A stretch of 64,000 bases of DNA. Source: an uncultured Rivularia sp. Lineage in GTDB: Bacteria; Cyanobacteriota; Cyanobacteriia; Cyanobacteriales; Nostocaceae. Position numbers and translations under genes: made by a program. Position 1 is the first letter of the stretch, and each line of letters starts with the position of its first letter. Under the pieces are notes generated by a model. The model was given only the letters and a program-made list of their open reading frames with translations. It was not told the DNA's origin and made no database searches. The DNA lies in NCBI GenBank assembly GCA_963665115.1, contig OY762007.1, positions 2,656,001 through 2,720,000 on the forward strand, given 5' to 3'. This document shows, piece after piece, positions 1 to 64,000 of this stretch.

Positions 1-480
1 AGAATACAAGAAGATGGCAGTAGATCTTCCTCGTAGTCGTACATATCACTACAGTAACCATCATGTCAAGGATAATTTTACGGTTTATATAATTGCGATT
101 AATTGTTTAATCGTTGATATGAGTGGATTATTAAAGCCGCTCTTATTTGTGTCCTACGAAAAACCCCATGTCCATTTTTAACAACGGTTAAACTATTAAA
201 TAGATTGTCCCAAATCAAAAAACGGTAAAAAAACTTACGTGTGTATTTACTCTACCCTTGGCAAATGTTAGGTTTTTTCACTACTATGTTTTTCAGTAAT
301 TACCCGAATAGCATATGTTCCTATAACTAGGTATTAATAACATTCAGCAGTTACTACTAAAATTAACCTTTAGGTTGTCTTTTATTCTTTATTAACACAC
401 TTACAACCCGTTAATAACTTTATAGATATACTTTGATGGAAACAATTTATGACAGCGGCAACCCGAATGATACTGATATT

Positions 481-1239
481 ATGACCGCACTTTTACAAAT
501 TGGCGATCGCACTATAAATGTTGATGAAATTCTTCCGTTGCTCAAGCAGTACGGAATGCTGCCTCAGTTGCTTAGAGAAATAGTCATTGATGATGCAACT
601 GCTTCTATAGCGCTTTCCGAAGAAGAAGTTCAGGAAGCGTATAAACAATTTTATCAACAGCAGCAGCTAGGAGATGAGGAGCAATTACAAGCTTGGCTAA
701 AATCCCGTGGTTTGGAGCGCGAACAGCTTGATTATTTGGTTACTCGCACCCTTCGCGTAGAAAAATTTAAGCAAGATACCTGGGGAACAAAGGTAGAGTC
801 ATATTTTCTTCAACGTAAGGAAAAGTTAGATAAAGTAATTTATTCGCTGATTCGGGTTAATGATATTGCCGTTGCCCAAGAATTGTATTTTCGGGTACAA
901 GAAGATGAGCAGCCTTTTGCAGAACTTGCTCGCGAGTATTCTAAAGGGCCAGAAGCGCAGACGGGTGGTTTAATTGGCCCGGTTGAATTGGGGGTTCCCC
1001 ATCCGGTTTTAGCGAAAATGTTACTTAAGTCTCAACCAGGACAAGCTTTACCCCCAACTCGCTTGGGAGATTGGATTTTAATCGTCCGTTTGGAACAATT
1101 TCTGCCAGCGCAGCTAGATTCAGCCACCCACAAGCGACTATTAAACGAGCAATTTGAAACTTGGCTCTCTGGAGAAATATCTTCTGCTATCAAGAATAGT
1201 CAGTTATCGGCGGATAAAAGTGGCTCTACTGAGGATTAA
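481..1239 (+). CDS. PpiC-type peptidyl-prolyl isomerase associated with a type I secretion locus
   Basis: ORF 433-1239 (likely ATG 481, MTALLQIG). Rotamase-like motif FAELAREYSKGPEAQTGGLIGP. Lies directly upstream of the HlyB/HlyD genes. Confidence 0.85.
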   Translation: MTALLQIGDRTINVDEILPLLKQYGMLPQLLREIVIDDATASIALSEEEVQEAYKQFYQQQQLGDEEQLQAWLKSRGLEREQLDYLVTRTLRVEKFKQDTWGTKVESYFLQRKEKLDKVIYSLIRVNDIAVAQELYFRVQEDEQPFAELAREYSKGPEAQTGGLIGPVELGVPHPVLAKMLLKSQPGQALPPTRLGDWILIVRLEQFLPAQLDSATHKRLLNEQFETWLSGEISSAIKNSQLSADKSGSTED

Positions 1240-1243
1240 TTCT

Positions 1244-1478
1244 ATTTTAGATTTTAGATTTTGGATTTTGGATTGAAATTTAAACAGTTGCCGTAGGACT
1301 AAAAATAAAAAGTATCTTATTCTTTATCAGTTGCATTATTACCTAAGCTAGCAAATACGCTTGCGCGTTTTCAAATAATCCAAAATCCAAAATTCTTAAG
1401 TTTTCAGGTGTATTTATAGGATTAATCCAAAATCCGTTAGCGTAGCGTGTCCGAAGGACATAATCCAAAATCCAAAAT
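1244..1478. repeat. Heptamer STRR-type tandem repeats (ATTTTAG/ATTTTGG and the complementary AATCCAA blocks)
   Basis: attttag attttag attttgg attttgg at ~1244-1272; aatccaa aatccaa at ~1376-1392 and ~1424-1478. Confidence 0.8.
1436..1462 (-). mobile_element. Small dispersed double-hairpin micro-element (SDR-like) inserted in an STRR unit
   Basis: aatcc-G[TTAGCGTAGCGTGTCCGAAGGACAT]A-atcc; same family as the tRNA inserts at 54656-55560. Confidence 0.8.
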
Positions 1479-1482
1479 TCCC

Positions 1483-4400
1483 ATGACTTATACAACAACT
1501 AACATCCAAGAATTTTTAGCGGAGATTGCTCCTTTTAACCAGCTGCAACCTCCGGTAATGGCGAAGCTTCTAGAAAAAGCACAGCTGTTCCGCTACCGCA
1601 TGGGACAGGTGATTTTGGCTCGGGAAAAAATGCCCGCTCAAATATCCGTCCTTTTTTCCGGACAAGTGCGTTTATTGGGTTACGAACCTCAAACCCAAAT
1701 ACCCGTAACTTTGGCAAGACTGCAACCCGGAGAAATTATGGGTTGGCTGGAAACAGTGCGGGGAGTACCTGGCTCTACTGCTATAGCTTCGACGGAAGTT
1801 ATTTGTATTAACTTTAGTGCTGCGGATTTTCTAGCTTTATTAGGACAAGAAGAAAGCTTTGGCACATATTTTTACAATCGTGTGGGAATAGTTGAAGTAT
1901 TTGAATTGCTGTCGAAGCAACTAGGTACTCATGCAAATAATCAGTTAATTTTACAAGCATCTGACTGCGCTAATTGCAAGGAATTAACGTTAAAGATTTT
2001 TGATCAAACACAAATTGCTAATTTAACAAATCGTGATGCTGCCAACCAGTTAAACCCCGATTATGTGTGGTTGGTGAGTGGAGGAACGGTTTCTCCTGAA
2101 TTAATCGGCAATCGTTTTGATGAAGATGAGTCTTTACCAAGAGGAAGTCGGGTTCGTTTGTTGGGAGTAAACGAAAATGTCTTTTCACCATTAGAAGACA
2201 CATTGCAAGATACTACCGAAGAAGCGCAACAAGTACATATCGCTGAAGTAATACCTGCTGGAGAATCTTCGACAGGATTCGACGATATTCCCTACGCACC
2301 CAACGAACCACCAGAAGCGGAAGGTAGTTTTAACAAACAAAATGCTGCTGCTGCGATTAAATATCCCCACGTGCGCGGTAGCGGCGAAGTAAATGCAATT
2401 TTGGCTTGTTTCCAGATGTTGAGCAAGCATTTAAATATGCCCTTCCGCAAGGAAGTTATTCGTAAAGTTTTAATAAATCAAAAAAAGCGCACGGGTTCGC
2501 TGTCGTTGCAGCAGTGCGGTGCTGTAGCTCAATTAGTAGGTTTAAGACCCCAACTTGTGGGCGTTCCCTCCGGTGCGTTAGGAAGAATTGAACCTCCTGC
2601 AATAGTGCAATGGCAAGATAGTTATGCCGTACTTTACGAAATTACCAACAAAACCATAGTACTCGGCGTACCGGAATCGGGAATCCTGCGTCAAAATACC
2701 TCAGATGTAGCCCAAGTGCTGCTTCAGTCGCAACCTCAAACCGAAGAGCAACCACAAGATGCTATTCCCATATTGCTGCTGCAAGCCACCTCAGAAACCC
2801 CGCAGCAAAAATTCGGGTTAAGTTGGTTTTTACCATCTTTGAATAAGTATAAAGGCGTACTTGTAGAAGTTTTTATTGCTTCTTTCTTCTTCCAGTTGTT
2901 TGGTTTGGCTAATCCCCTTGTTACCCAGGTAATTATTGATAAAGTTATTAACCAAAACAGTCCAGATACGCTGCAAGTTCTGGGTGTATTTCTACTAGTA
3001 ATTGCAGTATTTGAAGCAATTATTGGTACCATCCGGACTTATTTGTTTGTTGATACCACCAACCGCATTGATTTAGCTCTAGGTTCGGAAATTATCGACC
3101 ACTTACTGCGGCTACCATTACGTTACTTTGAAAAGCGACCCGTAGGTGAACTTTCTACCAGGGTGAACGAATTAGAAAAAATTCGTAGCTTTTTAACAGG
3201 AACCGCTTTAACAGTGGTGTTAGATGCGGTTTTCTCCGTGATCTACATAGTGGTAATGTTTATTTATAGCTGGCTACTGGCTCTCGTAGCCTTGGGGACA
3301 TTACCGCTATTCGCCATCCTTACCTTTGTGGTTTCTCCCATCGTGCGGCGACAGCTACGGTTTAAAGCAGAACGTAACGCCGAAGCACAATCCCACTTAG
3401 TAGAAATTTTATCGGGTATTCAGACAGTTAAAGCGCAAAATATTGAATTGCGATCGCGCTGGCAATGGCAAGAACGTTATGCTCGTTATGTCAGTGCTGG
3501 TTTCAAAAACGTACAGACTTCTACTGCGGCAGGTTCTACCAGTGGTTTTCTCAACAAGCTTTCCGGCTTACTCGTGCTGTGGGTAGGAGCTTATTTAGTA
3601 TTAGACAACAAACTAACTTTGGGACAGTTAATTGCCTTTCGTATTATTGCCGGTTATGTGACTTCTCCCTTGTTACGTCTTACCCAGCTATGGCAGAATT
3701 TCCAGGAAACCGCTTTATCCTTGGAACGCTTAAGCGATATTATCGACTCACCCCAAGAAGCCAGCGAAGAAGATAAAGGTAACATTCCCATGCCAATGAT
3801 TGAAGGGGCTGTTACATTTGATGACGTTTCCTTCCGCTTCAAACCCACCGGTCCGATGCAGTTAAATAACATTAGTTTAGAATTTCCGCCCGGTGTATTT
3901 GTTGGTGTCGTCGGACAAAGTGGTTCCGGCAAAAGTACGTTGATGAAGCTGGTACCGCGTCTTTATCCTTTAGAATCAGGGCGCATTCTCATTGACGGTT
4001 ACGATGTCAATAAAGTAGAACTTTACTCCCTCAGACAGCAAGTAGGAATTGTGCCGCAAGATACACTGCTTTTTGAAGGTTCGGTACAGGAAAATATTGC
4101 TTTAAACTTTCCTGATGCTACTCCAGAGGAGATTATCGAAGCTGCTAAAATTGCAGTAGCACATGAATTTATCATGGAACTGCCGAATGGTTACAATAGT
4201 AGAGTCGGCGAACGAGGTAGCGCTTTATCCGGCGGACAGCGACAAAGAGTCGCAATTGCGCGTACAATTTTGCAAAATCCACGCTTATTAATTCTTGATG
4301 AAGCTACCAGCGCCCTCGACTATGAGTCAGAACGTCAGGTATGCTTAAATTTAGCAGAAGCCTTCAAAGGGCGAACCGTTTTCTTTATTACACACCGCTT

Positions 4401-4536
4401 AAGTACAATCCGTAATGCCGATATTATCTTGATGTTAGATAAAGGTTGTGTGGTAGAACAAGGAACCCATCAAGAACTAATGTCACTAAAAGGGCGTTAC
4501 TACTGTCTCTATCAGCAACAAGAAGCACAAATTTAA
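1483..4536 (+). CDS. hlyB: Type I secretion ABC transporter (HlyB family) with N-terminal cNMP-binding and degenerate C39 peptidase-like domains
   Basis: Walker A GQSGSGKST, signature LSGGQRQR, Walker B LLILDEATSALD, ABC transmembrane region. Likely start ATG 1483, because the ORF-track start 1447 lies inside a repeat insertion. Confidence 0.9.
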   Translation: MTYTTTNIQEFLAEIAPFNQLQPPVMAKLLEKAQLFRYRMGQVILAREKMPAQISVLFSGQVRLLGYEPQTQIPVTLARLQPGEIMGWLETVRGVPGSTAIASTEVICINFSAADFLALLGQEESFGTYFYNRVGIVEVFELLSKQLGTHANNQLILQASDCANCKELTLKIFDQTQIANLTNRDAANQLNPDYVWLVSGGTVSPELIGNRFDEDESLPRGSRVRLLGVNENVFSPLEDTLQDTTEEAQQVHIAEVIPAGESSTGFDDIPYAPNEPPEAEGSFNKQNAAAAIKYPHVRGSGEVNAILACFQMLSKHLNMPFRKEVIRKVLINQKKRTGSLSLQQCGAVAQLVGLRPQLVGVPSGALGRIEPPAIVQWQDSYAVLYEITNKTIVLGVPESGILRQNTSDVAQVLLQSQPQTEEQPQDAIPILLLQATSETPQQKFGLSWFLPSLNKYKGVLVEVFIASFFFQLFGLANPLVTQVIIDKVINQNSPDTLQVLGVFLLVIAVFEAIIGTIRTYLFVDTTNRIDLALGSEIIDHLLRLPLRYFEKRPVGELSTRVNELEKIRSFLTGTALTVVLDAVFSVIYIVVMFIYSWLLALVALGTLPLFAILTFVVSPIVRRQLRFKAERNAEAQSHLVEILSGIQTVKAQNIELRSRWQWQERYARYVSAGFKNVQTSTAAGSTSGFLNKLSGLLVLWVGAYLVLDNKLTLGQLIAFRIIAGYVTSPLLRLTQLWQNFQETALSLERLSDIIDSPQEASEEDKGNIPMPMIEGAVTFDDVSFRFKPTGPMQLNNISLEFPPGVFVGVVGQSGSGKSTLMKLVPRLYPLESGRILIDGYDVNKVELYSLRQQVGIVPQDTLLFEGSVQENIALNFPDATPEEIIEAAKIAVAHEFIMELPNGYNSRVGERGSALSGGQRQRVAIARTILQNPRLLILDEATSALDYESERQVCLNLAEAFKGRTVFFITHRLSTIRNADIILMLDKGCVVEQGTHQELMSLKGRYYCLYQQQEAQI

Positions 4537-4542
4537 TAAAAA

Positions 4543-4672
4543 TGGGAATTGGGGATAGGGCATAGGTCAAAGGTCAAAGGTCAAAGGTTAAAGGTTTCAT
4601 TTATAACTCACTACTCCTAACTCCCAACTCCCAACTCATTACTCCCAACTCCTAACTCCTAACTCCTAACTC
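4543..4672. repeat. STRR heptamer repeats (GGTCAAA, CTCCTAA/CTCCCAA)
   Basis: Tandem ggtcaaa x3 and ctcctaa/ctcccaa arrays between hlyB and hlyD. Confidence 0.85.
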
Positions 4673-4682
4673 TTAAATTCCC

Positions 4683-6234
4683 ATGACTCAACTTAACGGT
4701 AATCTCAACGGCAATGGCTCTCGGCAATCCGTACTCCCTAAATTCCAGAAAACTCCCCAGGACTCGATTCATCAAAAAAATGGTAAATCGCAGATTCCCG
4801 AGTTTGAGCAAGCTGTAATTTTACGGCGATCGCCAGTATTTTCGCGGGCGGCGTTGTGGAGCATTTTGGGCGTAACTGTGTTTACGATTAGTTGGGCGGC
4901 CCTTAGCAAAATTGACCAAGCTATCCCTGCTCAAGGAAAGCTAGAACCCCAAGGAGCGGTTAGGGAAGTGCAGGTTCCTGTTAATGGTTTAGTGGAAAAG
5001 GTTTTTGTGAAAGATGGGCAGCGAGTAAAAGCAGGGGATGTGCTGCTGCATCTGGATCATTCTGGTGCCGAAGCGGAACTGACTTCCGCAAATCAAGTTC
5101 GCAAAGCTTTGATGTTGGAAAATCAATTTTATCGCAGTTTATTTAGTAGGGGCCGCCTCTCCATCACAACCAGCTTCGATTCAAGTTCCTCCAGAAATGT
5201 CAAGGTTGGCTCAAAGCCGCAATGCGTTATTAAAAGAAAACCAGTTTTTTAGAGTGCTGCTGAGTGGAAAGAGCGATGGTGTAAATCTGACAGGGGAAGA
5301 GCAACTGCGTTTATTTTCCAGTCAACAAGAATTAAGAAGTCAAGCCGCTCAAATTAAATTAGAAAGAGATCAGCTAGAGCAACAATTAGCCCAAACTAAA
5401 GAACGACTTGATAACTCCCGAAACATTCTAGCTATCAACCAAAAAATCCTTAACAGTTTAGAAAGTTTGAATACAGAAGGTGCAATTCCTCGCTTGCAGT
5501 ACTTGCAGCAACAGCAAGAAGTTAACAACCGCAAGAGTGAAGTAGCTCAATTAGGTTCGGAAATACAGCGTTTAAGATTGGCTATGGTTCAAACAGGTCA
5601 GCAATTACAAAATGCTTTGTCAACTTCTGCAAAAGATACCTTGACTCGAATTGCAGACAATGAAAAGCGGATTGCTGAAATTGACAGTCAAATTAATAAA
5701 TCGATAGTCGAAAATGAAAAGCGGATTGTTGAATTAGACGGTCAAATCAAGCAAGCAAAATTAACTAGAAAGTATCAAGTTGTTAGAGCTCCAGTAGATG
5801 GAACAGTATTTGATTTAAAAGCCGGAAATCCTGGTTATGTGGCTAATACTACCGAACCCGTGCTGAAAGTGGTACCGGAACAATCTCTGATGGCTGAAGT
5901 ATTTATAACTAACAAAGATATCGGGTTTGTTAGAAAAAATATGCAGGTTGATGTCAGAATTGAAAGCTATAACTTCAGCGAGTTCGGTGATATCAAAGGT
6001 ACGCTTGTGTCCATTGGTGAAGATGCCTTACCACCGGATGAAATTTATCCCTACTACCGTTTCCCAGCTAAAGTGGAACTGAATCGACAAACTTTAAATG
6101 CAAATGGTGAAAAATTACCTCTACAATCTGGTATGTCCGTTACGGCAAACATCAAAACACGAGAACGAAGCATTTTAAGTATATTTACGGATAAGTTTAC
6201 CAAAACAGTAGAAAGCGTCGAGTTCGTTAGGTAA
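4683..6234 (+). CDS. hlyD: HlyD-family type I secretion membrane fusion protein, split by a +1 frameshift near 5142-5144
   Basis: ORF 4683-5252 has the TM helix and the VKDGQRVKAGDVL lipoyl motif; ORF 5197-6234 has the coiled coil and VRAPVDGTV...GMSVTANI. Removing one T from tta-TTT-agta joins them (YRSL-LVGAASPSQP). Confidence 0.85.
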
Positions 6235-6273
6235 ATCGCAAAAATTTAAGATTAATTTAACGTTTACATAAAG

Positions 6274-6308
6274 ATTTCATCCTGTGTATTGCCGCAGGAT
6301 GAAATTTT
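6274..6308 (+). terminator. Probable intrinsic terminator after hlyD
   Basis: Inverted repeat ATTTCATCCTG...CAGGATGAAAT followed by Ts. Confidence 0.6.
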
Positions 6309-7083
6309 ATTATATATTGTGAGAAAATAATAAACTTTCTGTAAAGAAATAAAAAACCTATGTTAATTTATTTGCTTTGTATTTTTTTAGATTATCGTGT
6401 ATAAGTAAGTTTACGAAGTATGTGTTCCCCTCTTGTGCTATTAACGGAAAGTTAGATTTACTTCTGACCAGAAGATAGATAGGCGTGATAGTAGAAAAAT
6501 TAAAATTTAATTATTTCTACGAAAAAAGCAAAAATTTCATGCTCTACTTCTAGTAAGCGCTGTTTGAAGAGCTTTTTCATCGGCGTTTATAGAACCTTTC
6601 CGGAAGACGTAGTAAATAAGCTGTATTGCTCTATTGCAGGATACAAAAACTTAGATGAATTAAAACTGCAATTAAAACCTTCTATTTCAGGCATATGTTC
6701 TGATGCAGAGTCGTAGGTTATTTTTGCATCACAATATTTATCAAAACAGCGGCTAGAAGTTTGCTTTTAATGGAAACCGAATACGGATTTCTTAATTTTT
6801 GCTACCCAAATAATATCAACTTAAAAATGAATTAGAAAAATAAATTCTCAAAACTATTGCTCTATAAGGCAACCAAAAATCCGGACATTTTTTTTCGAGC
6901 AGGGAACATCTGCAACGCAATGTCTTCAAAAATTAAGAAGTATATATTTGTGGTCAAAAATTAAAATCCCAATTCAGCAGCTACAAGGTTTTTTCTAAAT
7001 GTAGGATAACACAGTCATGGTGAAATTGCGTACATCTATCTCAAGAAACATCTTTAAAACAAAACTAAAAAAGGGAAAATAAA

Positions 7084-8760
7084 ATGCTCGAATCTAAACA
7101 AGTTAACTCGGACGAAAATATCCAATACAACTTTGCTTACCTAATCGACACATCCGATAGTGTAGGAACAGATACGCTTCAGCAAGCTAAACAAGCTTAC
7201 ATCAATTTAACTAAATCCTTAGTCGATAGAGGAATTGCAGATGTCAGTAACTTCGGAATAATTCCTTTTGGTTCTAATGCATACCTTGAAACACCAGTAA
7301 ATGCCACCGAGGCAATCTCAACAATTCAAGGCTTGTCTGGCAATGGTTTTACCAATTTCAATGCAGCACTTAAAACAGCAAATCAATTTTTCTCTACCGC
7401 ACCCTCTGAAGCAAGAAATATAGCCTATTTTATCTCTGATGGATATTCAACCACAGGAGGAAGTTTTGAAGATTCTGCAAAAGCTCTTAAAGCAGTAGCT
7501 GACGTGCAAGCTTATGGTTTTGGGGCTGCGAATATTCAAGAATTGAGGATTATAGATTCAGATCAACCTCATATAGTCCCCGAAGTATCACAACTAGCTA
7601 CTACATTTGTTGCTAGTACAGATGGTTTGGTTGCAAACAAGCCTCAAGATTTTGATTCCAAAACGGACGGAGACAACGAGATTGAAATCGCATCTGCTCC
7701 TCCAGATGAAGCTGTCAAAGAAAACTCATCGGATACTACCAGTCAGCAAGTCTTAAAGAGAGACGAAGAAAAATTGGTTGATGATTCTGTTGTCGAGGTT
7801 CCACCTACATCTGAGAAAATAGAAATTGATAATATAGTCAACGTAGGTGCCAACATCGATCCATTGACTGGTGGAGAGCTTCCCGTTGTAAGTATTGAAG
7901 ATATTGAAATCGTTGAAGGTAATTTAGGAACCAGCATCGCTCAATTTACGGTTAATTTATCTTCACCTGCTACCGAGGAGATTGAATTTTTATACCAAAC
8001 TGTCGATGGAAGCGCGATTTCTGCTTCTGACTATAATCAAGCATCCGGACAGATTACCATTCCAATTGGTGAAACCAGCACCCAAATTGATGTTGAAGTA
8101 AATGGGGATAGCGAAGTTGAGCCTGCCGAAGAATTCACTCTGAATCTAAAAGGGTTATCTTCAGCAACTTTTGCAAACAACAAAGCAGAATATAGCAAAG
8201 TTGCCGTTATCAGAAACGATGATGTTGTACAAAATTCACCAATTGTTCCTCAAAACGAAGCGCCAAATATTCTTGATAAGAATCTACTTGATTTAGAATC
8301 CTTCGCTGGGGAGATAGCAATTAACTTCACTTTAGATAGAGAAGCATTGTATGACAATACCGTTGGTTTTTACAAAATTGAAAACGCAGAAGGAACTATT
8401 ACAGATCCAGTAACCGGAAATCAATTTAAACCAAGTGATGGGCAAGCTTATGCTGAACTAGCGATTGAGCTTCGCCAACCCGAATTGGAATTAAGCGTAG
8501 ATAGTCAGAGTTCTATAACTATTCAAGATACCCTCTCAGGAGGATATCTCTATGCTCCCTTCCTCATCGCTGATGGAGATATTGATAGTCTTGAGGGAGA
8601 TTTCAACCAAGTTTACTTCTCGTTTGCTCAAGCCAATTCCGATAAAACCGAGCATATTCGTTCGTTAGGAAACAACACCTTCGGTTTTGAAGATTTAGCG
8701 AATGGTGGTGATAATGACTTTGACGATATGGTTGTCGGCATTGAGATTGCACCTGTTTAG
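7084..8760 (+). CDS. Acidic secreted protein with VWA domain, Calx-beta domain and C-terminal DUF4114-like domain (probable T1SS substrate)
   Basis: MIDAS-like DTSDS...T...SDG; Calx-beta pattern VSIEDIEIVEGN...FTVNLS...YQTVDGSA..SDY; C-terminal FGFEDLANGGDNDFDDMV; no obvious signal peptide. Confidence 0.8.
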   Translation: MLESKQVNSDENIQYNFAYLIDTSDSVGTDTLQQAKQAYINLTKSLVDRGIADVSNFGIIPFGSNAYLETPVNATEAISTIQGLSGNGFTNFNAALKTANQFFSTAPSEARNIAYFISDGYSTTGGSFEDSAKALKAVADVQAYGFGAANIQELRIIDSDQPHIVPEVSQLATTFVASTDGLVANKPQDFDSKTDGDNEIEIASAPPDEAVKENSSDTTSQQVLKRDEEKLVDDSVVEVPPTSEKIEIDNIVNVGANIDPLTGGELPVVSIEDIEIVEGNLGTSIAQFTVNLSSPATEEIEFLYQTVDGSAISASDYNQASGQITIPIGETSTQIDVEVNGDSEVEPAEEFTLNLKGLSSATFANNKAEYSKVAVIRNDDVVQNSPIVPQNEAPNILDKNLLDLESFAGEIAINFTLDREALYDNTVGFYKIENAEGTITDPVTGNQFKPSDGQAYAELAIELRQPELELSVDSQSSITIQDTLSGGYLYAPFLIADGDIDSLEGDFNQVYFSFAQANSDKTEHIRSLGNNTFGFEDLANGGDNDFDDMVVGIEIAPV

Positions 8761-9049
8761 TTTGCGCCCGTTCTCGGTTTCATAGCTCCTTACTTATTCC
8801 TGATTTGGCTAGATTGCTAGAGTTTGAAATCCTCATTTAATAGGTTGTAAACTGTGTCGATTTTGATAATTGTAATTTTGACCGCATCCGTTAAAAAAAA
8901 GGAACCCAACTTGTACACTTTTTATGGTATATGAATTTGAAATAGAACTAAATTACCTGGCAAACCTACTGCTCTTATTACTTTTTCTTTGCATGTGCGA
9001 GGATAAATTATTTGTAGTGCGAGCCGAATTACAACCAGCGATCTAGAAG

Positions 9050-9076
9050 TATGTCCTACAGACACGCTCCGCTAAC
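9050..9076 (+). mobile_element. SDR-like double-hairpin micro-element inside a GTAG/CTAC REP-like palindrome
   Basis: aag-T[ATGTCCTACAGACACGCTCCGCTAA]C-gatg, located within GTAGTGCG(9014)...CGCACTAC(~9102). Confidence 0.8.
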
Positions 9077-9178
9077 GATGAACGCGAATGCTAACGCACT
9101 ACTTCTAGCCCCTCAGAAGTTATGTGGTGGAGTATTAAACGAAACGCTTAATTAATTTTGCACAAGTACCTAAATAAG

Positions 9179-9302
9179 TATAGGAATGACTGCACTCAGA
9201 TATTTAAAATCACTGTAATTTCCTGTTGCCCGTTCCCTGTTCCTTATTCCTTATTCCCTATAGCCTAAAACCTTTATTTTTGGTTTCATCGGGTAAGTCC
9301 TA
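9179..9302 (-). repeat. Left copy of a ~110-120 bp inverted repeat flanking CDS 9417-10160
   Basis: Reverse complement reads TAGGACTTACCCGATGAAACCAAAAATAAAGGTTTTAGGCTATAGG...AATTACAGTGATTTTAAATATCTGAGTGCAGTCATTCCTATAC, matching 10172-10282. Confidence 0.85.
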
Positions 9303-9416
9303 AAATAGATCAATTTTGCTTTAAGTATTATTGCAAACACAATATTCTGATTTTTATATATAACATAAATCTGCCTGCATATAATTACTTGTATAGCAGT
9401 AGTAGATAGTATTGTC

Positions 9417-10160
9417 ATGTACGAAAAAATTATGAATAAAACCATACAAACTCAGGAATTGGCAATTGCTATTACAGTCAAAAACCTCAACCCTAACGTT
9501 CTTAACCTTGATTTTTTGAAGTATAGCAACATCATCTCATCAGAATGGGAGTTAGCGCGTCAGCCAGTTTATACACAAAAATTGACGCAGCTTGTCTTCC
9601 AAAATGGGATTGCAATTGTCGCACAACCAAACCGAATCGTTTTTGCAGAAACTATTGATGCTGCATATATTCAAGAACTACAGATATCTCAAATTGCTGC
9701 AAAATATATAGAAAAGCTACCTAATGTAGAGTATCAAGCTGTAGGAATTAATCCTAAAGGGTTTGTAACTTTTACAGAATCAAATGCTGCTACCAACTAT
9801 TTATTAAAGAATCTACTTGCTTCAGGAGAATGGCGAGAATTTGGTAGCACACCTCCAAAAGCTGCAATTCAATTAGCTTACACTTTAGAACGTTCTCAGT
9901 TCAATTTAACAATCAACGAAGGATTGCTAAAAGTTTCAGAAGCAAAATCCGTGCCAGCAGTATTATTCTCTGGCAACTTTGACTATAAGATTGCCGGTAC
10001 TGAACCAGAAGTCCGCTTAAAAGATTTGCATCAAATTCTCCAGAACTGGAAAATCAACTTAGAAACTTACAAAGAACTGATTAACGATAAGTTTTTGTCT
10101 AATAGAATTGATGATAAAAACTTAATTCCATTCGGTGTTCCTATTTCTCCATCGGTTTAA
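9417..10160 (+). CDS. Conserved cyanobacterial hypothetical protein
   Basis: 247-aa ORF with normal protein composition; no function recognised. Confidence 0.75.
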   Translation: MYEKIMNKTIQTQELAIAITVKNLNPNVLNLDFLKYSNIISSEWELARQPVYTQKLTQLVFQNGIAIVAQPNRIVFAETIDAAYIQELQISQIAAKYIEKLPNVEYQAVGINPKGFVTFTESNAATNYLLKNLLASGEWREFGSTPPKAAIQLAYTLERSQFNLTINEGLLKVSEAKSVPAVLFSGNFDYKIAGTEPEVRLKDLHQILQNWKINLETYKELINDKFLSNRIDDKNLIPFGVPISPSV

Positions 10161-10171
10161 AGAATAGACCA

Positions 10172-10282
10172 TAGGACTTATGCAGTGAAACCAAAAATTC
10201 AGGTTTTAGGCTATAGGCAAAAGGGAATGGGGAACTCTTAATTACAGCGATTTTAAATATCTAAGTACGGCCATTCTTAGAC
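10172..10282 (+). repeat. Right copy of the inverted repeat (MITE-end-like TAGGACTTA motif)
   Basis: TAGGACTTATGCAGTGAAACCAAAAATTCAGGTTTTAGGCTATAGG...AATTACAGCGATTTTAAATATCTAAGTACGGCCATTCTTAGAC. Confidence 0.85.
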
Positions 10283-10474
10283 CAATAAAGGCAACAGGCA
10301 ACACGAATTGATCGTATTGCTCATTTAAGGAAATCGGTGCTTTTAAAGAATACCGAGTTCCTCAATTTTTATACGCAAGGAATTAGTAATTGACAATTAG
10401 GAACGCCCAGTATAAAAATGTACGCTGTTAATTATATTAAGCTGCTGGCAATGACATAATTATAAAGTTTCTCA

Positions 10475-10653
10475 GGGAGCATCCCAATTTTGAATAAATA
10501 CTTTATCCGATACCCGCTTATGGGTGCTGCTACAAAAGTAAAGCCCACCTACGTGGGCTTGGAAACTCTCTCCCGTAGCCCACGCAGGTGGGCTTTGTAG
10601 TATTAGCCCCAGGCTTATAGCCTGCGGGCTTTTTGCAAAATTGGGATGCTCCC
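10475..10653. mobile_element. MITE with 18-bp terminal inverted repeats and internal REP-like palindromes
   Basis: GGGAGCATCCCAATTTTG ... CAAAATTGGGATGCTCCC; internal AAGCCCACCTACGTGGGCTT hairpins; related copy at 43583-43727. Confidence 0.85.
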
Positions 10654-10796
10654 GTTTCTCATCCACTAACTATGTCCCTTAAGCAATTTTACGGTTCTCA
10701 GATAAAAACTTTCACAGATATAAAGGAATACATACCTTTTTACATTGGTATTAATTAGGATGCACTGTCTACCGTAATCTAAACGAGCAACGAGCT

Positions 10797-12353
10797 ATGA
10801 CCGTTACGCTGATTAAATACCCCTCATCATTGTTGAATAAGATTGGCTCCTATGTTTGCCAAGCAGTTATTTATATTCAGCAACAGCAGCCCGAATTACT
10901 GCTCGATAAGTACAGGGGTGTATCTTGGCGTGAAACTAGCAATCAATCGCGTTTGAAAACAAAGCTCATAGAAGTGATTTCTAATGCCAAAGATTGGGAA
11001 TCCTTAATAAATCAAGTAGAAGCATTTATCCAGACTTTACTGATTCCTAATTCTACTAATACACCAGTTTTAATAAAACTACTAGAAAAAATTCGCCACC
11101 TCAATCCGAATATTTCACAGCCAAAACCTTCTAGCGTTCGACAAGATATAAACTCTTCTCAAAAAGAATCGTTACCTAAAGCAACCGAACAAAAGATTGA
11201 CGGAAATCAAAAAGATATAAACTCAACCGAATCTATTCACAAAGAATCTACTCGCGAAAATAATCAAGATATAAACTCCATTGAGTCTATTCAGAAAGAA
11301 TCTTCACCTACAGCAACTGAGTCAGAAACTTCTGAAGAACAATCTGAAAAACAACAAGATATTAATTCCGTTGATAAAAACTCAAACGAACAACCCCACA
11401 AGGAGATCGCCGCCTTACTTTTAGATGCAGAAAATGTCCAAATTACACCTGAAACAGAACAATTCTTAACAGAAAACTGCTTTAATTCCATTCAAATAAA
11501 AATCGCTTTTGCAAATTGGCAGGGAATGGGTCAAAAAGATATAGAATTTCATAACCGTGGCTACGATTTAATTCATGTTCCTCGCGGTAAAGAAAATGCT
11601 GAAGGAAAAATGATCGCCTTCGGTTCGATAATTGATGAGTATTACCCCAAAGTTAAAGAAGTTTTGGTGTTTTCCTCGAATAACGTCATGGCTCACTTGT
11701 GCGATCGCCTTCAACAAAAAGGGTTAACCGTTTATCAAGTTAGTCAAGAGTCGAGCAATTTGACTATCTTGAATGGCAAAACGAATGAAACCCAAAATCA
11801 TACTATTCTACCTTCTATAGAAAAACTTTTATCTCAGATAAAAGAGATAATTAAAGAACAAGAAGTACAGACTTCAAATCAATGGATAAAGCTTTCAATA
11901 ATCTGTAAATTATTTAAAGAAAAGTATAACTTTGGTGTAAATAAAGTTGTATCTCATCACCTCCCTGGTAAAAATGTCAAAAATATTTTTGTCAACAAAT
12001 CTGAGTTTGTAATTCATCAAATACCCGAACATCCAGAAATTTACATAACTTTATTCAAGATGCCGACTCTGCAAGAAGTAGATAATAATATTAAGTTATT
12101 GACATTTGGCAACAAATCGGATTTAGAACAAGCACTAATTAAAATTATTACCAATTTAGTTGGTAAAACTCCAGATAACTACATTCCCATCTATACTATT
12201 GGCGAAAAATTTGATAAAAAATACGGCAAAGCAATTACCAAGATACTCAAAGAATTAAACATGAGCGGTAATTTCGTCAATTTTTTACAGTCTTGCAATT
12301 CTTTTAAGCTTAAGAAAACTGGTAATATATGGCAAGTAGCTGTGAGCAGTTAA
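10797..12353 (+). CDS. NYN/LabA-like (PIN-fold) domain protein with C-terminal OST-HTH/LOTUS-like domains
   Basis: LLLDAENV motif, IAFANW, low-complexity repeated linker (QDINS...KES), helical C-terminal domains. Confidence 0.7.
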   Translation: MTVTLIKYPSSLLNKIGSYVCQAVIYIQQQQPELLLDKYRGVSWRETSNQSRLKTKLIEVISNAKDWESLINQVEAFIQTLLIPNSTNTPVLIKLLEKIRHLNPNISQPKPSSVRQDINSSQKESLPKATEQKIDGNQKDINSTESIHKESTRENNQDINSIESIQKESSPTATESETSEEQSEKQQDINSVDKNSNEQPHKEIAALLLDAENVQITPETEQFLTENCFNSIQIKIAFANWQGMGQKDIEFHNRGYDLIHVPRGKENAEGKMIAFGSIIDEYYPKVKEVLVFSSNNVMAHLCDRLQQKGLTVYQVSQESSNLTILNGKTNETQNHTILPSIEKLLSQIKEIIKEQEVQTSNQWIKLSIICKLFKEKYNFGVNKVVSHHLPGKNVKNIFVNKSEFVIHQIPEHPEIYITLFKMPTLQEVDNNIKLLTFGNKSDLEQALIKIITNLVGKTPDNYIPIYTIGEKFDKKYGKAITKILKELNMSGNFVNFLQSCNSFKLKKTGNIWQVAVSS

Positions 12354-12525
12354 GAGTTAGGAGTTATAAATAAAGTATCTACTCTTTCTACCCCCTTCTT
12401 TCATCTTCTAAAAGAAATTTTGCTAAAAAATAACGATTTCCTGCTTAGGAGTGACTTGAAATTCTGTCAAAAAAGGCAAAATTAACACACAGACAAGCTG
12501 AAGACTGCCTTTTTCTTCAATCAAA

Positions 12526-13606
12526 ATGAGAATTGCTTACGTTCACTTCTATGTTGAAGATGCTAAAACTTGGTGTGATTGGTTTGTACATCATCTTGAT
12601 TTTCAGAAATTAGATGATGATACTTTCACCTGTAGTTTTCCCGGAAGGGGAGATACAGCTTCTCATACCTCCACCGAAGTAGTCAAAAGCGGCTTGGTTT
12701 GCTTTGTGCTGTCTTCACCAATATCATCTATTAGCCCGGTGGCAAAATATCTATGTCAACATCCACCGGGAGTTGTAGATATCGCTTTTGAGGTAGAGAA
12801 TTTATCGGCGATAATTGCCCTAGCAGAGCAATTAGGAACAAAGGTTATACAGCCTACCGTAGAATCTCAAGAAGATCGAAACTATATTAAGCAGGCTAAG
12901 GTTATTGCCTGGGGAGGGACTTACACATACTTTATTAGAAAAACAGTTAACACGAAATCCTGTTGAAAATAATTCCTCGGCAAATTCCATCCAAGCAATA
13001 GATCATATCGTTTTGAATGTTCCGGTGGGAGATTTAAAAGCTGCCGTTGCTTGGTACCAAAATATTCTCGGTTTTCGCGGGCAGCAAAAATTTAATATTC
13101 AAACCGAATATTCTGCTTTGCACAGCCAAGTAATGGTTTCTCGCGACGGTAGCGTACAATTACCAATTAACGAACCTGCAACTCCTAATTCTCAAATTCA
13201 AGAATTTCTTAACGCTAACCGAGGAGCAGGTATTCAACATATCGCTTTACAAACCACCGATATTATTAGCAACATCGCTCTATTCCGCAGTCGTGGAGTT
13301 TCTTTTCTCCCCATCTCTCAAAGTTACTATTCCCGCTTGAAACAGCGAACAAATTTACCGCTTTTACCAAATGAACTAGATTATATTGTCGAACAAGAAA
13401 TTTTGGTAGATTGGAAGGAAGATTTTCCGAATGCTTTACTTTTACAAATTTTTACCCAGCCTATTTTTCCTCAACCCACTTTTTTCTTTGAGTTTATCGA
13501 GCGTCGGGAATGCGCTCAAGGTTTCGGAGAAGGCAACTTTCGCGCTTTATTTGAAGCAATGGAACTCGAACAAATGAAACGCGGAAGTTTACAACTTAAA
13601 GGTTAA
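12526..13606 (+). CDS. hppD: 4-hydroxyphenylpyruvate dioxygenase, split by a +1 frameshift at ~12916-12918
   Basis: VHFYVED, IDHIVLNV, GIQHIAL, LLQIFT, FFEFIERR, GFGEGNFRALFEA. Removing one G restores AWGGLTHTL. Confidence 0.9.
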
Positions 13607-13860
13607 TAATTAACAGATAATCCGTTCGCTCTGCTGAATCTAGCCAAGACAACCATTATGTCTACTATTCCTTTTCATTTGCTATGAATGGTTGGTGTTT
13701 CGCAAAATTTTTGGAGACGTAGCAGTATTGCGTCTCTACAACCCGCTCTGTATTAACTAAATAATTCAGAATTCAAAATTAACTAACTTATTAAATATTC
13801 ACAACTAGAAGATAGCAATTCTTGCGATAATCTGTAAATAAACTTTACAATTAGGCAGCA

Positions 13861-14547
13861 ATGATAAGAATTATTACAGATTTTGATGGACCTATTAGCG
13901 ATGTTTCCGAACGTTATTATCAAGTGTACCTATTGTGCTTAGAAAAAAATAGGCATCAAAATCAACAAGTACAAATACTTTCTAAAGAAGATTTTTGGGA
14001 ATTAAAACGTTCGCGTATTCCAGAAAAACAAATAGGTATTATGTGCGGTTTAGAAGAAGCACAAGCAGAACGTTTTGCGGCACAACGAAAACAAACCGTA
14101 CATACACAACCTTATTTCGAGCATGATATCTTAGCAACTGGGGCTGTAGATGCTTTATTAAAAGCTAAACAAGCCGGAATTGATTTAGCGGTAATGACTA
14201 TGCGGCGAGTGCGAGAATTAGAATATGCTTTAAAAAAATTTGATTTATACCAGTTTTTGCCTGAAAATCGCCGTTATTGCCTTAGTAATGATTATGTAAA
14301 AACCCGCGATATAGACGATAAACCGTTACTTATGGAACGTGCATTAAAAGAACTACCTCCCTCAGAAGATACTTGGATGGTAGGGGATACTGAAGCGGAT
14401 ATAGCTGCTGCGAAAAAACATGGTGTGAAGTCAATTGCTGTAGAATGTGGCATTCGCGATCGCGTTCAACTTGAAGCCTACAGTCCAGATATTTTTGTCA
14501 AAAATTTAACTGAAGCGGTTGACTTAATACTTAACAGTTATGAGTAA
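13861..14547 (+). CDS. HAD-superfamily hydrolase
   Basis: Motif I TDFDGP and motif IV MVGDTEADI. Confidence 0.85.
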   Translation: MIRIITDFDGPISDVSERYYQVYLLCLEKNRHQNQQVQILSKEDFWELKRSRIPEKQIGIMCGLEEAQAERFAAQRKQTVHTQPYFEHDILATGAVDALLKAKQAGIDLAVMTMRRVRELEYALKKFDLYQFLPENRRYCLSNDYVKTRDIDDKPLLMERALKELPPSEDTWMVGDTEADIAAAKKHGVKSIAVECGIRDRVQLEAYSPDIFVKNLTEAVDLILNSYE

Positions 14548-14653
14548 TCAAAAAGTATTTAAAACTAAGAATTAAAAAATGGGTATAAGGGAATCGATTG
14601 TTACGTTGAAGTCATAATCACTTACTTAAACATTCCCTATTACCCAACTAAAC

Positions 14654-15280
14654 CTATTTAAGAAAACTGCAAACCAGCCATAGTAATACAAAAGTAATCA
14701 CAGTGGCAAACTGATTCGTTGTAAAACCGGCCGATTGTAATTGTTGTATAAGGGCACTAGCAATAAGTCCTCCAACAATTAAACCAACGATCAAACCTAT
14801 TAAAGTTAATAAAGCTGCTCTACCGAATCTACTTTCTTTGCGATTGAGGAAATAAATGCTTACTCCAACTCCAAGTACCAACATTAACTGTAAAACCTCG
14901 TCGCCATCAGTTCTGTAAAACAAACTGTTGGCACTTAAACCTAAATACCAAACTCCAGGTATAACTACGTCGAGGGTACTAGGTTTATCTATCATTCGTT
15001 GCAGCCATGCAGGTGACTGCTTTTGCGGAACGGGACTTACGTCGGGAGCTACCTGCTCTCTGCGTTCGGGAAAGCGAATGCGTTCGGGTACTTTGATTTT
15101 CCCTTCTTGACGCATCCGCAAGCGGTCCATCAATACAGCATCATAAGCCGCTTCAATCATTTCAAGACGCTGACTATCGCCACTATGTTGTTCTACTTGG
15201 CGATCGCGTGTATCTTGAATTTCTTCAAAGCTAGCGTCTTCTGATACCCCAAGTTTTTCGTAGGGATTTTGGTCGCTCAT
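14654..15280 (-). CDS. CPP1-like J-domain-related membrane protein (DUF3353)
   Basis: NPYEKLGVSEDASFEEI...IEAAYDAVLMDRLRMRQEGKI followed by TM helices. Confidence 0.85.
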   Translation of the reverse strand: MSDQNPYEKLGVSEDASFEEIQDTRDRQVEQHSGDSQRLEMIEAAYDAVLMDRLRMRQEGKIKVPERIRFPERREQVAPDVSPVPQKQSPAWLQRMIDKPSTLDVVIPGVWYLGLSANSLFYRTDGDEVLQLMLVLGVGVSIYFLNRKESRFGRAALLTLIGLIVGLIVGGLIASALIQQLQSAGFTTNQFATVITFVLLWLVCSFLK

Positions 15281-16655
15281 GGGAGTTAATTACTGATAGC
15301 GAAGTCGGAGAAAGGCGTTCGTTAATAAAAACTATTTTATGATTTACTTTGGTAGAAACCAATATCGTTGTATCGAGCCACTCTCCAAATTTAATTCGAG
15401 AAATTTAGGCTAGAAGTTAGGTATAGCTTGCCTTCGGGTTTTATATGCATAAAACAGCTTTGTAGGCTAGATAATTCTTGCTTTTATGAGAACCGCGAGA
15501 ACCCACATGGTGATTCGGGAAATACATAAAGCACGCTACACGAACAGACGAGCTTACGGCTTTCATGGTGACTTTAATCAACATTTGTATGCCTCCAGCG
15601 GTCTGCGGCTTCGATCTTGGGACAAAACCCTACATAGAAACTTTCTGGCAGTCTTTGTCCAACTATTATATCCGGGTACTTTCAACCGTGGATTGCGGAC
15701 AAAATTCTGGCAAGTTAGCATATCTGGTTAACAAGCTTATCATATCATTTTACGACAATTAAAATTGCCCGTTTGTCGTCCTAACCTCCGATTAAAAAAA
15801 ATAGGCTTGCAGAAAAATGCAAACTTTTTGCGATCGTTCATTTAAAAAAAAGAGGTTACAGTTTCCACAAAAATAGCGGGCTGTTTTTTTTTGAAGATGA
15901 CCAATGCTACATAAATTAATGGGTTCATATTCGCGTTATCGGGTCGCGTGCAGTTAACCAAAACGGGTTGGCGCAGCTAATGTCTTGATATCGGGAATAG
16001 TCTACCCCCTTAAGAATACGGCTTCACAGTTCTTTTTAATTTTAATAGTATTACTAAGTAGAAGCATGAAACAGACTCAGACTGAGTGCCCAAGTAATTT
16101 TCACTAATCGTAACTTTAATATATCGCAATAACTCCGTGTATCCCCTCATGCCGTTGAGCAATTAGAGCTTTACTCTAGAATTTGAGTTAAAAGCACAAA
16201 AATTAGACATCTTTTATGAAAAAATTAAAATTTGTGTTTTATTTAAAGCAGCAATATTTCTCCGGAGGAAAATTTGTTAGTTAACTTATGAACTTCTTTT
16301 CGTGCCGTTTAACCGCATATAGATTTAAAATTGATAGCGTTTAAATTATTTATCACTTGAAGTAACTAATTTTCTAGTTTAATCTTCAAGTTATAGAGTT
16401 GGAAGTTGAAATATCTATAATTATTAGATATTCTCACAAGCAAAGAAGAGCATTGCTGCTTTATACTCAGGGTTGCATAAAAGATAAAAATTATGTTCTC
16501 CGCTTGCCGTGAGGCATCGGCATTACAAAACGTATGTCGAAGGTCAAAACGGATTACGAGAGCTTTAGCATTGTAGATTATTTTTGCCCGAACGCGGATA
16601 TCCGCGCTTAAAAACGCAATCCGCTTGTAAATCCTATGAATTTTTTTGCAAAGTG

Positions 16656-17381
16656 ATGGTCATGGCTCCCACCGCCAAGATTCTTGTAGTTGACGACGAT
16701 CCTGCCGTTAGGAATTTAATCCAACGCTTCTTGATGAAACAAAGCTATCAAGTGGAAGCTGCCGAAGATGGCAAAACCGCTTTAGCTCTATTCGAGCAAT
16801 TTAATCCAGATTTGGTAATTTTAGACGTTAATTTACCAGACGTAATTGGATTTAACCTTTGCCAAGAAATGCAGAGTCGCAACGGTGTTTTTGTTTTAAT
16901 GCTGACTAGTCGTGCGGACGAAGCCGATAAAATTCGCGGCTTTTCCAAAGGTGCTGACGACTACCTAACTAAACCCTTCGGTTTAGGAGAGTTAGAAGTC
17001 AGAGTCGCAGCCATTCTGCGCCGTCAGCGCGTTGTTACCACAGCGGAACAAAAACGTTTGGTTTTTGAAAAGTTGATGATAGATCCCGTCCGAAGAGAAG
17101 TTTCGCTTAATAACCTACCAGTACCTTTGACTGCTTTGGAATTTGATTTATTACATTTCTTAGCCAGTCATCCCGGTCGAGTTTGGCGACGTGCCGAACT
17201 TATCCAAGAGGTATGGGATTATGAGTATGTCGGCGACCAAAGGGTTGTAGACGTACATATAGGTCAAATTCGCAAAAAGATTGAAGCTGATGCTGCTCAG
17301 CCTGCTTTAATTCAGACAGTACGCGGCGTTGGCTATAAATTTGAATGTCCGGCTCCAGCCCCGCAACCTGAGAAAGTTTAG
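16656..17381 (+). CDS. OmpR-family response regulator
   Basis: ILVVDDD, LVILDVNLP, GADDYLTKPF, winged helix VDVHIGQIRKKIE...TVRGVGY; start probably ATG 16656 or 16662. Confidence 0.9.
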   Translation: MVMAPTAKILVVDDDPAVRNLIQRFLMKQSYQVEAAEDGKTALALFEQFNPDLVILDVNLPDVIGFNLCQEMQSRNGVFVLMLTSRADEADKIRGFSKGADDYLTKPFGLGELEVRVAAILRRQRVVTTAEQKRLVFEKLMIDPVRREVSLNNLPVPLTALEFDLLHFLASHPGRVWRRAELIQEVWDYEYVGDQRVVDVHIGQIRKKIEADAAQPALIQTVRGVGYKFECPAPAPQPEKV

Positions 17382-17388
17382 TACAACG

Positions 17389-17407
17389 GGAGGTTAAACC
17401 TCCTTTT
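17389..17407 (+). terminator. Intrinsic terminator
   Basis: GGAGG-TTAAA-CCTCC-TTTT just after the stop codon. Confidence 0.6.
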
Positions 17408-17709
17408 ACCCATTCTCGGTTTATGAAGCACGTCTGCGGGCTTATTGAAACTTTATAACAGACAAAGTGGTAAATTCTTTTGTGAATGTCAATGCTTAAA
17501 ATTTTAATTTGTATGTCAGGCTATCTTGACATTATCTACGCAAATTAAATAACGGTGAGATATTTCTTTAAATATTAAAAATACTAAATTTTTGCTTCTA
17601 ATGGAGCTTAACATTTTTTTATTTGAAAATAGTATAAACCATGAGGTCTAATAACAAAAACCTCTCTAAGTTGGATATTTATTAGATTGAAAAATTATAT
17701 TTATCGATT

Positions 17710-17741
17710 AACCCGGTTTTTTGAGAAAACCGGGTTTTTTT
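17710..17741. repeat. AACCCGGTTTT palindrome (REP-like or bidirectional terminator)
   Basis: AACCCGGTTTT-ttgag-AAAACCGGGTT; near-identical copy at 53775-53800. Confidence 0.7.
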
Positions 17742-17968
17742 ATCGCTAATAACTAATAAACGTTAATTAGCGCCCTCATTTCACAAGAAAACGAGCAATA
17801 AGGAGCGACAATCGCTTCCTTATTGGTACTGGCTCACAATAAAGAACGTACATCTTTTCTAGCACTGCCGTGCATACTCTAACCAATTTTAGATATTGCT
17901 CCGCACTTCAACCGGGGCACTCGGCATCAACCGCTCATAGGGCTTGCACGATCGAGCGGCTTTCTATT

Positions 17969-18169
17969 TTAAGAATAATGATGAAACAACGTTTCTAAAT
18001 AAACTCTAGCTGCACGGCGATCGCTATCTCCATTTTGCAGCAAGAACAAGGACAGAGCAGCAGTAAGTACTCGGTCTTGATCCCAATCTGGATGGGTTTC
18101 TAAATAATTCTTCAAAGAGTCGTGAAGTGTTTCGGGGACTGCTGCTAAAAGGCTAACTGTGGCGTTCAT
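17969..18169 (-). CDS. DUF2811 family small protein
   Basis: MNATVSLLAAVPETLHDSLKNYLETHPDWDQDRVLTAALSLFLLQNG; ATG at 18169. Confidence 0.8.
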   Translation of the reverse strand: MNATVSLLAAVPETLHDSLKNYLETHPDWDQDRVLTAALSLFLLQNGDSDRRAARVYLETLFHHYS

Positions 18170-18527
18170 AATTCTTCTCCTGAAAATCGGGCTATTAAAG
18201 GGGGAATACAGACCTACTATGACCTTGATGGCAAACAAAGACGAATCTGTGCTGCATAGAGGTATCGGCAAACTGCAATATTACATTGATTTTTGGGTGG
18301 ACTAAAAAAATCTTGTCGCATCATTCTGCGCTAAGAAGGGGTAGGTTTGTCAATGCTGCGAAATGTTAAAAAGCTAGGTATAAAATTCTGCACTCTACGG
18401 AGCAATAGGGCTTAGGCAGCTTTTATTGTTACAATACTTCATAATAACTCAGTCCTTATAAATCCTTATCTTGGCTTTTGGAAATCCCCAGCAATATCTG
18501 AAGAAGCCTATTTAAACGTAAATAGCC

Positions 18528-18580
18528 TGTGGAAAACTTATCTTATGCCTGTGGAAACTATGTGGAATCAGTGAGGAAAA
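18528..18580 (-). promoter_or_regulatory. Cluster of DnaA-box-like 9-mers (TTTTCCACA type) in 11-bp phase
   Basis: TGTGGAAAA 18528, TGTGGAAAC 18550, TGTGGAATC 18561, TGAGGAAAA 18572. Confidence 0.55.
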
Positions 18581-18629
18581 TTCCGGCTAATGATAAGAAT
18601 TACAAAAATATTATCTACTTGTTGCTTTA

Positions 18630-19890
18630 TTGCCAATGAAATCCTTTATACGTAACCACTTACCGGCTATTGATACTCAAATTTGGATTTTGGCGATCGG
18701 TCGATTGTTAAGCGAAGTGGGTACGGGTTTTACTTTGTTTTACGCTCCCATCTTCTTTGTGAATCAAATTGGTTTATCGGCAACTACTGTTGGTATAGCT
18801 TTAGGCAGTAATTCTATATCAGGGGTTGTCGGAAGGATTTTGGGAGGTTCTTTAGCTGATTCACCTTGGTGGGGGTCGTCGTCGTACTTTGTTGCTTAGT
18901 GCTGCTATTTCTGCTATTGGTTCTTTAGTTTTAGCCGCAACGAATGATTTTGTCACCCTTGTAATTGGTAATTTGATAAATGGGTTAGGTGTCGGTTTGT
19001 ATTGGCCAGCGACAGAGGCTGTTGTTGCCGATCTAACTAATAGTGAAAACAGCCGCGAAGCTTTTGCTATTACAAGATTTGCGGACAATATTGGTTTGGG
19101 CTTGGGAATAGTTTTAGCAGGAGCATTGGTAGCGAGTACTGCTAATTATCGCTTGCTATTCATCATTGATGGGGTCTCGTTTATTGTATTTTTCGCAGTT
19201 ATTTATGCATCAATAAAACCAACATCACATCATGGGGATGCAACATCGGATTCTACCGTGCAACAAGTGGATTCTTGGGTAACAGCATTGAGGGACAATC
19301 GTCTGCTGATATTTGTGGTAGTAAATATTATCTTTACTACTTATATTTCTCAGCTACACAGTACTTTACCTCTTTATTTCAAGAATTTTATTCAGGTTTC
19401 GGAAGTAGATAAAGGTATGGCAGAAACAACTATTAGCGCTCTTTTTACTTGGCACTTAATAGTCGCGATAATTGCACAATTACCTGTTGCTCGGTTGATG
19501 AAGCGTTTCTCCCACTTTGTAGCGCTTAGCATTTCAGCTTTGTTATGGGCAATTGGTTTTATTTGTATTTGGGTAACTGGTGTTTCATCTTCTTATTCAA
19601 TAGTATGGGCTGCTTTAGCATTATTCTTATTTGCTTTGGCTATCGTTTCCTATACTCCTTCGGCCGCAGCTTTTGTCAGCGATATAGCTCCGGTAGATAA
19701 ACGCGGTATATATTTTTCTATTAATTCCCTTTGCTGGGCTGCTGGTTATTTGATTGGTCCCCCTTTGGGTGGTTGGGCATTAGACCAATCCCGATCTGCG
19801 ATCAATATTTTTTGGTTGAGCTTAGCTGCAAGCATTATTTTGACAATTGCGATTTTACGCTATTTGCACCGTTTGATTTCAAGTTCATAG
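18630..19890 (+). CDS. MFS transporter, split by a +1 frameshift at ~18871-18875
   Basis: Removing one G gives motif A-like GSLADSPWWGRRRTLL; multiple TM helices across both ORFs. Confidence 0.85.
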
Positions 19891-20346
19891 CTTATTGATA
19901 ATGCAATAAACAGTTTTTATTTTCACTAATGCTATAACTTAATCTATTTTATAAATCAATTTATATTTTATTTTTAAGAAATAATTTTTAGCAAATTATA
20001 GAATAAGTGAGGCGGTTCGTGATATTGTCTCTTATATAATAGGAGTATATCTTAAAAAAATATTTGTGTTTATATTCCCATTATAATAATGATATTATCA
20101 TCAAAGCTGTCACCGAATCGCCCTTATTTAAAAAATTCTCTCAAGATCAAAAAATAAGTAAAATCAAGAAAAAATAATCAAATAAGATTAGAAAATAAGT
20201 AAATGGAAACGGAAGGAAGCTAATGTCAGATATAGCAGTCCAATCGTATGAACCGACCCACGCAAGTGGCTTGGCTACATATACAGAACCCCTCCGGGTT
20301 CACCACTCCCCTCAACGCGGGTTCCCCGAAGTACGAGGGGACTGCC

Positions 20347-20372
20347 GTTAGCGAAGCAAGGCGTTAGCCTTA
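20347..20372 (-). mobile_element. SDR-like micro-element within a GC-rich nest of short palindromes (~20225-20440)
   Basis: G[TTAGCGAAGC-AAGGC-GTTA-GCCTT]A. Confidence 0.65.
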
Positions 20373-20501
20373 CCCGAAGGGACAATGAGCGGTGTAGTAG
20401 CGGTAAGAAAGCGCCGGATACTTTTAAAACATCCTCTTAAAAATAGTTTTGAATCATTAATAAATAACAATTCAAAACTAGCGAAAAGATGTTGATAAAG
20501 C

Positions 20502-21149
20502 TTATTTACTTCTTTCTTGCAACTTGCGATAGACAGATTTTAAATCGACATTGTGATGAGCTAAAGCGACCAAAGTATGATACAGCAAATCGGCAGCTTC
20601 ACCGGCGATCGCATCTGCATCATCATCTTTACAAGCCATAACCACCTCAGCGGATTCCTCACCAATCTTTTTTAAAATTTTGTTATCGCCACCTTGGAAT
20701 AACTTACAAGTGTATGAATCCTCAGTGGGATTATCGCGTCGGTTGCATATTACGTCAAATAATTGTGACAAAGTATCGGCAGGAGGTGGAATAATTTTGC
20801 TATCAACCTGGTGAAAACAACTTCTTTCTCCAGTATGACAAGCAATATCGCCTACTTGTTCGACACCAACTAAAAGAGCATCACTATCGCAGTCGTAGCG
20901 GAGACTATGCACCAGTTGAATATGTCCGCTCGTCGCACCCTTGTGCCATAATTCCTGACGGGAACGGCTCCAAAACCAAGTTTCATTAGTTTCCAAAGTT
21001 TTGGTTAAAGATTCTTGATTCATCCATGCCATCATCAAAACCGTGCCATCTAAATAATCTTGGACTATAGCTGGCACCAAACCTCGTTCATCGTAGCGAA
21101 TTTGATCGACGGGGACAGAGTTTTGCAAATCTGTTACAGAAAAAAACAT
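20502..21149 (-). CDS. hisIE: Bifunctional phosphoribosyl-AMP cyclohydrolase / phosphoribosyl-ATP pyrophosphatase
   Basis: [49 protein letters not shown]. Confidence 0.95.
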
Positions 21150-21245
21150 ACCAGCTAGATACCGCCCTTTAGTAAGAATGATTCATAAATTCACGATATC
21201 ATTCTGTATGGTGTATCTTTACGGGATGTTTTTCCTTTATGCTTA

Positions 21246-21435
21246 CGGTTAGACTTCAAAGAATCGCGTTTCTTTGCTATGCAAAGTGCATTCTTGGCGG
21301 CACTTAAAGCGATAGGCAAGAGCTTGATAAAGCTTCACCGTACTAATGGATAGCTGAGTTGAAAGCCACCCGACAAACATCCCGAACAGCCTTACTAGTA
21401 ACGATTACGAATCTCAATACAGAAGATCCCGATCT
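21246..21435 (-). ncRNA. ssrS: 6S RNA (cyanobacterial 6Sa/SsaA)
   Basis: Minus strand contains CTGTTCGGGATGTTTGTCGGGTGG, CAACTCAG, GTACGGT and GTGCCGCCAAGAATGC, which I recognise from cyanobacterial 6S RNAs. The ends can pair into a long hairpin. Boundaries are approximate. Confidence 0.75.
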
Positions 21436-21564
21436 GACTTACATAACAAATTGTTATTTTCCAGGAAACGCGCTAGTTCAGCTAATTTATTACGATATAA
21501 GTTTGAAGCAGTATTAGCCCCTATCCAAAGATAGACCATTATTATTACACTCTAGGAGACAGCC

Positions 21565-22864
21565 TTGGTAAATACAACGATTAAAACTACCAAATCACAA
21601 GAAATCTTTTCAGCCGCTCAAAGCTTGATGCCGGGAGGAGTGAATTCTCCCGTCCGCGCGTTCAAATCTGTAGGTGGTCAACCTATAGTTTTTGACAGCG
21701 TAAAAGGTGCTTACATTTGGGATGTAGATGGTAATCAGTACATAGATTATGTGGGTACATGGGGCCCCGGCAATTTGCGGTCATGCCAATCCAGAAGTTA
21801 TCGCCGCGCTGCATGAAGCTCTCGAAAAAGGTACCAGTTTTGGTGCCCCTTCAGTATTAGAAAATGTTTTGGCAGAAATGGTCATTGATGCCGTTCCCAG
21901 TATTGAAATGGTAAGATTTGTTAATTCTGGAACCGAAGCCTGTATGGCCGTCTTAAGGCTGATGAGAGCTTTTACCAAACGAGACAAAATTATCAAATTT
22001 GAAGGCTGTTACCACGGTCACGCGGATATGTTTTTGGTGAAAGCGGGTTCTGGGGTAGCTACCTTGGGTTTACCTGACTCTCCGGGGGTTCCCTTGGCAG
22101 TTACCAGCGACACCCTAACCGCACCTTTTAACGATCTAGAAGCCGTAAAATTACTATTTGAAGAAAACCGCGATCAAATTGCTGGGGTAATTTTAGAGCC
22201 AGTGGTAGGAAATGCTGGTTTTGTTCCTCCTGATGCTGGATTTTTGGAAGGATTGCGCGAAATAACTCAGGAACACGGCGCATTATTGGTATTCGATGAA
22301 GTGATGACAGGTTTCCGTATCTCCTACGGTGGCGCTCAAGAAAAGTTCGGCGTTACTCCCGATTTAACTACTTTAGGTAAAATTATCGGTGGTGGTTTAC
22401 CTGTAGGAGCTTACGGTGGTCGTCGAGATATCATGTCTATGGTTGCACCCGCAGGACCAATGTATCAAGCCGGAACCTTAAGCGGTAATCCTTTGGCAAT
22501 GACTGCGGGCATCAAAACATTAGAATTACTGCAAAAGCCGGGTACTTACGATTACTTGGAACGAGTCACCAAAAAATTAGCCGACGGTTTATTACAAGTT
22601 GCTCGCGAAACTGGTCATGCTGCTTGTGGCGGCAATATTAGCGGAATGTTTGGTATGTTCTTCACGAGCGGCCCCGTTCATAACTACGAAGAAGCTAAAG
22701 TTTCAGATACAGCGAAATTTGGGCGCTATCATCGCGGAATGCTAGAACACGGTATTTACTTAGCACCTTCTCAATTTGAAGCTGGTTTTACCTCCATAGC
22801 TCATACTGAAGAAGATATTGAGCGAACTTTGCAAGCTGCACGAGAGGTTATGTCTGAATTGTAG
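21565..22864 (+). CDS. hemL: Glutamate-1-semialdehyde 2,1-aminomutase, split by a +1 frameshift at ~21765-21768
   Basis: [37 protein letters not shown]. Removing one C restores VGTWGPAICGH. Confidence 0.95.
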
Positions 22865-22899
22865 AAAGGAATTGCGACCCAATCCCGACTAACATATTC

Positions 22900-22933
22900 A
22901 TCTATCCCATCTTATTAATAAGACGGGATAGAT
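22900..22933. terminator. Hairpin downstream of hemL
   Basis: ATCTATCCCATCTTATT-AATAAGACGGGATAGAT near-perfect palindrome. Confidence 0.55.
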
Positions 22934-23549
22934 CGAAATGCATAAAAATTTAGCTTCAATCGCTACAGCCACAACCACTGTGTCCGCAACCTTTTACCGT
23001 AGAGTGTCCATCAGCACAAGCTTCAGAACAATAATATTGACCATCTTTATTAACTGCACTATCAACTTTTATGATACATAAGCATTTCTCACAGGCACAT
23101 TTCATTAAATCAACAGTAGCCGTCATTTTTCCTCAATCTCCAAAAAAATAGTTTTCAAAAACATTACAGAATACCTGAACAGATATTCATATATCAAATT
23201 CTAGCATATATTTTAGTTGTAAATCTCGAATCAGGAAATGATAAACCGAGTTGTTGGGTATTTACAATTCTCATAAGTTATTCGCATTGCGATTTAACTT
23301 CTACTTTTGAATTAAATTTTTAAATTAGATCAACTACATCGACAAAAAATAATCAAAATCAAAAATAGACAAAAATATTTATAAAATTCCGTATTTACAC
23401 TATAGGTTGTGCAAATATTACTTAAACTTTAGAAACTCTTCAAAACAAACCCAGCAATTTGCACCTGGCAGCAAGGAATTCATATCTTAATAATAGAAAT
23501 AGAGTAATTGCTCCCCGTTATTATTTTTTTTGTAGCGAGTTGACAGTGC

Positions 23550-25166
23550 ATGAGCTACTGCTTAAATCCCAACTGTCCCAACCCAGAAAACTTGCCTTTT
23601 ACCGAAAGATGCCAATCTTGTGGGGCGCGAATATTGTTGCGCGAGCGTTACCGAGTTACCAAATCATTAGGTCAAGGTGGCTTCGGAGCGACTTTTCTCG
23701 CACTAGACGAAGCTTTACCTGGAGAGCCCAGTTGCGTAATCAAGCAACTGCGTCCTTCTGGAACTTCACCCCATGTTTTACAAATGGCGCGGGAATTATT
23801 TGAGCGAGAAGCCGTAACCCTGGGTAGGATTGGGAATCACCCCCAAGTTCCACGTTTGCTAGACTATTTTGAAGACCGCGAACATTTCTATTTAATTCAG
23901 GAATACGTTCATGGTTCAACTATACAGCAGGAGGTAAAACATAGCGGAACATCAACCGAGGCAGGAGTAAAGCAGTTTTTGAGTGAAATTTTACCATTAC
24001 TGCAATATATACACTCCCAGAAAGTAATTCACCGCGATATCAAACCCGCAAACTTGATTCGTCGCGCTCAAGATGCCAGATTAGTTCTGATAGATTTTGG
24101 TGCCGTCAAAAATCAAGTTAATCAAACAGCCGCGATGCAATCAGGACAAACAGCATTAACTGCGTATGCTATTGGTACTCCTGGTTTTGCGCCTCCCGAA
24201 CAAATGGCAATGCGTCCGGTTTACGGTAGCGATATTTATGCTTTAGGGATTACCTGTATATACTTATTAACTGGTAAATCTCCCAAGGATTTAGAATACA
24301 ATCCGGCAACGGGTGAAGTGATGTGGCAACACCTCGTACACGCGAGCGATCACTTTGCACAAGTACTAGCAAAAATGATGGATGTGTCGGTTCATAACCG
24401 CTATCAGTCTGCGGATGAAGTACTTAGAGCGTTGGAGATGGAGCCTTATTTAGATAGCTTGGCTTCTGGTTTAGCTGCTCCATCAAATCCTGGTAGTAGC
24501 CCTAGAACTTCGACTGGCGTTGTAGATGCTACAAATACAACGAATAACTCCTCTACTAGTTTCTCTAGTGCTGGAGTAGCTCAAGTCGCAGCAGCTATTC
24601 GAGCTAGAAAAGCCAAGGCTGCTTCTGGCACTGCTGTACGAACTAGAAGAGGAAACAATCGCGTTTTAACATCTAACACAGCAGCCTCTGTATCCGATTC
24701 GGGTAAATCTTCCAATGGAAGATCGCAAGCGCAGCGTCGCTTAAATTCTGAAAGCTTACTTACAGCTTATTTGAAGGGAAGACGGGATTTTGCTTTACAT
24801 AATTTGAGCCTACTAAGTTTACAAGGCTCCGATTTATCAGAAACAAATTTTCATTCTTCTAAGTTTGAAAAAACTAACCTTCAAAGTGCAAATCTTTACA
24901 ATAGCGACTTTGGACGAGCTAACTTGAACAAAGCAAATCTTAGAGATGCGAACTTAAGTAAAGCTTATTTCAATCATGCCGATTTAGAATTAGCAGATCT
25001 TCGAGGTGCAGACCTCAGCTATGCTCATCTGAGTAATGCTAATCTCCGTGGAGCTAATTTGTGTGGCGCGAATCTGACAGGAGCTAAAGTAACTCCCGAA
25101 CAGTTAGCATTAGCTAAAACCAATTGGATGACTATACGTCCTAATGGAAGAAGAGGTTTATTATGA
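23550..25166 (+). CDS. Hanks-type Ser/Thr protein kinase with N-terminal Cys cluster and C-terminal pentapeptide repeats
   Basis: LGQGGFG, HRDIKPAN, IDFG, GTPGFAPPE; A(D/N)LxX repeats at the C terminus. Confidence 0.9.
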   Translation: MSYCLNPNCPNPENLPFTERCQSCGARILLRERYRVTKSLGQGGFGATFLALDEALPGEPSCVIKQLRPSGTSPHVLQMARELFEREAVTLGRIGNHPQVPRLLDYFEDREHFYLIQEYVHGSTIQQEVKHSGTSTEAGVKQFLSEILPLLQYIHSQKVIHRDIKPANLIRRAQDARLVLIDFGAVKNQVNQTAAMQSGQTALTAYAIGTPGFAPPEQMAMRPVYGSDIYALGITCIYLLTGKSPKDLEYNPATGEVMWQHLVHASDHFAQVLAKMMDVSVHNRYQSADEVLRALEMEPYLDSLASGLAAPSNPGSSPRTSTGVVDATNTTNNSSTSFSSAGVAQVAAAIRARKAKAASGTAVRTRRGNNRVLTSNTAASVSDSGKSSNGRSQAQRRLNSESLLTAYLKGRRDFALHNLSLLSLQGSDLSETNFHSSKFEKTNLQSANLYNSDFGRANLNKANLRDANLSKAYFNHADLELADLRGADLSYAHLSNANLRGANLCGANLTGAKVTPEQLALAKTNWMTIRPNGRRGLL

Positions 25167-26334
25167 TTTGACGTGCTGAAAATAAAACAGTAAATCGTTT
25201 TATTTAAATTTCAGTCATTATAAGCCTCTATATATTCGATGGAAAGAATCAGTTAAGCGAAAATTTGTGCTTTCGATAAGATACCAATCTTAAAAACGAC
25301 GAAAACAGCTTCGCCTGCAATAATGCCGGGATATAGTAAATAGAACTGGGTTGTTAAAAGTCATTAATCTCCATATTTATTATAGATAAATATATGCTGC
25401 TTTCGTAGCAAATTTACAATAAAAAAGATTTTGCGATTAAAATTGTATAGTTCAACTTCATCTTCCTCTATAATTCCTTTAACTTTAGGATTACTATAGA
25501 GGAGTCTTTGTTTTTAATTAAGTAGGTTGGCGTTGAAAATCGTAATTAGGACAAGGGAGTAGGGAGTAGGAAGTATAGGTCAGATTTTGAGCTAATATAT
25601 CCGAATGTTACATAGCTAAGTTTATTTGTGCCGACTTAGTTAGCATTGTTAACATAAATCAGTTCTGACCGATGCAAACGCCGGCGATCGCACAAAATTA
25701 GATTTATTTATGCTTTTATACTTACCAAAATAAATAATTGTTCTTAACAATATGCGCTGTATGTGGAAAATACTGATGAAAAACATTTTATAGGTCATCA
25801 GTTTTAATTATATACCTATTCCTCTATATAAAATTAATCTGTGAACATTCTAACTAATATTTCTACAAAATATCTATCTGAAGATATATATGTGTTTATC
25901 CTTTCTTGATAACCTCTACTCTAGGACTGATTACGTTAAAAAATCACTTAAGATACTTTGAATAAAGAATTCTCATACAAAGTATAAAATGATGTATAAT
26001 ATAGAACAGCACCGCAAAAGATTAAGCTTGTTAAATAAATGTTTCATTATGTTGCTCCATAATATCTGTATTAATAACTATAGATAAATTCTTATTCAAG
26101 GATTTATCATAATTGAGCGTACTTTTGATCGCCTTAATATAGCTAAAAGGTAATTCTGACCTTAACTTAATTTCAATAAGAATACGTCAGAACTTACGCG
26201 AAGCCTCCCCTATTGGCAAGGAGAATTGGAGAATTTTGACAGCCTGAATGCTTAACTCAACGTAATATTAAGGTATGTTCTATGTGTATAAAAAATACAA
26301 ATAATTAGTTCCGATTTTAGACACAGATCAAGTA

Positions 26335-27138
26335 GTGATGAGCAATATTAGCGAGTTAAATTTTTTATCAGTGAAAGGCTCACTTGTAACGCCCGAATCT
26401 ATTCCAGAGGAGCTACAACGGCGATTAAGTCTATATCAGCTTTTTGTCAAATTGTATGAGAATCATGGCAGTCTCTTAGAGCAGATTCTTCAATTAGAAA
26501 ACTTATCGGGATCTTCGTTGAATGTAGCACAGTCGCATTATATACAGGCTGTTATTGATAGAAGAACGATTCACTTAACTACGAACTTATGTGATGGTAA
26601 AAGTCAAAGTTTGCGGCAGTCTCAGAATACTTGGACTATCGGGCGCGATCGCAACAGTGGAATTCATCTTAATAGTAAGTATGTATCTCGTCGTCATGCT
26701 GCGATTCGATATATTGAGCAAGGCTTTTATTTAGTAGATTTTAACAGTACTAACGGTACTTATATTAACGGCGAACACATTTATCGCCCAACTAAGCTTA
26801 AAGAAGGAGATATTGTTCGGGTAGGAAATATCACTTTTTCTTTTTTCATCAATCAAAGTTGCTCTGTTTTACCTACAGTAGCAGTAGAGTTATTAATGCA
26901 GTTGATACCTAAAACAGGTAATGATAATGCCCTTCGCGATGAAATAACGAAATTAAATTCATATTATAAAAGCAAAACGAAAACTCGAAAGCTTGATGAT
27001 AGCGAGTATATTAAAGAAGACACTGAGTGCAATCAAATAGCGCTAATGCACACTTTTGAACAGCAGTTAAGTCAAGATTTGAAATCTGACATTTTAGACC
27101 GCTTTTATAGTAAGCAAGCACCTAAAGATTTAGTTTAA
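26335..27138 (+). CDS. FHA-domain protein
   Basis: WTIGR, VSRRHA, STNGTYING. Confidence 0.85.
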   Translation: MMSNISELNFLSVKGSLVTPESIPEELQRRLSLYQLFVKLYENHGSLLEQILQLENLSGSSLNVAQSHYIQAVIDRRTIHLTTNLCDGKSQSLRQSQNTWTIGRDRNSGIHLNSKYVSRRHAAIRYIEQGFYLVDFNSTNGTYINGEHIYRPTKLKEGDIVRVGNITFSFFINQSCSVLPTVAVELLMQLIPKTGNDNALRDEITKLNSYYKSKTKTRKLDDSEYIKEDTECNQIALMHTFEQQLSQDLKSDILDRFYSKQAPKDLV

Positions 27139-27218
27139 TAAAAGTACTTTAACGGTAACAGGGAACGCGGAATGGGGGAAATAGTAATAAGTTGTTACGC
27201 ATTTAGTTTGTATAAGAC

Positions 27219-27293
27219 TAGCGAGCAAGATGCTTGTCCTGGCGGGACACGCTGCGTTAGCGGAGCGAGACGATAGTCTTAGGCAGCACTACA
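27219..27293. mobile_element. REP-like repeat (GCGAGCAAGATGCT..GCACTAC) carrying nested SDR-like inserts
   Basis: TGTCC-TGGCG-GGACA hairpin, then G[TTAGCGGAGCG-AGAC-GATA-GTCT-T]A at 27256-27281; related partial composite at ~33117-33155. Confidence 0.7.
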
Positions 27294-27742
27294 ATATTTT
27301 CAGGTTTTAGCATTACGCAATTTAGCTGCATATCAGCTTATGTTTCTTAAAAAGATATATTATAGTTATTTCAAATAAAAAACAGATGGTTGGTAGTGGG
27401 AGCAAGATAGGCAAATGATAGCGAAGACAGCTATTCCGCCAAATGTAATAAAAAAGCTTTTTACAAACATGAGTAAAGACGGCTAAGAATTATTAGTCGT
27501 CCTGAATAAATAAAATTTTATTAAAAAGTATAAAGTCCAATTAATTGCTTATAATACAGCTAGCAATTTGGAAATGAATACATTTTCGGTCAGAACGATA
27601 TTTTAGCTTCAGAAATGAATGCCAGATATCGTGCGAAGGCAATTTGCGTTTAAATTTAAATTGCCCCGCACGAATTATCAACTATCTATTACTTAGCTCT
27701 ACAAATATAATAAGTCCTCATTCCGTCCGGCGATCGATAGTG

Positions 27743-28831
27743 TTATTCTTCCTCTAATTCTTCCTCGTCGTCATCCTCATCTTCATCGCTTGGTTGTCCC
27801 ACGGAGTTAGCAGAAACAACAGCGCCTAATTCTAACTTTTCCAGTACCTTTTGCCTAATTTCTTCGAGCATTTCCGGCTTTTCTTCAAGGTATTTAATAG
27901 CGTTATCCCTTCCTTGAGAAATATTATCACCATTGTAACTGTACCAAGCTCCCTTACGATTGATAACGCTAGTTTCTTCTGCTAAGTCAACAATACAACC
28001 CAGAGTAGAAATACCTTTACCAAAAATTACGTCAAACTCGGCAATTCTAAAAGGTGGTGCAACCTTATTTTTAGCAACCTTGACTTTTACGCGAATACCG
28101 AATTCTTCCGTACCTTTTTTCAAGGTTTGAATGCGTCGAATATCCAAACGCACCGAAGAATAATATTTTAAAGCGTTACCACCAGTAGTGGTTTCTGGAT
28201 TACCATAGCTAATACCAATTTTCATCCGCAACTGGTTGATAAACATGACCGTGCAGCCGGATTTACCAATATTACCAGTAATTTTACGCAAAGCCTGGCT
28301 CATCAATCGCGCTTGAAGACCGACGTGAGTGTCGCCCATATCGCCTTCAATTTCTGCACGGGGAACTAGTGCTGCTACTGAGTCAATCACCACAATGTCA
28401 ACCGCAGCAGAACGCACTAATTGGTCTACGATTTCTAAAGCAGATTCTCCAGTGTCTGGTTGGGAGATTAACAAGTTTTCAATATCAACACCCAAAGCCG
28501 CAGCATAGGTAGGATCGAGAGCGTGTTCTGCGTCTACATAAGCTGCGATTCCACCTTCTTTTTGTACTTCAGCAACCGCGTGCAGCGCTACGGTTGTTTT
28601 ACCAGAACTTTCTGGGCCATAAATTTCAACTACTCGTCCCTTTGGTAAACCACCACCTAATGCTAAATCTAAGGTAAGTGCGCCCGAAGAAATCGTCTCT
28701 ACACGCATCCGGGTTGCATCCCCAAGACGCATTATTGTACCTTTACCAAAAGTTTTCTCTATCTGGCTAAGCACCATGTTGAGCGCTTTTTGCTTGCCTG
28801 CATTCTCTTTGCTATCAGTGTTAACCGCCAT
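27743..28831 (-). CDS. recA: Recombinase RecA
   Basis: [45 protein letters not shown]. Confidence 0.98.
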
Positions 28832-28880
28832 TTGAGCCTCTAAATATATTGATTGTTCAGTTTTGACTTGATAATTTTAA

Positions 28881-28896
28881 TAGAACATATATACTA
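28881..28896 (-). promoter_or_regulatory. Cyanobacterial LexA (SOS) box upstream of recA
   Basis: Minus strand TAGTATATATGTTCTA, close to the RGTAC-N3-DGTWC consensus, ~50 bp upstream of the recA start. Confidence 0.7.
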
Positions 28897-29345
28897 TCAC
28901 GCATCTTAGCACTGCCGAACGCTATATAGTTTAATTGGGTATTCAAAGAATTTTAAAAGTATTAAAATTGATGCCCAGACAAGGTTTCGGATAAATGTTT
29001 ATTAGTCTAAATTGGGTACAAGGTAATAGCGATCGTTGAATAAATTATTTTACATCTATTTACATAAATATTAATTTCTCTCGACTTGCGATCGCGGCTC
29101 AATTCAGGGAATGATTTGATGTAGCCCGAAGCGAACATTAACGCGATTTAAATGAATCAGTTGAACTTCTTCCGGTAAAGACTTGACCGATTTATTTCTT
29201 GCTTGCGTGTGTATTATAGTACTTGCCCGAAGGTTTTATTGTAATTGAAAAGGTTGAATTAAATCTTTAATTTAGATTGTATTCTGAATTATCCAACTAC
29301 GGAAAATATTAATTTATTATTCAGTATTATCCACCATCACAGAAA

Positions 29346-29963
29346 CTATATGGAAGCCTTGGCATTTGAAAGCAATGTAATGATATTCTCTCCTACAGCT
29401 TCTGGGGATTGACTGCCGTCGATAGTCAACAAACGATGACGACGGTCATAATATTCTAATATAGGAACCGTGCGGTCGTAGAAAAGTTCAACGCGACGCT
29501 GGACAATTTCTTGTTGATCGTCGGGTTGCGAACGTTCTAAAGAACGATTCACCATCACGGCTTCTGGAACTTGTAAATATATTGCCCAGTTTAACCTGTG
29601 TTTTAAGTCATCGAGTAAAAAATCCAATTCTTCGGCTTGAAAAGCGGTGCGGGGATAGCCTTCAAGAACCCAACCATTACTTAGCTCGGGCTGTCGTAAA
29701 TAATTGCGAATTAAATCAATCATCAACTCGTCAGAAACTAATTCACCCGTTGCGATGGCATACCGTGCATTTTCGCCTAATTCGTCTAACCTTGATGTCG
29801 CTTGCCTTAAAACTTCACCTGTGGAAATTATAGGTACATTAAAGTGTCTGCTGAGATTTTCTGCTTGAGTACTTTTACCGGAACCGGAACCGCCCAAAAA
29901 AACAAATCTCATTGTATAATCAACCTCTCTAACCATCATTAAATATATGTTTATTTGCAACAT
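29346..29963 (-). CDS. Adenylate kinase-like nucleoside monophosphate kinase
   Basis: GGSGSGKST P-loop, ISTGEVLR, EGYPRT; true start may be the internal MRFVFLG. Confidence 0.85.
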   Translation of the reverse strand: MLQINIYLMMVREVDYTMRFVFLGGSGSGKSTQAENLSRHFNVPIISTGEVLRQATSRLDELGENARYAIATGELVSDELMIDLIRNYLRQPELSNGWVLEGYPRTAFQAEELDFLLDDLKHRLNWAIYLQVPEAVMVNRSLERSQPDDQQEIVQRRVELFYDRTVPILEYYDRRHRLLTIDGSQSPEAVGENIITLLSNAKASI

Positions 29964-30289
29964 TTATCCGTTATCTTATAAGTGCGACAGAAGAATACCC
30001 CTCCTAAATAATTAAAATTTTCAACAGATCGCAGCTAATTTTTAAGCATTATTGATAAATTTAACTCTAGTATAAAGGACGTTTTTATTTTTACCGGCTC
30101 TTGCTTTTCTGGCAATATAAATATAAATTTTAATAGCTATTGACTTAAGCGCAAACGTAGTGATTGACTAAGAATGCAGCTAATCTATTATTGCTACATA
30201 GGTCTGTAGCTCAACTTTATTCACAAGTAATTTTGAAAGAAATTACCTCAGCGAAAATACTGATTTACCGTGTTTTTTCACATTAATTT

Positions 30290-30826
30290 ATGGTTGCTCA
30301 GCTAGAAACTTCAAGTGTAAATTCGACCGTTAGTTTATCACATACAGTGAAGGGATTAGTACAAGTTTTTACTAGTTCCTCTCGTAGCTTTTTTACTAGT
30401 GTAATGGCGCAAGCACTGAGAATTGCCGGTCAAGGTACCCCAGTTTTGATTGTGCAATTTCTCAAAGGTGGTATTCGTCAGGGACAAAATAACCCCGTCG
30501 TGCTAGGACAAAATTTGAATTGGATTCGTTGTGACTTACCGCGTTGCATCGACACACCACAATTAGACGATACTGAGACTGAAGCATTGCATTCATTGTG
30601 GCAGCATACACTGAATGTAGTGAACGAAGGTAAGTATTCTCTCGTTGTATTAGATGAATTAAGCCTCGCAATGAACTTCGGTTTGATTCCCGAAACAGAA
30701 GTTTTAGAATTTTTGACTAAGCGTCCCCAAAACGTTGACATTATTCTGACAGGAGCGGAAATGCCTAAATCTATTTTGGATTTTGCAGACGAAATTACAG
30801 AAATTCGTCGCCCGAATCGGCTGTAG
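30290..30826 (+). CDS. CobO/BtuR-like cob(I)alamin adenosyltransferase family protein (degenerate P-loop)
   Basis: VQFLKGG, YSLVVLDEL, DIILTG, ADEITEIR. Confidence 0.75.
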   Translation: MVAQLETSSVNSTVSLSHTVKGLVQVFTSSSRSFFTSVMAQALRIAGQGTPVLIVQFLKGGIRQGQNNPVVLGQNLNWIRCDLPRCIDTPQLDDTETEALHSLWQHTLNVVNEGKYSLVVLDELSLAMNFGLIPETEVLEFLTKRPQNVDIILTGAEMPKSILDFADEITEIRRPNRL

Positions 30827-30923
30827 AAGAGGATGGGGAGATGCGAATAAAGTTAGGAGTTAAAAGTTATGAGATTTTTAACCTTTAACCTGCAACCTTT
30901 AACCTTTAACCTGTATTAACTCT

Positions 30924-31523
30924 GTGATTAAAAACGATATTTGGATTTCTAAAATGGCTCAAAAGGGTATGATTGCTCCTTTTGAAGCTAGTTTGATTAG
31001 AGAAGTTAAATGTGACGAAGGCAGTTTAGCTCGTCGCGTAATTAGTTATGGGTTGTCTTCCTACGGTTACGATATACGTCTTTCTCCTACGGAGTTTCGT
31101 ATCTTCAAACATATTCCTGGAACTGTAGTAGATCCTAAAAATTTTAAGGAGCAAAATTTAGAATCAACAGCGTTACACACTTCGGTAGGGGGCGATTATT
31201 TTATCTTACCCGCTCATTCTTATGGTTTAGGTGTTGCTTTAGAAAGGCTGGAAGTTCCAGATAATATTTCGGTAATTTGTATCGGTAAATCTACATATGC
31301 TCGCTGTGGAATAATAGCTAATCTTACACCAGCAGAAGCGGCATGGCGGGGTCATTTAACTTTGGAATTTTCTAATTCTTCCAGTGCAGACTGTCGCATT
31401 TACGCTAATGAAGGTGTAGTGCAGTTATTATTCTTGGAAGGTGAGCCTTGCGCTATTAGTTACGAAGCTCGCCAAGGTAAATACCAAGATCAACCTGAGA
31501 AAGTTACAATAGCCAGAATTTAA
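30924..31523 (+). CDS. dcd: dCTP deaminase
   Basis: SYGLSSYGYD, GKSTYARCG, TPAEAAWRGHLTLE. Confidence 0.95.
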   Translation: MIKNDIWISKMAQKGMIAPFEASLIREVKCDEGSLARRVISYGLSSYGYDIRLSPTEFRIFKHIPGTVVDPKNFKEQNLESTALHTSVGGDYFILPAHSYGLGVALERLEVPDNISVICIGKSTYARCGIIANLTPAEAAWRGHLTLEFSNSSSADCRIYANEGVVQLLFLEGEPCAISYEARQGKYQDQPEKVTIARI

Positions 31524-31567
31524 ATCAATTGGTAATTGGTAATTGTTCACTGCTCATTGATAACTGA

Positions 31568-32290
31568 TTACGGCGCTAATCTTGCTTTGCCTAAACGATG
31601 AGATTTGTACCATTCTGCTATGTCTGGAACCCAGTTTTCAAAGTGAATTAACATTAGTTCGCATAGCTTTTGAATCTCTAGTTGAGCGTCTTTTTTGTTC
31701 CTCATATCTAAGAAATGCATTAAAGAGCGTAAGTTTAAGCTCACTATAAAATGCTGCCGATAGTCAAATGGCATTTTCCCTCTAATGTGTTCTTCGGAAA
31801 TGCCGTTGTCAAAATCGATTTTGTAATGTTTGACAGCTTCCATACACCACTTTAAATCGGCTTGCCTTTGTTCTGGTGAATAGTAATATTTTTTGCCTTG
31901 ACGATTAGTATAATAATCTACAGGACGTAGATAAAAAACATCTTCTATATCTTTTTCCCCTTCTGCTACTTTTAGAAATTGTTCTGAAGTGTATCTAAAG
32001 GATTGAACGTCAAAGGATACGCTAATACGATGAGTACGCGCTTGTTGCATGACACTATGAGGAAAGTAACCGCAATTAAATACGATTTGAGGATGTTCCA
32101 AAGGACCATAATGTCCTCTTTCACCTGCTAAAAGACGTTTAATTATAATTTCACCACATTCGGATTCTGAAGGGAATTTATCGCGTTCATCATACACAAA
32201 TCTATCGGTGTAATCTTGGTGCATGGCAGCATAAATGACTTGCTGCGGATTTGGTGTTTTTGTAATAACTTCTACTCTAAATCGATTCAT
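31568..32290 (-). CDS. thyX: FAD-dependent thymidylate synthase
   Basis: GHYGPLEH and the ThyX motif QARTHR-x-SFDVQSFRY; AQLEIQ. Confidence 0.95.
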   Translation of the reverse strand: MNRFRVEVITKTPNPQQVIYAAMHQDYTDRFVYDERDKFPSESECGEIIIKRLLAGERGHYGPLEHPQIVFNCGYFPHSVMQQARTHRISVSFDVQSFRYTSEQFLKVAEGEKDIEDVFYLRPVDYYTNRQGKKYYYSPEQRQADLKWCMEAVKHYKIDFDNGISEEHIRGKMPFDYRQHFIVSLNLRSLMHFLDMRNKKDAQLEIQKLCELMLIHFENWVPDIAEWYKSHRLGKARLAP

Positions 32291-32475
32291 GTTTTAAATT
32301 GGGAATTGGGGATTGGGGATTGGGGATTGGAGATAGTTAGGAGTTAAACGTTAAAAGTTAAGAATTAGGAGTTACTAGCCCTTCAGAAAAGTGGGGCTTG
32401 TTTTTCTACCCCTTATCATCCATCTTTTAAAATAGCTGAAAAGAGTGTTTTTTGAACCAAGGTGTAATACAAGTT

Positions 32476-33057
32476 ATGGTTTTAACTGCTTCTACGATGT
32501 TGTCTTTAGGGACAAAGGCTCCGGATTTTCAACTACCTGATGTAGTATCGGGAGAAACTATTTCTCTTTCTACATTTACGGGCAAAAAAGCTTTATTGGT
32601 GATGTTTATTTGTCGTCACTGTCCTTTTGTAAAGCACGTTCAGGACGAATTAGCGAAGTTAGGAAAGGATTATTTCCTCATGGGTTTAGGGATTGTTGCT
32701 ATTAGTTCTAATGATGTTAAAAATTATCCCGATGATGCGCCGGATTTATTAAAAGCAATGGCGACAGAGTTGGATTTTAAGTTTGCTTTGTGTTACGACG
32801 AAACTCAGGAAACAGCAAAAATTTATACTGCTGCTTGTACTCCGGATTTCTTTTTGTTTGATGATGAACAAAAACTTTTTTATCGCGGACAATTAGATGA
32901 TAGTCGTCCAAGTAATGGTAAACCTGTAACGGGTAAAGATTTACGCAATGCTATAGATACCTTACTGGCTGGTAAGTCTTTAACTGAGGAACAACAGCCG
33001 AGTATTGGTTGCAATATTAAATGGAAACCAGGAAACGAACCGGATTATTTTGGGTAA
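32476..33057 (+). CDS. Thioredoxin-fold AhpC/TSA family protein
   Basis: APDFQLP, FICRHCPFV, AACTPDFF, SIGCNIKW. Confidence 0.9.
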   Translation: MVLTASTMLSLGTKAPDFQLPDVVSGETISLSTFTGKKALLVMFICRHCPFVKHVQDELAKLGKDYFLMGLGIVAISSNDVKNYPDDAPDLLKAMATELDFKFALCYDETQETAKIYTAACTPDFFLFDDEQKLFYRGQLDDSRPSNGKPVTGKDLRNAIDTLLAGKSLTEEQQPSIGCNIKWKPGNEPDYFG

Positions 33058-33063
33058 AAGTTA

Positions 33064-33225
33064 AAGGAGTTAGGAGTTAGGGGTTAGGGGTTAGGGGTTA
33101 GGAGTTAAGAGTTAGGAGTGTGTCTGCAAGGACAAACATCTTGCTCGCGACTACATATAATCTACGAATGATTCAGAATTGACTATTAACCACTAACAAC
33201 TAACAACTAACAACCATCACCTAAC
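33064..33225. repeat. STRR repeats (GAGTTAG/GGGTTAG; CTAACAA) with a REP/SDR fragment between them
   Basis: Tandem heptamers 33064-33118 and ~33185-33225. Confidence 0.8.
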
Positions 33226-33241
33226 CGTTAATAATTAAAAT

Positions 33242-33757
33242 TTAATTCTGAATTTCTAAATTTAATATGTAATTTCCTAGCTGAACTTTCCCAGCCCATA
33301 ATTCGTATTCAACTCTTAGGTGTTCTGGTAGAGGGCTTGCGCTTAAAGTTAGACTGCGGGTAAAGTTTCTCAGACGAATTGGCTGGTTGTTTTGCAAGGA
33401 TTCATTGGGTAGCCAGTAACGGCTCATTCCGTAAACTCCTTGCTCCCAAAAGTGTCGGTAACTTAAGTGTGGGTTGCCTTGCATTGTCATGATGACTCTG
33501 TAAGGCGATATTTCTAACCACAAAATTCTCGGACTACTTAAAACGCGAGGATTAGTTTGTGCTGTTGTAAAGAGGGCGTTTTGCGAATTTTTGGATGTCG
33601 CTTCTTGCTCGGTTTTAAGTGGGGGTGCATTCAATAATAAGTGGAAGCGCTGGCTATCTTTTTGATATAAAGTAGCGGCAGTTTCTACAACAGACTGGAC
33701 TGGTAAATCTGTTGAAATGAGTGATAAGCAAACAGGTTTGCGTTGATGAGTCAGCAT
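33242..33757 (-). CDS. Conserved cyanobacterial hypothetical protein
   Basis: 171-aa ORF divergent from aroA with protein-like composition (LWLEISPYRVIMTMQG, SYRHFWEQG). Confidence 0.7.
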   Translation of the reverse strand: MLTHQRKPVCLSLISTDLPVQSVVETAATLYQKDSQRFHLLLNAPPLKTEQEATSKNSQNALFTTAQTNPRVLSSPRILWLEISPYRVIMTMQGNPHLSYRHFWEQGVYGMSRYWLPNESLQNNQPIRLRNFTRSLTLSASPLPEHLRVEYELWAGKVQLGNYILNLEIQN

Positions 33758-33910
33758 GGGAGGGATAGATTCGGGATTGATTGGATAAAATCAAACAATG
33801 TTGGTGTTAGCTATGCGGAGTTTAGCGGTAGGATACTAGCGAGGAAGTTTATACATAAGCCTTTTGTTTTTATATAACTTTCCCGTACAGTCACACGCCA
33901 GTTTATCCTA

Positions 33911-35257
33911 ATGTCGGCTTCTGTTATAACCGTAGAAATTAAACAAAACCTGCCCCACAAGTTGGTTGTTCGACGACCAAAGTCGGGGCTTTCTTTAAAT
34001 GGTAAGATTCGAGTCCCTGGCGATAAATCTATATCCCATCGGGCTTTGATGCTGGGCGCACTCGCTGAAGGTGAAACCCGGATTGAAGGATTGCTTCTGG
34101 GAGAAGATCCCCGCAGTACAGCCAGCTGTTTCCAGACGATGGGAGCAGAAGTAACGGAATTGAATACAGAATTGGTACGAGTTAAAGGTATTGGTTTGGG
34201 CAATTTGCTCGAACCCGTTGATATCTTAGATGCTGGCAATTCTGGCACCACATTGCGACTGATGTTAGGTATTTTGGCATCCCATGCGGGACGTTTTTTT
34301 ACCGTAACGGGGGATAGTTCCTTACGTTCGCGTCCTATGTCTCGTGTGGTTAAACCTTTGGAACAAATGGGAGCGCAAATTTGGGGAAGAGATAATAATT
34401 CTAAAGCACCCTTAGCGGTTCGCGGACAAAACCTCAAACCGATTCACTACCATTCTCCCATAGCTTCGGCCCAAGTTAAATCTTGCGTTTTGTTAGCTGG
34501 TTTATCTGTTGAAGGTAAAACTACCGTTACCGAACCAGCGCTGTCACGCGACCATAGCGAACGAATGCTACAAGCATTTGGCGCAAAGTTAGATATTGAT
34601 ACCGAAACTAACAGCGTTAGCGTGAATGGCCCGGTGAAATTATACGGCCAAAGCGTAGTAGTACCGGGAGATATAAGTTCGGCAGCTTTTTGGCTGGTAG
34701 CTGGTGCAATTGTATCAGATTCAGAATTATTAATTGAGAATGTTGGCATTAACCCGACTCGTACTGGTGTTCTAGAAGCTTTAGAAATCATGGGGGCTGA
34801 TATTACGCAAGAAAACGAAAGAGAAGTTGCGGGGGAACCCGTAGCCGATTTAAGGGTACGTTCGAGCAAACTTAAAGGCTGCACCATCGAAGGAGACATC
34901 ATCCCAAGATTAATTGACGAAATTCCTGTCTTAGCTGTGGCGGCAGTATTTGCCGAAGGTACTACTGTAATTAAAGATGCTGCCGAATTGCGAGTTAAAG
35001 AGAGCGATCGCATTACTGTAATGGCGAATCAACTTAACTCAATGGGAGCCAAAATAAACGAATTAGACGACGGCATGGAAATCACTGGCGGTACCCCCCT
35101 TACTGGTGCCGAACTTGACAGCTTTACCGACCATCGTATTGCCATGAGTTTGGCGATCGCTGCTTTGAATGCATCGGGTACAACCACCATTAATCGTGCG
35201 GAAGCTGCATCGGTTTCTTATCCAGATTTCTTTGAAACGATCAAAAGGATTATTTAA
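33911..35257 (+). CDS. aroA: 3-phosphoshikimate 1-carboxyvinyltransferase (EPSP synthase)
   Basis: [43 protein letters not shown]. Confidence 0.97.
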
Positions 35258-35601
35258 TTAAGATGTAATAATTCTTATCCTCAGTATTGACTCAGGGTAA
35301 GAATTATTTTGAAGAAGTTTTCATTAATGTAAGAATTGGTTTAATAGCTGTTATAAATTTTTATTTTATTTATTAGTTATTTTTGTAAATCAAAATGAAG
35401 AATTATTTTAGGAATGGATATTAATTTAACTGTTAAGTTATAGGAATTTGTTTTCAACCGCCAGAGGTTGCAAACCCCTAGCTAATAGCGAAAGTCCATT
35501 TTAATGGACTAAAAATTTTTTAGATTATGAATAAATGCTTTTTATTTTTAAATTTTGGTAATAATTTATTACATATAAAATGTTAGAGATGAATTTAGAA
35601 A

Positions 35602-36312
35602 TCAAGTTACACGAAAACCAATTTGTGTACAGTAATGTTTAGCTTCTTGTTCAAGCTGTTCAATTTCATGATTCCATTGTTCAAGCTTGTTTTGGCGTTG
35701 TCGAAATTTATCTGGTGTCGGTTTTCCACCTGGTAAAGTCCCTGGGTTTGGTTGAATACCTTTTTCTTGAAGCCATTCACGACACAAAACTTGCCAAAGA
35801 TATTTATGATCGTGTGCTTCGCCACCAAGATAACGAATACGTTTAGCAGATAGATTAGAGTTACCGAAAAGAACCTGTTGATTTCTATGATTATTAGGAA
35901 ATAACCGCGTTTCGCTACCTCTCCCACGAAAAAATTCTACTACTAACCACTCACCAAAATCGAAAATGCAAACTTCTGTAATATCGCTTCCATCCTCTTG
36001 CAATAATACAATTGGGTATTTTTTAAGTATGAATTTGTTTTCATTCTGTAAATACCCACCACGGTTATTAGGTTGAAGATAGTTTTTTAACCACGAATAA
36101 AGCTGTTTTGATGGCTTTGCTTTTTTGTCCTGTGGTAATTTCTTTAATTTCGTTAAGTACTTAATCCCGTTTGCTGTTTCCCCACATTCCAAGTAAAAAT
36201 ATTTAAATAACGTGCAAATTTCGTAAGCTATGCCAACAAATAAAATAATGGCGATCGCCCAATGAAACGGTGTATCTTGCCAAACTATTTTCCAGACATT
36301 TGCTAAATTCAT
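35602..36312 (-). pseudogene. Probable chimeric relic: membrane-protein N terminus (ZorA-like) fused to an EH-signature (ZorC-like) C terminus
   Basis: N-terminal TM helix and YPIVL, followed abruptly by FDFGEWLVVEFF...HDHKYLWQ (E...H..WQ pattern). Confidence 0.5.
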
Positions 36313-36339
36313 GCAGCACCCCTTTTTTGATTATTTCGT

Positions 36340-36684
36340 TTACTTATGGCTAAATTTATTTATTTCTTCGGGTAAAAGAATCTCGTTTGTGACTCTTACG
36401 GGTAAATGATCCGCATCTTCGTATTTATCTACAGATTCTCGCAGCCGTAAGCCAAATTGTGGCTCACCTTCAGCCTGATAATCAATAGCTAAATAAACAT
36501 CGTTTGGTGCATAACTACGTAACAAACGCACCTGCAAACAGCTTTTTAAATCCCGCGATGAAGTAGATAGCGATGATTCCTTTCCGTATAAATTCCTTGC
36601 AACTTTCCATGCACAATTGATTGCTTTAATTTGCGTCACTAATTCTCTTAGTGAAGGATAAAGGAATTCATTGATATCACCCAT
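36340..36684 (-). CDS. Hypothetical protein, co-oriented directly upstream of the Zorya-like relic
   Basis: 114-aa ORF, 27 bp gap to the next gene. Confidence 0.65.
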   Translation of the reverse strand: MGDINEFLYPSLRELVTQIKAINCAWKVARNLYGKESSLSTSSRDLKSCLQVRLLRSYAPNDVYLAIDYQAEGEPQFGLRLRESVDKYEDADHLPVRVTNEILLPEEINKFSHK

Positions 36685-36908
36685 TTTTTATAAAATTTTT
36701 ATATTTGCTTCTAGTTATATAGTTCCCAGAAAAGGCTCAAAAATTAACTAATGTTGATAAAGAATGGCAATTGACTCAAAAAATCATGAAAAAAAGTGGT
36801 TGAAACTCTTTTAATTCAGCGCGAGATTTAGAGAGATATCAATATTTATCACTTTCATAACATTGATTAAGGAAAGGTTAGTGAGAATTTAGAAGTATAA
36901 CTAAATAT

Positions 36909-37289
36909 TTAATTAATCAAATTGTCTATATACTCACACACACCTTCAAAGTTTTTGAAAACTTGCTGATTTGTAAATCTAATTACTTGAAGTCCATAAC
37001 CTTGTAATATTAATGTTCTTTGTGAATCGTAAATTTTGGCTTCGTCTGTAAAATGGGTTTCACCATCAATTTCAATTACTAATTTTAACTTGGCACAATA
37101 AAAGTCTACTATAAAATTATCAATAGGTCTTTGTCGTAAAAATCTAATTTTTAATGTTTTTAAATAGTTGTTCCACAGCTTTTTTTCTGCTGGAGTCATG
37201 TTTTTTCGTAGTTCTTTTGCTTTTTCTATAAGTTTTGGGTTATAGGGTAAATGGTAAGCTGTTTTGATAAAGTTTTGCTCTCTCGTCAT
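36909..37289 (-). CDS. DUF559 (Vsr-like PD-(D/E)xK) endonuclease domain protein
   Basis: LRKNMTPAEKKLW, FLRQRPI, FIVDFYC, VIEIDGETH, RFTN. Confidence 0.9.
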   Translation of the reverse strand: MTREQNFIKTAYHLPYNPKLIEKAKELRKNMTPAEKKLWNNYLKTLKIRFLRQRPIDNFIVDFYCAKLKLVIEIDGETHFTDEAKIYDSQRTLILQGYGLQVIRFTNQQVFKNFEGVCEYIDNLIN

Positions 37290-37305
37290 TGCTCAATTCT
37301 CGGTA

Positions 37306-37506
37306 AGATCCCCCCTAACCCCCCTTTTTAAGGGGGGGAATGGAGTGTTTTTTGTAAACACAATATAAATATGTATTTTTTTTACAACCACAGTAAATTC
37401 ACTATTAATAAAAAAAGCCCCCCTTAAATAAGAGGGGTTGGGGGGATCTCACTACGATTGAAGCTAAAAAAAAGCCCCCCTTAAATAAGGGGGGTTGGGG
37501 GGATCT
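37306..37506. repeat. Three GC-rich REP-like palindromes (CCCCCTTAAAxAAGGGGG...GGGGGATCT), one inverted relative to the other two
   Basis: Copies at 37306-37338 (reverse), 37417-37449 and 37474-37506. Confidence 0.85.
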
Positions 37507-37510
37507 GGAT

Positions 37511-38830
37511 CTACCGATAATCTTGCCGCTGAATATCTCTCAATCTCGCGGCATCTCTCATTCCATAATCTGCACGAGCAAACCGATCTAACTGCATTTC
37601 AAAAAAGTCGCGATTCGCTTGTAAATGTTCGGGATTCTCATCATCTAAAGGATACAAAAGAGCAGTACGTAATGCTTGAATTACTGCCGATGTTACGTTA
37701 TACATCGAACGCTGAAAAGTAATTCCCAACTGAATTAACATATCATCTTGGCTGCGACAATATTTTTGATAATAATCAACTAAATATTGGGGTAAAAAAT
37801 GCATCATATCCTGCATTAATAATGTTGGGGGAATTCCTGCTGTACCAATAGGAAATACGTCAGCATAAAGAATTCCGTAATGAAAATCTGTTTGTTCTGA
37901 AGGTACTTGTTTTGCTTGAGCGTTATAAGATTTTGTCCCCCGGAAAGGAGAAGTACGATAAAAGATTGCCTCTACATAAGGTAGCGCTGCTTCATATAAC
38001 CATACAAAACCTTTTGATTTGGGAATTACTTCATAACACTCTTTGCCAACATAAACATGATGATAAATCGGACGACCTGCAACTGCAAAAATACCGTTAA
38101 CTAAAAAATCCATTGCTTCTGGTACGGTTGTCAGCTTTCCTTCGTCATACATATCCGACATTTCAAAGAAAACTGGTGCCATTACTTCCCAAAATAAACC
38201 CAAATTGGAATAATAAGAAGCTTGACGACACTGCTCTAAAAACATATCTGGGAATAGTTTATAGAGCAACTGCATCGGGGGATTGCCTTTAAAATAAGCT
38301 TTGATTGCTCTATGTGCATTTTGCTTATATTCTTCGGTGTCTAGATAATCATCAAACTTACCTAAACCCATATCTTTACCGTGCCAAAGCATAGCTCGCA
38401 TACAGGCTTCGGCAAATTCCATGTTGATTCTGTCATGAAATAGATGATGCCAGAACTTTGGCATTTCAGTAGTTTCGCCTTTTTCTATAAATTCTAAAAG
38501 TTCGGGATGTGCTTTCGCCGTACCGCGCCAAACTCTTAAATCGGCATCATCGCCAGCATAGTGATTATGTCGTTGCAAATACTCTTTGGGTAGGAAATAT
38601 TTAAAAAAGGGAAAAGGATTTAAAAATTCTCTTTCAGCAATATAAAGTAAATCGCGCCAATAAAAATCCATCGGTACGGCATATGCTTTATAAATACCGA
38701 TAATTTGCATCAAGTTATCTGGGTTATCAGGTAACATTGAGCCGCCTGCTTCTAAGCGGTGAATTATTTCTGCAAATTCGTGAGTTGATGGCGGTAGTTT
38801 TGCTGTTGTTTTATCGGGTGTTTGTACCAT
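37511..38830 (-). CDS. cupA: CO2 hydration protein CupA (ChpY)
   Basis: RLEAGGSMLPD, DRINMEFAEACMRAMLWH, PFRGTKSYNAQA; downstream of ndhF3-ndhD3. Confidence 0.95.
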   Translation of the reverse strand: MVQTPDKTTAKLPPSTHEFAEIIHRLEAGGSMLPDNPDNLMQIIGIYKAYAVPMDFYWRDLLYIAEREFLNPFPFFKYFLPKEYLQRHNHYAGDDADLRVWRGTAKAHPELLEFIEKGETTEMPKFWHHLFHDRINMEFAEACMRAMLWHGKDMGLGKFDDYLDTEEYKQNAHRAIKAYFKGNPPMQLLYKLFPDMFLEQCRQASYYSNLGLFWEVMAPVFFEMSDMYDEGKLTTVPEAMDFLVNGIFAVAGRPIYHHVYVGKECYEVIPKSKGFVWLYEAALPYVEAIFYRTSPFRGTKSYNAQAKQVPSEQTDFHYGILYADVFPIGTAGIPPTLLMQDMMHFLPQYLVDYYQKYCRSQDDMLIQLGITFQRSMYNVTSAVIQALRTALLYPLDDENPEHLQANRDFFEMQLDRFARADYGMRDAARLRDIQRQDYR

Positions 38831-38913
38831 TTTTAGTTATTAGTTGATAGTGGTTAGTTGTTGTTGATTAATTGTTTTTATTATTTATTTTTTTGGATAT
38901 TGTTGAGTAAAAA

Positions 38914-39065
38914 AACCGCAGAGACGCAGCGTTAGCGGCTAGCGAAGCGTACCGTAGGTATTGCGTGTCCGTAAGGACATACAGTGTAGTCTTGGGGGGG
39001 GGTTTCCCCCATGTAAGCGGAGCTTTCTCGTAGAGTACAACTTTTCAAGAGAGAGAGCGCAGAGG
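38914..39065. mobile_element. AACCGCAGAGACGC..GAGAGCGCAGAGG repeat expanded by ~120 bp of nested micro-element insertions
   Basis: Contains G[TTAGCG(GCTAGCGAAGCGTACCGTAGGTATT)GCGTGTCCGTAAGGACAT]A at 38931-38981; uninterrupted copy at 42960-42987. Confidence 0.75.
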
Positions 39066-39109
39066 AAGAAGGGTAAGGAGATAAGGGATAGTCCAAAATC
39101 TAAAATTTT

Positions 39110-39170
39110 CTAACTCCTAACTACTTACTCCTAACTACTTACTCCTAACTACTTACTACTCCCTACTCCC
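39110..39170. repeat. Tandem 14-mer repeat (CTAACTACTTACTC)
   Basis: About three copies between cupA and ndhD3. Confidence 0.8.
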
Positions 39171-39173
39171 TTT

Positions 39174-40676
39174 TTATTTATTTAGCGCTACTTGTGGAGT
39201 TAAGTTTTTTTGAATAGCAGGAACATGGGCAACCATTTGAGTAGTTGTGGGTTCGCTCCAACGCACTAACCAAGTGGGTTGTAATCCCAAAAGTACAATT
39301 ACACCTGCTAAAATAAATGCTGGCATTTTCTCGTGCCAGAAAACTTTGGGATAGTAAGCTAAGTCGTTGTCGAGTTTGCCGAAACAGGTACGGTTAAGCA
39401 GAATTACGAAGTAAACCGCTGTTAAACCCGTAGCGACGACACATAATATTGTTTGAATCGGAAAGACGGGAAAGCTACCTTGGAATGCAATAAATTCCGC
39501 TATAAACCCGGTCATACCGGGAATTCCAGCGCTAGCCATACCACCTAACACCAGTAAAGCGCTAATAACTGGTAAACCTCGTACTGGACTCATTAAACCA
39601 TTAAGCTTATCTAATTCGCGGGTTCCAACTTTGGCTTCTACAACTCCTACTAAATGGAAAAGAATAGCCAAAATTACACCGTGGCTGAACATTTGGGAAA
39701 CCGCACCCACTAACGCTAATGGTGTACTTGCAGCGGCTGCTAACAGGATGTAGCCCATGTGACCGATAGAACTATATGCCACCATCCGCTTGATATCTTT
39801 TTGCGCGATCGCCGTTACTGCCCCATACATGGCGCTGATGGCTCCCCAAATTGCCAGAGTTGGAGCAAAACTACTCCAAGCGTCGGGGAATAAACCCAAT
39901 CCAAACCTTAATAAACCGTAGGTTCCCAGTTTTGCTAAAACTCCACCCAAAAGAATCGCCACGGGTGTGTTTGCTTCTACATAAGCATCGGGCAACCATG
40001 TATGTAAAGGTATTAAAGGTATTTTTATACCAAACCCTAGTACTATTCCCGCTAGTAAAATTATTTGCAACGTTGCAGATAAAGTTTGAGTAGAAATAGC
40101 ATCATAATCGAAACTAGAGGAACCGGAAAGCCAAGTTATACCCAAGAAACTTGCTAAAATTAAAGCTCCAGAAACAGCCGTATAGATCAGGAATTTGATA
40201 CCCGCGTAACTACGTTTTTTTCCACCCCAAATCGAAATTAACAGATAAAACGGAATTAATTCAAGTTCGTAAAATAGGAAGAATAGCAGTAGATTCTGGG
40301 CTGCGAATGCACCTGCAACCCCACCGCTGACGAGTAGAATTAAAGAATAAAAAAGTCGGGGACGTTCAGTTTCTTTACTGCTAGTGTAAATAGCAATCCA
40401 GGTGAGGAGACTATTTAACAACAACATTAATATTGAAAGTCCATCAACACCTAATTTATAGCTTAAACCGAGAGTTTCATTCCAAGGAAGATATTCCTGT
40501 AACTGAATACTTGGATTATTGATATCAAATTGGAATAATATCAGCAGATTCCAAACAAGAGTAATTCCTGCAATTAATGCAGCACCCAAACGAATTCGAT
40601 TACTAGGAATTTTGGCGGGTAGCAAAGCAATTATCGCCGCTCCCCAAATAGGTATCCAAATTAAAGCGCTGATCAT
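39174..40676 (-). CDS. ndhD3: NDH-1MS subunit NdhD3 (NuoM-like)
   Basis: GIKIPLIPLHTWLPDAYVEA, DIKRMVAYSSIGHMG; lies between ndhF3 and cupA. Confidence 0.9.
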   Translation of the reverse strand: MISALIWIPIWGAAIIALLPAKIPSNRIRLGAALIAGITLVWNLLILFQFDINNPSIQLQEYLPWNETLGLSYKLGVDGLSILMLLLNSLLTWIAIYTSSKETERPRLFYSLILLVSGGVAGAFAAQNLLLFFLFYELELIPFYLLISIWGGKKRSYAGIKFLIYTAVSGALILASFLGITWLSGSSSFDYDAISTQTLSATLQIILLAGIVLGFGIKIPLIPLHTWLPDAYVEANTPVAILLGGVLAKLGTYGLLRFGLGLFPDAWSSFAPTLAIWGAISAMYGAVTAIAQKDIKRMVAYSSIGHMGYILLAAAASTPLALVGAVSQMFSHGVILAILFHLVGVVEAKVGTRELDKLNGLMSPVRGLPVISALLVLGGMASAGIPGMTGFIAEFIAFQGSFPVFPIQTILCVVATGLTAVYFVILLNRTCFGKLDNDLAYYPKVFWHEKMPAFILAGVIVLLGLQPTWLVRWSEPTTTQMVAHVPAIQKNLTPQVALNK

Positions 40677-40684
40677 AATTAGTT

Positions 40685-40740
40685 ATTGGTGATAATTGGT
40701 AATTGGTAATTGGTAATTGGTAATTGGTAATTGGGCATTG
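40685..40740. repeat. STRR (TAATTGG)n
   Basis: About six tandem taattgg units. Confidence 0.85.
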
Positions 40741-40765
40741 ATAACTACTCGCTGTTCACTGTTCG

Positions 40766-42634
40766 CTAATGACCGATCGCTGTTAACTGTAAAAACTCAT
40801 TTCCCCAATATTGCCAGGTAACAATCATTCCTAAAAGACCGACTCCTAAAAGTACGGTGAACATATAAAATTGAGTTTGTCCGCTGTTGCTGTATTTTAA
40901 ATTTTCACCGCCACCAAGGGATATTAAGCCAACTAAATTAACGATGCCATCAACCACAAAGCGGTCAACCATATCTGTTAATTTTGAAAGTAGATCGACA
41001 CCTAAAACAATACTTCCTCTGTATAGCCTTGGCGTATAAAAGTCATTAGCAAACAAGTCTTGTAAACCTTTCCAAGGGAAGCGCACGGGTTTGGGAATAT
41101 TGCCTAAATAAATCACTCCACCAATGCTACAACCGAAAATACTCGACCAAATTAATAACAGTGCAACATCTTGATTTACAGTTGCCCAAGTTGGTAAAAG
41201 CGATAAATTTTGCAATATTAAAGGCAGATGTAACACTAAACCAAATAAAATCATCATTGGTAGAGTCATTTGCCAGCTAACTTCGGGAGAACGTGCGCTC
41301 ATTGGTTTAGGTTTACCGCCCCAAACCAAGCCAAATTCTCTAGTTAAACTTACTGCTGTTAAAGCATTGACGGCTACTATTACTCCTACTAACCAAGGTT
41401 GCGTTGTCCATAACTGGGAAGCTAATTCTAGTAAAGCCCAAAAGCTACCTAAAGGTGGAAACGCAATTAGCCCCAAAAGCCCTACTATATAAGCGATTCC
41501 CGATATCGGACGACGCGACCACAATCCACCCAACTGCGTGATATCTTGAGTAATGCTGTTCCAAACGATTGTCCCCGTACTCATGACTAACAAAGCCGTA
41601 GCGCAAGCATGAGTAAGTACTAATAACAGCGCCGCTTCATTATGTTGCGTCCCTACAGCGATGAACACCAAACCCATATAGGTACTGACTGAATATGATA
41701 AACAGCGTTTGATATCAATTTGCGCGATCGCAATTAACGAACCACCAACCGCACTTACAACACCAATCCCTACCATTGCACTTGAAGCGATCGGCGATAA
41801 ATTCAAAACTGGTTGTAGTTTAATTAATACCCAAGCACCGCTCGCGACAACTACCGAATTCCGCAAAATGGTACTGGGAATCGGTCCTTCCATCGCTTCA
41901 TCCAACCATAAATGCAAGGGAAACTGAGCGCATTTACCCATCGGGCCAGTAATTAATGCTAAACATACTAACGTTATTACTGTCGGATCGACGTTAGCGC
42001 TAGCAGCCCATTCTGCTAAATCGTTGTAATTCCAGGTTCCAGTCAAAGGATATATTGCCAATACCCCCATCAACAAAAATAAATCTCCTATCCTTTTGGT
42101 TAAAAAAGCATCTCTAGCACCCGTCACCACCAAAGGCTGACTGAACCACAAACCAACTAATAAGTAAGTTCCTAAAGTTAAAACTTCCAGAATTACATAG
42201 CTAAAAAACAAGTTATTAGTTAAAGCTAGAGCGCATAAACCAGCTTCAAATAAACCGAGTAAGGAATAAAAGCGTCCCCAACCCCAATCCATTTCCATGT
42301 AACCGATAGCGTAAATCTGAGCTAATAAATTTAAGCCAGAAATTACGGTCATCGCTGCAACACTAATAGCAGATATTTCTAAATCTATGGATAACCTTAA
42401 ACCCGCAGTTTCCAACCAAGGTATAAATACTTCATAAGCTGGTTGATTCCAACTGATTGACAATGCAACCAAACTATGAGTGAACGCCAAAAACGTCATA
42501 ATTAAATTGAGATAACCCGCTGGTCTTGGCCCCGTTTTCCTAATAATTCCCGGCGACCAAGGGATAGCTAAAAGCCCGCCAATTAGGGAATATATAGGTA
42601 CTAACCAAACTGAATCTAGCAGAAATTGCGCCAT
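40766..42634 (-). CDS. ndhF3: NDH-1MS subunit NdhF3 (NuoL-like)
   Basis: IRKTGPRPAGY, GKCAQFPLHLWLDEAMEGP, DIKRCLSYS. Confidence 0.9.
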   Translation of the reverse strand: MAQFLLDSVWLVPIYSLIGGLLAIPWSPGIIRKTGPRPAGYLNLIMTFLAFTHSLVALSISWNQPAYEVFIPWLETAGLRLSIDLEISAISVAAMTVISGLNLLAQIYAIGYMEMDWGWGRFYSLLGLFEAGLCALALTNNLFFSYVILEVLTLGTYLLVGLWFSQPLVVTGARDAFLTKRIGDLFLLMGVLAIYPLTGTWNYNDLAEWAASANVDPTVITLVCLALITGPMGKCAQFPLHLWLDEAMEGPIPSTILRNSVVVASGAWVLIKLQPVLNLSPIASSAMVGIGVVSAVGGSLIAIAQIDIKRCLSYSVSTYMGLVFIAVGTQHNEAALLLVLTHACATALLVMSTGTIVWNSITQDITQLGGLWSRRPISGIAYIVGLLGLIAFPPLGSFWALLELASQLWTTQPWLVGVIVAVNALTAVSLTREFGLVWGGKPKPMSARSPEVSWQMTLPMMILFGLVLHLPLILQNLSLLPTWATVNQDVALLLIWSSIFGCSIGGVIYLGNIPKPVRFPWKGLQDLFANDFYTPRLYRGSIVLGVDLLSKLTDMVDRFVVDGIVNLVGLISLGGGENLKYSNSGQTQFYMFTVLLGVGLLGMIVTWQYWGNEFLQLTAIGH

Positions 42635-42860
42635 TTATTAACCTCTAAAAAATCATTAATATAAAATACGGCTATAGATTAATAACTAATAACCGTCTTG
42701 TGAAAATAGTATTTATAAAAATCAGTAAGATTAATATTTTGTAATCTTTCTTATTTATATATAGATTAGCCTTATATGCTTCAAAAAGGAATCACTTTGC
42801 TAGATAATTAAGCGATGTTAAGTCTAAGTAATTCTTATAGTTGTTATTGTAATCGTATCC

Positions 42861-42876
42861 ATAGATTTTTGTCTAT
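42861..42876. promoter_or_regulatory. Putative NdhR/CcmR (LysR) operator upstream of ndhF3
   Basis: ATAG-ATTTTTGT-CTAT = ATAG-N8-CTAT; weaker ATAG-containing site near 42761. Confidence 0.6.
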
Positions 42877-42959
42877 ACTAAGTAATCGCTCGACGAGGAA
42901 TGCAATTACCCACTCCTACTCTCTTCTCGCTTTAAGATTACCTATCTCTTTAACTCTTT

Positions 42960-42987
42960 CCTCTGCGCTCTCCGCGTCTCTGCGGTT
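42960..42987 (-). repeat. Uninterrupted AACCGCAGAGACGCGGAGAGCGCAGAGG dispersed repeat
   Basis: Reverse complement matches the flanks of the expanded copy at 38914-39065. Confidence 0.75.
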
Positions 42988-43103
42988 TTTAAATCGGTAA
43001 TCTTCTGACGGAATAGGAGTAAGCACAAATCATCTGAAGATTACTGTTTTATTTATTAGTACGGATACTGCCGTCTGACATTATTGTATTATAAAAAATT
43101 GCT

Positions 43104-43517
43104 TTATCGAGCGGAAGCTTCCTCAATATTGCAACCAGTTAGATCCGCATTAGTAAGATTTACACGATCCATACTGGCACCACTAAGATTTGCATTTACT
43201 AATTTTGCATTTGTTAGATTAGCACCAGTGAATTCACTAAATGTTAAAATAGCTTCACTTAAATCTGCTCCTTGAAGATTTGCAGAATATAAAATAGATA
43301 AGCCTAAATGTGCTTTTCTAAGGTTTGCGCTACTGAAATTAACTCCTTCTAAAATCATCTCAGCTAGAATTGAATTGCTGAAATTTACCTCTCTCAAATC
43401 AGCACCAGCTAGCTCGTCGCTTCCTTCGATAAAGGTGTTTGCAAAATTTCTTTCTCCAACAGCATAACGCTCAAGTATTTCCTCAACATCAATTACTTGT
43501 CTTTGTTCATTATCCAT
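43104..43517 (-). CDS. Pentapeptide repeat protein
   Basis: RYAVGERNF leader followed by A(N/D)LxX repeats. Confidence 0.85.
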   Translation of the reverse strand: MDNEQRQVIDVEEILERYAVGERNFANTFIEGSDELAGADLREVNFSNSILAEMILEGVNFSSANLRKAHLGLSILYSANLQGADLSEAILTFSEFTGANLTNAKLVNANLSGASMDRVNLTNADLTGCNIEEASAR

Positions 43518-43582
43518 TTTTTGGCATTCTTAGTAGTTGATACTTCAATCGCGAAACTGAGCCAGTAGTTTGAGTTTCATTG

Positions 43583-43727
43583 GGGAGCATCCCAATTTTA
43601 CAAAAAGCCTGCTGGTTATAAGCCTGGGGCTACATTTATAAAGCCCACGCAGGTGGACTTTGTTTGTATAGCCGCACCCTTCTAGGGTGTCGGGGTAAAA
43701 TATATGTTCCGGCATTGGGATGCTCCC
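43583..43727. mobile_element. Second MITE copy (GGGAGCATCCCAAT TIRs), opposite orientation to 10475-10653
   Basis: GGGAGCATCCCAATTTTA...ATTGGGATGCTCCC; shares TATAAGCCTGGGGCTA and AAGCCCAC..GTGG cores. Confidence 0.85.
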
Positions 43728-43789
43728 TTTGACAATTACTGCTTTCCTCGAAAACGTTTCGTGCCGTAACACACCCTACAATATAAATA

Positions 43790-44335
43790 CTAACTACCAA
43801 CTAACACTTCACCATTAAATTCAGATTTAATATAGCTGACAATTGTCTCTACATTTTCTAAACCCTTACCATAATCGATAATAGCTGTTGGAATAAATGG
43901 CGAACTTTTGATTTCAATTAATGTCTCATTATCCCCTAGACTTTGAGTTGATATTTTGATAACTTCACCAAAACTTCTCCACGTCATTCTTGTTTTGGCT
44001 TTGATAGTTCCTGTTGTTAAATCTTTCTCTTTTATAACAGCCCTATTTAGAGAAATAATTGCTTGTTCGCAAATTGGCATTAATTCGCTAATTGTGCTGT
44101 TGACGCTCATTTTGCGAGATTGACGAGGACTAGTATTACTTGTATCAATTCCTTTTTTATGTAATTTTTGGTCAAAGTAGTAGGAAAGCGCTGCCATTAT
44201 CAATCCAAATACAATACCTCCGATACAAGCACTTATCAAAGCAGTGTAAACGTTACCGAATTGGAAAGTATAAACTATACCCATCCAAACGCTGAAAAAT
44301 AGTGCTGATAAGAAAAATATCCTAATGTATTTCAT
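43790..44335 (-). CDS. Hypothetical membrane protein (two N-terminal TM helices)
   Basis: 181-aa ORF; C-terminal domain with TWRSFGEVI and IIDYGKGLENV. Confidence 0.75.
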   Translation of the reverse strand: MKYIRIFFLSALFFSVWMGIVYTFQFGNVYTALISACIGGIVFGLIMAALSYYFDQKLHKKGIDTSNTSPRQSRKMSVNSTISELMPICEQAIISLNRAVIKEKDLTTGTIKAKTRMTWRSFGEVIKISTQSLGDNETLIEIKSSPFIPTAIIDYGKGLENVETIVSYIKSEFNGEVLVGS

Positions 44336-44338
44336 CTC

Positions 44339-44728
44339 TTATATTCTCCTGATTTTACTCCAATTCAAAATAGAGCGTGCGTAAGCAACTGGAATATTGA
44401 TATTTTTTAACTGACTAATTGAATGTAAACCTAGTTCCTGATGCTTGTGACTTATTTTAAGTGAAAAATTATCTTTTAACTCACAACTATAAGTAATAAT
44501 AAAAACGTGTTTTTCAGGAATAACTTCAAACAAATAGCTATCGATGATTTGCTATATTTCTAAATTTACGGATATTTATTCTTGAAGTTCCCCGCGCAAG
44601 CAATTTTCAGGTGTTTCTCCTAATTAAATTCTACCACCTGGCAAATCCCATTCATTACGTTCGTTTTTGAGTAATAGTGCTTTACCATCTATAATCAACA
44701 CGTCTTTAATTGAAACAGGGAAATCCAT
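44339..44728 (-). pseudogene. NUDIX hydrolase pseudogene with three in-frame stops
   Basis: Manual translation from ATG 44728: MDFPVSIKDVLIIDGKALLLKNERNEWDLPGGRI*LGETPENCLRGELQE*ISVNLEI*QIIDSYLFEV..., continuing in frame into ORF 44339-44533. Confidence 0.85.
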
Positions 44729-44786
44729 TATTGAAAATACTAATGGTTTACATTTAGTAATGGTATCAGTATTTTCCACCAGTATC

Positions 44787-45824
44787 ATGAACAACCAAAT
44801 CCAAAACTACAATCCCAGCGATGTTGGACAAATCAACGGTAACATCTTCGGTTTACCCTTCGATTATGATTCAGCAAATTTAATTATCATTCCCATTCCT
44901 TGGGAAGTCACGGTTTCTTATGGTGCGGGTACAGCTAATGCACCGCAAAGAATTCTCGATGCTTCACCACAATTAGATTTATTCGATTTCGATAATCCCG
45001 ATGGATGGAAGCAGGGAATTTTTATGATCGAAATTCCTCAAGATATGTTAGATAAAAACAAATATTATCGACAGCAAGCAGCAAAAATTATTAAAAGATT
45101 AGAACAAGGTAAATCTTTAACAGATGCACCAGATTTAACATTATTATTAACGGAAATTAACCGAGTTTGTGAGAACGTAAATAAGTGGTTATTTGATAAA
45201 TCTCAGCAAGCAATTAACGATTGTAAAAGCGTTGCGGTAATCGGTGGCGACCATAGTTCACCTTTGGGTTATATGCAAGCTTTGGCTAATAGTTATTCAA
45301 GCTATGGAATTTTACACATAGATGCTCATGCCGATTTACGTAATGCTTATGAAGGCTTTGAGTTTTCCCATGCTTCGATTATGTACAACGCGATGAAATT
45401 ACCGCAAATATCTAAATTAGTTCAAGTTGCTTTGCGAGATATTTGTCAGGATGAAGTGTCAACGATTAACCAATCTAACAATAGGATAGTTGCTTATTAC
45501 GACCCAATGATTAAGCAAAAACTTTATTCTGGAACTACTTGGATCGATTTATGTAAGGAAATTGTTAGTCATTTACCCGAACAGGTTTATGTTAGCTTCG
45601 ATGCCGATGGTTTAGATCCCAAACTTTGTTCAAATACTGGAACTCCGGTTCCTGGTGGTTTGGAATTAGAGCAAGCTTTTTGTTTGATTCGAGAAGTTGT
45701 AAACAGCGGTAGAAAAATTATTGGTTTTGATGTTTGTGAGGTTGGTGATGCTGAATGGGATGGTAATGTTGGTGCGCGAGTGGTTTTGAAATTGGCGTAT
45801 TTGATGGATTTATCTAATAGTTAG
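44787..45824 (+). CDS. speB: Agmatinase / ureohydrolase (arginase family)
   Basis: GGDHS, HIDAHADLR, SFDADGLDP, TGTPVPGG; start ATG 44787. Confidence 0.85.
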   Translation: MNNQIQNYNPSDVGQINGNIFGLPFDYDSANLIIIPIPWEVTVSYGAGTANAPQRILDASPQLDLFDFDNPDGWKQGIFMIEIPQDMLDKNKYYRQQAAKIIKRLEQGKSLTDAPDLTLLLTEINRVCENVNKWLFDKSQQAINDCKSVAVIGGDHSSPLGYMQALANSYSSYGILHIDAHADLRNAYEGFEFSHASIMYNAMKLPQISKLVQVALRDICQDEVSTINQSNNRIVAYYDPMIKQKLYSGTTWIDLCKEIVSHLPEQVYVSFDADGLDPKLCSNTGTPVPGGLELEQAFCLIREVVNSGRKIIGFDVCEVGDAEWDGNVGARVVLKLAYLMDLSNS

Positions 45825-46021
45825 TTGATAAATTGAAATCATTTGAAATCATTTTGATGCAAGCAAAAACAAGTCTATATGCTTATGTTGGTGAAATTAT
45901 CTCAGCTTTGTTTGTGTTAAATTAACTTATTTTAGTATGTATACCGGCTAAAATAACTAGAATAGTGTCATACAACTATCTATCTCAAAAGCCATTTATT
46001 AAAGCTTTGGGAGTTAACATT

Positions 46022-46621
46022 ATGATTGCACAAGCAGAAGATAAAAAATTTTACACGCCCGAAGAATACCTCGAATTTGAGGTAAACTCAGAAGAACGCC
46101 ATGAATATATTAATGGTGAGGTTATCTGCGTGACTGGTGGAACTCCAAATCATAATAAAATTATTCTTAACTTTGGTAGTGCGCTCAATTTTGGACTTAA
46201 GCGTCAACCTTATGATGTTTTTGTCTCAGACCAAAGAGTTTGGATTCCCGAAAAACGCATTTATACTTATCCTGATGTGGTGGTAGTGCAAGGTGAGTTG
46301 CAAATGCAAGAAGGTCGAAAAGATACTATTACCAATCCGTTAATGCTTATAGAGGTATTATCAAAATCGACTAGAAATTATGATAAAGATGAGAAGTTTG
46401 CAGCTTACCGCACAATTCCAACTTTTCAAGAATATATTTTGATTGACCAGTTTAAAATGCAAGTTGAGCAATATTTTAAGACTGGTAAAAATAGCTGGAC
46501 TTTTTCTGAATATTATGATGTTAATGAAACTGTTTCTTTAAACTCAGTTAATTTTGAAGTTACTTTAGAAGATATTTACGATAAGGTTGAATTTGAAAAT
46601 ACAGAGGAAAAATATAGTTAA
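46022..46621 (+). CDS. Uma2 (DUF820) family putative endonuclease
   Basis: YTPEEYL, RHEYING, YPDVVVV, IEVLSKST..YD. Confidence 0.9.
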   Translation: MIAQAEDKKFYTPEEYLEFEVNSEERHEYINGEVICVTGGTPNHNKIILNFGSALNFGLKRQPYDVFVSDQRVWIPEKRIYTYPDVVVVQGELQMQEGRKDTITNPLMLIEVLSKSTRNYDKDEKFAAYRTIPTFQEYILIDQFKMQVEQYFKTGKNSWTFSEYYDVNETVSLNSVNFEVTLEDIYDKVEFENTEEKYS

Positions 46622-47454
46622 TAATCTTTAATATCCCACTGCACGGGATCTAATTTATAATAATTTTGCAGTAATTCATAAAGTGCTAGATGCTTTTTTT
46701 GTAATTGCTGAGGTTTCTCAAAAAACGTTTCTGTTGCTACAGAGAAAAATTCAGCAGGACGAGTTGCACCATAACTATACATTACGGCTTTTCTTTGTTG
46801 CTTTACATCGTTACACAATTGTTTATATTCTTGTGTCATCACTTTTGACCAATTAGAATAATCCGAATCTTTTTGTAATATCGGAACACCTTCAACTTTT
46901 CCCTCTTCTTGATCTAATTGATGGGCGAATTCATGTAATACAACATTTTGTCCATCTTTCCAATTCTGAGTATCTTGTTTCACCTGTTGCCAAGATAATA
47001 TTAATAAGTCTTTACTCCAGGATTCTCCTAATCTGACAACGGGCTTTTCTTCAACTACATATTTTCCGCTGACAGTGGTTTCTTTTGTAAAATAAGCTGT
47101 GGGATAAATTAAAATAGAACGCAATTTAGGAAAGTATTTTCCTCGTTCGTTGAGTAAAAGCAAACAAGCGACAGCAGCAATAATAACTTTCATTTCTTCG
47201 GTTACTTGTAATCCATTGCAGCCTGTGAATTGTTTTTCCGCTAAGAATACTTGAATGTGTCCCTGGAGTCGTCGTCTTTCAGTGGGGGAAAGATGGGGAT
47301 AGATTGGGAGATTGTTTTCGATGATGGAATTCCAAAGTGGTGGAAATTGACGGGTTTTTATACGGTTTCTCTGTTGTTTGATTAAAGTTGGGCTGAGTAA
47401 GATGGTGATGGAGATGAGTAGGATTATTAGTAAAAATATTATTGCTTGGGGCAT
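46618..47454 (-). CDS. MtfA/M90-family zinc-dependent peptidase
   Basis: GESW, NVVLHEFAHQLD, YGAT.PAEFFSVATETFFEKP. Confidence 0.9.
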   Translation of the reverse strand: MPQAIIFLLIILLISITILLSPTLIKQQRNRIKTRQFPPLWNSIIENNLPIYPHLSPTERRRLQGHIQVFLAEKQFTGCNGLQVTEEMKVIIAAVACLLLLNERGKYFPKLRSILIYPTAYFTKETTVSGKYVVEEKPVVRLGESWSKDLLILSWQQVKQDTQNWKDGQNVVLHEFAHQLDQEEGKVEGVPILQKDSDYSNWSKVMTQEYKQLCNDVKQQRKAVMYSYGATRPAEFFSVATETFFEKPQQLQKKHLALYELLQNYYKLDPVQWDIKDY

Positions 47455-47657
47455 TTTATAAGTAAGGTAGTAATTAGATAGGGAGATATCTGTTTTTACC
47501 GTAACTTACTGGGATGGGAGATGGGGTGAAGGGAGAAAATCGCCCACAGGTTAGAAACCTGGGGCTATAGATACAAAGCCCACCTGCGTAGGCTAATAAG
47601 GTATGTTTTTGTTTAAAATTGTATGAATATAAATTATTGATAGTTTATACAGAAAAG

Positions 47658-47942
47658 CTACCCATTCACAATCTCAGTTAGTGCTTCATTAATTACATCA
47701 TCGCTAACACCACGCCGCTTCAAACTCGCAACTAAAGCATTAACTGTATTGTTTTCCAATCGTTCCAAATCGACACGAAGCCCTTGTCCAATGTAAGCAC
47801 GCATTAGTGGTTGATAACCCGAAAATCCCAGTCTTGGGGCAATTCGCTTTAAGTCTTCCACCACGTCTTCCGGCATCCGAATTGTTACCGCACTCATGGG
47901 ACGGTTTTTGTCTAAGCGTTTTTTTAATCTTTCAATTTTCAT
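47658..47942 (-). CDS. BrnA-like / ribbon-helix-helix antitoxin
   Basis: VTIRMPEDVVEDLK...GYQPLMRAYI; overlaps the BrnT stop. Confidence 0.75.
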   Translation of the reverse strand: MKIERLKKRLDKNRPMSAVTIRMPEDVVEDLKRIAPRLGFSGYQPLMRAYIGQGLRVDLERLENNTVNALVASLKRRGVSDDVINEALTEIVNG

Positions 47943-48228
47943 AGTAATTTCGCTCCTGCCGTGTAGCTTTACGGGCTGAAATAATGCGGATTATGTCGTC
48001 TTCAAACTCAATATGAACAACAAATAGAAGAACCCAATTTGTATCTATACCGATGATGGCATCTAGCGCTTCGTTGTTACGACTGGCATCTACTACCTTT
48101 AAAAATGGATCGAAAAAAGCTGACGCTGCTTGTTGAAATGTTACTCCATCATGTTTTCTAGAATTTATAAGCGCTTTTTGATCGTTCCAGACAAAGGTGA
48201 TGCCATTCAAAACAAAGTAGACATCCAT
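47932..48228 (-). CDS. brnT: BrnT-family toxin (RNase)
   Basis: FVWNDQKALINSRKHDGVTF, IRIISARKATRQER. Confidence 0.9.
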   Translation of the reverse strand: MDVYFVLNGITFVWNDQKALINSRKHDGVTFQQAASAFFDPFLKVVDASRNNEALDAIIGIDTNWVLLFVVHIEFEDDIIRIISARKATRQERNYYEN

Positions 48229-48345
48229 AACTTCAAGGATAAATAAATGTATTTACATTGTCAATACATTATTTTGTTATTCTATGCAAGGAAGTTAATG
48301 AAGGCGATCGCATTTATTCAGAGCTATAAGTTTCATAATTTTTTA

Positions 48346-50974
48346 CTAAAATGTAAGCTTAGAACCCTTGCTACGATTACTGTGTTTGTGAGTAATTTGA
48401 AGATTTTCTACAGAATCGGTACCTCCTTTACTTAAAGGAACATTATGATCTACCTCTATTTCATCCCCAACAAATAAAGGTGTTCCTGAAATAGCACAGC
48501 GATTAGCCTGTTGCTTAAGCATTTCTGCCTTTTCTGCTTCAGAAAGCTTAGTTTGTCTTTTATCAATTGAATATTTTGTATGAAATTCCTGAGTTTGTGA
48601 AAGAAAATCTTCTTTTGAAAAATTTTCAGAATTGTTTCTTAAAGTATAAAAAATACTATGTAAGTCTTCCTTAATTTTTAATCGATGAAGCTTTACCATT
48701 TCAAAATTAAGAGGAGAAATGAGATACCAAAGAATATAAAAATCTTGCTTTGTACGTCTGAAATAGCGAACTTGCCTTTGAGCTTTAAAGAGTAAATTTA
48801 ATTCTTCTCTAAAATATTCCTCTAATTTATTTTGTTCTTCTATATCTTTATCTAATAAAATTAATTTAAGCTTTTTTACAAAACTTTCTACATTTTTAAT
48901 TCCTCTTAAGAAGTTCTTCTTATTTTCCTCATCTTCTGAAATATTTTGAAGTAATCGTGTAATATCTTGAGATGTTCCTATCCGTACACTAATTCCATTA
49001 TTCTTGCTATAAATGTATAAATATTTATCGGGGTCTTTACTCTTCATACGTTGAAACTCTAGATATGCTAAGGATGTATATAATTCTTCATTTTCCATCC
49101 TGTCTCTATCTTTACGTTCTTTAATCAGTTTGACATACAACCAATTTCTATGTTTTTCCGTATTTTTTCTAATGTTTTCAATTACTTCCCTATCGACCCC
49201 AAGAGTTCCACATCTCAAATGAGTTTTCCCGAATTGGATATGGTTTATTGTTTAACCTTACAAATAAGTCAACAGGGTTAAATTCTGGATTGATGTTTTC
49301 CTGAATTTCAACCACAAACAATTCAAAATCTAAAATTTTATCTTGTAATTGTTCATCTAAATCATTGTAGCTTATATTATTTAGTTTTTCTAGTATTTTT
49401 AATCCCTTTAATGAGAATCCGGAACTATTAGTTTGACACTGACAACCATTTTCATCCATGTATTTCTCACCTATAAATCCTAAGATAGTTAACAATCTTT
49501 GTTGACCATCTATAACCTCGGAAGTTCCATCTTTACGTTTATAAATAAATATTGGAGGAAGACTAATATCTAAAAGAATACTCTCAATAATGGAAGATGC
49601 TTTAGATACGCTTATAACTTCGGATCTTTGATATGAAGGGCGAACAAGAAATATGTTACGTTTCATCACCCTAGTCAAATCATCAATTGAATTTCGAGAT
49701 GGTTCTGGCTTTGTTACTCTTAAAGACTCTAATTCTCCTAACTTTGTCACAGTATCATTACTTTCATTTCTTCTTAATTGCTTTATATCATCTCTAATTT
49801 TCTTACTACCATCAAGATAAGTATTGAAGTTTATACTAAACTCTTTTTGAAGTAATTCTGCTGTAAAGGAAAATCTTTCATATACTTGACTATAGTAATT
49901 TGATTCTAATTCTGTATATTTATTTATATTGCTTGATATTTGATAGCATAAACCTTTAATAAGATTACTATCTTCAAATCTAGATAAATCAGCATTTTCT
50001 ACATCTAATACTTGTAAGCCCCATAGCAAGCATTCAAAAACTAAACGATTATAACTATAACCAAACTGAGTAAATACTTGCTTAATTTTTTTAATAATAT
50101 AAATTTTTTCAATAAAATTACTATATAGTTTATTCTCATCTTTTGTATTATTCGCTAAGTGTTCATACAATTTATCTAGGATTTCTGTTCTATTGGCTCC
50201 CCATGCATAATATTTAATAGGAAATTGATGAATAACTAAATATTTTCTAATAAATTGTAAAATCTTGCCGCCATCAAATTCTTTTTTGCTTTCTCTCTTA
50301 GGTAAAAATAAATCGTTAATTATATTAGATACTTCCACATTATTTTTCACTTTTTCTTTGAAATACTGAAATAGAGAATCAGCATCATAAACAGCGTTAT
50401 CTATCTCTGTTTTCTTTAAAGGTGTTATTCCGGAATTATATCGACCAAATATTTCCTTTTTTATCTTATCTTCTAAAACTGAATCTAACTTTGGCTCGTT
50501 AACTATTTCAAATTCGATAATCCTTATTTTGGCATCAAGAAATAAGTCAATTATACTTGTAGCGTCAGAATTATTTCTTAAAGAATCATAAGTTGATTTT
50601 ACAAGTTGTTTCAATGATGCTAAACCGTTCCTTGTTAAAGCAAATTTATTCTCCACAAAACGATATATAGTTTCAAATCGTTGTCTTCCATCAATTACTT
50701 CTATTCCAGTACCATTATTAAAAAAAATTAGAGGTGGAATTTCAGTTCCTAATAATATGCTCTCAATAAAATAAGTCGCTTTATGGTCGTCCCAGACATA
50801 GTTTCTTTGGTAATAGGGGCTATAATTGATTTTATTTAAGCTTCGTCTGCTAAGAAGTGACTCTATTGATTTAGAGTACGTTTCTATTTTTAAATGAGAT
50901 GTGAAAATTCTTTCAAAATCACTGGGAGTTAAAAACAAACTACTCATTGTGTTATTAAGAATATATACCTTCAT
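48346..50974 (-). CDS. Tandem DUF262 (ParB-like, GmrSD N-terminal type) x2 plus C-terminal HNH nuclease, split by a +1 frameshift at ~49197-49200
   Basis: Domain 1 PYYQRNYVW/IESILLG/IDGRQR; domain 2 PSYQR/IESILLD/IDGQQRL/FVRLN; HNH CAISG...EVDHNVPLSKGG..NLQITHKHSNRSKG. Removing one base restores WNSWVDREVI. Very AT-rich. Confidence 0.8.
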
Positions 50975-51148
50975 GATTATTCTAAACTGTTTTAGACAAA
51001 ATAATACATATATAGCTAGTATTTATAATTACTCCTACATAATTATCAAATAGATACATTGCATTACCTTCAACATTCCCATCTCCAAAAACTACCCAAA
51101 CTACCGTAAAATAAACCTTCATACAGCATCTACCTAACAGTGTCCCCC

Positions 51149-52663
51149 ATGCTCTGCGACTACCTCGTACAAATCCTGACCGCTCGCGTATACGATGTTG
51201 CTCAAGAATCACCATTAGAAATAGCTCCTTTACTCTCGAAGCGCCTAAAGAACAACCTTTTGCTCAAACGCGAAGATATGCAATCGGTGTTTTCTTTTAA
51301 ACTGCGTGGTGCTTACAACAAAATGGCTAACCTGACATCGGAGATGCTGCAACAAGGTGTAATTGCGGCTTCTGCGGGAAACCATGCTCAAGGTGTGGCT
51401 TTAGCTGCTTCTAAGTTGGGTACTCAAGCAATTATTGTGATGCCGAAAACTACTCCCCAGGTGAAGATTGATGCTGTTATCGCGCGGGGTGCTGAGGTGG
51501 TTTTACACGGCGATAATTACGATGATGCTTGTGCATATGCTCGCGAATTAGGAACTCAAAAGGACTTAACATTTATTCATCCCTTTGATGACCCGGATGT
51601 GATAGCGGGACAAGGTACGATTGGCATGGAAATTTTACGCCAATATCAAAAGCCTATTCATGCAATCTTTGTCGCGATTGGTGGGGGTGGTTTGATTTCG
51701 GGAATTGCGGCTTATGTCAAGCGGTTGCGTCCGGAAATTAAGATTATTGGGGTTGAGCCGATTGATGCGGATGCAATGTATCAATCTTTGCAAGTTGGGC
51801 ATCGGGTGCGGTTGTCTCAAGTCGGTTTGTTTGCCGATGGTGTAGCGGTGCGACAAGTTGGCGAGGAAACCTTTAAGCTTTGTCAGTACTATGTTGATGA
51901 TATTATTCGGGTGACTACTGACGATACTTGTGCGGCAATAAAGGATGTCTTTCAAGATACCCGTTCTATAGTTGAACCTGCGGGGGGATTAGCTATTGCC
52001 GGAGCTAAAGCTTATGTCGAAAGAGAAGGAATAGAAGGTGAAACTTTAGTGGCGATCGCTTGTGGTGCTAACATGAATTTTGACCGTTTGCGATTTGTTG
52101 CCGAGCGTGCGGAATTTGGTGAACGTCGGGAAGCTATTTTTGCGGTGACAATTCCGGAAAAGCCGGGAAGTCTGCATAAATTCTGTGAATGCATCGGTAA
52201 ACGTAATTTAACCGAATTTAATTATCGCATTGCCTCGGAAAAGGAAGCGCAGATTTTTGTCGGGGTACAAATTCAAAACCGTGCGGATGGGGTAAAAATA
52301 GCTGAAACTATTACTAATTGCGGTTTTCCTATTATGGATTTAACCGACGACGAGTTAACCAAAATGCATTTGCGTCACATGGTAGGAGGGCGATCGCCAT
52401 TAGCTCACAATGAGTTATTATATCGTTTTGAATTTCCCGAACGTCCCGGTGCATTAATGCAGTTTGTAGGATCGATGAGTCCCCCTAATTGGAATATCAG
52501 TTTATTTCACTATCGCAACAATGGCTCCGATTACGGCAGAATAGTTGTAGGAATGCAGGTTCCACCGGAAGAAATGTCAGAATGGCAGGCATTTTTGGAT
52601 ACTTTAGGCTATCAGTATTGGGATGAAAATAAGAATCCAGCCTATAAATTATTTTTAAGCTGA
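51149..52663 (+). CDS. ilvA: Threonine ammonia-lyase, biosynthetic
   Basis: KREDMQSVFSFKLRGAYN, SAGNHAQG, GGGGL, C-terminal regulatory repeats (PEKPG, FPERPGAL). Confidence 0.97.
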   Translation: MLCDYLVQILTARVYDVAQESPLEIAPLLSKRLKNNLLLKREDMQSVFSFKLRGAYNKMANLTSEMLQQGVIAASAGNHAQGVALAASKLGTQAIIVMPKTTPQVKIDAVIARGAEVVLHGDNYDDACAYARELGTQKDLTFIHPFDDPDVIAGQGTIGMEILRQYQKPIHAIFVAIGGGGLISGIAAYVKRLRPEIKIIGVEPIDADAMYQSLQVGHRVRLSQVGLFADGVAVRQVGEETFKLCQYYVDDIIRVTTDDTCAAIKDVFQDTRSIVEPAGGLAIAGAKAYVEREGIEGETLVAIACGANMNFDRLRFVAERAEFGERREAIFAVTIPEKPGSLHKFCECIGKRNLTEFNYRIASEKEAQIFVGVQIQNRADGVKIAETITNCGFPIMDLTDDELTKMHLRHMVGGRSPLAHNELLYRFEFPERPGALMQFVGSMSPPNWNISLFHYRNNGSDYGRIVVGMQVPPEEMSEWQAFLDTLGYQYWDENKNPAYKLFLS

Positions 52664-52853
52664 TATTAATGTAGAGACGTAGCAGTGCTACGTCTTATCC
52701 AGCATTTGGGGTGCATAACAAGCAAATTATATATATCAAACCAACAATACCAATAATTTTTAATTTTAAAATATAAAAACAAAGTCGTTTATTTATTAGT
52801 TGTATTCAGCTTACTTTACCTATTAAATAAAACTCCATAGGAACAACTACAAA

Positions 52854-53687
52854 ATGAAAACATTACATCTACCATCAGGAATAGAAATCCCCGTTTTAGG
52901 ACAGGGAACTTGGCGAATGGGTGAAAACAGCAGTCAAAAAGATGCTGAAATTGCAGCTTTGCGTCTGGGTTTGGATATGGGAATGACGTTGATTGATACC
53001 GCAGAAATGTATGGTGAAGGTGGTGCAGAAAAAGTTGTTGGTGAGGCTATAAAAAATCGTCGCGAAGAAGTTTATCTTGTAAGTAAAGTGTATCCCCACA
53101 ACGCCAGTAGCAAAGGGGCTGTTGAAGCTTGCGAAAGAAGCCTAAAGCGACTCAAAACCGATTGTATTGACCTTTATCTGCTACATTGGCGGAGTTCGAT
53201 ACCCCTTTCTGAAACCTTGGAAGCCTTTGAATCCCTTAAGCAAGCCGGAAAGATTAGGGATTACGGTGTAAGCAATTTCGATGCAGATGACATTAAAAAG
53301 GCAATTAATTTACCAAATGGTAAGGAAATTGCTACAAATCAAGTTTTATATAATTTAGCTCGTCGCGGGATTGAATGGGATCTGCTTCCTTGGTGTCACC
53401 AGCATAATATACCCATCATGGCTTATTCACCAATTGAGCAAAAAGGTATTTTGAAGAATTCTGCATTGAAATCGGTAGCTTCGCGACATAATGCGACTCC
53501 CGCACAAATTGGTTTAGCGTGGTTACTTCAACAGCAGGGAATAATCGCAATTCCCAAAGCCAGCAATCCGGAACATATTAAAGAGAATAGTGCAGCCTTA
53601 GATATTCAACTTACCCAAGAAGATTTAACCGAACTCGATAAAGCCTTTCCACCGCCAAATCGTAAAATGTCCTTAGCAATCAGATAA
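52854..53687 (+). CDS. Aldo/keto reductase
   Basis: LGQGTW, IDTAEMYG, DLYLLHW, GVSNF, AYSP, IPKA. Confidence 0.92.
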   Translation: MKTLHLPSGIEIPVLGQGTWRMGENSSQKDAEIAALRLGLDMGMTLIDTAEMYGEGGAEKVVGEAIKNRREEVYLVSKVYPHNASSKGAVEACERSLKRLKTDCIDLYLLHWRSSIPLSETLEAFESLKQAGKIRDYGVSNFDADDIKKAINLPNGKEIATNQVLYNLARRGIEWDLLPWCHQHNIPIMAYSPIEQKGILKNSALKSVASRHNATPAQIGLAWLLQQQGIIAIPKASNPEHIKENSAALDIQLTQEDLTELDKAFPPPNRKMSLAIR

Positions 53688-53913
53688 ATTATATTGTTCG
53701 CGATCGCACGAATCTTGTAGTACGAATATTTCCGCAAATCAAACACGCTCCTATAATACAGAACCGCTTTAAGCAACCCGGTTTTTCAAAAAACCGGGTT
53801 TTTCCACGATAATTATAACAATGACCAAATATTTTTTATAGACTATAATTCTTGCACGGCAAGCATAATAGTCTATTTAACTCCAAGCTTTTCCGTTTAT
53901 TTCCAAAAAAACT

Positions 53914-53955
53914 TGTAGTACCCCCTTGACACACCTGTAGTATGTTATGTAGTAT
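53914..53955 (+). promoter_or_regulatory. Sigma70-type promoter of the tRNA array overlapped by three TGTAGTA direct repeats (putative repressor operator)
   Basis: -35 TTGACA 53926-53931, -10 TAGTAT 53950-53955; TGTAGTA at 53914, 53936 and 53948. Confidence 0.7.
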
Positions 53956-54034
53956 TAGGTTACAAGGGTAATACAGCAACTACAAATCGCTGACATAAAC
54001 CCAACCGAACCATGAAAATTGAATCGCCATATAT

Positions 54035-54108
54035 GGGGTTGTAGCTCAGTTGATTAGAGCGCCTGTCTGTCGAACAGGAAGTCGCGGGTTTGAATCCCGT
54101 CATCCTCG
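54035..54108 (+). tRNA. trnD: tRNA-Asp(GTC)
   Basis: Cloverleaf with CCTGT-CT-GTC-GA-ACAGG; T-loop TTTGAAT is non-canonical. Confidence 0.85.
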
Positions 54109-54112
54109 TGTT

Positions 54113-54188
54113 GTCCGGGTGCAAGGGCGTTTAAGGCATCGGTCTGCAACACCGACAATCGTGGGTTAAAATCCCACCCCGGACTCCA
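54113..54188 (+). tRNA. trnC: tRNA-Cys(GCA)
   Basis: GTCCGGG/CCCGGAC acceptor, TCGGT-CT-GCA-AC-ACCGA, U73 plus encoded CCA; atypical D arm and T-loop TTAAAAT. Confidence 0.75.
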
Positions 54189-54194
54189 AATAAT

Positions 54195-54266
54195 GCAGAG
54201 ATAGTGTAATTGGCAACACCACAGTCTCCAAAACTGTTGTTCTAAGTTCGAGTCTTAGTCTCTGCG
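54195..54266 (+). tRNA. trnW: tRNA-Trp(CCA)
   Basis: GCAGAGA/TCTCTGC, ACAGT-CT-CCA-AA-ACTGT, CTAAG-TTCGAGT-CTTAG. Confidence 0.9.
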
Positions 54267-54294
54267 TTTATGGTGTCGTCAGCACTATAAAAAT

Positions 54295-54374
54295 GGGTCG
54301 GCTCGCCTATTGGTGCGGGCAGCTGTCTGTAAAACAGTCCACTCTGGTTGTGAGTTCAATTCTCACCCGACCCA
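54295..54374 (+). tRNA. trnY: tRNA-Tyr(GTA)
   Basis: GGGTCGG/CCGACCC, GCTGT-CT-GTA-AA-ACAGT, extended variable loop, GTGAG-TTCAATT-CTCAC. Confidence 0.85.
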
Positions 54375-54378
54375 CTAT

Positions 54379-54463
54379 GGAGAGGTCGCTATTGGTAAGG
54401 TAAGCTGTTTGCTAAACAGTCGTGGATGTAAGTTCATTGTGGGTTCAATTCCCTCTCTCTCCG
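54379..54463 (+). tRNA. trnS: tRNA-Ser(GCT)
   Basis: GGAGAGG/TCTCTCC, GCTGT-TT-GCT-AA-ACAGT, long variable arm, G73. Confidence 0.8.
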
Positions 54464-54466
54464 CCT

Positions 54467-54540
54467 GAGAACGTGGTGTAACTGGATAACATCTCAGATT
54501 ACGAATCTGAAGATTGTAGGTTCAAGTCCTACCGTTCTCG
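54467..54540 (+). tRNA. trnR: tRNA-Arg(ACG)
   Basis: GAGAACG/CGTTCTC, TCAGA-TT-ACG-AA-TCTGA, GTAGG-TTCAAGT-CCTAC. Confidence 0.9.
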
Positions 54541-54546
54541 TTGCAT

Positions 54547-54613
54547 GGGAAAGATGTTGAAATGGCTGGCTTGAGATGCTGAACCAGTTCATTTGATAGT
54601 ATCCATCTTTCCT
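54547..54613 (+). pseudogene. Degenerate tRNA-like hairpin
   Basis: GGAAAGATG...CATCTTTCC closing stem and inner GCTGG/CCAGT pairing, but no T arm. Confidence 0.45.
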
Positions 54614-54620
54614 TCTTTAT

Positions 54621-54767
54621 CCCCCGGTAGCTCAATTGGTAGTAGCGCCTGTTTGTTAGCGTTCACACAGTGAGTCGTTAGACTAAGCGTGTCTGAAAGA
54701 CATAGAACAGGAGGTCGTCAGTATCTCCCGGAGAGAGACGCTGCGCTAACAATTCTGACCTGGGGGA
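54621..54767 (+). tRNA. trnF: tRNA-Phe(GAA) interrupted in both the anticodon and the T-loop
   Basis: CCCCCGG/CTGGGGG-A acceptor; CCTGT-TT-G[48 nt insert 54656-54703]A-GA-ACAGG; GTCAG-T[27 nt insert 54723-54749]CAATT-CTGAC. The GAA anticodon is inferred from the insertion rule. Confidence 0.75.
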
Positions 54768-54772
54768 CTCAT

Positions 54773-54845
<73 letters not shown>

Positions 54846-54849
54846 TTAT

Positions 54850-54923
54850 TGGGAAGTAGGCAAATAGGTAAAGCCGTCGCACTTTGAATGCGAAATTTGA
54901 AGGTTCGATCCCTTCCTTCCCAG
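54850..54923 (+). tRNA. trnQ: tRNA-Gln(TTG)
   Basis: TGGGAAG/CTTCCCA, TCGCA-CT-TTG-AA-TGCGA, GAAGG-TTCGATC-CCTTC. Confidence 0.9.
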
Positions 54924-54928
54924 CTTAT

Positions 54929-55028
54929 GCTGCTGTAGCCCAACTGGAAGAGGCGCTGGTCTTAGAAACCAGGCGTTGTGGGTATCTCCCTCCGGGAGAC
55001 GCTCCGCTAACAACTCCCACCAGCAGTA
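54929..55028 (+). tRNA. trnL: tRNA-Leu(TAG) with a 27-nt insertion in the T-loop
   Basis: GCTGCTG/CAGCAGT, CTGGT-CT-TAG-AA-ACCAG, GTGGG-T[54984-55010]CAACT-CCCAC; short variable loop. Confidence 0.8.
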
Positions 55029-55071
55029 TTATCCTGTAGTGCAGTTAATAAATGCTGCCACTTGGATTCAT

Positions 55072-55144
55072 GGGTTGTTAGCTCAGTTGGCAGAGCATCC
55101 GCCTTTTAAGCGGAAGTGCGTAGGTTCAATCCCTACACAACCCA
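55072..55144 (+). tRNA. trnK: tRNA-Lys(TTT)
   Basis: GGGTTGT/ACAACCC, TCCGC-CT-TTT-AA-GCGGA, GTAGG-TTCAATC-CCTAC. Confidence 0.9.
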
Positions 55145-55148
55145 CCTT

Positions 55149-55222
55149 ACCCCTGTAACCCAATTGGAAGAGGTGCCAAACTTAAAATCTGGAAGTTGCT
55201 GGTTCAAATCCAGTCAGGGGTA
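55149..55222 (+). tRNA. trnL: tRNA-Leu(TAA), intronless, short variable loop
   Basis: ACCCCTG/CAGGGGT, CCAAA-CT-TAA-AA-TCTGG (one mismatch), GCTGG-TTCAAAT-CCAGT. Confidence 0.8.
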
Positions 55223-55280
55223 TTGCAGAGGCATTTTAGTCTTTGTTTTTATAGGAGTGAATCTAACATTTCTAGTTTAC

Positions 55281-55354
55281 GGGGTCATAGCTCAGTTGGA
55301 TAGAGCGCTAGTTTTGCAAGCTAGAGGTTAGGGGTTCAATTCCCCTTGATTCCA
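55281..55354 (+). tRNA. trnA: tRNA-Ala(TGC)
   Basis: G3:U70 pair, CTAGT-TT-TGC-AA-GCTAG, AGGGG-TTCAATT-CCCCT. Confidence 0.9.
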
Positions 55355-55358
55355 TTAT

Positions 55359-55459
55359 GGTGTCAGAAGTCAAAGTGGTCGAGACGCTTGTTTGTGGAAC
55401 AAGTAATTAGCGGGTATGTCCTTACGGACACGCTCCGCTAACAAGTCCCGTCTGACACC
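55359..55459 (+). tRNA. trnH: tRNA-His(GTG) with a 26-nt insertion in the T-loop
   Basis: G-1 plus GTGTCAG/CTGACAC-C, CTTGT-TT-GTG-GA-ACAAG, GCGGG-T[55416-55441]CAAGT-CCCGT. Confidence 0.8.
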
Positions 55460-55466
55460 CCTTTAA

Positions 55467-55578
55467 GGAAGATGCTGCTCATGGGAGAGCAACTGCATAA
55501 GGAAAACCAGAGTAAGGGTCACACTTAGGGGGTTCTCCCAAAGGGAGACGCTGACGCGAACGATCCCTCCATCTTCCT
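55467..55578 (+). pseudogene. Ser-like tRNA gene (possibly GGA anticodon, 8-bp acceptor) with damaged anticodon arm and a 26-nt T-loop insertion
   Basis: GGAAGATG/CATCTTCC, D stem GCTC/GAGC, variable arm TAAG/CTTA, GGGG-TT[55535-55560]CGATC-CCTC. Confidence 0.6.
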
Positions 55579-55721
55579 TTACCACTAGAGTTCGATCGCA
55601 AAAAATAAATTATTTCTAACTTTAGATACTGGCAATTTGTGTCAAAGTTAGAGGATGCTGTTTAAATATTGCTTTTAATCAAGTAAACCCATTTAGATTA
55701 AATTAAAATTCACTTCAGTTC

Positions 55722-57068
55722 ATGACAGAAGCATCCGCAAAACGAGAAGCATTTATTCCCTACCGTCGCAGCGATATTATCAAACTTTGTTTGGATGATG
55801 GTCGGTTAAGTGCTGCTGAGGCTCAAAAGTTTAAAGATTTTTGCGAAATTTTATCGTCATATTATCATTTTCGCTTTCACAAAACCCTGGAAATCATAAA
55901 AGATAATTACGTGCCTTTTAATCCGAATGCGGATGTTGAAGCTTTGGTTCCACCAAGTTTTGAGCAATATGACGCAATGGAATCAAGCGTAGTTGATGGA
56001 TTCGAGCATATTCTGGAAAGAGCTAATTATATTAAATTACCTGAGTATGATGTAAAACAATCTTTGGGTCAAACATCTTTAATAGATTTAAGAACTGAAG
56101 TTGATTTTGATGATTTTGATAGATTTATCTGCTATTACCGGGGTGATTCGTATAAAACAATTATGCAGAAAAAGTTCTTTTTTTGGAAGAAAGAAAGAAG
56201 AATCGATATTTTTGAAAGAATTGTTTTATTAATCAAGTTTAAGGAAGCAGCTTATTTCGGCACGAAGAAAGACAAAAAGAAGGAGCTTAAATTTCTTCCC
56301 GGTAAAATGTATGTTTATTTTTACAAAAATATTCCGAAATTAGATATTGATTTGCTCTTTCCTAACGTTACTACCAGCATGACTTGGAAAGACAGATTAT
56401 TGTTTGGGGTTCCTGCTATCGGTGCTGCGATTCCTTTGATTTTAAGAGCATTACCAAATATATTGTTACTAATTGCGGCAATATTATTCGCATTAAATGC
56501 AGAACCTTTGATAGAAGAGTTAAAGGTTGAAGAATCTCAAGTCAGAAATGTAATGCCCATTTTAGTCGCTACTCTATCATTAGGAATGGCTTTAGGTGGA
56601 TTTGCTTTTAAACAATATAGTAATTATAAAAGTAAGCGAATCAAGTTTCAAAAAGATATCACAGAAACGCTTTTCTTTAAAAATTTAGGGAATAATGACA
56701 GCGTATTTCAAACTTTTATTGATTTGGCAGAAGAAGAAGAATGTAAAGAAATTATTCTTGTATATTACCATTTGCTGACTAGCGAAAAACAACTTACCCC
56801 GGAAGAGTTAGATGCTCGTATCGAAGCTTGGATGCAGAAAAAGCTGGGTACTGCAATCAACTTTGATATTCATGGACCATTAGATAATTTAGCAAATATT
56901 TACGGTAAGTTGATTACAAATAGTTTATCTGAGGAGAGTCTACCGGAAATTCCATTATTAAGATATGACAATGAAGGATTTTGTAACGTTCTTCCTCTTA
57001 ATGATGCCAAGAAAGTTATCGATTATGTTTGGGATAATGCGTTTAATTATAACGGGATAAAATTGTGA
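55722..57068 (+). CDS. DUF3754 / TMEM143-family membrane protein
   Basis: REAFIP, Y.PFNP, LERANY, KNIPKLDIDLLFP, AEEEECKEIILVYY. Confidence 0.8.
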   Translation: MTEASAKREAFIPYRRSDIIKLCLDDGRLSAAEAQKFKDFCEILSSYYHFRFHKTLEIIKDNYVPFNPNADVEALVPPSFEQYDAMESSVVDGFEHILERANYIKLPEYDVKQSLGQTSLIDLRTEVDFDDFDRFICYYRGDSYKTIMQKKFFFWKKERRIDIFERIVLLIKFKEAAYFGTKKDKKKELKFLPGKMYVYFYKNIPKLDIDLLFPNVTTSMTWKDRLLFGVPAIGAAIPLILRALPNILLLIAAILFALNAEPLIEELKVEESQVRNVMPILVATLSLGMALGGFAFKQYSNYKSKRIKFQKDITETLFFKNLGNNDSVFQTFIDLAEEEECKEIILVYYHLLTSEKQLTPEELDARIEAWMQKKLGTAINFDIHGPLDNLANIYGKLITNSLSEESLPEIPLLRYDNEGFCNVLPLNDAKKVIDYVWDNAFNYNGIKL

Positions 57069-57269
57069 AGAAGAGCTAAAACTTACTTCTACCATTAATA
57101 TTCTATCATTTGTCTAAATTCGTTACATCGTTCACGAGTCACAATTCTCACATATACAAACAATATCATTAAGTAACTACACGGAAATAAAAAATTAGAA
57201 ATATGAACTGAGGAGGTTTGTCAGTATAAACTCTGAACTCATTTAGTCCCCGTATGGGCTATATGTAGT

Positions 57270-60200
57270 ATGTTATATCGCATCTACTATGTAACGGTGT
57301 ATTTATTTTTCTACAATCTTGATTTTTTTATAATTCAAAATTATTCTTTGAGAATACAGCAATTTTTCATCTCATCAGCTTTGAATGAATATTTTGGTGT
57401 CGAATTGCTTGCTGTTTTGCTGTTAACAGCTACGGTAATAGTCATTATAAATTTATTTTTTAGCAAAAAAATACTGGAAGCGGAGCAGGAATTAAAGAAA
57501 CAGATCGTTGGGCGCAAACAAGCTGAGGAAGTGCTGGTTTTGAGCCAAGATCGTTTAAGATTACTTAACAGTATTTTAACTGGTGTTCCTTTGGGTATGT
57601 CCGTTGAGCAGATAATAAAAAATACGACAAAAGAACTTCATAGACATTTTTCCGACCTAAAAGTTGCTTTTTCAGATATAGATAACAATGGTATTTTAAC
57701 CGTTAATCATTCTGTAGAAACATCGGATAAGTCGTATCTACAAGGTTTTATTGCTGATTTAACTACGGCTCCCGATTACTTTTTCACTTTAATAAATGGT
57801 CAGAAATTTATCGTTGAAGACGTTACTCAAAATAAATGTTTAGCATCTTTGGCATCCGATATTTTAAAAATTGATAATCAAGCTATATTAGAAATTCCCT
57901 TACGAGATTCGAGCGGGTTAATTGGTGTACTTGGTTTTTATGATTCGCAACCGCGAAAGTGGAGCGAATATGAAATTAATACAATTACTGAAGTTGCTAA
58001 TTATTTACTTGTGGCAATTCAGGATATTCAAAGTCAACAGGAAAATAAACGAACTCAAGTAGAGCTTAAGGAAAGTGAAGCATTCTTAAGAACGCTTTAT
58101 GAAGTAGCAGTCGCTCGTAATTTTGATTTTGAGCAACGCATTCAATATTTATTGGCAATGGGATGTCAAACTTTTGGTGTGGAGTTTGGTATCTTGGCAC
58201 GAATTGAGGATAACCACTATCACGTAACTGTCGCACAGACTCCGGATGATTCCCTATGTTCGGGATCTATTGTCGAATTGGAGCAAACTTTGTCTTATGA
58301 GGTGCTCGATAATGATGAACCTTTGATAATTTCACATAGTAAAAATTCTCCTTGGTGCAATCATCCCGGCTATATAAAGTTTGGTATGGAATTTTATATA
58401 GGGGCACGGATACTAGTTGCAGGCAAAGTTCACAGTACCCTTTCCTTCTCCAGCCTCAAACCACGGCAACAACGGTTTAAAAATACATATAGAGAATTAT
58501 TAAAGTTAATGGCTCAATGGGTGGGCAGCCAAATCGAACGGGAACAAGCCGAACAAGCTTTGAAACAGCAATTTAATCGTGCTTTGTTACTCAAGCAAAT
58601 TACTAATGAAGTTCGTCGCAGTTTAGATGCAAAGCAAATTTTTCAAACTACTGCAATTCAAATTGCCAATGCTTTTAAAGTTAATCGCTGTTTAATTCAC
58701 AACTATATACCTGGTTCAATTAATAAGATTCCTACTGTGGTGGAATATTTAGAGCCAGGTTATCGATCGGTACGACACTATCAAATACCAATTGAGGGTA
58801 ATCCTCATGCGGAGAAAATGGTATCTCAAGATAGCGCGATCGCAACAGCAAATGTTTTTACGGAAACCGTTATTGGAATCTGCTGTAGATATCTGTGCGG
58901 AAATGCAAATCAAGTCGATGTTGGCAATTCGCACTTCATATCAAGGTGAAGCGAATGGCAGTATTGGATTGCATCAGTGCGATAATTATCGTGAGTGGAC
59001 TAGGGATGAAATAGAGTTATTAGAATCTGTAGCCGCACAGGTAGGAATTGCTCTTGCTCAAGCTCGTCTTTTGGAACAAGAAACTCAACAAAAGCAAGAA
59101 CTTACTATCAAAAATAGTCAGTTGGAACAAGCAAAACAAGGAGCCGAAGCTGCAAATCGTGCCAAAAGTGAGTTTTTAGCGATGATGAGCCATGAAATCC
59201 GCACTCCAATGAATGCGGTGATTGGTATGAGTGGGTTGTTGCTGGATATGGATTTGACTCCCCGGCAATTGGATTTTGTAGAAACCATCCGCAGCAGTAG
59301 CGATACATTACTAGCTATTATTAACGATATTTTAGACTTTTCTAAGATTGAATCGGGTAAATTAGATTTGGAGACAATTCCATTTGATTTACGTAATTGT
59401 GTAGAAGAATCTTTAGATTTATTAACTTCTCAAGCTGCTGCTAAACACCTGAACTTAGCGTATATAATTGATTCTCAAGCTCCAATTTCTATTATTGGAG
59501 ATGTAACGCGAGTGCGGCAAATATTAATAAATTTACTTACAAATGCGGTTAAGTTTACAAAAGCTGGTGAGGTGGTTGTTTCTGTAACAGCTAAACAATT
59601 AACCAGTAATTTAACAACGAGCAATTATGAAATTCAATTTGCTGTTAGGGATACGGGAATTGGTATTCCCCAGGAAAAGATTAACCGATTATTTAACCCT
59701 TTTACCCAAATTGATGCATCAATGACTCGTCAATACGGGGGTACTGGATTGGGTTTAGCCATCAGCAAGCGCTTAAGCGAAATTATGGATGGTACGATGT
59801 GGGTAGAAAGTACTGTAGGTGAAGGTTCTACATTTTATTTCACAATTGTTGCCCAGTCGTGTAAAAACTCGGCACTTACCAATCTTGACAATATTCAACC
59901 ACAGATGGCTGGTAAACGACTGTTGATAGTTGATGACAATGCTACCAACCGCAAAATTCTGAGTTTACAAATGCAGAAATGGGGAATAATTGTTTTCACA
60001 GCAGCAGACGGTTTGCAAGCTTTGGAATTAATTAATTCCGGAGAACAATTTGATCTGGCAATTGTAGATATGCGAATGCCGCAAATGGATGGTTTAAGCT
60101 TGGCTTCTCGGATTCATTCTATCCCTGATTACCAACGCTTACCGATAGTAATATTAAGTTCCGTCGATCGATCGGCTCAAAAGCAACTTGCAGTCAAATC

Positions 60201-61143
60201 AGAATTTGTTTCTCTACTCAACAAACCAATCAAACAATCCCAACTATACGATACCTGCGTTCGTATATTATGCGGAAAACAAATTTCCGTTTTACCTTTA
60301 GCATCCTCAGTGTCTAAATTTGATTCTCAATTGAGTCAAACATTACCGTTACGCATTCTTTTAGTGGAAGATATGCCTTTAAATCAAAAGGTAGCTTTAC
60401 ATATGTTACAAAAATTAGGCTATGGCGCTGATGTCGCTTGTAATGGTTTAGAAGGGCTTTCGAGTTTGCGCCGTCAAGATTACGATCTTGTTTTCATGGA
60501 TATACAAATGCCGGAAATGGATGGATTGCAAGCAACTCGCCGTATCTGTAAAGAATGGTTGCCCCCCAAACGCCCTTGGATTGTTGCCATGACGGCAAAT
60601 GCTATGCAAGGTGACAGGGAAGAATGTTTGAATGCCGGAATGAATGACTATGTTAGTAAACCCGTGCGAATTGAAGCTTTAATGGAAATTTTTCATAACT
60701 ATCAAAATTTGCAGCAACCTTTAAATCAAGATTCCGATTCTACCGCTGTTTTTAATCGAGAAGAATCGATGGGGAATGCCCTGCCAGTTATTGATGCTCA
60801 AATATTGCAAGAATTAAAAGATATGGCAGGTGATGATGGTGATGAAATGGTAGCGGAATTAATTGATAGCTATCTCGAAGATGCAGCACTAAAACCGCAA
60901 GAAATTCGTCGCGCTATCGATCGAGATGATGCTGAATATCTACGTGATTCTGCTCATGCTTTAAAGTCGTTAAGCGCCACTATTGGGGCTGTCTCGCTGG
61001 CTGAGGTATGCACGAGATTAGAAGCTATAGGTCGTTCTGGAACAACATCCAATGCTTGTACTTTACTGAAAAAACTTGATACCGAGTACCAACGAGTAGA
61101 AACAGCTTTGCAACAGCACTATCCGACTAAGAGGACATCATGA
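57270..61143 (+). CDS. Hybrid sensor histidine kinase (GAF x3, HisKA, HATPase, 2 REC, Hpt), split by a +1 frameshift at ~58864-58866
   Basis: [33 protein letters not shown], two receiver domains, Hpt AHALKS. Removing one A restores NVFTEPLLESAV. Confidence 0.9.
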
Positions 61144-62084
61144 TTAATCTCGAATTGCAACGTAATCCACTCCAAATTCTTGTAGTAGATGACCAAAGAA
61201 CTTTACGATTAGTATTGCGTAAAGCGATAGAAAAGCAGGGACATCGGGTAATAGAAGCTTGCAACGGACAACATTGTTTAGATATCTGTCAAAAAGAAAC
61301 ACCAGACATGATTTTACTCGATGCCATGATGCCGGGAATGGATGGGTTTGCTTGCTGTAATAAATTACAAACACTTATGGGTAAAGATTGTCCGCCGATT
61401 TTGATGATAACAGTTCTCGATGACCAAGAATCAGTAGAACGAGCTTTTCAGGTAGGAGCAAGCGATTACATTACAAAACCCATAAAATGGGACGTATTAG
61501 AGCGGAGAGTTAATCGGTTATTAACATCTCGATTGGCAATATTAGAAACTCGTCGCCAAATTGAACGAGAATGTCGATTAACAGTCGGTTTAGAAACAGC
61601 AAATCGAGAATTACAAAACCTTTCTTCTAGCGATGTTTTGACTAAAGTCGCCAGTCGTTCTTTTTTTAACGAGTACTTACAGCGTGAATGGAAACGATTA
61701 CAAAAGTACGAATTACCTATATCTTTAATTTTATGTAAAATTAATTTTGCACAAATAGATTATCAAGGGAAAGATGAGTATTTATGTCACATTGCTGATA
61801 CCATGCGTAAATGTAAAAAGCACTCAACCGATTTTATTGCTCGCTACAGCGATGAACAATTTGTCATGATATTAGCCAATACTCAAGCTGAAGAAGCAAC
61901 AGAAGTAGTCAAAAAAATTCAACATTCTATAGAATCATTAGATATACAAAACGAAGCTTTAAAAATTTATTTTGGTTCTGCTAGTATGGTTCCCCTTGAA
62001 GAATCATCTGCATATCAATTAGTGAAAAATGCGGAGAAACAGTTAGCAATTAGCAACGAAAAATTAACAATCATAAATTATTAA
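61140..62084 (+). CDS. Response regulator with receiver and degenerate GGDEF domain
   Basis: [20 protein letters not shown]; the GGDEF position reads ARYSDEQF; 4-bp overlap with the kinase. Confidence 0.85.
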
Positions 62085-62089
62085 TGATT

Positions 62090-62186
62090 TGTAGGGTGTG
62101 TGACTATAGTGTTAATTTTAATCAATTATCCGCGCTTTTTTCATGATTTTTTCTCCCTAAAAAGCCACAGAGTCAACACCCTACAA
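62090..62186. repeat. REP-like inverted repeat between convergent genes
   Basis: TGTAGGGTGT..GACT...AGTC..ACACCCTACA. Confidence 0.65.
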
Positions 62187-62210
62187 GTTGATTGATAACT
62201 GTTAACAGAC

Positions 62211-63212
62211 TTACCCTAAATAAACAATATACATACCGCCAATATATAAAACAACTAATCCCAAAACGTCATAGGTAAGATATAACCTCGATGGACGTGT
62301 TGCGCGGTAAATTAATCCTACAATCGCTAAAGAAGTCATCATCATGGCAATAATCGCAGTGAAAATATGCACATTGCTTATTTTTGTCCATAGATCGCCT
62401 TTCATATAGACAATATCGTAAACTCCTAAAATTGCCATATTAAAAATATTGGAACCAAAAACGTTGGAAATTGCTAAATCAACAGCATCCAATCGTACCG
62501 CAGCGATTCCAGCAGCAACTTCGGGAAGAGACGTAGTAATTGCGATTAATAACGAACCAATAAAACTTTCTTCCAATCCCGTGGCTTGCACTACTTTATC
62601 TCCCAACAAAGCCAACCATACCCCAAGTACCACAATTGCCAAGGAACATAAAGCAAATGTTAAATATGCTGTTCGCGGTTTAACGTGTGCGTATTCATAA
62701 GCTTCACTTTCTTGTTCTAATACTTGGTTGCGTCGTCTCGTTTCAAACTTGGCAATCAAACGAGCGCTAATTAGATAAATTACGATTAGTACAAGACTCG
62801 GAATACCAATCCAACCCAACATCGGGTGTAAGCCTTTACCCGCTAAAAATATTCCAGTCGCAGCAACACCCAACATTAAAGAGCCTAAACCAGCAGCCAA
62901 ACCGTGACTAACTTGCGCTTGTTGGAAAAGCGGGCCTCCTCCGGTAATAATATCTAATATTGCCAGAATCACTAAATTGAACAAACAGCTACCAAAAATA
63001 CCTCCTGCCGCTAAATCTGGTGCATCCAGATAATTAACCGCACTTATACCAGTAGCCAATTCCGGCAACGAAGTACTTCCAGCAAGTAAAATTGCACCAA
63101 CCCAATTACGTCCTAAACCACTCTTCTCAGCCACCATATCGGCGCTTTGCGAAAGTTTTGAACTTACTGCTATCACTAGCGCTATACATATAATGACTTG
63201 AATCCAAAGCAT
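62211..63212 (-). CDS. Na+/Ca2+ (CaCA family) antiporter
   Basis: Two alpha repeats: AGSTSLPEL...GSCLFN and AITTSLPEV...GSNIFN. Confidence 0.9.
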   Translation of the reverse strand: MLWIQVIICIALVIAVSSKLSQSADMVAEKSGLGRNWVGAILLAGSTSLPELATGISAVNYLDAPDLAAGGIFGSCLFNLVILAILDIITGGGPLFQQAQVSHGLAAGLGSLMLGVAATGIFLAGKGLHPMLGWIGIPSLVLIVIYLISARLIAKFETRRRNQVLEQESEAYEYAHVKPRTAYLTFALCSLAIVVLGVWLALLGDKVVQATGLEESFIGSLLIAITTSLPEVAAGIAAVRLDAVDLAISNVFGSNIFNMAILGVYDIVYMKGDLWTKISNVHIFTAIIAMMMTSLAIVGLIYRATRPSRLYLTYDVLGLVVLYIGGMYIVYLG

Positions 63213-63307
63213 TTAGGACTTCCCCTGGTTACGCTGTTTCTCAGATGATATGTTATTACTTCTCGACTCGAATTGTAAGGTGTTTATTCGTAATAGTTAA
63301 CAGTTGA

Positions 63308-63372
63308 TTAGGGATTGGGGATTGGTAATTGGTAATTGGTAATTGGGGATTGGTAATTGAGTTAGGAGTTAG
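63308..63372. repeat. STRR repeats (GGGATTG / TAATTGG)
   Basis: Tandem heptamers. Confidence 0.8.
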
Positions 63373-63397
63373 AAATGACGAATTATCTCCCCACCCC

Positions 63398-64000
63398 TCA
63401 CTCTCCGTCTTCTATATTCATCAAGCGAGGATAAGCTAAATTGTGCTTTGCGAACACTCGTTTTGCTCTTTTTGTCAAGTCAGTTTTGTAAATAAATTCG
63501 TCTCTTGCATCTAAAGGATAACTTTTAAGTTGAAACAAGGTTCCCCAGGGTTTTTCTTCTACGATTACTAAAATAGGAAGTTTTAAATAAGTGTATTTAC
63601 TGGTATATGCCACTCTATATAAAATTTTTGTGACTAATTCAGGATCTACCTCATGAGCAAAGTAAAATTCCGCGATTACCTGGGCTTCTAACTCACCCAT
63701 GTTGGCATTAGATACCGCATTTGTCCAAATTTTATTGTGGGGTATGGTAACAACGTTATCTTCTGGGGTTTGTAAGCGGATTCCCCTGAGTCCGTAACCA
63801 ACCACCTCGCCGTAGAAATCTTCAATTTGAATGCGATCGCCAACTCGATAGGGTGCTTCAAATAAACCGACGATTCCGGCAATGATGGAACTTGCGTAAT
63901 CTTTAAATGCAAAACCCAATGCCACAGCGACGGTACCCGTAACTGCAACTAAGTTATCTCGGGATAAGTTTAAAAATAAGTTCATTAACAATACGATGGT
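63398..64000 (-). CDS. MscS-family mechanosensitive channel (5' end outside the window)
   Basis: ALGFAFKDYASSIIAG, PYRVGDRIQI, VVTIPHN. Confidence 0.85.
   Translation of the reverse strand, partial: TIVLLMNLFLNLSRDNLVAVTGTVAVALGFAFKDYASSIIAGIVGLFEAPYRVGDRIQIEDFYGEVVGYGLRGIRLQTPEDNVVTIPHNKIWTNAVSNANMGELEAQVIAEFYFAHEVDPELVTKILYRVAYTSKYTYLKLPILVIVEEKPWGTLFQLKSYPLDARDEFIYKTDLTKRAKRVFAKHNLAYPRLMNIEDGE

Follow-up and report, generated by a model that had tools for sequence, protein, structure and literature searches.

Nested small repeats in the anticodon of a cyanobacterial tRNA-Phe gene and a junction rule for their insertion

The nested repeats analyzed here most likely belong to the small-dispersed-repeat (SDR) kind of the Nostocales. 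Families SDR1-8 of Nostoc and its relatives are reportedly treated by Elhai et al. 2008, Genome Res 18:1484, where eight families of 21-27 nt are said to be distinguished, three of them sharing a structure with compensatory changes, and where heptamer arrays, minitransposons and other copies (as nests) are said to serve as hosts. The elements at this locus resemble SDRs in their very small size and in being dispersed in many copies (151 of 24-30 nt here, against the reported range of 21-27 nt), and both the compensatory shared structure and the nested insertion reported for SDRs are found in them. Their distribution is likewise centered on Nostocaceae and sparse elsewhere, a related 18-base pattern being present in 15 of the 24 genomes sampled in that family and in 26 of 201 genomes of the phylum, while the exact inner pattern was found only in records of Rivularia/Calothrix type or of unclassified cyanobacteria. 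In the available portions of later papers, SDR elements are credited to the 2008 work (PMC5861425, PMC4390886, PMC13756078, PMC3116915), SDR5 is given as 21 nt (PMC13756078) and placed between bases 3 and 4 of HIP1 (PMC4390886), and SDR function is described as still not known in 2026. SDR5-like placement is common to a relative of the present elements, with 20 matches of the layout between HIP1 bases 3 and 4 in the genome, but these HIP1-type copies measure 22-24 nt. The available part of PMC5861425 cites no SDR outside Nostocaceae, whereas similar elements were seen here in some outside genomes. No consensus for a numbered SDR family is given in the same portions of the citing papers, and nothing further was contained in the accessible text of PMC2703918, PMC2884548 or PMC4476775; neither the last of these nor searches for the Nostoc intron repeats yielded a consensus.

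Other known systems share some features with these elements. REP/REPIN repeats with their RAYT genes and the ends of IS200/IS605 elements are also short hairpins on one strand that cause no target duplication and are accompanied by Y1 enzymes. However, the REP/REPIN foot GTAG is absent from the present elements, which begin with TT or TA after a target YG and insert into REPs rather than being REPs; no RAYT gene flanked by a cognate array of them was found, and near Y1 genes they lie inside separate GTAG repeats. An IS200/IS605 derivative would be expected to lose no target bases, whereas two are replaced in nearly all polymorphic insertions described below. The group I intron of cyanobacterial tRNA-Leu UAA is inserted after position 34, and this position is shared by the anticodon insert reported here; the latter is 49 nt long, has no ribozyme core or Rfam match and does not allow the anticodon to be restored, and most insertions of its family lie antisense in T-loops.

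The locus was found in a 64,000-nt window, the whole stretch of DNA analyzed, from an uncultured Rivularia sp. with a genome of 8.69 Mb, 38% GC and 2618 HIP1 octamers. It forms part of a long tRNA gene array (Table 1) in which ARAGORN and Rfam each called 11 genes from 54034 onward, with interrupted genes missed; the tRNA-Phe gene at 54621-54767 was called by neither program. This gene is likely a pseudogene and is a dispensable copy within a cryptic tRNA array, an intact tRNA-Phe(GAA) being present elsewhere in the same genome (G000:5882103). The dispensability of the array and the existence of the intact gene would explain why insertions are tolerated here; three further array genes in the window carry T-loop elements. 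According to the available part of PMC8421152, cryptic tRNA arrays are normally silent, are spread by horizontal transfer, frequently show insertions and deletions and include some pseudogenes. The locus itself represents ordinary decay of a dispensable tRNA gene, with the warning that tRNA finders overlook genes interrupted by such elements. Two other stretches of the array were also noted. The promoter region (53780-53960) holds repeated direct repeats of TGTAGTA type, with a 31-base indel polymorphism among relatives, and these resemble the trn operon regulatory repeats in the available text of PMC8421152. Between tRNA-Arg and tRNA-Phe (54545-54615) lies degenerate tRNA-like sequence called by neither finder.

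Table 1. Positions of the tRNA array, the tRNA-Phe gene and family members within the 64,000-nt window
Feature	Position	Strand	Remark
Extended array of tRNA genes (type: cryptic trn operon)	54034..55575	+	end coordinate approximate
tRNA-Phe(GAA) gene	54621..54767	+	broken in anticodon and T-loop; aligned with empty orthologues
G34, the G of the YG^AA target	54655	+	empty alleles have G-AA here
Outer element, 5' part	54656..54661	+	TT start and first half of GC-GAA-GC mini-hairpin
Inner element, 23-nt body plus AA	54662..54686	+	AA assignable to element or host loop alike
Outer element, 3' part	54687..54704	+	second hairpin (5-bp stem, GAA loop); terminal TA replaces anticodon AA
Third family element, 28 nt	54722..54749	-	antisense in T-loop of the same tRNA-Phe
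Family member in T-loop of tRNA-Leu(TAG)	54983..55010	-	
Family member in T-loop of tRNA with GTG (His) anticodon	55415..55441	-	assigned from sequence
AC-ended family member in T-loop of degenerate tRNA gene	55532..55560	-	
Free outer-type copy	1437..1462	+	within heptamer array upstream of ABC transporter gene
Intergenic family member	9050..9075	-	
Intermediate subfamily member	27257..27281	+	second hairpin inner-type (A-start stem, GATA loop)

An initial annotation, made from the sequence alone, had described a 48-nt insert in the anticodon. The same insert was recovered here but at 49 nt (54656-54704), its last A having been counted as tRNA; it stands in place of the AA of empty orthologues, for a net gain of 47 nt. 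The outer element (54656-54661 plus 54685-54704), which had been called nearly identical to 1436-1462, does differ from 1437-1462 at only 3 of 26 positions, and two of these three differences constitute a compensatory change from a T-A to a C-G pair. The heptamer array that holds the free copy is, we presume, STRR-like. The annotation was also right that the inner element splits a GAA loop of the outer one, but the outer element has two such loops, of which the first (GC-GAA-GC) is the one divided; its second hairpin exists as proposed, and a 5-bp stem closing a GAA loop describes it better. The inner element at 54662-54684 was found as described, except that its ACA loop is a decayed GNA loop, the first inner loop reading GCA in the orthologous nested allele (L004) and in other copies of the genome. 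Both strands of the tRNA-Phe gene at 54621-54767 carry insertions. Removal of the body from 54656-54704 with the terminal TA retained would leave a GTA (Tyr) anticodon on a Phe body, and no tRNA-Phe allele with a GTA anticodon was present among 19 orthologues.

These orthologues came from a DNA search of 61 genomes that yielded 30 loci, with the Phe gene in 19, of which 8 were aligned. At the anticodon, 11 are empty, 6 carry one element and 2, from this genome and G003, are nested. Among the one-element alleles, five are of outer type and one has another kind of element inserted at that base; three of the five (L002, L007, and L011) hold an uninterrupted 26-nt outer element identical to the one here. 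With empty, outer-only and nested states all present among the 19, the nesting that had been proposed is real, and the inner and outer elements likely arrived one after the other. It is quite improbable, in comparison, that a 49-base composite formed elsewhere and entered the anticodon as a single unit: the inner element does occur within outer-type elements at many unrelated loci in relatives, some of which may spread as units, but the identical outer element stands without it at this very site in three relatives, and among the outer-type hosts listed the second hairpin seen here recurs in one only, the orthologous tRNA site. A tree built from 15 arrays without removal of the elements does not place the two nested alleles as sisters; this tree is not reliable because of its long branches and open forks.

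The inner element also behaves as a unit of its own, as the initial annotation had supposed. It has 4 copies in the genome at no more than 4 mismatches, including the nested one, and each of the other three splits the first loop of a HIP1-inserted relative. Its exact degenerate pattern gave 95 matches in 19 of 27 genus genomes, compared to 0 for the reversed control, and 81 stretches in a species-wide genome collection, with 0 matches in viral contigs. In this collection, 85 matches fell in 81 loci and both flanks were available for 84, among which G precedes the element in 83, Y occupies position -2 in all 84 and AA follows in 83. A G^AA target had been claimed, to be refuted by a lack of further copies or by copies with other flanks, and neither outcome occurred. 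Hosts of the 84 are 39 outer-type elements, 16 HIP1-type elements, 17 other GC-GAA-GC repeats and 12 sites outside GC-GAA-GC loops, several of the 12 being presumably IS200/IS605-type ends; a second, overlapping set of 87 contexts, partly biased toward composites, gave the same picture. Chance similarity or local duplication is thereby reduced to a negligible probability and can be regarded as refuted: the insert alone does fold no better than shuffles in a standard thermodynamic model (z -0.35 and -0.66), one that did not predict the 2-bp mini-hairpin, but the elements are multi-copy and polymorphic with fixed junctions, and reversed patterns found nothing in the genus search.

Relatives of the two elements are numerous. 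A structural scan of the genome produced 198 matches and a length-matched Markov control 41, with 134 versus 0 for the main structural class. Among the 198 matches, 151 fall in classes whose first stem is GC or AC and measure 24-30 nt including two terminal bases, so that the nested elements have at least 151 relatives in this genome; the inner element measures 23-25 nt. Long ORFs contain only 4 of 139 family members, each of them in frame. The initial annotation had held that the family is defined by structure rather than sequence, which was not upheld: the inner and outer elements are identical at 15 of 26 positions (shuffle test, p 0.0035), and subfamilies that mix first and second stems of both types provide intermediates between them, so that sequence and structure are both conserved. 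The shared two-hairpin architecture is itself supported by compensatory changes. A set gathered without structural filtering holds 32 distinct single inserts, and the standard layout is present in 21. Within these 21, C-G and G-C alternate at one stem pair, 8 versus 12 (0 of 5000 shuffles), two further pairs change once each (p about 0.05) and the remaining pairs are invariant, this covariation resting on few independent changes. Covariation from structure-filtered sets was not used as proof because it would be circular. The remaining 11 of the 32 inserts have longer first stems, tetraloops or a decayed loop, and most still form two hairpins. Nests of several levels, with three or more elements, were additionally seen in heptamer arrays on the minus strand (G000:627302, 7892742, and 8235298).

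Many pairs of empty and filled sites in the tRNA arrays of the genus establish YG^AN as the target, together with the orientation of insertion and the two-base replacement. Indels were gathered among 29 tRNA-array loci without a structural filter, giving 71 clean presence/absence events of 20-52 nt. Of these, 43 are T-starting inserts at YG^AA (representing 27 site signatures, as orthologous events are not independent), 5 are spurious fits and 23 do not fit, the last group consisting of indels that involve promoter repeats or have the size of a tRNA, plus three elements whose flanks are altered. All 43 have one orientation relative to the target, 36 being antisense and 7 sense to the tRNA, and they end in TA (33), AC (6), CA (1) or AA (3); in 40 of the 43, the target AA is replaced by the last two bases of the element. 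An empty paralogue was available for 41 of the 151 genome members, and its flanks are invariably separated by 2 bases, in most cases AA, AT or AG and rarely others. Insertion thus follows a rule: after YG and in one orientation, at G^AN and mostly at G^AA. The earlier suggestion that the element regenerates its own target does not agree with the replacement of AA in 40 of 43 cases; only new GAA loops are brought in. Since two target bases are replaced, a used site is destroyed, and since GAA loops within the elements serve as targets in their turn, nesting follows. Insertion into the first-loop position is not a rare event, with 29 inserts matched there in the genome, mostly of a CA-ended subfamily and a few perhaps false.

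Within tRNA arrays, occupied signatures amount to 67 of 259 loop sites versus 13 of 292 others, a difference inflated by the similarity of T-loops, and a genome-wide preference for hairpin-loop targets was not detected (18 of 50 flank clusters versus 249 of 750 GC-matched sites). Excision footprints were sought in 336 T-arms, where a single TA was seen, and 12 TG and 8 GT T-loops may be natural variants. The TA lies at about 1199 of L008, in a tRNA with a CCA anticodon whose T-loop was expected to read TT; L005 is filled there by a TA-ended element, and the L008 sequence is a possible excision footprint.

Both hairpins of the elements fit motifs known from DNA. The first loop of the family is GNA with N free, and tetraloops of the second hairpin are GNNA in 74 of 76 cases (54 GNYA versus 20 GNRA). 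According to the available text of PMC13037366, the mini-hairpins that GCGNAGC and GCGNNAGC form in DNA are extraordinarily stable, are much weaker as RNA and occur at primase and polymerase sites of single-stranded phage and plasmid origins; that paper treats them as structural motifs and as origin or promoter signals, with no mobile elements mentioned in that text. DNA-type GNA/GNNA loops, together with insertions on both strands and a predominance of antisense ones, favor folded single-stranded DNA, and the mobile form is quite likely to be single-stranded DNA folded into two GNA/GNNA mini-hairpins. No replication-strand bias was seen in this genome, which is without clear replichore skew. 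Two results weigh against taking this picture too simply: standard folding gives the insert no extra stability, and the bias toward loop targets seen in tRNA arrays was not shown across the genome.

An RNA form appears improbable on the same evidence, whether as an RNA reverse transcribed from a primer at a staggered cut or as a small tRNA intron. The R2 retroelement uses a target-primed staggered cut that deletes two target bases, and such a route would account for the two-base loss, just as the position after base 34 recalls cyanobacterial anticodon introns. Yet the loops are GNA and mostly GNYA rather than GNRA, and no G-T pair exists in 126 stem cells of the 21 standard inserts. The antisense majority among the insertions and the lack of an Rfam match speak against either version, and excision of an intron would leave GTA rather than GAA in a gene that is also broken in its T-loop.

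As for what moves this DNA, a Y1 enzyme is the single most likely candidate. According to the available parts of PMC6006769, PMC3733652 and PMC8266576, IS200/IS605 and RAYT enzymes perform guide-directed single-strand cleavage and include cyanobacterial subclasses; no element like the present ones is described in those parts. There are 10 Y1 matches in the genome, which belong to the IS605 and RAYT types. Elements sit inside GTAG-type repeats beside two of these genes (L055 and L058), and none lies within 1.5 kb of 8 of the 10. All 49 genomes tested contain Y1 genes whether or not they carry elements, so that co-occurrence is uninformative, and no autonomous long element with these ends was found among 64 unpaired 5' halves. 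Judging from the chemistry in the accessible text of PMC8266576, a single HUH cut followed by strand transfer would lose no target bases. Because Y1 genes are in every genome tested, no autonomous partner was found and two bases are lost, we give less than an even chance to this candidate mover, which would be a Y1 HUH enzyme working in trans, either a TnpA of IS200/IS605 type or a RAYT. The literature searched, consisting of papers other than the original SDR description, contained none that names a mover or the two-base replacement. Clustering of the elements in mobile and repeat DNA may reflect survival in neutral DNA.

A process without a dedicated transposase would fit some of these observations, and we consider it unlikely, if a serious competitor: a nick at YG^AN would be extended by a polymerase or primase that copies the ~25-base element off a donor strand, two target bases would be displaced as a flap by the 3' end of the copy, and host repair would trim this flap. 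Exact length is kept while the last two bases vary at a GTAG repeat whose empty form is AG (filled copies end in AG 14, TG 7, TA 7, AA 2, and CG 1), mini-hairpins of these motifs mark primase/polymerase sites (available text of PMC13037366) and the autonomous partner is missing. Copying and trimming alone would, however, account neither for the constant 5' start nor for the sharp 3' boundary two bases past the stem, nor for the need for A after G. The variable ends at the AG-target repeat may reflect a two-base heteroduplex or later hairpin correction, and the AG and TG ends may thus have arisen by correction of the host hairpin instead.

We regard it as fairly probable that two related ~25-base elements of the SDR kind were nested sequentially as folded single-stranded DNA placed by a borrowed enzyme. 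In such a process, the element would travel as single-stranded DNA folded into two mini-hairpins, and the borrowed enzyme, acting in trans, would place it at YG^AN, either cutting the target strand on both sides of an extruded AA or leaving a 2-base flap to be trimmed afterward. The last two bases of the element (TA, AC, CA, or AA) take the place of the two of the target, and GAA loops carried by the elements serve as targets for later ones. More tentatively, and with rather low confidence, a protein may recognize the tandem GNA/GNNA mini-hairpins, with pairing between the 5' TT(C/A) and GAA as a guide and an exact two-base swap, which would amount to a hitherto undescribed chemistry for inserting single-stranded DNA. 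Elements of this kind were already described in 2008; the junctions seen here offer clean evidence on the old question of how ~25-base repeats move. The junction rule and the DNA loop signature together make the identity of the mover testable; if the tentative reading with a hairpin-recognizing protein is true, the junction rule and the tRNA alleles in their three states would constitute an assay, usable in vitro and in vivo, to find the mover of the smallest known mobile DNA.

Several observations on Y1 genes and neighboring elements were made in passing. At least four RAYT-like Y1 genes of G000 (L055, L057, L058, and L060) are each flanked by their own GTAG repeat family, and the gene L060 is apparently broken near its start. 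Four family-like inserts were found in and beside an IS605-type element of another genome (L132, G216:C1:5043700-5046200); they hit tnpB, the beginning of tnpA and the stretch that follows tnpA, and two of them are apparently in frame in its genes. Finally, in arrays of other families (L015, L025, L026, and L028), different elements, which start with TA or TTGG, occupy the same G^AA sites, so that the target rule extends beyond the genus.
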